Origin: an uncultured Pseudomonadales bacterium
GTDB lineage: Bacteria; Patescibacteriota; Microgenomatia; UBA1400; RBG-16-45-19
Reading direction: 5' to 3'
Length of the DNA: 28,036 nucleotides
Assembly (NCBI GenBank): GCA_964591645.1
Contig: CAZQBH010000002.1
Location: 4,651-32,686 of the forward strand
The notes beneath the pieces are model-generated. The model was not told where the DNA came from. It worked only from the letters and a program-made list of their open reading frames with translations, and ran no database searches. This document shows positions 1 to 28,036 of this stretch, in pieces; positions within the stretch are counted from its first letter, which is position 1, and each line of letters starts with the position of its first letter. Both the position numbers and the translations under genes were made by a program.

Positions 1-149
1 TGCGTTTGCTTGTATGACGCATACGATTGGTAAACCCGGATCATACTCACTCCTACAACCAAGGTGGTGACCAGAAGTGAGATGATAATTGGGAAACTGG
101 TCGGCCAATGCATGATTGATCGAGGCCGAGGTGAAGGGTAGGTTTTCAT
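1..149 (-). CDS. Hypothetical membrane-anchored protein, N-terminal part only (runs off window start)
   Basis: Manual translation from ATG at 149: MKTYPSPRPRSIMHWPTSFPIIISLLVTTLVVGVSMIRVYQSYASYKQT, open to the window edge, one hydrophobic segment. Not in the ORF track. Confidence 0.6.
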   Translation of the reverse strand, partial: MKTYPSPRPRSIMHWPTSFPIIISLLVTTLVVGVSMIRVYQSYASYKQT

Positions 150-173
150 ATATATCTACTGTAACATGGATGC

Positions 174-794
174 ATGATTGTATATTTCGTTCGTCATGGA
201 GAAAGCGAAGGCAATGCGGCTAACCAGCATCAAACTCCTGAAACACCCTTGTCTCAAATTGGTCAATTCCAAGCTACGCGAGCAGCTCATCGATTTAAAC
301 ACATTCCGGTGGAGGTAATTCTTTCAAGCGACTACATACGGACACTCCAAACTGCAACAGCGATTAACACTGTTTTACAAAAACAAATCGTGCCCACCCC
401 ATTATTGCGCGAGTTACGGCGTCCCAGTGAAATGGTCGGCCGAACAATCAATGACCCAGCAGTGGTAAAAATTAAGCAACTTATCTCGGACCATCAGAGT
501 GAGCCTGAATGGCATTACAGCAATGAAGAAAATTATTTTGATTTTTCCCAGCGGGCCCGAGCTTGTTTACGAATGATTGGAGATCGTGAAGAATCCAAAA
601 TCCTATGCGTAACTCACGGATTTGTACTTTGTATGTTGATAAGTACGATTATTTTTGGGGATCAACTGACTCCCGCTTTGTTTGAAACGATGTACCATCA
701 GTTTCACCACGAGAATACCGGCATTACTATCTGTACGTATGCATCAAGTGATTGGCGGCTTGTTACTTGGAATGACCACGCACATTTAGGCTAA
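174..794 (+). CDS. Histidine phosphatase family protein (PGM/CobC-like)
   Basis: N-terminal VRHGES motif, SSDYIRTLQTA, LRE and C-terminal VTHG motif typical of branch-1 histidine phosphatases. Confidence 0.92.
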   Translation: MIVYFVRHGESEGNAANQHQTPETPLSQIGQFQATRAAHRFKHIPVEVILSSDYIRTLQTATAINTVLQKQIVPTPLLRELRRPSEMVGRTINDPAVVKIKQLISDHQSEPEWHYSNEENYFDFSQRARACLRMIGDREESKILCVTHGFVLCMLISTIIFGDQLTPALFETMYHQFHHENTGITICTYASSDWRLVTWNDHAHLG

Positions 795-2213
795 AATTTT
801 TATTTCAGTTTGCAACCGTTTCACACATTCTGCTTTACCTAAAACATGGATAACATCGAATAGCGGCGGGGTCGCTTCGGCCCCCGTTAAAGTTAAGCGG
901 ATGGACATAAAAGCAGGTCGAGGTTTCATACCTGATTTTTCCTGAAGACCACGGAGGGCTGTTTCGATGGCAGCCACACTCCAGTCAGTAATATCAGACA
1001 ACACGGTGCGCACTTGATTTAAGTAATCAGCCAGTTGATGGACTTCAAGTTTGGCAGTTTTGAGTAATTCCGGTTGATCAACTGCAGGGGTTTCATAAAA
1101 GAAGTTGGTCAGCATGGGCAGATCACTTAATTTCACCAATCGTTCTTTGATAAGCGGCAAAATGGTAACTAACAATTCTTTGGATAAGTTCTCGGGGCGG
1201 AATGGTTCAAGCCGCTTTAATAACTCATTATCAGCCATATCGCGAATCCACTGGCCATTTGTCCAATCTAGTTTCTTAAGGTCGACGATGGGACCTAAGA
1301 TATGCATATGTTCAAACTGAAATTTCTCGATTAGTTCATCAAGGCTAAAAATTTCTTTGCCATCGGGATGGTTCCAGACACGAGTTGCTAAAAAATTTAC
1401 AACTGTTTCGGGCAAGTATCCTTGATCAATATACCAACTCACAGCCGAGTGACCATGACGTTTAGATAATTTCGACTTATCAGGATTTCGTAATAACGGA
1501 GTGTGAATGAATTGAGGGATATCCCACCCAAAATACCGGTAGAGCAAGATGTGTTTTGGAGATGAGCTAATCCATTCTTCCCCCCGAATGACGTGGGTAA
1601 TATTCATGAGATGATCGTCGACTACAACAGCCAAATGATACGTCGGAAAACCATCAGATTTTAGCAAAACTTGATCATCAACCACGTTTGATTGGAATGA
1701 AATGTCACCTCGAACCATATCGTTCATTACAATAGTTTCATTATCAGGAATTTTCATTCGGATAACGTGTGGTTCGGTTTTGGCTCGTTCGGCGGCCTCC
1801 TTTGGATCCAGATGGCGACAATGACGATCATACATAGGCGGCAAACCGGCAGCCTGTCGTTCATTTCTGACTTGCTCTAAGCGTTCTGGAGAACAGAAAC
1901 AGTAATAGGCATGACCTGCGGAAATGAGTTGTTCCGCGAATTTTTTGTATATATCTAACCGCTCAGATTGGCGGTAAGGACCAACCGCACCACCATATCG
2001 AGGTCCTTCATCGGGTTTAATACCCAGCCATTCTAAAGCGTTGAAAATAGCATCTTCTGCTCCTTCAACAAAGCGTGCTCGATCAGTATCTTCTATTCGA
2101 ACAATAAATTGACCGCCGTTTTGTTTGGCGTAAACATAATCAAATAACGCTTGAAAGGCTGTCCCGATATGTGGGAAACCTGTAGGAGAAGGAGCAATGC
2201 GTGTACGAACCAT
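786..2213 (-). CDS. gltX: Glutamate--tRNA ligase
   Basis: RIAPSPTG, HIGH-like HIGT, RIEDTD, CFC...YDRHCR zinc knuckle, HVIRGEEW, KMSKS-like KLSKR. Confidence 0.98.
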   Translation of the reverse strand: MVRTRIAPSPTGFPHIGTAFQALFDYVYAKQNGGQFIVRIEDTDRARFVEGAEDAIFNALEWLGIKPDEGPRYGGAVGPYRQSERLDIYKKFAEQLISAGHAYYCFCSPERLEQVRNERQAAGLPPMYDRHCRHLDPKEAAERAKTEPHVIRMKIPDNETIVMNDMVRGDISFQSNVVDDQVLLKSDGFPTYHLAVVVDDHLMNITHVIRGEEWISSSPKHILLYRYFGWDIPQFIHTPLLRNPDKSKLSKRHGHSAVSWYIDQGYLPETVVNFLATRVWNHPDGKEIFSLDELIEKFQFEHMHILGPIVDLKKLDWTNGQWIRDMADNELLKRLEPFRPENLSKELLVTILPLIKERLVKLSDLPMLTNFFYETPAVDQPELLKTAKLEVHQLADYLNQVRTVLSDITDWSVAAIETALRGLQEKSGMKPRPAFMSIRLTLTGAEATPPLFDVIHVLGKAECVKRLQTEIKILA

Positions 2214-2249
2214 AGTGAACTTTTTTAAAATTTTTAATATTTCCCTTGC

Positions 2250-2258
2250 ATTCTACCA
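2250..2258 (-). promoter_or_regulatory. Extended -10 promoter (TG-G-TAGAAT) for gltX
   Basis: Reverse complement of 2250-2258 is TGGTAGAAT, about 36 nt upstream of the gltX ATG; the leader is AU-rich with no SD. Confidence 0.5.
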
Positions 2259-2280
2259 GAGGTGGTGGGTATACTCAATG

Positions 2281-2306
2281 TGACCCTTCGACTTCGCTTG
2301 GGGTCA
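2281..2306 (+). repeat. Short hairpin, possibly a REP-like element, in the 5' UTR of the 350-aa gene
   Basis: TGACCCT-tcgacttcgctt-GGGGTCA, a 7-bp stem including one G-U pair, immediately before the AAGGAG SD. Confidence 0.4.
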
Positions 2307-2316
2307 AAAGGAGATT

Positions 2317-3369
2317 ATGGCGAGTTTAACTGATAGCGCTCGAGTAAGTCGGATTGTAATTAAGTGGGGTCTGGTGGGATTAGTGGCTTTGATGGTGGGA
2401 CGAATGATTATCGGTGGCCTCATTAGCATGTATAAAAAGGCTCATCCGGTTGTGGCAGCACCGACTGTAGGATTCGGCGCATTGCCTCCAATTACGTTTC
2501 CCAAGAGCGAATACGACACACCAATGGCGTATAAGCTGGAAACGGTAACCGGGAGGTTGCCCACTATGCCAACTCAAGCAGATGTATTATTAATGGCTTC
2601 AACACGCCCGAATTTACTGGCGATGGAGCGTTCTATTACCGAGGCAAACAGTTTAGGTTTTACTGTTCAACCAGAAAAAGTTTCTGATTTAGTGTATCGA
2701 TGGCGAATCATTGACCAAATTCCTTCTACGTTAACTATGAAAATATACGATGGTCGATTCGTATGGGATACTGCCTGGGCAACAAATCCAAATTTTTTGG
2801 TAGAAAAGCAATTGCCGTCTCGGGAACAAGCAATAAAAGATGTATACAATCTTTTGGGAAAAGTGGGTGAAGCTACCAATGACTTGGCTGAGGATGAGTC
2901 AGTGGTTACATACTTAAAAGGAGCGGGAGGGGCATATCAATCGGCAGATTCTTTGTCTGATGCGGATTTTATCCGAATTGATTTGTTTAGAAAAAAATAC
3001 AAAGAAACATTCGCTTTCGTCACACCTCGGGCAGAACAAGGAACCGTCCGAGTAATATTATCGAGTAATTCCAAAGCCGGTAAAGTGGTTCGTATGGAAT
3101 ACAACTATTTTCCGATCGACTACACTGTAATTGAAACGTATCCGTTACGACCGGTTCAACAAGCGTGGGAAGAATTACAGGCAGGTAAAGGTTTTGTGGC
3201 TCAGATCGACAATGGGATTTCGGCGATCACAATCCGAAAAGTAACCTTGGCGTATTTTGATAGTTTTGAACCGCAGAAATATATACAACCGGTATATGTC
3301 TTTTCGGGGGACAACCATTTCGTTGGTTATGTTCAGGCGGTCAAAGACGCTAAAACGACGACGAATTAG
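2317..3369 (+). CDS. Hypothetical membrane-anchored extracytoplasmic protein
   Basis: 350-aa ORF, AAGGAG SD 4 nt upstream, single N-terminal TM helix (IVIKWGLVGLVALMVGRMIIGGLI); no recognised family. Confidence 0.8.
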   Translation: MASLTDSARVSRIVIKWGLVGLVALMVGRMIIGGLISMYKKAHPVVAAPTVGFGALPPITFPKSEYDTPMAYKLETVTGRLPTMPTQADVLLMASTRPNLLAMERSITEANSLGFTVQPEKVSDLVYRWRIIDQIPSTLTMKIYDGRFVWDTAWATNPNFLVEKQLPSREQAIKDVYNLLGKVGEATNDLAEDESVVTYLKGAGGAYQSADSLSDADFIRIDLFRKKYKETFAFVTPRAEQGTVRVILSSNSKAGKVVRMEYNYFPIDYTVIETYPLRPVQQAWEELQAGKGFVAQIDNGISAITIRKVTLAYFDSFEPQKYIQPVYVFSGDNHFVGYVQAVKDAKTTTN

Positions 3370-4280
3370 TCTACCCATTTAAATGTGGAATATACCCATT
3401 CAATGAGCTTGGTTGAGTCGGCGAAACGGTCCTGACTTTTGAGTACAACGGTAATGATATCGTGACCATTGCGAGTCACATAGGTTGCCAAACAATCCCC
3501 CGCCACTTCCGTCCAACCGGTTTTAACCCCGATGACACCGGGAACCGTCCACAGTAATTCGTTTAGGTTTTTTAGCTTATGCACGGTCTGTTTATCGGTG
3601 GTATAAACCGTATCTTCTTTAGTACCCACAAAACCCTTAAGCGTCTGGTTTTTCATGAGTTCATTAGCAATCAAGCTAAGGTCATAGGCACTACTATAAT
3701 GATCATCTGCTTCGACCCCAGATACATTGGAAAAATGCGTGTCTTTCAAACCAAGGGTAATAGCCCGCTGATTCATGAGATTAATAAAGGTGGAATACCC
3801 TCCCGCATGATGATCCGCCAAACTAACAGCAGCATCATTACCAGAATTAATCAGCATCGCTTCGATGAGATTCCTGACGGTTACCTTTTCCCCAGGATTC
3901 AAATCAACCGCATGACCAATCGCATCGGCAGCCCGAGTTACTACCACCGTTTCCTCCGGATCGTATTCAGTTTGGGCGACCAATGCGGTCATCATTTTGG
4001 TAGTGGAAGCAGGCATTAAACGTTCATGCTCATTTTTACCAAATATAAATTGACCGCTGGCGACGTCGTAAATTGCGACGGCTTGAGCTGAAATACTGGC
4101 AGGAAACGCACTCTCTTCGTGTTGCGCGGGAGGGAGGGCCATTTTATCTATTAGAGGGGTAACGGTTGTCGGTGAAGGTGACGCATTGGGTTGCCGCGGG
4201 GGATGGATAACTAAAAAATATCCTCCAACCCCTCCGATAATAACCATCAAACAAACGCAGACGATGATCAACCGTTTCAT
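3366..4280 (-). CDS. dacA: D-alanyl-D-alanine carboxypeptidase (peptidase S11), N-terminal membrane anchor
   Basis: SxxK (ASTTK), SxN (SGND) and KTG (GVKTGWT) penicillin-binding motifs; TM helix plus Pro-rich linker. Confidence 0.93.
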   Translation of the reverse strand: MKRLIIVCVCLMVIIGGVGGYFLVIHPPRQPNASPSPTTVTPLIDKMALPPAQHEESAFPASISAQAVAIYDVASGQFIFGKNEHERLMPASTTKMMTALVAQTEYDPEETVVVTRAADAIGHAVDLNPGEKVTVRNLIEAMLINSGNDAAVSLADHHAGGYSTFINLMNQRAITLGLKDTHFSNVSGVEADDHYSSAYDLSLIANELMKNQTLKGFVGTKEDTVYTTDKQTVHKLKNLNELLWTVPGVIGVKTGWTEVAGDCLATYVTRNGHDIITVVLKSQDRFADSTKLIEWVYSTFKWVD

Positions 4281-5626
4281 TATTCCGTTTCTTTACCTTT
4301 GGGTTGAGATAGTGATAAACGCGTATCGATTCGTTCCATATCGCGCGGGAATAAGCTGGCTTCCCGAATATTTTTGAGACCCAGGATTTGCATGGTTACG
4401 CGCTCGGCACCAAGAGCAAATCCCCCTAACGGAGGCACACCATACCGGAAGGATTGCAGATACAATTCAATATCTTCTGGTTTAAGACCCCATTGGGTAA
4501 CATGCTCCAGAATCTCTTCATAGGTATGCAACCGTTCACCTCCACTGCTCCATTCCACTCCCCGACCCAACAAATCAACACTATAGGCATAGGTGGGATC
4601 GGCGGGATCTGGAGCGACATAAAACGGTTTCTTGGCGGTAACAAAATGGGTAATAAAGATTAAGTCGGAACCAAGCTGTTCTTTGGCATATGCACAAATT
4701 TCACGCTCATCCTCGGGAGCTAGGTCTTTTTCTTGACGACAGTCACGCCCAGTCCGTTCAAAGATTATGTTTTGGGCTTCTCGAAGCTTTAACGCTGGAA
4801 TTTTTTCTGGAACCATAGGTAACGTTGCATTGTACAGAGCTAATTCGGTGGCGCATTTTTCCTGTACTTCATGAAAAATATATTTAATGACATATTCTTG
4901 CATCTCAATCACGTCTTCCCACGAATCCAAGAAGCCAAATTCTGCATCCAGACTGGTAGCTTCAGTGAGGTGCCGGGTGGTAACGGAGGGTTCAGCCCGG
5001 AAGATTTGATTAACAGAAAAGACCCGTTCAAAAGCGCCCACGAGCAACGATTTATATAGTTGAGGGCTCTGAGAAAGATATGCGTTTCGGTTAAAATAGC
5101 TGATCTTAAATACTTCCGCTCCCCCTTCAGGAACAGAAGAAATGATCGAGGGAGCTTGAAATTCCATAAAATCTTTGGCTTGTAATGCCCGTCTAAAGCT
5201 ATCAACCACCACTTGTTGGACTTTGAAAATGGCTTGGACTTTTGGATGCCGGAGAACGAGTGAACGATAATCGAGCTGAATGGGAAGTTCTGGATCGAGA
5301 TCTTCCTTGTTCATATCAAAGGGAAGTTCGGCTGCTTTGGAGATCAATTCAATTTTTTCAGCAACAACTTCGATTGTTCCGGTGGCCATTTTGGGATTTA
5401 TCAGTTTTTCCGGGCGGGCTTGGATTTTACCGGTTATGTAGATAACGTCCTCAGCATGAACACTGCTCGATAGTTCACCAAAAGCGAAGACTTGAACTTT
5501 ACCAGTTCGATCGCGCAGATCAATAAAAGAAATCTTGCCGTGATCTCGTTTGACATCCACCCAGCCTTTGAGTAAAACCGTCTCACCCACTTTGGAAACT
5601 GTGTCTTTGATAAGTGTGCGTTCCAT
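4280..5626 (-). CDS. aspS: Aspartate--tRNA ligase, short form (no GAD insertion), probably non-discriminating Asp/Asn
   Basis: OB-fold GWV..KRDHGKISFIDLRD, YLSQSPQLYK, motif 2 FRAEP, motif 3 GVPPLGGFALGAERV; 448 aa; AAGGAG SD. Confidence 0.95.
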   Translation of the reverse strand: MERTLIKDTVSKVGETVLLKGWVDVKRDHGKISFIDLRDRTGKVQVFAFGELSSSVHAEDVIYITGKIQARPEKLINPKMATGTIEVVAEKIELISKAAELPFDMNKEDLDPELPIQLDYRSLVLRHPKVQAIFKVQQVVVDSFRRALQAKDFMEFQAPSIISSVPEGGAEVFKISYFNRNAYLSQSPQLYKSLLVGAFERVFSVNQIFRAEPSVTTRHLTEATSLDAEFGFLDSWEDVIEMQEYVIKYIFHEVQEKCATELALYNATLPMVPEKIPALKLREAQNIIFERTGRDCRQEKDLAPEDEREICAYAKEQLGSDLIFITHFVTAKKPFYVAPDPADPTYAYSVDLLGRGVEWSSGGERLHTYEEILEHVTQWGLKPEDIELYLQSFRYGVPPLGGFALGAERVTMQILGLKNIREASLFPRDMERIDTRLSLSQPKGKETE

Positions 5627-5656
5627 ATACGCTCCTTTATATACTTATTTAGCCAT

Positions 5657-5837
5657 AAAAAAAGATGGCATTCCAACATACATTTGTATGAAGGGTCCGG
5701 AGTACTCCGGGCGGTGCCACCTTACTTATTTCTCTTTCCTGCTATTACGGGCGTACCCGGCGTGGTTCTACTCGTCGAATCAAGGCTCGACTTTCTTCCT
5801 GCAGCTCTTCCGGTGTCAGCCGGAATCAAATGCTTGT
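5657..5837 (-). ncRNA. T-box riboswitch, ultrashort Stem I type, Asp (GAC) specifier
   Basis: Minus strand: GA-UUCCGG-[CUGACA]-CCGGAA-GA (Stem I with GA motif); GGAAGAA...AGUAGAACC (Stem II S-turn); CGGG-UACG-CCCG (Stem IIA); AAGG-UGGCACC-GC...CCUU (antiterminator, 5711-5723); U7 tract at 5663-5657. Confidence 0.9.
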
Positions 5838-5843
5838 TTTAGT

Positions 5844-5849
5844 ATTGTA
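5844..5849 (-). promoter_or_regulatory. -10 box (TACAAT) for the T-box/aspS transcript
   Basis: TACAAT lies about 14 nt before the start of Stem I; no convincing -35. Confidence 0.55.
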
Positions 5850-5917
5850 CTACATTACCAAAATCGATTACAGCTTTGATCGTATGATAATATCATATAA
5901 ATTGTTTGTGGTGATTT

Positions 5918-6097
5918 ATGCGAAGAATTGAAGATGATCCCAAAATATCTCCTAAGGAAGGTACTGTAGAACAGCGAGCTGCTGATTTGTTTGAACTAAT
6001 TGGTGATTTGGTTTATAAAATGTATGATTTAGGACCTGATAATCATCCTCATTCACAGGATTTGCCTGAACCTGAGAGTGACGAGGATTCCGCTTGA
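5918..6097 (+). CDS. Orphan 59-aa acidic protein
   Basis: Manual translation MRRIEDDPKISPKEGTVEQRAADLFELIGDLVYKMYDLGPDNHPHSQDLPEPESDEDSA; SD-like GGTGAT upstream; below the ORF-track cutoff. Confidence 0.55.
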   Translation: MRRIEDDPKISPKEGTVEQRAADLFELIGDLVYKMYDLGPDNHPHSQDLPEPESDEDSA

Positions 6098-6122
6098 CCT
6101 CTGTTTTGTCTTGTGATCTAAT
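6094..6122 (+). promoter_or_regulatory. Candidate sigma70 promoter TTGACC-N17-TCTAAT with TGn extension
   Basis: Good -35, 17-nt spacer and TG at 6114-6115, but the -10 lacks the conserved second-position A. Confidence 0.4.
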
Positions 6123-6129
6123 ACACGAT

Positions 6130-6204
6130 ATGTTTATTGTCTGTCACAGCCGTCATGTTATTGCTCAAATTACCCTTATTAAAGGAGCGGTTTTGGTGGA
6201 TTAG
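6130..6204 (+). CDS. Candidate 24-aa leader peptide MFIVCHSRHVIAQITLIKGAVLVD
   Basis: ATG 7 nt after the candidate -10 (leaderless position); stop TAG at 6202-6204 falls at the end of the antiterminator 5' strand. Confidence 0.3.
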   Translation: MFIVCHSRHVIAQITLIKGAVLVD

Positions 6205-6231
6205 TCACATGAAGACAGAGAATAATCAACC

Positions 6232-6260
6232 AAAACCTCCTCAAATACGGAGGTTTTTTT
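6232..6260 (+). terminator. Intrinsic terminator hairpin that also occludes the SD of the 73-aa ORF
   Basis: AAAACCTCC-tcaaatac-GGAGGTTTT-TTT, followed directly by ATG at 6261. Confidence 0.75.
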
Positions 6261-6482
6261 ATGCTTAATCATGATCAACTACAAACATTTATCCCGCCGG
6301 ATGTTAATAGGATCCGGAACGATATACGATTTGGGCACACTACTTTATTTGATTTGGAACAAGAGGGTTTGGATATGCTTAATTCACTTGGTGTTTATGC
6401 AAATCCTGAGGTAGTGATTGCCTGGGTCGAATCGATATTTAATTTGAGCGGTTCAGCCAGTGAGGACGATCTAATCAGCTAA
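6261..6482 (+). CDS. Orphan 73-aa acidic protein
   Basis: Perfect GGAGG SD 7 nt upstream; 12 D/E, 3 R, no K; 12-nt tail-to-tail overlap with recJ. Confidence 0.6.
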   Translation: MLNHDQLQTFIPPDVNRIRNDIRFGHTTLFDLEQEGLDMLNSLGVYANPEVVIAWVESIFNLSGSASEDDLIS

Positions 6483-8138
6483 CACAATGTCTTTGGCTAT
6501 TAGTTGAAGCGTAGTACGACCCCGCCAACTGTTGAGATTAAGAGTGGCAGCTATACGGATTGGTGATCCTGCGGGAAATGCGGATATTTCTGATCCATGA
6601 CCAAACCAAATGATAGGGATGGTTGATTGTCCTGGTTTGCCGGCAAAGTTGATCTTGAGATGTTTTCCCTCTTTACCTAACGCTTGGGTAGAAATGACCA
6701 CGCCTTGAATTGCAAATGTTGGCTGTGAATTGCCAATCCCAAATGGTTGAAGTTGCTGGAGGGCTTCATAGAGTGATTTGGTAATGTCGGTGAAATCCAC
6801 CTCAACGTCTAGGGTTAACGTTGGTTTAAGCATCGTCTCACTAATGATTTGACTTGCAGTAAAAATAAGGGCATTTTTAAAGTGTTCAATTTTTTCCGTT
6901 CGAATGGAAAAACCAGCAGCCATTGGATGACCACCTACCCCTTCCAACAAATCACTTTGTTGGCGAATAAGCTCGGTAATGTTGACCCCATTAATGGACC
7001 GGGCAGAAGCTTTGGAAATTCCCGGCTTCCGGCTAATGATAATAGTGGGTCGGTAATATATTTCGGCCAGTTTACCAGCAACTAAACCAATTACTCCTTC
7101 ATGAAATTGGTCGTCATCAAGAACAATAATTTTTTGGCTCATCTCAAAATTGAACAGTAAATTTTTTGCTCGATCTAATAATTCTTGAGTCAAATCTTGT
7201 CGATTATGATTGGTGGAACCTAAGGTGTTAGCCAATGTGGACGCACGAGTGGAATTTTTGGTACACAGGAGGCGCAGTGAGTCGAGGGCGTGTTCCATTC
7301 TACCCATCGCATTAAGCCGGGGAGCAATTACATAGTTCACGTGATAGGGAGTAATGGTTTCATCCGGACTTATGCCAGCCTCCGCCAGGAGTGCTTTGAT
7401 GCCTGGCCTTTGGGATTGCTGCAGTGCAACAAGTCCATATTTAACGAGACTCCGATTCGTGTTGGTTAACGGCATCATATCGGATATGGTGCCGATGCAG
7501 GCAAGGTCGAGTGTATTTGGGGCATTTTCAGGTTGCAAGGTTTTGGCGATCATCCACGCGACCCCAGCACCACAGAGTGAAGTTGTATGCACAATTGCAT
7601 TGGCGTGAGGTTTCTCATCCCCTATTTGATGATGGTCAGTGATAATGATAGGAATACCTTTGTCGTTGATCCACTCAACTGCTTGATTGGCGACGATACC
7701 ATTATCAACGGTAATGATTAACGGTACTGTTTCAGGTGTTAGCAACAGGGCATCTTCAAGTCCTTTTATGGATAATCCATACCCATGGTTTTCGCGACTT
7801 GGGATAAAGGGAAATGCTTTTGCCCCCATGTGGGTGAGGGTTTCCCAAAGAATTGCTGTAGCGGTGACTCCATCAGCATCGTAATCACCATAGATAAGTA
7901 TGGGTTGATGATCAGCGATCGCTTGAGTGATGATGCGAATTGCAGCTTTTAAGTCATCCGCATTAATTCCGGTATCTGATGGATCAATATCTAGGGGAGA
8001 GGGAGGATTTAGAAAACGATCAATGGCCTCGCGGGTACGGAGGTCTCGGTTAGATAAGACAGCATCAACAATAGCCTGCTCTCTATCATTGGCTGTTTCA
8101 TTGACATTTGATTTAATGATCCATTGCATAGTCTTCAT
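6471..8138 (-). CDS. recJ: Single-stranded-DNA-specific exonuclease RecJ
   Basis: YGDYDADG, VDNG, ITDHH (DHH), GTISDMMPL, APRLNAMGR, and DHHA1 ASARS...GGH. Confidence 0.96.
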   Translation of the reverse strand: MKTMQWIIKSNVNETANDREQAIVDAVLSNRDLRTREAIDRFLNPPSPLDIDPSDTGINADDLKAAIRIITQAIADHQPILIYGDYDADGVTATAILWETLTHMGAKAFPFIPSRENHGYGLSIKGLEDALLLTPETVPLIITVDNGIVANQAVEWINDKGIPIIITDHHQIGDEKPHANAIVHTTSLCGAGVAWMIAKTLQPENAPNTLDLACIGTISDMMPLTNTNRSLVKYGLVALQQSQRPGIKALLAEAGISPDETITPYHVNYVIAPRLNAMGRMEHALDSLRLLCTKNSTRASTLANTLGSTNHNRQDLTQELLDRAKNLLFNFEMSQKIIVLDDDQFHEGVIGLVAGKLAEIYYRPTIIISRKPGISKASARSINGVNITELIRQQSDLLEGVGGHPMAAGFSIRTEKIEHFKNALIFTASQIISETMLKPTLTLDVEVDFTDITKSLYEALQQLQPFGIGNSQPTFAIQGVVISTQALGKEGKHLKINFAGKPGQSTIPIIWFGHGSEISAFPAGSPIRIAATLNLNSWRGRTTLQLIAKDIVLAD

Positions 8139-8194
8139 CTTAGGGAGAAACTTTCAAAATGCAAAGAGCAATTTGTCGAGTACAATAGGTAAAG

Positions 8195-9640
8195 ATGAAT
8201 TTATTATTATCACAACCCGTTTTATACGTCCTTTATGTACTGCAAAGAGCTGGATACGAAGGAGCAATTGTTGGAGGCGCCGTTAGAGATATCCTCTTGG
8301 GTAGACCAACGACCGATTGGGATTTTACCACTAATGCCCGACCGGAAGATATTATGCGACTCTTTCGTCATCATTTTTATGCCAATACCTATGGAACAGT
8401 GGGAATCCCCTTGCCCGGACTAGCAGATGAAATGAAACAGTCTGGTTGGAAAGTAGATGAGGAGCTTATCCAAGATCCTATGTGGGTGGATCAGATTATG
8501 GATATCACCACCTATCGATTTGAATCCGGTTATTCAGATAATCGCCGACCTGATCAAGTGAGTTGGGGTTCCCGCCTAATTGATGATGTAGCTCGACGTG
8601 ACTTTACCATTAATGCATTAGCTCTCTCAGTTCCGCAATCACTTTTGGAATCCGGAATTCATGAACGTATGGCGGAAGTGGAAACTACAGTGATTGATTC
8701 GTTTGGAGGAGAGCAAGACTTAGCAAATCATTTGATCCGAGCGGTAGGCAACCCCACTGAGCGTTTTCAAGAAGATGCTTTGCGGATGATGCGAGCAATT
8801 CGGTTTGGGGCTCAACTCGGATTTTCAATCGAAGCACAAACACTTCAGGCGATTCAAGATAATGCTCACTTGATTCGCACAATTAGTGCAGAGCGAATCC
8901 GAGACGAATTATTTAAAATATTAAAATCAAATTATCCGGCTGAAGGTATCACATTGCTGTATAACGCTGGTCTTTTGACATATATCATGCCGGAGATGAT
9001 TCCCATGCGGGGAATTAAACAAGGTGGACATCATATTTATGACGTATGGGACCATAGTTTGGAGGCTTTGCGCGGTTGTCCAAGCACCGATCCATTAGTC
9101 CGGTTTGCCACCTTAATTCATGATATTGGCAAACCCAAAACCGTACGTTATCAAGGTCCCCGAGGGGTGACTTTTTATGGTCACGAGGTGGTGGGAGCTC
9201 GGATAGCCAAATCAATCGGAGAACGGTTAAGGTTGACTAAAGACCAACTAGAAAAGTTGGAAATTTTGGTTCGTTGGCACATGTTTGTGTATGATCCTCA
9301 GATGACTGATGGGGCTATTCGACGGTTTATAAAACATGTTGGTTTGGAAAATATTAACGACATGATGTTGCTCCGCGTGGGTGATCGCAAAGGTGGAGGG
9401 AGTAAATCTACTTCCTGGCGATTGACCGAACTACAACAACGAATTGGTGAACAGCTTTATGAACCAATGAGCTTAAAGGATCTAGCAATCAACGGCAATG
9501 ATTTAATTTCGGAATTAAACATGAAACCAGGCAAGGAAATGGGAACGATTTTAAATACGTTGTTTGAAGAAGTATTGGATGACAGTTCCAAGAATACCCG
9601 CGAATATCTTTTAAATCGAGCACAAGAGTTAAATAAATAA
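8195..9640 (+). CDS. cca: CCA tRNA nucleotidyltransferase with HD domain
   Basis: VGGAVRD/DWD, RRDFTINA, EDALRMMRAIRF, ERIRDE, flexible loop ESGYSDNRRP, HD motif (DHSL...HDIGK); no poly(A) polymerase signature seen. Confidence 0.9.
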   Translation: MNLLLSQPVLYVLYVLQRAGYEGAIVGGAVRDILLGRPTTDWDFTTNARPEDIMRLFRHHFYANTYGTVGIPLPGLADEMKQSGWKVDEELIQDPMWVDQIMDITTYRFESGYSDNRRPDQVSWGSRLIDDVARRDFTINALALSVPQSLLESGIHERMAEVETTVIDSFGGEQDLANHLIRAVGNPTERFQEDALRMMRAIRFGAQLGFSIEAQTLQAIQDNAHLIRTISAERIRDELFKILKSNYPAEGITLLYNAGLLTYIMPEMIPMRGIKQGGHHIYDVWDHSLEALRGCPSTDPLVRFATLIHDIGKPKTVRYQGPRGVTFYGHEVVGARIAKSIGERLRLTKDQLEKLEILVRWHMFVYDPQMTDGAIRRFIKHVGLENINDMMLLRVGDRKGGGSKSTSWRLTELQQRIGEQLYEPMSLKDLAINGNDLISELNMKPGKEMGTILNTLFEEVLDDSSKNTREYLLNRAQELNK

Positions 9641-9743
9641 CAAATAACAAAACACAAATACACAATTCAATAATAAATACTAAATAATTAATTATTAAAT
9701 CTTTTGGTATTTAAATTTATTTGATGTTTGTGAATTTGTTATT
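9636..9743. repeat. Long AT-rich imperfect inverted repeat between the convergent cca and secF stops
   Basis: Outer arms AATAACAAAT (9636-9645) / ATTTGTTATT (9734-9743); inner TAAATAC/GTATTTA; central perfect palindrome AATAATTAATTATT (9683-9696). Confidence 0.7.
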
Positions 9744-10629
9744 TTTTCTTTTTATGGGAGAGGTGATCCCAGAGGACTAAGAGCGGAGCAGCGGTAAAGG
9801 TGCTGGAATATGTACCGGTAATGGTACCAATCAGGAGAGCAAAGACGAACCATTTGGTGGTTTCACCCCCCATTAACCACAAAGCTAACAACATAAAAAT
9901 AACAGTCATGGAGTTGTTGATTGATCGAGCCAAAGTTTCATTAACAGCTTTATTAATAAGGTCAAAGAAGGACGCTCGAGGGAAGGTTTTAAGACTTTCC
10001 CGAATCCGATCATAGACCACAATTGTGTCATGAACGGAGAAGGATAACATTGTCAATAAAGCGGTAATAAACAATGTGTCGATTTCGACACCTTTAAAAT
10101 GACCTAAAAGAGAAAATACACCCAAAACTACCAAGCTATCATGAAACATCGCGACAACAGCACATACCCCGTATTTAACGTTTTTAAATCGATAGGCTAC
10201 GTATAAGAGGATTAAACTAGCAGATAACAGAATCGCAGTAATCATTTTGGTAAGTAGTTCTTTGCCTAGGGTGGGACCGACTGTTTCAAATTGCCAACCA
10301 GCAATCGCTCCGGAGTTGGATGCAACGTTCTGCTTAATTAACTCATTTTGTTCGTTGGTAATTGGTTTCGTTTTAACCACATATTTTTGATTGTTTTGTT
10401 TTTGAATACCAACGACTTCAATATCGGTCGGAATTTGATTTTTAAGACTATCTTCAGATACATCATTGGCAAAGTGGATTTCAATCGAAGACCCCCCCGT
10501 AAAATCAATAGCAGGTCGAAGTCCATACCGAATTAGACTAATCACCCCTGGAATAATAACACAGAGAGAGATGGCAAAATAAAGCACATAGTGCTTCATA
10601 AAATTAATTGGTTTGCCCTGGTATTCCAT
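9739..10629 (-). CDS. secF: Protein translocase subunit SecF
   Basis: IDFTGGS, ETVGPTLG, FHD, FSVHDTIVVYDRIRE, TLARSINNS; six TM pattern. Confidence 0.97.
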   Translation of the reverse strand: MEYQGKPINFMKHYVLYFAISLCVIIPGVISLIRYGLRPAIDFTGGSSIEIHFANDVSEDSLKNQIPTDIEVVGIQKQNNQKYVVKTKPITNEQNELIKQNVASNSGAIAGWQFETVGPTLGKELLTKMITAILLSASLILLYVAYRFKNVKYGVCAVVAMFHDSLVVLGVFSLLGHFKGVEIDTLFITALLTMLSFSVHDTIVVYDRIRESLKTFPRASFFDLINKAVNETLARSINNSMTVIFMLLALWLMGGETTKWFVFALLIGTITGTYSSTFTAAPLLVLWDHLSHKKKK

Positions 10630-10631
10630 GC

Positions 10632-12020
10632 TTATTTTCCACCCTTTTTAGTAGTAATTGATGGATTGGCAAGCACATATTGTTTGCTTGGTTTATAAAA
10701 GAGACGCATAAGGGTGCGGGTAACAACGATGCCCGTAAACAAACTAATCATAATGCCTAGCCCCAGCGTTAGGGCAAACCCTCTTACCATGCCTGAGCTA
10801 TTTAAAAACGGCCAATCAAGCGGGTTAAACAAGACAAAGGATGTGATCAAACTTGCTACATTGGCGTCTTTTATACTATCCCAGGCACGACCAAAACCTA
10901 ACTCCATGGCTGTCTTCCATGGTTTGCCCATTCGCAGTTCCTCTTTCATTCGTTCGAATATCAGGATGTTGGAATCAACGGCCATACCAACAGAAAGAAT
11001 AAATCCAGCCAGACCGGGGAGCGTAATCGTAACCGGAATTAGTTTATATAAGGCAAGTGTAATCAATCCATAGACAACTAGAGCAATATCGGCCATAAGT
11101 CCCTGTATCCCATAAAGCATAACCATGAAAATCATAACCATTCCTAAACCGATTGCGCCTGCACGGAGACTCCGGGTAATAGAATCCTGACCTAAAGATG
11201 CATCAACATCTTTTTGCTCAAGAATTTGGATTGGAACGGGGAGTGCGCCTGCGTTAAGTTGAATGCTGAGATTTTTGGCATCTTCAAGGGTAAACTGGCC
11301 GGAAATGACTGCTTCTCCACCAGTGATTTGGTTATTTACTCGAGGATACGTTACCAGCATTTCATCCAGGAAGATGGCTACTTGTTTTCCAATATTTCTA
11401 CCGGTAATGTCCGCAAAAAGTTTTGCCCCTGGTTCATCGAAGAATAAGGCTACCTCTGGTTCACCTGATTGCGAATTAAATTGAACGGCTGATTTTTTCA
11501 GGTTTTTTCCGGTTAAACCAGTGGGGATAAAATCGCTTAGGAAAGCGGCCTGTGTAGCAGTTGGCGCCAATTCGCGAAAATCTAGCTGAGCAGTTTTGCC
11601 AATCAAACTTAAGGCTTCATTAATATCTTTCACACCAGGTAATTCAACCGCTATTCGGTATTCGTCACCCGTAACACTGGTCTGAATTAATGGTTCTGAA
11701 ACTCCATATAGGTCAACCCGACGGGCAATGACATTCCTAGACGACTCAAGAGCTGATTGGCGGTCTTCTGCCTTGATGTTGGACATATCAGCTTTGAGTA
11801 CTACACGCGTGCCACCCTGTAAATCTAAGCCTTGTTTAATATCAAAGTTGGTTACCACCTGTTTGCCGAATAAGTTAAAGTTAAATTTGGGTCGGCGGAT
11901 TATCGTATTAAGATTGATAAATTTCCAATTAATGTTTACCGGCACTTCAGCGGGCATATCGATTACAGCCGCAATCAGCGTTAGGCAAAGGATTATAGTA
12001 AATAATCGTTTAGGGTTCAT
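10632..12020 (-). CDS. secD: Protein translocase subunit SecD
   Basis: GLDLQGG, RRVDLYGVSEP, LNAGALP, GMAVDSNILIFERMKEE, SIKDANV, VRGFALTL. Confidence 0.97.
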   Translation of the reverse strand: MNPKRLFTIILCLTLIAAVIDMPAEVPVNINWKFINLNTIIRRPKFNFNLFGKQVVTNFDIKQGLDLQGGTRVVLKADMSNIKAEDRQSALESSRNVIARRVDLYGVSEPLIQTSVTGDEYRIAVELPGVKDINEALSLIGKTAQLDFRELAPTATQAAFLSDFIPTGLTGKNLKKSAVQFNSQSGEPEVALFFDEPGAKLFADITGRNIGKQVAIFLDEMLVTYPRVNNQITGGEAVISGQFTLEDAKNLSIQLNAGALPVPIQILEQKDVDASLGQDSITRSLRAGAIGLGMVMIFMVMLYGIQGLMADIALVVYGLITLALYKLIPVTITLPGLAGFILSVGMAVDSNILIFERMKEELRMGKPWKTAMELGFGRAWDSIKDANVASLITSFVLFNPLDWPFLNSSGMVRGFALTLGLGIMISLFTGIVVTRTLMRLFYKPSKQYVLANPSITTKKGGK

Positions 12021-12040
12021 AGTTGTTTATAGGAAAGATT

Positions 12041-12232
12041 CTATACCAAATTGAGCTGTCGAATCGAGGGGAAAGTGTAGGTTATAGTGCCTTCTTCGTA
12101 ATTAATGGTAACTTCCACCGGATCACCAGATTGAATACCCGTTCTTCTCACAAACTTGGCCGGGATTACCACGGCAAACGAATTCCCGGTTCTCACAACA
12201 TGTTTTGCTAATGGAGGACGTTCTTCTGGCAT
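12041..12232 (-). CDS. AbrB/MazE/SpoVT-family DNA-binding protein
   Basis: VVRTGNSFAVVIPAKFVRRTGIQSGDPVEV swapped-hairpin signature; GGAGGTG SD; TAATG coupling to the upstream gene. Confidence 0.85.
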   Translation of the reverse strand: MPEERPPLAKHVVRTGNSFAVVIPAKFVRRTGIQSGDPVEVTINYEEGTITYTFPSIRQLNLV

Positions 12233-12834
12233 TATTCCACCTCCGGTCCGGCCTTGTCTACTAGACCTTCTTCATCGCCAATTATCATGATTCTCGATTT
12301 GGATAAAATTCCCAGCAAAAAAGGATCTCGACGACTCTTTCTAAAAATAAATTCGTCTTGGGTCATAACCGTGTAGTTAATTTCTGTCTCTCGACGTTTT
12401 TCTTCTTTTTTAATGAGTTCATTAAGGGTGTTTAAATTTACAGTACCGACTACCAATAGATCGACCTCACCTTGTTCCCGAGCTTTATTGCGGGCATATT
12501 TACCCGATAACATTGCAAACTTGATCTTGCCTAATTCTTTCCGATTATCCCTGATAGCTTGGCCAATTCCCATTGATTTGGCGACAATACTCAAAATATC
12601 TTCGTAGTAATCGTAAGCGAAATTAGCCTGATAATAGACTCGATTCCCCCGTTTTTCTTTGACAACAATTCCGGCTTTGTCCAAATGATCAAGCTCACGA
12701 CGAACAGCATTAATTTCTTCATCGCTGGCTCTGGTTAATTCTCGGACGTAATACATCTGTTGTGGATTATCAAACAACAAACAGAGTAATTTATTTCTTA
12801 CCCGAGAGATAATAAAGTCGTGCATTTGTGGCAT
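12232..12834 (-). CDS. Winged-HTH (ArsR-like) fused to minimal nucleotidyltransferase (MNT-like) domain
   Basis: N-terminal YYVRELTRASDEEINAVRRELDHL...KEKRGNRVYY wHTH; C-terminal LSGKYAR...EVDLLVVG...EINYTVMT pol-beta-like fold. Start moved to the ATG after GGAGG (12834; 12825 also possible). Confidence 0.8.
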   Translation of the reverse strand: MPQMHDFIISRVRNKLLCLLFDNPQQMYYVRELTRASDEEINAVRRELDHLDKAGIVVKEKRGNRVYYQANFAYDYYEDILSIVAKSMGIGQAIRDNRKELGKIKFAMLSGKYARNKAREQGEVDLLVVGTVNLNTLNELIKKEEKRRETEINYTVMTQDEFIFRKSRRDPFLLGILSKSRIMIIGDEEGLVDKAGPEVE

Positions 12835-12879
12835 AAAGCCTCCATAAATACCCATATGTAAGGCAGGAAGTTAGTCACA

Positions 12880-12900
12880 TTGTACACCAAAAGTGCACAA
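12880..12900. promoter_or_regulatory. Palindromic operator candidate overlapping a TACAAT -10 box
   Basis: TTGTACAC-caaaa-GTGCACAA (8-5-8, one mismatch); minus-strand TACAAT at 12884-12879. Confidence 0.5.
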
Positions 12901-12911
12901 CTTTTTAAGGC

Positions 12912-14138
12912 TTATTGCTGCGGATAGTTAACGACAGTGCTGTTGTCGACTACCGAGATCCAGATACGTCCGCGGTTGAACTGAATTTCTTTACCTTTTT
13001 TGTCCGCAAAGACAGTTCTGGCAGTCCGTGATTTCTTTGACCAGTTAGCTTCAATTGCTTTACCGTCTTGAAAAATCAGCGCTTTCCCTTCGCCGATAGT
13101 GGTGTAAAGCATGTGTTTGAGCGAATCGACAGGACCGATTTCCTTGGTAAAGAGGATGACTACATTTTTAGCCCAAAGCTGTTCTTTGGTTTCCAGGTCC
13201 GCGTGAATCTCACCACCCGTGGATCGTTTGTATGTATTGGTTGTTTTGTCGTAATCCCACTGAGCGGCAAACTGTTTGTATCCATCCCAGAATTCGTGGG
13301 CGATCGGAGTAATCCCGCCCCGATCACCATCAACAGCATCGTCTTTAAATTTCCAGGCAGTAAAGTTTTTGGTCCAGTCTACCCCTTCCGGATCAAGATT
13401 GGTCCAGCCACGTTCAGCACCTACAGCCCACAGTTTTTCAGTTCGACCTTCGACACTATGTTCGGTGGCAACGGGTTGACCGGTTCGATTTTCGTTACGA
13501 ATGTACGCTTTTGCACCAACGGAAAACTGATCAAGATCATTACCGGTAGAATAGCGCCATTCATATTTCACCAATTGCTCAATCGCTTGGGCTTTGGCGT
13601 CTGTTTTACACGGACCGGTACTCCCATTGGGAAGTTTGTCGCCACTACAATTAGCTCCGCCTACGTGGGCAAAAAGCGGTGTGCCACCATACTCGGAAGC
13701 CCAATCAATAAAGTAAGTACGAACACTTCGTACCGGAGCTACAACTACATTACCTCGGGCAGCATCACAATAATATACTGCCATAAAGCGGGTAACTCCC
13801 CCTTCGGCAATGGCTTCGTAGAGAATATCGGCACGGTTAAGACCAGAGTGGGGTCGCGCATCTGGGCTGTTTTCAATCATAACAACCAAGGGTCGGCGTT
13901 TAGCCCAAATGGCTTGTTCGGTTTTGGTATACATGGCTCCATTCATTGGACAGACTTGATCCTTTGGTTCAGATGGATCAATGGCTACATCTGTGGAGTT
14001 GGTATTAATCTTTGATTCATTTTGAGGAGTGGTCACGGCAGTAGGTTGAGTCTTGGAAAAAACTGCATATGAGGCTCCCGCGGAGAGTAAGTAGAGAAAT
14101 ATTCCTGTTAAAAGAAAGGATTTCTTAGTGAATGCCAT
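12912..14138 (-). CDS. DUF3048 (YerB-like) membrane-anchored protein
   Basis: RRPLVVMIEN, ARPHSGL..AD..YE..AEGGVTRFMA, PVRSVRTYF, C-terminal RGRIWISVV; N-terminal TM/signal. Confidence 0.85.
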   Translation of the reverse strand: MAFTKKSFLLTGIFLYLLSAGASYAVFSKTQPTAVTTPQNESKINTNSTDVAIDPSEPKDQVCPMNGAMYTKTEQAIWAKRRPLVVMIENSPDARPHSGLNRADILYEAIAEGGVTRFMAVYYCDAARGNVVVAPVRSVRTYFIDWASEYGGTPLFAHVGGANCSGDKLPNGSTGPCKTDAKAQAIEQLVKYEWRYSTGNDLDQFSVGAKAYIRNENRTGQPVATEHSVEGRTEKLWAVGAERGWTNLDPEGVDWTKNFTAWKFKDDAVDGDRGGITPIAHEFWDGYKQFAAQWDYDKTTNTYKRSTGGEIHADLETKEQLWAKNVVILFTKEIGPVDSLKHMLYTTIGEGKALIFQDGKAIEANWSKKSRTARTVFADKKGKEIQFNRGRIWISVVDNSTVVNYPQQ

Positions 14139-14165
14139 GGGTCAGTTCCTTATTAATAATTATTT

Positions 14166-14642
14166 TTATTTTATGGTCTTTGACTTTTTTGCGGCCACAA
14201 ATGCTTTCCATTCTTCCTCGGAAAAATCAGCTTGTTTAACCGAGTCAAAATAGACTTGTTTCGCGTACAAACGAGTTGCATCACGACTATGAAGGGACGT
14301 AATGACAATACCATTATTGTTTTGGTCAAGCAAGCAGAGACAGAAACTTTGATCTCCACCTGTATCTGAAAAGGGGTTAAAACGGATAAATCCTAACCGT
14401 TGAAAATGATGGCGATTGTCGGTTTTTATTTCGGATATATGTTGTTCGATGGTTTCTATGCGGTTTGATGCATTATGAAGTGAATCTGAAATTTGCTTTA
14501 ATAAGCTTAACAAGTCTTTTTTAGTCACTCCCTTGCCTAATTCTTTAAGGATTTGTTTTTCTTTGGCGAGCAACATAGTCAAGATAATGCACCAAATACA
14601 AAGAATTCCACAAACAAAACCGAGGATAATCGTACTGTTCAT
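14166..14642 (-). CDS. DUF4446 family membrane protein
   Basis: RFNPFSDTGGDQSF...LLD..NNGIVITSLHSRD..RLYAK; start moved to MNSTIILG (14642), since the longer call overlaps the divergent gene. Confidence 0.85.
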   Translation of the reverse strand: MNSTIILGFVCGILCIWCIILTMLLAKEKQILKELGKGVTKKDLLSLLKQISDSLHNASNRIETIEQHISEIKTDNRHHFQRLGFIRFNPFSDTGGDQSFCLCLLDQNNNGIVITSLHSRDATRLYAKQVYFDSVKQADFSEEEWKAFVAAKKSKTIK

Positions 14643-14680
14643 ATGTTCACATTGTACTAGTGTGGTAAGATTTTGAAAGT

Positions 14681-14935
14681 ATGCCAAAGAAACGAACCCG
14701 CCAACAAAAAATTCGAGCCCAGTATCATTATGCTATGCCGGTCGGCAGAAGTTTTACCGGTGTAACCGTCAATGAGGAAGATCACAAAGCCGTTCCAGCA
14801 ATACGCAAAGGACAGGATATTCTGTCTTTATATTCGTATGATCCCGCGTATATCGTTCGAGATATTCGGTGGACATTGGGAGCATCATTTGTCATTCTCA
14901 TCGTCCAGTTTGGTCTGTATTTCTGGCTTAAATAG
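14681..14935 (+). CDS. Small hypothetical protein with basic N-terminus and C-terminal TM anchor
   Basis: 84 aa, MPKKRTRQQK start, C-terminal IRWTLGASFVILIVQFGLYFWLK; extended -10 TGGTAAGAT upstream. Confidence 0.7.
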   Translation: MPKKRTRQQKIRAQYHYAMPVGRSFTGVTVNEEDHKAVPAIRKGQDILSLYSYDPAYIVRDIRWTLGASFVILIVQFGLYFWLK

Positions 14936-14992
14936 CTATTATTACTTTTATTTTTGCTGTTTCGTTTTTCGGGACAACTAAAGGAGATGCTT

Positions 14993-16192
14993 ATGTATCA
15001 ACCTTCCCAAGAAATATTAAAAAAATATGCCGATGTTTTGGTAAAATTTGCCTTAAATTCCGGTGCGGGGATCAAACCGGGAGAGGTAGTGCAGTGTATC
15101 GTGCCGGATGTCGCGAAACCATTCCTCTTGACTTTACAACGATCAATACTGGAGGCTGGCGGGCATCCAGTAATGCGGTTGATGCCAACGGGGGTAGACC
15201 GAACATTTTACGAAATGGCTAATGAAGATCAACTAACCTTTTTCCCTAAAAAATTTGTTAAAGCTCGGGTGGATTTAATCGATCATTCCATTGGAATTTT
15301 GGCTGATCATGACTTAAAGGAACTGGTAGGTATTGATCCAGCGAAAATTATTAAGGCTCAAGAAGCCAATAAACAAGCTCGAGAATGGATGACTAATAAA
15401 GAATATGATGGTAAATTCACTTGGACACTTGCGTTGTATGGAACCCCTGCTATGGCTAAAGAAGCCGGATTATCCTTAGAGGCGTATTGGCAGGAAATTA
15501 TCCACGCTTGTTTTTTGGATGACGTTGATCCTATTGCTCGTTGGAAAGCCGTTAACGCTGAACAGGAACGGATTAAGCAAGCATTGAATGTTTTGCCGAT
15601 TGACCGACTTCATATTGAAGCAGAAGGTACTGATTTATGGCTATCATTAGGTGAAAAGCGCCAGTGGGTTGGTGGAGGTGGTCGTAATATCCCCAGTTTT
15701 GAAATTTTTACCAGTCCCGACTGGCGGGGAACGAATGGAACTATTAGTTTTAATCAACCTTTATATCGATATGGCAATATTATTCGAGATATTCAATTGC
15801 AATTTAAAGATGGTGTGGTCGTGGAGGCCCGGGCGCGAAAAAATGAATCACTTTTGCAACAAATGATTGATCGTCCAAATGCGAATAAAATTGGCGAGTT
15901 TAGTATGACTGATCACCGAATGTCTCGGATCACTCGGTTTATGGCCAATACATTGTTTGATGAAAATATTGGTAACCATTTTGGAAACACACACATCGCA
16001 GTTGGAATGTCATATAAGGATGCCTATGCGGGCAATCCGCGTGAGTTAAATAAAACATTGGCAAAACACTACGGTTTTAATGATTCCGGTGAGCATTGCG
16101 ATATTGTTTCAACTACTGATCGGACGGTAACTGCAATACTGAGGGATGGAACTGAAAAAGTCTTATTTAGAGATGGTAAGTTTCAGGTGTAA
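14993..16192 (+). CDS. Aminopeptidase, M29 (thermophilic metalloprotease / AmpS-PepS type)
   Basis: KYADVLVKFALN, NIPSFEIFTSP, GEFS, LFDENIG..THIAVG..Y, NDSGEHCDIV; start placed after the AAGGAG SD. Confidence 0.9.
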   Translation: MYQPSQEILKKYADVLVKFALNSGAGIKPGEVVQCIVPDVAKPFLLTLQRSILEAGGHPVMRLMPTGVDRTFYEMANEDQLTFFPKKFVKARVDLIDHSIGILADHDLKELVGIDPAKIIKAQEANKQAREWMTNKEYDGKFTWTLALYGTPAMAKEAGLSLEAYWQEIIHACFLDDVDPIARWKAVNAEQERIKQALNVLPIDRLHIEAEGTDLWLSLGEKRQWVGGGGRNIPSFEIFTSPDWRGTNGTISFNQPLYRYGNIIRDIQLQFKDGVVVEARARKNESLLQQMIDRPNANKIGEFSMTDHRMSRITRFMANTLFDENIGNHFGNTHIAVGMSYKDAYAGNPRELNKTLAKHYGFNDSGEHCDIVSTTDRTVTAILRDGTEKVLFRDGKFQV

Positions 16193-16205
16193 TCACGGAA
16201 ATACT

Positions 16206-16809
16206 TTATTTTTTTCGAGCAAAGTGTTTCCGAATGATTTCGGCAACTTTGGTTAGAGCGCGAGCACGGTGAGAAATTTTATTTTTTTCTTCGCTGGTTG
16301 CTTCCCCGAACGTTTTTCCAATCTCTGGACAAAAAAATACCGGATCAAAACCAAACCCATTTTTCCCTTGAGGAATTTTGGTGATTAAACCATCAACTCG
16401 ACCTTCAGCATGATACAGTTTATCCGCAGATGGATCGTACAATGCCATGCTGCAGGTAAACCAAGCTTGTCGCTGACTATCAGAAATATGACTCATTTCT
16501 TGGAGTAATTTTTCAATCCGATGCGTATCTGTGTCCCCATACCGTTTAGAGTAAACGCCTGGACGTCCCTCAAGTGCGGTGACTGATAAGCCCGAATCGT
16601 CTGCTAAGGTAATTAAACCAGAGAGTCGGCCATATATTTGAGCTTTGAGCGCAGCATTTTCGGCGAAGGTAGAACCAGTTTCCCGGGCTTCGTAATTACT
16701 GACTTCACGCACATCATTTAAACCGACAATATCGAGGGGTTTTTTTTGGAATAGCGCATGAATTTCCATGATTCCCGGGGTTTGTAGTGGCCACAAGAAT
16801 TTTCATCAT
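16206..16809 (-). pseudogene. rdgB: RdgB/HAM1 non-canonical purine NTP pyrophosphatase, frameshifted near codon 12 as sequenced
   Basis: N-terminus MMKILVATTNPG is in a different frame from IMEIHALF...ETGSTFAENA..KA...ADDSGL...GFGFDPVF...SHRARA. Confidence 0.8.
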
Positions 16810-16827
16810 ATGTGATATTCTACACTC
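16810..16827. promoter_or_regulatory. 18-bp bidirectional leaderless promoter between rdgB and nfo
   Basis: Plus: TG-A-TATTCT (16813-16821), 6 nt, ATG. Minus: TAGAAT (16822-16817), 7 nt, ATG. No room for an SD on either side. Confidence 0.65.
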
Positions 16828-17679
16828 ATGTTATTGGGCGCACATGTGTCTATCGCTGGGGGTTTGGATAAGGCAATCGACCGAGGGAAAGCAATCGGGG
16901 CGGCCTGTATTCAAACGTTTGCATCATCACCCCGAACGCTCCAGTTTAAACCGGTTACCGATGAGGTAATAACCGCATATCTATCTAAACGACGTCAATC
17001 TTCCATTTCGCTTCATGTCTTTCATGCTATCTATTTAGTTAACTTGGCTTCAGAAAAACCTGATTATATTCAAGCTTCAATAGAATCCCTGATTCTTTAT
17101 CAACAACTAGCTGGACGAATTGGAGCTATTGGTACAATTTTTCATATAGGCAGTCATAAAGGACGCGGTCTTGACCAAGTCAGACTTCAGGTTGGACAAG
17201 CAATTGCTGACATTTCGCATGCTTCTCCTGAAAAGACGCGGATCATTATTGAAAATGCCGCTGGGCACGCGGGAACAGTGGGTCAGACAGTTGATGAATT
17301 GGGAATAATTTTTGATGAGGTAGAACGAGCCCATGGTGATACAAGCAAACTTGGTCTCTGTTTGGATACACAACACGCTTTTGCCAGTGGAGTAGATACC
17401 CGAAACAGCGAAGCATTGGATATCTATCTTAAGTCAATTGACACCAAAATTGGATTAAACTTCCTTCAGGTGATTCATGTAAACGACTCCAAAACAGCGG
17501 TAGCTTCTCACAAAGATCGTCATGAAAATATCGGGGAGGGAATTTTGGGAATTGACGGTATATCACACTGGCTCCATCATCCCGCACTTTGCCAACTACC
17601 CTTTATCATGGAAGTTCCCGGAATTGATGGTGATGGTCCAGGAAAAAAGGATCTTGAAGTTTTACAGAGGTTGACATGA
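16828..17679 (+). CDS. nfo: Endonuclease IV (AP endonuclease family 2)
   Basis: LGAHVSIAGG, HAIYLVNLAS, FHIG, IENAAG, CLDTQH, IHVNDSK, DRHENIGEG and MEVP zinc-ligand motifs. Confidence 0.96.
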   Translation: MLLGAHVSIAGGLDKAIDRGKAIGAACIQTFASSPRTLQFKPVTDEVITAYLSKRRQSSISLHVFHAIYLVNLASEKPDYIQASIESLILYQQLAGRIGAIGTIFHIGSHKGRGLDQVRLQVGQAIADISHASPEKTRIIIENAAGHAGTVGQTVDELGIIFDEVERAHGDTSKLGLCLDTQHAFASGVDTRNSEALDIYLKSIDTKIGLNFLQVIHVNDSKTAVASHKDRHENIGEGILGIDGISHWLHHPALCQLPFIMEVPGIDGDGPGKKDLEVLQRLT

Positions 17680-18302
17680 ATGAACCAGAAGTACACTCAT
17701 TGCCCCCCTGGCCTAAACAGCGTCGCGTGAAGGCTTCACTTATTTCGACAGGATATATTTTGCTGGCTGCAGCTTTTATTGGAACCGGTATTTATCAAAT
17801 TGGAATTCAGCGTGAATGGATACGACGACCTATAAATAAGGAAACCATCACCCAATCGTTACTGCAGGATGCGGCATTTTTACATGCAGCTCAACATGCA
17901 GGGAATTTGCGGACGTGCACCAATACCGCCAAAGGATTTTCTTTACGTTATCAAGCTCCCCTCCATCCTTTGCAGGGGAAACCTGAGGCGGAGGCATGCC
18001 AGCATTTTGTCGCTCTCCACCCCACAGGAGCGGATATTTTTGTCGATATTGAAAACGTAAGAGATTCGCGCGAACATTTGATGTTACTGTTTGCCAAAGA
18101 GTATGACTACATTCAGACGGATATATTAACTGGAACACGATACCAGGTAGGTCGGTTATCAGGTCTGAAAAAAGGCGTTGATACTATCACGTATGTGATC
18201 GGAACGGACATTTCGGAAAGTTGGGTGGTTATCTATAAACTGACCAGTCCTACGTTAAACGATATCGTTCAAGAATTGGTAATCAGTTTCAACTTGGATT
18301 AG
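17676..18302 (+). CDS. Hypothetical membrane-anchored protein
   Basis: 208 aa, ATGA overlap with the nfo stop, single N-terminal TM, two Cys in the ectodomain. Confidence 0.7.
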   Translation: MNEPEVHSLPPWPKQRRVKASLISTGYILLAAAFIGTGIYQIGIQREWIRRPINKETITQSLLQDAAFLHAAQHAGNLRTCTNTAKGFSLRYQAPLHPLQGKPEAEACQHFVALHPTGADIFVDIENVRDSREHLMLLFAKEYDYIQTDILTGTRYQVGRLSGLKKGVDTITYVIGTDISESWVVIYKLTSPTLNDIVQELVISFNLD

Positions 18303-18985
18303 GGTGTTGAGGTTGGACCACAAACTGTGTTGGAAATTTTTAGCGGCTTACCGGTGGTGTAGTAATCTGAACAGTTAAATGGTGGCGCAGAAAGATAATC
18401 CGGAGCCGTTGGAAGCGGTGTCGGTGACGGTTGGCTAGAGGGATGAGGAGTGGATTGTGAACCGGGAGGGGGGGTAGCTGGTTTTGGTGTTGGCGTTGGA
18501 TTGACTGTTTTATCAATGAAATCAATGGCATCATCTATCACTGATCCTCCAGGGCCTGTACCACCAGTTCCAGGATTTATTGTTATGGTACCTGTTTGGG
18601 TTTCAATTTCGATCTGATAATCTTTGCTCTCAATTGATTTGCCATTGTTAATCAACCACTCAAATTGTCTTAAAACATTTTGGGTTTCGGCAAATCCTCG
18701 TCTTCTGGTTTTCGTTAATTTACCTGACTTATCATATTGGTTCACCGTTCCATCCATGAGAATCTCCATCGATTCGCCGTTGGTTTTGGTGAACTTGATC
18801 CGCCTGATCTGTTGATCAACTTTGTCACTTTGCCGGCTGGTATCAACCAACTGCTGAGTTGGTGTCACACTCGTTTTTTGACCAAGCTTATATGAGATAA
18901 AAAATATCATGCTAACGATTACGACAAAGACACCTATTCCAATGCCAATAATTACACCAGTTGTTGGGAGCTTGATTTTCCTCAT
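18299..18985 (-). CDS. Hypothetical membrane-anchored protein with Pro/Thr-rich linker and small Cys-paired C-terminal domain
   Basis: Start moved to MRKIKLPTTG (18985), 7 nt after TACAGT; TM helix; PTPTPKPATPPPG...PSPTPLPT stalk; C...C tail. Confidence 0.75.
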   Translation of the reverse strand: MRKIKLPTTGVIIGIGIGVFVVIVSMIFFISYKLGQKTSVTPTQQLVDTSRQSDKVDQQIRRIKFTKTNGESMEILMDGTVNQYDKSGKLTKTRRRGFAETQNVLRQFEWLINNGKSIESKDYQIEIETQTGTITINPGTGGTGPGGSVIDDAIDFIDKTVNPTPTPKPATPPPGSQSTPHPSSQPSPTPLPTAPDYLSAPPFNCSDYYTTGKPLKISNTVCGPTSTP

Positions 18986-19025
18986 ACTTATTACTGTAGC
19001 GTATTTGTAGGGTGAGATACAAAAC

Positions 19026-19077
19026 AAATACCTCCTTGTTTAAGGGAGGCATTTTAGTTATTGCAGATTCGAATCTG
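19026..19077 (-). terminator. Tandem hairpins (stabiliser plus intrinsic terminator) after the pilin gene
   Basis: Palindrome CAGATTCGAATCTG (19064-19077), then minus-strand AAAUGCCUCC-N9-GGAGGUAUUU-GUUUU. Confidence 0.6.
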
Positions 19078-19080
19078 AAA

Positions 19081-19515
19081 TTATCGGGAAATAGAAATCC
19101 ATTGTCCCGGATTTTGTTCCGAAGATGCGGAAGCGACCAAACGGCCATTTTCATCTAGCATAATCGTATATGGATTTGCGCCAGGAGTTGGATCAGACGG
19201 AACAGCAGCAATGTAGGTTGGAGCCAAATAACTAGTCAAGGCAGAGACGTTGATAGCTGTAGTGGTAATAATCGGATTATCCGTTGCATCAACGGGTAAA
19301 TTACCATTATGATCAACTGAATATTGGACAACTGCACTGGTAATCGCTGATAAATCAGCTTTTCGTTGAGTGTCGCGCGCTTGAGCAAATTGGCGAGAGG
19401 GATTGACAGCGACAATAACTACCGCCATCAAGATACCCAAAATACCAATAACCACCAATAACTCAATTAAAGTGAAACCCTTCTGCAGGGCAGCTACGAA
19501 AGATTTTCGTTGCAT
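19081..19515 (-). CDS. pilA: Type IV pilin (likely major pilin)
   Basis: Class III signal MQRKSFVAALQKG|FTLIELLVVIGILGIL with E5; ARDTQRKADL; SD GGGGGTGA upstream of ATG 19515. Confidence 0.88.
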   Translation of the reverse strand: MQRKSFVAALQKGFTLIELLVVIGILGILMAVVIVAVNPSRQFAQARDTQRKADLSAITSAVVQYSVDHNGNLPVDATDNPIITTTAINVSALTSYLAPTYIAAVPSDPTPGANPYTIMLDENGRLVASASSEQNPGQWISISR

Positions 19516-19576
19516 GAGTGTTTCACCCCCTTCCATGTTAGGGACACAAATAGTAGTAAATAGTGTTCCCAGATTC

Positions 19577-19606
19577 ACTATAGCCAACTGGAGAGAGCCT
19601 TGTCAA
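19577..19606 (-). promoter_or_regulatory. Near-consensus sigma70 promoter for the pilin
   Basis: TTGACA (19606-19601), 18-nt spacer, TATAGT (19582-19577). Confidence 0.65.
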
Positions 19607-19613
19607 TTCCTGC

Positions 19614-19811
19614 CTAATTGGACTGAGTCAGATTAATCGCTTGATTCAACTGTTGCTCGCGGGCTTTAAAAACTGCTTCAGGTTTTTCCTGCTGAAACAG
19701 TTTGACCGCTTCAAGGGTGTTTAACACCATCACAATTACGCTAGTGGTACCAATAATAAATAATCCGATTTGATAAATGGTTTTAATATCCAGTGAATGG
19801 GTCTTGGACAT
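19614..19811 (-). CDS. Small bitopic membrane protein at the end of the pilMN-pilO operon
   Basis: 65 aa, single TM, overlaps the pilO end; occupies the position where PilP is usually found. Confidence 0.6.
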   Translation of the reverse strand: MSKTHSLDIKTIYQIGLFIIGTTSVIVMVLNTLEAVKLFQQEKPEAVFKAREQQLNQAINLTQSN

Positions 19812-20325
19812 AGAGCCTCAAAGTAATTAAAGTTGCTGCTACACCTTCATTTAAGCGCGATTCGCTGGAAATAACCTGAAGGATATACGGTAAGTTAAAT
19901 AAATCTTGGTACAATTTAGGTAATTCAGTCAATGGTATATTGGCGGTAATGGTCAGCGGTACTATCAAGTTGTCCTGGAGTTTGGCGGGGGTTACAGCAG
20001 CAAATTTTATTGAAGCGGACGGTTCATATTGCCTGATTACTGCCTCAATGTCCTGAATAACTCCGACGAGCATGGATTCGCTAGGAATGGCTACATTCAT
20101 TTTATCGATCGCGATACTATTGGCATTGAGATATGTGTTAAAACTACTGGCTTCTTCAATAGTCTTATTTTTGGAAATAATGTTCGCGGTGACTGATTGA
20201 AATCCTTTTATCTTGTCTTTGGAAATATTCAAAATAATTAGACTTGCCACCAGTAGTACTACAGGCAATATTACGGCGAGAACACGATAAATAACCACTT
20301 GCTTGTTCATGGGGATGCGAGACAT
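19783..20325 (-). CDS. pilO: Type IV pilus alignment protein, PilO-like
   Basis: N-terminal TM, coiled coil, then AIPSE...LTITAN...LYQDLFNLPYILQV...ITLRLY ferredoxin-like pattern; directly follows PilM/N. Confidence 0.7.
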   Translation of the reverse strand: MSRIPMNKQVVIYRVLAVILPVVLLVASLIILNISKDKIKGFQSVTANIISKNKTIEEASSFNTYLNANSIAIDKMNVAIPSESMLVGVIQDIEAVIRQYEPSASIKFAAVTPAKLQDNLIVPLTITANIPLTELPKLYQDLFNLPYILQVISSESRLNEGVAATLITLRLYVQDPFTGY

Positions 20326-20326
20326 A

Positions 20327-21733
20327 TTACAAAGTCCCCTTAATAGGTAATGTGAGCGTTATCGCTTCTGCCTCTTCGGAACCCAACGCAGACAAAGGAA
20401 TGGCAATTTGATTAAATTTTCCGGTTTTTTCCAGTACGTCTTTAATTTCAAACAGTTTTGACCGATCCATCCCTCCTAAAGATATTTTAATCTCTTTCTT
20501 TGATGCGTTGTAATCCAACTGTCGTACCGGCAAGCCGTTTAAAGCAGTAACAGCCGCATCCAACGCTTCGGTTGGTACTTTTTTTGCCGGTTGCAACGAA
20601 ATGATTTTTTGGGCTTTTTTAAGTAACAATGGCACATTCATTTCTGCGGGAATCGGTGGCGGCTCGCCAATAGAAGCCAATTTTGATTGTTCGTTCTGAG
20701 TCATTACCATGACTGTTACTAAGACAGCTATTGAAAAAAGGCAGGCAAAACCACTCATAACTGTGCTGAAAATAGTCGTTTTTTTGGCATGATTTAATTC
20801 TGCTTCTTGTCGATACTGATGCTGAAGATTGTCTGGTAGCAGGTTGATGGTTTTTTCACTTTCAGGCAAATCTACTGCCAGATGCGACTCCATATATGCA
20901 AGATTAAATGAGGCTGGAATTTGACCCAAGATTAATTCTTTGACTGATTTGCCTACTTGAGTAGATAATATCTCTGCTAACTTTGCTGATGATTTTTCGC
21001 CGGTAATATATATGGGGATTTCGGGAGCAGTAGATGACGGTAGTCGTTCCAGAAGTTGATTAATAGACTGGCAAATTAGCTTTACAGCAGATTTACTATC
21101 GCTTTCATTTAAAAAGCTAGCAGTAATCGTTAAGGAAGAAATTCCTTTTTCAACAAGGGTAACACTACTGCCAAGACCATCAATCTCAGTCATTATTGCA
21201 ATATCAGGTAATGGTTGAATCGCTCGGGATAAGGCTGAGGCAGAAGACTCAAAACTGATGGGTTTAACACCAATTTCACGACATGCAGTAATTACTCCTT
21301 CGATCAGTTTTTTGTTTGCTGCTGTGACTACAACTTTAGTCTCTTGTTCTGACTGGCTTAACAGTTTCCAGTCAAAGTAAATGTCTTCGGGTTTAAATGG
21401 GAAAATAGTGCCTAATTGCCAACGGATGGCTTCGGTTACTTCAGGTAGGGGTAATTTGGGCAGCGTATGTTTCCGGGAGAAAGCGAGATTTTCCGGAAAA
21501 CAAACTGCGGCGTATGCAGTGTTGCATCTTGCAGTTTTAACCGCTGTTGTTAGCGTTTGAGTCAGCGCAGCCTGATCAATCGAGTCACCAACAATGTATG
21601 CTTGTGGACATAATTCCTCAGCTTGATGGGTAATTTTACCCGATTTATCGGTTTTGATGATTCTGACTGAGTTTGGATTGATATTCAATCCAAAATGATC
21701 AAGTTGCTGGTAAATATTGTTCGAAAAAATCAT
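20327..21733 (-). CDS. pilM: PilM-PilN fusion protein
   Basis: Actin-like PilM part (FGLNINPNSVR, IRWQLGTIFPFKPEDIYFDW, VVVTAA, FESSASALSRA, EIDGLGSS, YITGE), then INLLP motif, TM helix and PilN-like periplasmic domain. Confidence 0.8.
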   Translation of the reverse strand: MIFSNNIYQQLDHFGLNINPNSVRIIKTDKSGKITHQAEELCPQAYIVGDSIDQAALTQTLTTAVKTARCNTAYAAVCFPENLAFSRKHTLPKLPLPEVTEAIRWQLGTIFPFKPEDIYFDWKLLSQSEQETKVVVTAANKKLIEGVITACREIGVKPISFESSASALSRAIQPLPDIAIMTEIDGLGSSVTLVEKGISSLTITASFLNESDSKSAVKLICQSINQLLERLPSSTAPEIPIYITGEKSSAKLAEILSTQVGKSVKELILGQIPASFNLAYMESHLAVDLPESEKTINLLPDNLQHQYRQEAELNHAKKTTIFSTVMSGFACLFSIAVLVTVMVMTQNEQSKLASIGEPPPIPAEMNVPLLLKKAQKIISLQPAKKVPTEALDAAVTALNGLPVRQLDYNASKKEIKISLGGMDRSKLFEIKDVLEKTGKFNQIAIPLSALGSEEAEAITLTLPIKGTL

Positions 21734-21802
21734 AGGCAGGTTTCTTTATATATCTATCATATCGTAGATTGCTGGGTGTGGATAAGGAAGTTATGATGAA
21801 TT

Positions 21803-23146
21803 ATGGGTAAATTAAAACATGGTTTTACATTAATTGAAACATTGGTGGCGTCAGCAACCTTGGTCATCTTTTTTTCGGCTACGGCATTAATTATCCAGAC
21901 TGGGATACAAGCAATAGGGTCCGCACGACTTCGGGGGGAAGCGACCCGTTTAGCTCAGGGAAAACTAGAACTGATCCGCAATTTGACATACGAAAATGTG
22001 GGTACGGTTGGGGGAATTCCAGCTGGTCAATTACCTCCCCAGGAAACGATAACGGTTGACGGCGTTGATTTTGTAGTTGTTACCAGTGTTTTATATGTCG
22101 ATGATCCTTTTGATGAGGTGTCACCCGCAGATTTGTTACCCACAGATTACAAGCGGGTAAAAGTGGCGGTCTCCTGGTCAGGAATGTTTGCTTCGAAACA
22201 ACCGCTCATTTTGTTGACTGACTTGGCTCCGAAGGGATTAGAATCAGCAGAAAATACCGGGACCTTATCAATAGTGGTGTTTAATGCACAAGGTAAACCA
22301 GTGAGTGACGCGTCCGTCCATATTGAGGCAGCTGTGACGCCAGCGGTGAATATGGACGTTACCAGTGATGACAATGGGAAAGTGTTGATTCCTGGTGCTC
22401 CCACATGCACGGCATGTTATAAAATTTCTGCTAGTAAAACGGGATATAGTAGCGACCGAACGTATGGTGTGGATGAAATTTTCCATCCATTAAAACCGCA
22501 TTTATCTATACTCGAGGGAGAAATTAGTGAAATATCATTTGCAATTGATGCTACCGCCACTTTGGTATTGAGAATAACTCGCGATGCAGCATCGGGGTAT
22601 TCTATTTTTCCTGGAGCTCAACTCATTGTCCAGGGATCAAAGGAGATTGGTCGAACCGCAGCAGATGAACCTGTGTATAAAGTAAACAGAGCAGTGACTG
22701 CAGGAACTGGCGGATTAGTTACGGTTTCAAATCTTGAATGGGATAATTATTCTTTAATAACTCCCACTGGATCATCTATCAATTTTGCTGGATCTTGGCC
22801 TTTTGTGCCAATTGGAATTGTTCCAGGATCAACGACAAACGTAACTGCCATTGTGAAGGCGGCGAGTACCCACTCTCTCCTACTTCAGTTAACCAATGAA
22901 GAGCGTTTGCCGCTGGTGTCAGCAATAGCAGAATTATCTAGGGATGGGATCGCAGCTTCTCAAGCAGCCGGTATCGAACCCAATGGGGATCGGTCTCAAA
23001 TCTTTTTTGGCGAATTGAATGAAGCGAGTTATGATTTAACAATTACGTCCCCTGGTTACGCCACAATGAGTAGTTCTGTACATATTTCTGGGGATACGTT
23101 GGAGTATTTTATGCTTTCAACTGAGTCGGCTACACCATTACCATAA
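21803..23146 (+). CDS. Large minor pilin (PilV-like) with carboxypeptidase-regulatory-like beta domains
   Basis: MGKLKHG|FTLIETLVA prepilin motif; KLELIRNLTYENVG; TLSIVVFNAQGKPVSDASV and LLLQLTNEERLPLVSAIAEL Ig-like starts. Confidence 0.75.
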   Translation: MGKLKHGFTLIETLVASATLVIFFSATALIIQTGIQAIGSARLRGEATRLAQGKLELIRNLTYENVGTVGGIPAGQLPPQETITVDGVDFVVVTSVLYVDDPFDEVSPADLLPTDYKRVKVAVSWSGMFASKQPLILLTDLAPKGLESAENTGTLSIVVFNAQGKPVSDASVHIEAAVTPAVNMDVTSDDNGKVLIPGAPTCTACYKISASKTGYSSDRTYGVDEIFHPLKPHLSILEGEISEISFAIDATATLVLRITRDAASGYSIFPGAQLIVQGSKEIGRTAADEPVYKVNRAVTAGTGGLVTVSNLEWDNYSLITPTGSSINFAGSWPFVPIGIVPGSTTNVTAIVKAASTHSLLLQLTNEERLPLVSAIAELSRDGIAASQAAGIEPNGDRSQIFFGELNEASYDLTITSPGYATMSSSVHISGDTLEYFMLSTESATPLP

Positions 23147-23766
23147 TGAAACAGAAACAAAACCATACCACGTCCGGTTTTACACTGATTGAAGTAACAT
23201 TAAGCTCAGTGCTCCTCGCTGCAGTAATCGGTGCGGCGGCGGCATTTTGGTATTACGTCCAACGGAACTACCAATTTTCCATTACCTCATTTCAACTTAC
23301 CGACCAAGCAAGCCAGACGGTACGACAAATTGCAACCGAAGTGCGTCAAGCCAGGGAGGCGATGAATGGAGCATATCCTTTGGCAATTTTGGACGATAAC
23401 CAGCTAGCGTTTTATGCTGATGTGAATCAGGATGGAATCGTGGAGCGTCGACGATATTATGCAGAGGGCAACATGATCAAGCGAGGGATTATTGAACCAA
23501 GCGGAGATCCCCCCAGTTATGATCTTGGCGCTGAACGCACTACAATTATTGTTGATCAGGTGGATACTGAAAAACTGCCTTTGTTTACGTACTACAACGG
23601 CAGTTGGCCGGGCGACACCACACATAATCCCCTCTCATATTGGGAACGCCCACTGGAAACTCGATTAATTAAAATTTTTATTCCTTTAAAGATTACTAGT
23701 GATACCGATACTCATGCGTATCAAACTGAATCAATAGTACAAATTCGAAACTTAAAAAATAATTAA
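23146..23766 (+). CDS. Minor pilin (PilW/GspJ-like)
   Basis: SG|FTLIEVTL prepilin motif; IATEVRQA; FYADVNQDG..ERRRYY; LFTYY; VQIRNLK terminus. Confidence 0.8.
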   Translation: MKQKQNHTTSGFTLIEVTLSSVLLAAVIGAAAAFWYYVQRNYQFSITSFQLTDQASQTVRQIATEVRQAREAMNGAYPLAILDDNQLAFYADVNQDGIVERRRYYAEGNMIKRGIIEPSGDPPSYDLGAERTTIIVDQVDTEKLPLFTYYNGSWPGDTTHNPLSYWERPLETRLIKIFIPLKITSDTDTHAYQTESIVQIRNLKNN

Positions 23767-23778
23767 TATGAGCACAGT

Positions 23779-25185
23779 ATGAAAAATGATTCCACTAGTT
23801 CGCCTATTTCGCACGGATATGCTTCTGTTTTAGTACTTTTATATGGAGTGGTTGCTTCCATTTTTATTGGTGGAGTGGTGATGCTGGCATCGTTTCTTTA
23901 CACCTCAATGGTCAGGTCAAATGCGTACGAACAAGCGTTGGGTATCGCTGAGGCGGGAGCGCAGTATTATCGGTGGCATTTAGCTCATAGTTCACAGGAT
24001 TTTACCGATGGCACTGGACATGATGGCCCATATCAACACGATTACTATGACCCTCAGGGAACCCATGTTGGTACATATAGTTTGGAAATCATTCCACCAA
24101 CATCCGGTTCAACGCTAGTAAAAATCCGATCAACCGGATGGACCAGTCATAATCCAGATGTAAAGAGAACCGTGGAAGTAATTTTGGGGATTCCATCGTT
24201 GGCAAAATATGCCTTTTTGCATAATTCGAATGTTTTTTTTGGATCTGGAGTCATTGTTCATGGCCCAGTCATGTCTAATGGGGGAATTCGACAGGATGGA
24301 GTAAACGATTCGATTATGTCTAGCGCGCTAGCAACATACGCGTGCGGTAAAGAAAGCGGATGTAAACCAAGCGTAACCAAACCAGGAGTGTGGGGCAACG
24401 GTGGACCTAATAGTTTATGGCAATATCCCGTACCACCAGTGGACTTTGACTCGGTGTCTATTGCCTTTACTACCATGAAAAACGATGCCCAAACGATTGG
24501 TGTATATTATGGCCGCTCATCAAAATTGGGGTACCATGTGGTCTTTCTGGCTGATGGTACGGTGAATGTATACGAGGTCACCAGCGCAAAACATGTTCGA
24601 GGTGTAGGACAAGACGGTAGATGTACAAATGTCTACCAGGTGGTTAACGGGGAAACTTTTTTGGGAAATTATGCATTGTCGGCAAAACACATTTTCTTTT
24701 TTGAAGATGTTGTCTGGGTAGAAGGAGTGGTAGACGGTCGAGCTACCGTGGTAGCAGCGCGATTTCCATTGGAAACCAATTCAATCGATATGTGGATCAA
24801 CAACAGTTTGACCTACCTCAACAAGGATGGATCAAGCCAATTAGGTCTCATTTCGCAACGAAATATTTATTTCGTATTGGATCTACCGGAAAATTTTGAA
24901 CTGGATGCGGCTCTCATGGCTAAAAATGGCGGTGTGTTCCGCCACGGTTTCAACATTCCGGGATGCAGTAATAACGGAAAATCCTTACGGACATCATTTA
25001 CACTGTACGGATCGATTATTAGCGGACAACCGGCTGCCTGGAACTGGGGAACCCCCCCGGGATCAGGATTTACTAACCGGATCATTTCGTACGACAATCA
25101 TCTGTTGTATAACCCCCCACCCTATTTTCCTACCGACCTTTCTGGAGCGTATGAAATTGTTTCTTGGGCAGAAACAACGCGGTAA
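23779..25185 (+). CDS. Minor pilin (PilX/GspK-like)
   Basis: HG|YASVLVLLY atypical cleavage without E5; QALGIAEAGAQYYRWHL; long beta-rich C-terminus ending YDNHLLYNPPPYFP. Confidence 0.75.
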   Translation: MKNDSTSSPISHGYASVLVLLYGVVASIFIGGVVMLASFLYTSMVRSNAYEQALGIAEAGAQYYRWHLAHSSQDFTDGTGHDGPYQHDYYDPQGTHVGTYSLEIIPPTSGSTLVKIRSTGWTSHNPDVKRTVEVILGIPSLAKYAFLHNSNVFFGSGVIVHGPVMSNGGIRQDGVNDSIMSSALATYACGKESGCKPSVTKPGVWGNGGPNSLWQYPVPPVDFDSVSIAFTTMKNDAQTIGVYYGRSSKLGYHVVFLADGTVNVYEVTSAKHVRGVGQDGRCTNVYQVVNGETFLGNYALSAKHIFFFEDVVWVEGVVDGRATVVAARFPLETNSIDMWINNSLTYLNKDGSSQLGLISQRNIYFVLDLPENFELDAALMAKNGGVFRHGFNIPGCSNNGKSLRTSFTLYGSIISGQPAAWNWGTPPGSGFTNRIISYDNHLLYNPPPYFPTDLSGAYEIVSWAETTR

Positions 25186-25191
25186 CCTGGG

Positions 25192-26397
25192 TTATTTGTT
25201 CATATTCTGAAGACTGCCAACCACGGAATACATTGGAGCAATGATGGATAGGATCATGGCGCCTACACCGATCCCAACGATCAACATGAGCGTGGGCTCA
25301 AGAAGTTGAGTGGATTTTTTAACTGACTCTTCAACTTCTCCCTCATAGAATGTAGCCAAATCAGCCAGGGTTTTATCCAGCGTGCCTGACTTTTCGCCTC
25401 CGGCAATCATTTGAATGAGTAGCGTGGGAAAAATTTGATATTCACGAAACACGGCTGCCAACGTTTTACCTTCCATGACTTGATCAACAATCGGTTTGCA
25501 GTTTTTATGGAAGATAGGATTGGTAAGCGAATGAAACGCAATTGTCAACGATTCGGTAATCGGTACTCCAGTAGCGATAAGGGTGGAAAAAATACGAGCG
25601 AACCTGGCCACATCGATATCACGAAGCAGGTTTTTGATTACGGGCATAGGCGAAATGAGTTTGATTAAAAATTGTTTACCGGCGGGTTTTCCAGCGAAAA
25701 TTGCCAGGATGGTAATCACTACTACGGACCCTATCATAATCAGAATCCGGTATTGCGAAAGAGTCAGACTGGTTTGAAACATTACACGGGTAAATGTGGG
25801 CAATGTCACTGCCATACTTAAGAACACTCTTCCTATCTGAGGCATAATAAACAGAAACATGAGCGAGCCAATTCCCAACATGGCTGCCACAATAAACAGC
25901 GGATACGTTAAAGCACTTTTAATTTTTTGGCCGAGTGAATAATCGCCTCGTATTTTTGCCTCTAGGTACTTAAATGATTCTCCCATGGTGCCCGAAGCTT
26001 CACCTGCCTTAACAAGCGCAATGAAAAACTGATCAAACACTTTTGGATATAAGGATAATGCTTGGCTTAACGACTGTCCTCGTTCCAAGTTGTACAAGAC
26101 GTCATTAAGAATTTGTTTCATGACCGGATGTTTTGATTCTTCTTTCAACACCGAAATCCCCTCAGACAAAGATAGGCCCGATGTCAACATAGTAGCGACA
26201 TAACGGCAAAAAGTAATGAGTTCAACCGCAGGTAGGGTACTCTGTGAAGCTTTTATGGTAATTTCTTCCCTAATAGTTATTGGCTGCAACCCCTGCTTTT
26301 TGAGTTCATTACCAACTTCTTTGTCTGATGGAGCTGTCACTGTTCCCGTGGTAATGGTGTTGTTGGCGGTAACTGCTTTATACGTGAAGCTGGGCAT
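25192..26397 (-). CDS. pilC: Type IV pilus platform protein PilC (T2SS F family)
   Basis: MPSFTYKA, FCRYVATMLTSGL, VKAGEASG, KIKSALTYP, MIAGGEKSG, EPTLMLIVG. Confidence 0.95.
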   Translation of the reverse strand: MPSFTYKAVTANNTITTGTVTAPSDKEVGNELKKQGLQPITIREEITIKASQSTLPAVELITFCRYVATMLTSGLSLSEGISVLKEESKHPVMKQILNDVLYNLERGQSLSQALSLYPKVFDQFFIALVKAGEASGTMGESFKYLEAKIRGDYSLGQKIKSALTYPLFIVAAMLGIGSLMFLFIMPQIGRVFLSMAVTLPTFTRVMFQTSLTLSQYRILIMIGSVVVITILAIFAGKPAGKQFLIKLISPMPVIKNLLRDIDVARFARIFSTLIATGVPITESLTIAFHSLTNPIFHKNCKPIVDQVMEGKTLAAVFREYQIFPTLLIQMIAGGEKSGTLDKTLADLATFYEGEVEESVKKSTQLLEPTLMLIVGIGVGAMILSIIAPMYSVVGSLQNMNK

Positions 26398-26399
26398 AT

Positions 26400-28036
26400 T
26401 TATTCGCTGGTCACACGGATAACTTCTTCGAGCGTCGTAATTCCGGCACTGACCTTGTTTATACCATCGTTCATTAAGGTGGTCATGCCGTTATTAATAG
26501 CGGCAGCCATAATATCTTCTTCTGACGCTCGTTTGTTAATGAGTTCACGAATGGCATGATCAACTTCAATAATTTCATAAATACTCACCCGTCCTTTATA
26601 CCCGCGACCATCACATTCAGTGCACCCTTTACCTGCAAAAAAGTCGGTAACTTTGATTTTGCCGCCACATCGTTCTTTAACAATTGAAAGCATTTCTTCC
26701 GATGGTTCAACCTTATGAATACAATTGGTACAAATTTTCCGAACTAATCGCTGAGCAATAATTAAATTGATGGTAGAAGCTAAAAGGAATCCTTGGACTC
26801 CCATATCTAAAAATCGGGGAATGGCGCCGGAAGCGGAATTGGTATGCAACGTAGAAAGCACCAAATGCCCGGTAAGGGCTGAATGGATGGCAATTTCAGC
26901 GGTCTCTGTATCCCGAATTTCACCAATCATCATAACGTCAGGATCATGGCGCAAAAGGGAACGTAAACCAGTGGCAAAGGTGAGTCCCGCTTGGGTATTT
27001 ACTTGTGTCTGATTGATCCGTCGAACCGAGTACTCAATCGGATCTTCAATGGTACAAATGTTTACTTCCGGACCATTTAGTAAGTTTAAGACACTATAAA
27101 GAGTAGTCGTTTTGCCGGAGCCGGTTGGTCCGGTAACCAAGATCATGCCGTGGGGTTTTTTGATATTTGAACGGATAATCGGCAAAGCGTCGCCAGAAAC
27201 GCCCAACTCTTCAAGGCTCAAGGGGCGAGCTGATTCTGGCAATAACCGCATAACGATATTTTCACCAAAAAATGTCGGTAATACAGAAACGCGCAAAGAA
27301 ATATAATCTTCGTGAACTTTAAACTTAAACCGACCATCTTGAGGGGTTCGATGTTCATCAATTTTTAAGGATGACAAAATCTTGATGCGAGCTATCAAAG
27401 CGGGATGAATTATCGCTGGAAGTGCAGCAATGTCCCGCAGCATCCCATCAACCCGAAAGCGAAGGATTAAGCCATCTTCAAGCATATTAAGATGAATGTC
27501 CGAAGCACCTTCGGCTACGCCATATTCTAGGATGGTATCTAACATTTTGATTACAGGGAGATCAGTGGCGCTTTGTTCAATATGGTTAGGATCGATTTTG
27601 GTTTTACTGATGTTTTCTTCCATGATGGAAGAAAAAATAGTTTTGATATTCCGTTTGTATTGGCCCACGGTTTTGGCAAAGTCTGCGGGCGTTAAATAAT
27701 GAGGGATAACTTGCTTATTGGTGCGGCGTTTGACGAACTCAATGGCTTCTATGTCTTGCGGATCCTCCATGCCAATGGATAACTTCTCTTCATTCAAGGC
27801 AAACGTGATGATATGAAACGATAATGCTGCCTGTTCGGGTATGAGTTCCAAGATTTCAAGGGGAATTACCTTCCCTGTCAATTGAATATAGGGAACTTTG
27901 TAATATTCAGCTATCGAGTGTCCAAGCGCATCTTCACTAATCAAGCCACGAAATGCCAAAATGTACGTAATTGGTTTCTTGGGGTCGTTAGCTGATTTAA
28001 CGGCTGAGTCATATTCGCCTTTGGTAATAAAGCCAG
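26400..28036 (-). CDS. pilB: Type IV pilus extension ATPase PilB/GspE (5'-partial)
   Basis: ASDIH, PQDGRF, Walker A GPTGSGKT, TIEDPIEY, LRHDPDVMMIGEIRD, TGHLVLSTLHTN, CTNC/CTEC zinc site. The frame stays open to the window end (GFITKGEYDSAVK...). Confidence 0.96.
   Translation of the reverse strand, partial: GFITKGEYDSAVKSANDPKKPITYILAFRGLISEDALGHSIAEYYKVPYIQLTGKVIPLEILELIPEQAALSFHIITFALNEEKLSIGMEDPQDIEAIEFVKRRTNKQVIPHYLTPADFAKTVGQYKRNIKTIFSSIMEENISKTKIDPNHIEQSATDLPVIKMLDTILEYGVAEGASDIHLNMLEDGLILRFRVDGMLRDIAALPAIIHPALIARIKILSSLKIDEHRTPQDGRFKFKVHEDYISLRVSVLPTFFGENIVMRLLPESARPLSLEELGVSGDALPIIRSNIKKPHGMILVTGPTGSGKTTTLYSVLNLLNGPEVNICTIEDPIEYSVRRINQTQVNTQAGLTFATGLRSLLRHDPDVMMIGEIRDTETAEIAIHSALTGHLVLSTLHTNSASGAIPRFLDMGVQGFLLASTINLIIAQRLVRKICTNCIHKVEPSEEMLSIVKERCGGKIKVTDFFAGKGCTECDGRGYKGRVSIYEIIEVDHAIRELINKRASEEDIMAAAINNGMTTLMNDGINKVSAGITTLEEVIRVTSE

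Follow-up and report, generated by a model that had tools for sequence, protein, structure and literature searches.

An ultrashort T-box leader specified for aspartate probably governs aspS by transcription attenuation in a patescibacterial genome

Apart from the ribosome, T-boxes alone among known RNAs sense which tRNA is present and also whether it carries its amino acid. In the picture given by a 2020 review (PMC7583486), a stripped-down Stem I is the mark of slow ileS switches of Actinobacteria that act on translation; most translational T-boxes are found in that group, and transcriptional ones generally require a long Stem I that grips the tRNA elbow for fast capture. This tie weighs against the explanation favoured below. 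The window analysed here, i.e. the whole stretch of 28,036 nucleotides, carries on its minus strand a leader with a very short Stem I directly before a synthetase gene, and raises the question of which tRNA such a leader might read and by which output it might act. A first-pass annotation had described it as an ultrashort-Stem-I, ileS-type T-box re-specified for aspartate, and this description is upheld by the motif match with an actinobacterial ileS T-box (the T99 construct) and by the retention of GAC in relatives.

The gene downstream had been named aspS, which is confirmed by its score against NF003483. The regulated gene and its neighbour are as follows.

4280–5626, minus strand: aspS, archaeal-type non-discriminating AspRS (aspartate--tRNA(Asn) ligase), 448 aa; NF003483 468.5 bits, cut-off 353
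3366–4280, minus strand: DD-carboxypeptidase-like gene; DacA/DacD-type matches, all below cut-off

The start of the DD-carboxypeptidase-like gene overlaps the aspS stop by 1 base and the two genes are probably co-transcribed. The genome itself is 1.25 Mb and 97.6% complete. As close relatives of the AspRS carry the name Candidatus Woesebacteria, an origin in the CPR (Candidate Phyla Radiation)/Patescibacteria is supported, and the earlier guess at a CPR host was a reasonable one. The sequencing runs listed are of DNA, from sludge and sediment metagenomes, with no RNA run among them.

The leader extends on the minus strand from 5834, where the K-turn starts, to 5657, where the U tract ends, a length of roughly 180 nt. 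The first-pass annotation had placed the element at 5711–5837; the T-box assignment stands, but these limits do not. All of the minus-strand strings that it quoted are present where it put them, including GAC at 5817–5815 and the purine A5814. From 5′ to 3′ along the transcript, the parts of the leader are:

5844–5849, minus strand: putative −10 box TACAAT, read from the sequence, with a transcript start near 5838, just 5′ of the K-turn
5826–5834, minus strand: 5′ half of the K-turn, AGC (C-stem), AUUU bulge and GA; from the sequence and RNAalifold C-stem pairs 3–5/32–34
5808–5825, minus strand: ultrashort Stem I, UUCCGG (5825–5820), CUGACA loop (5819–5814) and CCGGAA (5813–5808); from the sequence
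5815–5817, minus strand: specifier GAC (Asp), then purine A5814; complementary to the tRNA-Asp anticodon GUC
5803–5807, minus strand: 3′ half of the K-turn, GA then GCU; from the sequence, the RNAalifold consensus and covariation
5760–5802, minus strand: Stem II with imperfect base GCAGG/CCACGC; base helix covaries in relatives
5741–5759, minus strand: Stem IIA hairpin CGGG-UACG-CCCG (5759–5748) plus UAAUAGC; from the sequence and RNAalifold
5724–5740, minus strand: purine-rich linker at the usual Stem III position; in the Rfam alignment 2 nt against 17 in the model
5691–5723, minus strand: antiterminator, with A1 AAGG/CCUU (CCUU 5694–5691), bulge UGGCACC (5719–5713) and A2 CCGGA-GUAC-UCCGG; from the sequence, RF00230 and RNAalifold
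5657–5723, minus strand: OFF fold, in which AAGGUGGCA (5723–5715) pairs with UGCCAUCUU (5670–5662); minimum free energy (MFE) fold
5624–5637, minus strand: Shine–Dalgarno (SD) sequence AAGGAG (5637–5632) and aspS ATG (5626–5624); from the sequence

The −10 box is our own reading, since a simple sigma-70 scan made no call there; the stretch GTAGTACAATA, which holds the −10-like TACAAT, is identical upstream of the leader of a congener (G002). At the base of Stem I the predicted K-turn AGC-AUUU-GA...GA-GCU has the form expected of a T-box, with a C-stem that covaries. In Stem II the two halves of an S-turn, AAGAA (5797–5793) and AGUAGAA (5772–5766), lie on either side of a distal hairpin of 5 bp (5791–5774). 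In the N. farcinica T-box, A38, A39 and A69-G70-A71 form a string of five purines that clamps the codon–anticodon helix (PMC7583486); its letters recur in the window at 5794–5793 and 5769–5767, so that an S-turn with the five-purine string can be read in the matching places. Whereas the Stem II base is an unbroken 5-bp helix in relatives, it has one mismatch and one bulged A here, and the possible Stem IIB pairing is restricted to GC/GC, with 3–4 bp (AAGC/GCUU) in some relatives; the earlier caveat that both helices pair imperfectly was therefore well placed. No Stem III hairpin was found in 5740–5724, either by reading the sequence or in the RF00230 alignment. The core AAGG-UGGCACC spans 5723–5713 and its bulge is of 7 nt.

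Detection of this leader by standard means is weak. At the gathering threshold Rfam gave no match anywhere in the window. With a relaxed threshold, cmsearch with the Rfam T-box model RF00230, the check that had been proposed earlier, returned an end-to-end alignment from which the distal Stem I and Stem III were deleted, but at 27.1 bits against a cut-off of 93 (E = 3e-4; 451 nt searched). This score of 27 against 93, together with a Stem II base, Stem IIB and Stem III that are weakened or absent, weighs against our best explanation. Over the whole genome and up to E = 1, the window leader was the sole T-box that Rfam found, and across the order RF00230 gave weak matches in 69 of 101 genomes but exceeded its cut-off in 7 of the 101, which means that standard annotation overlooks most CPR T-boxes. 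A chance match was considered and rejected: 0.09 copies of the T-box core GGTGGNACCNC would be expected in the window and one is present, RF00230 aligns from end to end and RNAalifold returns a T-box architecture.

A dedicated covariance model, R1, was built from five leaders of one build (G000 and G002 for Asp, the aspS leader of G088 and two ileS leaders), because a MAFFT alignment of nine Asp leaders was scrambled in its 5′ part by a Stem II that ranges from absent to about 90 nt. The RNAalifold consensus of the five comprises the K-turn stem, Stem I, the Stem II base, IIA, A1 and A2. R1 scores the window leader at 106 bits, a value that is not independent since this leader sits in the seed. 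In the same genome R1 also detected two leaders missed by Rfam, an ileS leader at C7:24221-24364 with the loop CCAUCA (AUC) and a serS leader at C5:14128-14256 with the loop CUUCCAA (UCC); the ORFs that follow them were judged from their N-terminal sequences to be IleRS-like and SerRS-like respectively. One genome thus holds three leaders of shared architecture with three codons fitting three genes. When the phylum was sampled evenly, R1 matched in 44 of 151 genomes.

An alignment of 30 phylum-wide sequences was used to examine covariation. Its cells were paired in 95.4% of cases, compensatory changes were present in 26/26 pairs and the covariation score was 0.807, compared with 0.215 after shuffling and ≤0.146 for slid partners, in an alignment that is fitted to the model and thus biased in its favour, and whose sequences are related. 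Covariation extended to 3/3 pairs of the K-turn C-stem, 5/5 modelled pairs of Stem I, the pairs of Stem IIA, and both the A1 and A2 helices, which RNAalifold had also returned. Among the unpaired motifs, GAAGAAA was present in 16/30 of these leaders and AGUAGA in 22/30.

Which tRNA, then, would the loop read? The genome's tRNA-Asp has the anticodon GUC and the discriminator G73, with CCA not encoded, and the bulge UGGC is complementary to its G73-CCA end. The first-pass annotation had counted this bulge as independent evidence for Asp. The pairing holds, but its weight is less than was claimed, as UGGC is not specific to Asp: the ileS T-box of the same genome also has a UGGC bulge, although tRNA-Ile has A73, and tRNA-Asn shares the discriminator G73. 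As both tRNAs have G73, the loop codon alone distinguishes the two as ligands, and the window leader reads Asp. We did consider that the loop might read another tRNA, e.g. tRNA-Asn, or be used in a different frame, as UGA or ACA for instance. No asnS was found above cut-off in the genome, whereas gatB was, and therefore the AspRS must also charge tRNA-Asn; this and the G73 of tRNA-Asn would suit such a reading, as would the AAC found at the same position in four aspS leaders of other genomes. However, GAC is not complementary to a GUU anticodon at the first codon position, and when Ile, Val, Ser, Pro, Arg and Gly leaders are read as N-U-[codon]-R, the codon obtained is the cognate one, so that we regard a ligand other than tRNA-Asp as hardly credible.

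The register was assessed on a wider scale with about 115 additional T-box matches of the order, the downstream ORFs of which were clustered and then named. The loop triplet was AUC before IleRS, GUC before ValRS, AGC or UCC before SerRS, CCC or CCU before ProRS, CGC before ArgRS, UGG before TrpRS, UGU/UGC before CysRS and GGC, with the bulge UGGA, before GlyRS; CGC was likewise read before argH, where it was resolved in 2 of 7 leaders. For an unbiased count we accepted any hairpin of ≥5 bp with a loop of 5–8 nt and read the triplet that precedes a purine at the loop end. The triplet was cognate to the downstream synthetase in 51 of 76 leaders, whereas 10,000 label shuffles averaged 22.3 and never exceeded 36, a comparison that is not to be read as a probability because the sequences are related. 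In this test the Asp group lay on the diagonal in eight of nine cases, with other groups at ≤2. Two other versions were set aside, a Stem I caller based on the K-turn flanks, which left 46/77 leaders unresolved, and the hairpin test with stems of ≥4 bp, the background of which was too high. Among the best 29 matches of the phylum sample, AUC stood before IleRS in 14/14 and GUC before ValRS in 8/8, and seven were aspS-type, of which six lay before AspRS (three GAC, three AAC). The covariation of triplet and synthetase that the earlier reader had expected across leaders is thus seen. So is the spread of the architecture beyond Ile and Actinobacteria; what does not hold is the idea of an Asp-only class, in place of which there is a phylum-wide family for many amino acids, with members for no fewer than Gly, Ile, Val, Asp/Asn, Ser, Pro, Arg, Trp and Cys, and probably His as well.

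Turning to aspS itself, complete leaders were available for 15 genes, with GAC in 11 and AAC (Asn) in four; in one further GAC leader (L203) the gene lies off the contig. GAC followed by A is accordingly retained in 12 leaders of the aspS type, 11 of which share a contig with the gene, on a stem that shows compensatory changes. Genomes with GAC-A in the Stem I loop of an aspS leader include G002, G071, G078, G079, G072, G096, G027, G101, G130 and G169, and the aspS genes concerned are of both archaeal and bacterial type; in the phylum sample, the GAC leaders before AspRS are L180, L185 and L197. The AAC leaders on aspS comprise G088, of the same order, and three of the phylum sample (L175, L190 and L201). 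The inspected aspS upstream regions share a short hairpin with the loop (C/U)UGACA(A/G), a bulge UGG(C/U)ACC and then a helix followed by a U tract, the last pair of features being present 3′ of the leader in 9/9 relatives inspected. A leader of the same kind in G001 is ended by the contig end. The expectation that homologous aspS leaders would keep GAC and UGGC is therefore borne out in part: GAC is found in 11/15, but four have AAC and three GAC leaders in other genomes carry UGGU instead of UGGC.

This distribution bears on whether the leader could be a decaying T-box relic without regulation, with aspS constitutive apart from leakage through the terminator. Decay might be suspected from the imperfect Stem II base, the 2 bp of IIB and the missing Stem III, and the leader's distribution is patchy, since G006, a member of the same family with an AspRS 78% identical, has no leader upstream of aspS, as is the case for many other archaeal-type aspS genes of the order. 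Against this, GAC-A, both S-turn purine strings, UGGCACC and the A1/A2 helices are all intact, and the congener G002 retains the design with a Stem I, UCUUGG-UUGACA-CCAGGA, that is a compensatory version of the window stem. Parts of the architecture also vary within the family: Stem II is absent in G071, G078 and G096 and about 90 nt long in G072, and of the inspected aspS leaders only those of G027 and G072 have a Stem III hairpin. As Stem III is missing in other family members too, its absence looks like a family trait. Moreover, a stable terminator before an essential single-copy synthetase gene requires an antitermination device. We consider a relic very unlikely on these grounds and prefer a working T-box.

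The second part of the question concerns the output of this working T-box. The antiterminator (ON) has a predicted energy of −7.5 kcal/mol and the OFF fold an MFE of −26.1 kcal/mol, both within the ranges given in TBDB (−7.4 ± 4.2 for antiterminators and −19.5 ± 7.9 for terminators). The OFF fold encloses the A2 hairpin and a second hairpin, CC-UU-CAUAC-AAAU-GUAUG-UU-GG (5694–5673), which captures the CC of the A1 3′ strand, whereas A2 is kept in both states; a U7 tract (5663–5657) stands directly after the UGCCAUCUU strand. The terminator is thus a branched three-way fold with a 44-nt interior, and simple promoter and terminator scans called neither it nor the −10 box. The same three-way OFF design also folds in the ileS and serS leaders of the genome and in the aspS leader of G002. 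As the terminator strand contains GCCA, the letters of the tRNA-Asp 3′ end, the tRNA and the terminator would compete for four bulge bases.

The same tRNA-Asp T-box could instead have a translational output, as in actinobacterial ileS, with an alternative fold governing ribosome access. Its closest structural relatives are indeed translational, and a few phylum leaders of the same build lack a U tract and have an SD right after A1 (e.g. L199 and L200). In addition, when the leader is folded as a whole, the MFE structure has part of the IIA region base-paired to the SD and start of aspS. This long-range pairing has, however, a weak z-score (−2.24) that comes from the window leader only, and the helix and U tract are kept in relatives and in the genome's other two T-boxes. 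We rate a translational output as unlikely because the SD AAGGAG is located 20 nt past the U7 tract and outside both the ON and OFF folds, neither of which, though conserved, pairs with it; SD sequestration as the main output was rejected for this reason and because U7 directly follows the OFF helix.

We therefore favour transcription attenuation, and judge it probable that the leader is a T-box that responds to tRNA-Asp charging and in this way regulates aspS, probably together with the DD-carboxypeptidase gene that overlaps it; from the sequence and its folds we infer tRNA binding, the start site and termination as the output. The transcript would begin just 5′ of the K-turn and the terminal loop of the 6-bp Stem I would offer GAC-A for pairing with the GUC anticodon. 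The S-turn of Stem II, AAGAA/AGUAGAA, would buttress the codon–anticodon helix laterally, as in the solved actinobacterial ileS T-boxes, and as there is no distal platform the tRNA elbow would not be contacted. With uncharged tRNA-Asp, G73-CCA would pair with UGGC in the 7-nt bulge and stabilize the weak antiterminator, so that the polymerase continues into aspS. With the tRNA charged or absent, UGCCAUCUU would capture the bulge, the three-way fold ending at the U7 tract would form and transcription would stop.

In the literature searched we found no paper joining a T-box with the Candidate Phyla Radiation, Patescibacteria or Microgenomates, an absence that is no proof of unpublished status. 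The kind of RNA, a T-box, and aspS as its target are known; what appears to be new is an ultrashort, terminal-specifier T-box joined to a terminator in the CPR. Taken together, the observations allow a broader proposal, namely that Patescibacteria have phylum-wide, unpublished, transcription-terminating T-boxes with only a K-turn, a 4–7 bp hairpin and a terminal specifier loop, without elbow contact and often without Stem III, that serve at least ten amino acids, switch between Asp and Asn codons on aspS and, in this genus, set a terminator strand against the tRNA 3′ end for the UGGN bulge. We hold this joint proposal to be evenly poised between true and false. If it is true, the accepted link of transcriptional control to a long Stem I is not general. 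This leader and many relatives combine a stripped-down reader with a terminator, for many amino acids and in genomes of about 1 Mb with few known regulators. If the leader works as read, it would also be a natural minimal T-box of roughly 180 nt without Stem III for kinetic and structural study, and the family would offer natural codon swaps on a single scaffold between Asp, Asn, Ile, Val and Ser.

The nearest known systems are the ultrashort ileS T-boxes of Nocardia farcinica (PDB 6UFM) and Mycobacterium tuberculosis (PDB 6UFG), which TBDB names ‘class II’. We based the comparison with this actinobacterial class on the N. farcinica ileS T99 construct (supplement of PMC10651847), the motif order and spacing of which match the window leader; the S-turn halves AAGAA and AGUAGAA agree almost position for position with those of the solved N. 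farcinica T-box. Stem I is UCCGG-CCAUCA-CCGGG in T99 and UUCCGG-CUGACA-CCGGAA in the window, with AUC changed to GAC, and it is followed by GAGCC-UUCGG-AAGAAC and GAGCU-GCAGG-AAGAAAG respectively. The 3′ strand of Stem II reads CAGUAGAACCGAA in T99 and GAGUAGAACCACG in the window, and the Stem IIA region CGGGUGAGCCCCGUCACAGCUC and CGGGUACGCCCGUAAUAGCAG; by our own reading, a loop GAGC in T99 can pair with GCUC. As T99 and the window share this motif order, the actinobacterial ileS template that the first-pass annotation had used proves accurate. The class and the window have in common the K-turn, a Stem I of 5–6 bp, a 6-nt terminal loop N-N-[codon]-A, GAGC, a Stem II with GGAAGAA on one strand and AGUAGAACC on the other, and a CGGG..CCCG IIA hairpin followed by ..AGC.., and neither has a distal platform for the tRNA elbow. 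They differ in the specifier (GAC, not AUC), the gene (aspS, not ileS) and the host (CPR, not Actinobacteria), and in the window a U7 terminator replaces the SD sequestrator, Stem III is absent and IIB is reduced to about 2 bp. Leaders of ileS in the same order share this frame, their loop carrying AUC and their bulge being UGGU; the window leader differs from them in having UGGC. TBDB assigns the specifier loop of class II to the Stem I hairpin loop; its class II model was built from ileS leaders and searched in Actinobacteria only, together with class I matches with a truncated Stem I.

The Firmicutes T-boxes described by RF00230, for which aspS is a known target (Wels et al. 2008, PMC2494555), share with the window leader the specifier codon, the UGGN bulge, an antiterminator opposed to a terminator and transcription attenuation. 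In these, however, Stem I is long, carries the specifier in an internal loop and ends in an apical platform (IDTM) that binds the tRNA elbow, and Stem III is present. The window leader has none of these features; its Stem I consists of 6 bp and a 6-nt loop and the −10-like box is only about 10 nt upstream of the K-turn. According to the review (PMC7583486), Stem III is required for the discriminator to bind tRNA, and an antiterminator without it shows no appreciable binding; this and the branched shape of the terminator call for caution over attenuation in the window leader. The terminators also differ, since the canonical one takes the 3′ strands of the antiterminator, whereas that of the window takes the bulge and keeps A2 as a branch. 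The known minimal type, the glyQS T-boxes of Bacillus and Geobacillus, does without Stem II and IIA/B (PMC7583486). These glyQS T-boxes keep the long Stem I and Stem III, and the window leader is the reverse, with Stem II kept and both the long Stem I and Stem III lost. An Asn-specific T-box before the ND-AspRS/GatCAB genes of Clostridium acetobutylicum, reportedly described by Saad and colleagues in 2013, is said to combine a long Stem I with two codons that overlap. The four AAC aspS leaders seem to read tRNA-Asn as this Clostridium T-box does, whereas the window leader reads Asp.

The window's own genome, G000, carries two further T-box leaders, both lying outside the window:

G000, contig C7, 24221-24364, plus strand: ileS leader, with loop CCAUCA and bulge UGGC.
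G000, contig C5, 14128-14256, minus strand: serS leader, built as in the aspS leader, with loop CUUCCAA (UCC) and bulge UGGC.

The serS leader gave no Rfam match even at E ≤ 1. Both tRNA-Ile genes of G000 have A73, and the discriminator pair with the UGGC bulge of the ileS leader would therefore be a C-A mismatch; the ileS leader of the congener G001 (L146) likewise has the bulge UGGC. In the predicted fold of the aspS leader (window 5657-5723, minus strand), the terminator helix captures the T-box bulge itself and retains the antiterminator helix A2 as a branch, a design common to the predicted folds of all three G000 T-boxes and of the relative G002.

Directly downstream of aspS stands a further gene:

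Window 3366-4280, minus strand: DD-carboxypeptidase-like gene, whose first base coincides with the final one of the stop codon of aspS.

Given this overlap, the cell-wall enzyme may also be under tRNA-Asp control. In the relative G078, an ORF of 153 aa (L163:272-733), for which NCBIfam gave no match, sits between the Asp T-box and aspS.

Four aspS leaders (L048/L159 from G088, L175, L190 and L201) were found to read AAC (Asn) in place of GAC, and the genes behind all four score as AspRS, not AsnRS. In G088, gatB is present and no asnS was found above the cut-off. This genome also has a second Asn-type leader:

L065, 124-301, plus strand: Asn-type leader of G088, with loop CCAACA and bulge UGGC.

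From its N-terminus, we judged the ORF downstream of this leader to be aminotransferase-like; it seems to be split in two frames (274-1023 and 1061-1636).

The records of the two same-genus MAGs (L166 and L167) bear the title 'uncultured Pseudomonadales bacterium', even though the relatives of their AspRS belong to Woesebacteria and each genome measures ~1 Mb; the title looks like a mislabel.

Leaders were also examined before other genes. The genes preceded by the Trp-type leaders L029, L122, L023 and L028, whose loop is AGAAUGGG or similar (UGG), are a member of the Asp/Glu-racemase family, one with a PPDK_N domain and one weakly resembling anthranilate phosphoribosyltransferase. A His-type leader (L066, G064 contig C5), with loop GUCACGA (CAC) and a UGGG bulge that matches C73, as in tRNA-His, precedes a Peptidase_M15/VanY-like gene, not a histidine gene. 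The top scores in the order (80-107 bits) belong to long canonical T-boxes, several of which (among L002-L022) lie ahead of genes for 300-365-aa proteins that match nothing in Pfam. The GlyRS leaders (L084, L104, L141, L126, L071, L088 and others) have a Stem I of 4-5 bp with loop (C)UGGCA(A), and, as this hairpin lies merely 60-76 nt upstream of the T-box, they have neither a long Stem I nor a Stem II.

Follow-up and report, generated by a model that had tools for sequence, protein, structure and literature searches.

A probable leader-peptide transcription attenuator upstream of a 73-aa orphan gene in a Patescibacteriota genome, and its relatives across the order

The gap between aspS and recJ in an uncultured bacterium (GTDB lineage Patescibacteriota; Microgenomatia; UBA1400; RBG-16-45-19) contains about 130 nt, at positions 6130-6260, that can pair in mutually exclusive ways directly in front of a 73-aa orphan gene. 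Positions are those of the window, the whole stretch of 28,036 nucleotides that was analysed. What kind of element is this, and what does it sense? The first-pass annotation proposed an unrecognised three-state RNA switch made of an anti-antiterminator (A), an antiterminator (B) and a terminator (C), with a stand-alone small RNA as the fallback. The element is a real, conserved cis-regulator. With a probability of about 0.72, we consider it to be a transcription attenuator of the ribosome-mediated leader-peptide type, carried on a transcript that is probably leaderless. This reading is based on the conservation and covariation of B, C and a small hairpin (P), on the conserved ORF and its position, and on the agreement of codon runs with the downstream genes among sister copies of the element.

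The regulatory unit spans from a promoter (-35 box at 6094-6099, -10 box at 6117-6122) to the U-tract of a terminator (6254-6260), and it is the only part of the aspS-recJ gap kept at the DNA level in relatives. When window 5880-6500 was compared with 40 relatives by blastn, only query positions 214-384 (window 6093-6263) aligned, with 72-73% identity in three genomes, two of them congeneric and the third from the same family. The small ORFs on both sides of the unit showed no DNA-level conservation in these 40 relatives. Synteny is kept in the order aspS (minus strand), small ORF, element (plus strand), small ORFs and recJ (minus strand), and the genes downstream of the element vary from genus to genus. 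The genomes are small, with 1.25 Mb for that of the window and 0.5-1.4 Mb for the relatives. Besides the element, the gap has only small orphan ORFs that vary between genera (window 5918-6097 and 6261-6482, both on the plus strand), a small hypervariable islet that surrounds a conserved regulatory RNA.

The element has relatives far beyond the genus. A covariance model built on four sequences (R1) gave full-length matches in 6 of the 8 genomes of the family and in 29 of the 151 genomes of the order. The model was rebuilt on 31 sequences (R2, order counts at E <= 0.001) and then yielded 1-4 copies from every one of the 13 nearest genomes, and copies from 91 of the 151 genomes of the order, covering 15 of its 19 families and often reaching 2-4 copies per genome. 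In a phylum-wide sample of 151 genomes, just 4 were matched outside the order. The genome of the window has a single copy; its other R2 match is 24.5-bit noise, and no further copy was found among the 96 terminator-like sites scanned there. A pattern scan for GGTTTTGGTGG, a gap of 15-45 nt and ACCAAAACC over genome_contigs and metagenome_contigs returned chance matches and one new member, L201, among the matches listed.

Some copies are clustered. L019 has three on one strand within ~1.2 kb (460-606, 1059-1217 and 1501-1645, plus strand), and L295 has two adjacent copies on the same strand (1365-1494 and 1501-1647, plus strand). A separate terminator accompanies each of these copies, and a separate leader ORF most of them, an arrangement that suggests duplication or serial control of small ORFs.

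The promoter of the unit can be read from the sequence. Its -35 box, TTGACC (6094-6099, plus strand), is kept in the orthologues of two relatives (G001 and G002). It is followed after 17 nt by an extended -10 element, in which TG (6114-6115) and TCTAAT (6117-6122) are separated by one base. The -35 box overlaps the TGA stop codon (6095-6097) of an upstream 59-aa ORF. Only 7 nt lie between the end of the -10 box and the leader ATG, and the 5' UTR predicted from the putative start site is 0-1 nt. The same spacing recurs in the family, in which the ATG lies 6-11 nt past a -10-like hexamer, and a promoter match of at least 9/12 was present directly upstream of the leader ATG in 26 of 49 copies, as compared with 2.7% of shuffles. 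With 7 nt between the -10 box and the leader ORF, a leaderless or nearly leaderless transcript is probable, as counted from the predicted start site. Two RNA-library runs contain parts of the stretch as assembled contigs, from which starts, ends and levels are not readable. A 151-nt RNA-library contig (6106-6256, depth 3) begins upstream of the predicted start site and is indistinguishable from DNA carry-over.

The leader ORF has 24 codons (MFIVCHSRHVIAQITLIKGAVLVD, 6130-6204, plus strand), and its UAG stop codon (TAG in the DNA, 6202-6204) lies within the 5' arm of B. Equivalent ORFs of 16-31 codons begin with ATG in 28 of the 29 first matches and with GTG in the remaining one (read by eye), and their stop codons are located 45-67 nt upstream of the U-tract in these 29. 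Across the family the leader stop coincides with the 3' end of the 5' arm of B or lies close to it. Of 58 copies, 54 had at least one open frame in a structure-anchored region of 60 nt, versus 40 expected. In the orthologues, indels upstream of hairpin P are whole codons and keep the frame, but the frame shifts across B. This difference indicates that B is constrained as RNA and the upstream part as a reading frame. Two longer ORFs, 6137-6268 (43 aa) and 6094-6204 (36 aa), were considered as conserved proteins and rejected, since the orthologues change frame across B. The sequence of the leader peptide is poorly conserved across the order, and its conservation is inseparable from constraints on the RNA because pairing regions 1 and 2 sit within the ORF. 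We infer that the ORF at 6130-6204 is translated.

The pairings A, B and C drawn in the first-pass annotation are all literally present in the window. The minimum free energy (MFE) fold of 6130-6260 is exactly A plus C at -35.3 kcal/mol, with z = -3.3 against 200 dinucleotide shuffles and z = -3.2 when 32 extra bases upstream are included. Helix A, which combines 6134-6145/6214-6225, 6153-6158/6207-6212 and 6161-6166/6185-6190 on the plus strand, is part of this fold, but it is not conserved as drawn. It is 51.6% paired in seven orthologues versus 47% in shuffles, and its two inner helices are paired in 31-62% of the cells. The long helix therefore appears largely specific to the window. The conserved strand of the predicted anti-antiterminator is region 1 (CCGUCA, 6150-6155, plus strand), which pairs with UGGUGG at 6194-6199. 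This pairing is present in 95.2% of the cells of the seven orthologues, as compared with 24-64% for slid controls, and its changes are one-sided and wobble-compatible only, with no double changes. Against shuffles of region 1, the 1:2 pairing has z = -2.08 in the window and a mean z of -1.18 in the family (14 of 58 below -2), and against shuffles of region 2 the duplex has a mean z of -1.0, which is not significant. The statistics across the family thus weakly support the predicted anti-antiterminator.

The antiterminator and hairpin P are under much clearer selection. The 5' arm of B, region 2, occupies 6183-6203 (core 6189-6203, extension AGGA 6183-6186, plus strand) and includes the last codons of the leader ORF. 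Its 3' arm, region 3, occupies 6223-6241 (6223-6237 plus UCCU 6238-6241, plus strand) and overlaps the 5' arm of the terminator (6232-6240). Hairpin P (6174-6185, plus strand) consists of CCUU, the loop AUUA and AAGG; its three modelled pairs covary in the 58-sequence alignment, and codons 16-17 of the leader, CUU AUU (Leu-Ile, 6175-6180), are within its 5' strand and loop. Over 58 homologues in the R2 alignment, the 17 pairs of B and P were paired in 87.3% of the cells versus 59.2 ± 1.2% in shuffles. Double-change cells numbered 211 versus 67 ± 7, and the covariation score was 0.467 versus 0.139. Moving the partner by 1-3 columns lowered the pairing to at most 54%. These pair-count alignments were fitted to the structure of the model, which somewhat inflates the pairing, and the margin for B and P is still large. 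In the alignment of the orthologues the B strands are invariant apart from one compensatory change, GAUUA/UAAUC to GUUUA/UAAAC.

B is also detected independently of any alignment. When the last 24 nt of the ORF and 6 nt beyond its stop, a stretch defined without reference to structure, were paired with the terminator 5'-arm region, the mean z was -3.9, with z below -2 in 23 of 30. When the 3' arm of the terminator was withheld, the 5' arm paired upstream in 24 of 30 homologues, in most of them near the leader stop codon.

Terminator C is an intrinsic terminator (6232-6260, plus strand), with the stem 6232-6240/6249-6257, the loop 6241-6248 and a U-tract of seven U (6254-6260). In seven family-level orthologues it is 96.8% paired with 7 compensatory cells, versus at most 70% for slid controls. 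Its stem takes the forms CCUCC/GGAGG, CCCCGC/GCGGGG and CCCGC/GCGGG by compensatory change, with nine distinct words across the family. The 3' arm of C contains the SD of the next gene, GGAGG (6249-6253), 7 nt before the ATG at 6261, as the first-pass annotation had pointed out. These results support the proposed three-state logic of a predicted anti-antiterminator, an antiterminator and a terminator. Of the three helices for which covariation had been suggested as a check, B and C are conserved and covary, and helix A is not conserved.

The sister copies found with R2 point to the mechanism. Their downstream genes were assigned by Pfam and BLAST clustering. His runs such as HTHHHHH precede the HisRS gene hisS in three copies, with two small ORFs intervening in one of them. 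Phe-rich leaders, most with a clear Phe run, precede the PheRS alpha gene pheS in eight copies, and the run FYFFFFF precedes the prephenate dehydratase gene pheA. A CCC run is located before a PIG-L deacetylase gene and the CysRS gene cysS, a CC pair before a PALP enzyme (a PLP-enzyme gene of the cysteine-synthase fold family), and a Tyr/Phe-rich leader before a class I/II aminotransferase gene. The His, Phe, Cys and Tyr runs all fall in one nine-codon window anchored on the structure, which ends ~10 nt before B. Codon runs that match the downstream genes are the defining signature of ribosome-mediated attenuation. Because of this match in the sister copies, the element is better read as a leader-peptide attenuator than as a ligand riboswitch, and an aptamer is excluded because the supposed sensor sequence is free to turn into any codon run.

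A metabolite- or ion-binding riboswitch of an undescribed class would share the three mutually exclusive helices, and it would also account for the failure of the element to match any Rfam family. However, nothing resembling a conserved aptamer core is present. Upstream of B lies an ORF whose sequence can become a His, Phe or Cys run on the same scaffold, and the sole conserved local structure in it is a hairpin of 3-4 bp. We consider a riboswitch of this kind extremely improbable. The likeness to riboswitches drawn in the first-pass annotation is not borne out by this region, a conserved, probably leaderless ORF with a codon content that tracks the downstream gene.

Two groups of genes behind such leaders have unusual features of their own. 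In L035 (1641-3134, plus strand) and L295 (1803-3146, plus strand), genes behind Phe-rich leaders encode a PheRS alpha that is extended at its N terminus; the extension corresponds to the C-terminal part of AlaRS model PF01411 and precedes the Phe_tRNA-synt_N and class II core. In L279 (1633-3134, plus strand), a leader with the Cys run TTCCCVA is followed by a PIG-L-family deacetylase gene and then cysS. Among the PIG-L enzymes are some that act in the synthesis of low-molecular-weight thiols, which would be unexpected in a reduced genome.

How would the attenuator work in the window? RNA polymerase would start ~7-8 nt past TCTAAT, which would place the 5' end of the RNA at the leader AUG (6130) or directly beside it, and a ribosome would translate the 24-codon leader while the polymerase proceeds. 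A ribosome that reaches the UAG at 6202-6204 would cover region 2 (6183-6203) and block B; C (6232-6257 plus the U-tract) would then form and transcription would stop at ~6260, the predicted 3' end. If the ribosome stalls with its A site at up to about codon 16, region 2 would be free and the anti-antiterminator strands in the ORF would be occupied. B (6189-6203/6223-6237) would then form and capture the 5' arm of the terminator, the polymerase would read through, and the SD GGAGG of the 73-aa gene would be left unpaired. If the leader is not translated, the first half of the ORF would pair with region 2 and the loop of B, and C would terminate transcription. Likely sites of stalling are the Ile/Leu codons 11, 14, 16 and 17, of which 16-17 (CUU AUU) are in hairpin P.

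A ribosome-mask (footprint) simulation on the window sequence gave a consistent picture. Without a ribosome, A and C formed. With the A site at codons 2-16 and nascent RNA up to 6249, B formed with 14/14 pairs. Once the A site had reached codon 17, and from there up to and including the stop codon, B was absent (0 pairs) and C formed with 9/9 pairs. The helix energies are -12.2 kcal/mol for A, -15.7 kcal/mol for B and -12.0 kcal/mol for C. The simulation and these energies together suggest that the switch would be off when the leader is either fully translated or untranslated, and on with a stall in the first two-thirds of the leader.

The signal of the window copy is less clear than that of its sisters. 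Its sensing stretch, HVIAQITLI, has three Ile and one Leu in nine codons, without a run of identical codons. In an AT-rich genome, a nine-codon stretch with 3-4 Ile/Leu is only mildly enriched. The stretches of the orthologues (QMIQVIAFL, QMFQVITLL, IVAQFITLT, QPFNSIRLI and others) have 2-3 Ile/Leu codons, one of them without Ile. About 25 other copies in the order are Ile/Leu-rich at this place, for example LIIVLINLF, ILSLILILG and TLILINLLK, and they usually have CUU-AUU in frame at the tip of hairpin P. The genes downstream of this class gave no Pfam match in 10 of 10 cases and no BLAST clusters. Judged by its codons and its neighbour, the window copy belongs to this Ile/Leu-rich class, which precedes unrelated small orphan genes. 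By homology of position with the other classes, a stall would be most likely at the Ile/Leu codons. On this analysis we put forward Ile/Leu charging as the signal of the window copy tentatively, at somewhat less than even odds.

The same architecture could instead sense the general speed of translation or the availability of ribosomes, so that any slowing in codons 2-16 would open B and induce the orphan gene. A general signal of this kind would fit the lack of a codon run in the window copy, targets that are orphans unrelated to amino-acid metabolism, and the simulation, in which a stall anywhere in codons 2-16 yielded B. It would also bring the window copy close to the ermC-type and other antibiotic-responsive leaders, in which a short upstream ORF and a stalled ribosome remodel the downstream RNA and no cognate codon run is needed. 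ermC controls translation and not termination (PMC2965389), and, unlike in these systems, no resistance gene lies downstream of the window element. The sister copies, however, are clearly amino-acid specific on the same scaffold. Moreover, CUU-AUU or similar Leu/Ile codons recur at the tip of P in ~25 copies, and there they occupy the site that His, Phe and Cys runs occupy in other copies. A general translation signal is therefore a serious reading that we nevertheless consider unlikely.

The gene under the predicted control of the window element (6261-6482, plus strand) starts one base after the U-tract and encodes a protein of 73 aa, predicted to be a small four-helix protein. Its product is 44% identical (E = 5e-14) to that of a 65-aa ORF in the corresponding position of G002, where alignment at the DNA level is already lost, and in this sense the gene is regarded as real. 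No Pfam match was found, no other homologue in a search of 5.8 billion proteins and nothing in the ESM Atlas. Its AlphaFold model has a pLDDT of 69.7 and no fold match by Foldseek against AFDB clusters (best E = 1.2). The first-pass annotation called this gene an orphan, and it has indeed neither family nor fold match, the ORF in G002 being the sole homologue found. The target of the window copy has no link to Ile or Leu, in contrast to HisRS, PheRS, CysRS and prephenate dehydratase in the sister copies, which are linked to their codon runs.

The main product of the locus might instead act in trans. The ~130-nt terminated RNA could be a small RNA, or the 24-aa peptide a functional micropeptide, in which case the orphan gene downstream would be a bystander. 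In favour of this reading, the unit carries a promoter and a strong terminator of its own, neither flanking ORF is nearly as well conserved, and the downstream genes differ between genera. The leader products rnTrpL and peTrpL of Sinorhizobium provide precedents (PMC6614838, PMC7298713). Against this stands the covarying competition of B and C, which a plain small-RNA terminator does not need. The next gene, whose SD is part of the terminator stem, begins one base past the U-tract, the sister copies regulate cognate aaRS genes in cis, and the poor conservation of the peptide across the order speaks against a micropeptide. We consider a trans-acting main product very unlikely. The small-RNA fallback of the first-pass annotation is thus right in that the unit has its own promoter and terminator, and an added role of this kind is possible but not needed. 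A co-oriented ORF adjoins, and the alternative helix B is under selection. A housekeeping RNA was also considered and set aside as unnecessary given the ORF and the attenuator logic of the element. A 6S RNA candidate is located elsewhere (G000:C46:3528-3689, minus strand), below threshold at 35.2 bits against a gathering score of 46.4, and the genome gave no match to the small SRP RNA with RF00169.

How does the leader-peptide attenuator compare with known systems? Anywhere in the whole window, no Rfam family matched at gathering score. The claim that the cis-regulator is unrecognised therefore stands in the sense that it is absent from Rfam. At permissive thresholds the element matched generic leader models, each far below its gathering score: Phe_leader (RF01859, 27.2 versus 55 bits), Trp_leader (RF00513, 22.3 versus 41 bits) and Leu_leader (RF00512, 19.2 versus 50 bits). 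The nearest known systems are the enterobacterial attenuators of trp, his, pheA, leu, ilvGMEDA, thr and, with PheM, pheST (RF00513, RF00514, RF01859, RF00512, RF00506). In common with them, the element has a short ORF, alternative pairings (2:3 and 3:4, with a predicted 1:2) and an intrinsic terminator; in the sister copies, the regulatory codons are also located where a ribosome that stalls on them would release the antiterminator. Escherichia coli pheST is mirrored by the sister copies with Phe-rich leaders before pheS. Unlike the enterobacterial leaders, the element is probably leaderless and lacks an SD, and it shares neither their sequence nor membership in their models. In this order, most targets are aaRS genes or orphans, not biosynthetic operons, and the window copy has no codon run.

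Leaderless leader-peptide attenuators are described in Actinobacteria. They include the mycobacterial polycysteine sORFs (bioRxiv 10.1101/834739), and the three-hairpin attenuator of Corynebacterium glutamicum ilvBNC has a leaderless arrangement as well (PMC11857589). These leaders share with the present family clusters of amino-acid-specific codons and a transcription start, predicted for the present family, that coincides with the start codon or directly adjoins it. The Cys-run copies of the order parallel the mycobacterial Cys leaders in these two respects. The two groups differ in phylum and are unrelated in sequence, and the elements described here possess a clear intrinsic terminator and an antiterminator that covaries.

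T-box riboswitches perform the same task, in that they set aaRS expression by tRNA charging through competition between an antiterminator and a terminator. Unlike a T-box, the element would read charging through the ribosome and not by direct binding of tRNA, and on the plus strand of 6100-6260 neither a specifier loop nor a T-box match was found. A weak, sub-threshold T-box match on the minus strand (5688-5880, 27.1 bits, E = 8e-4) lies in the leader of the divergent aspS (4280-5626, minus strand). Switches between T-box and leader-peptide control have been noted for hisS (PMC2965389). Taken together, the element is most likely a new family within leader-peptide attenuation, which is a known mechanism, and not a new riboswitch class.

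Most of the documented cases of leader-peptide attenuation come from Proteobacteria, Actinobacteria and a few Firmicutes (PMC2965389). In the literature, no paper was found that links leader peptides or attenuation to Patescibacteria or the candidate phyla radiation. With the family described here, an order with genomes of ~1 Mb would tie aaRS genes to tRNA charging by one conserved, probably leaderless scaffold, alongside T-boxes. A covariance model for this family, which Rfam does not have, should help to annotate the intergenic regions of such genomes and to remove spurious 'hypothetical protein' calls from them. The class of the window copy, which would control orphan genes, provides a handle on when those unknown proteins are made.

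A broader speculation, which we regard as rather doubtful, is that one leaderless scaffold has diversified into a sensing system. The His, Phe, Cys and Tyr classes would serve aaRS and amino-acid genes, and the Ile/Leu class would serve orphan genes when translation falters. If so, the Ile/Leu class, which is the largest, would be a starvation- or stress-induced programme of unknown, fast-evolving, lineage-specific small proteins, and the abundant terminated RNA or the 24-aa peptide might additionally act in trans.
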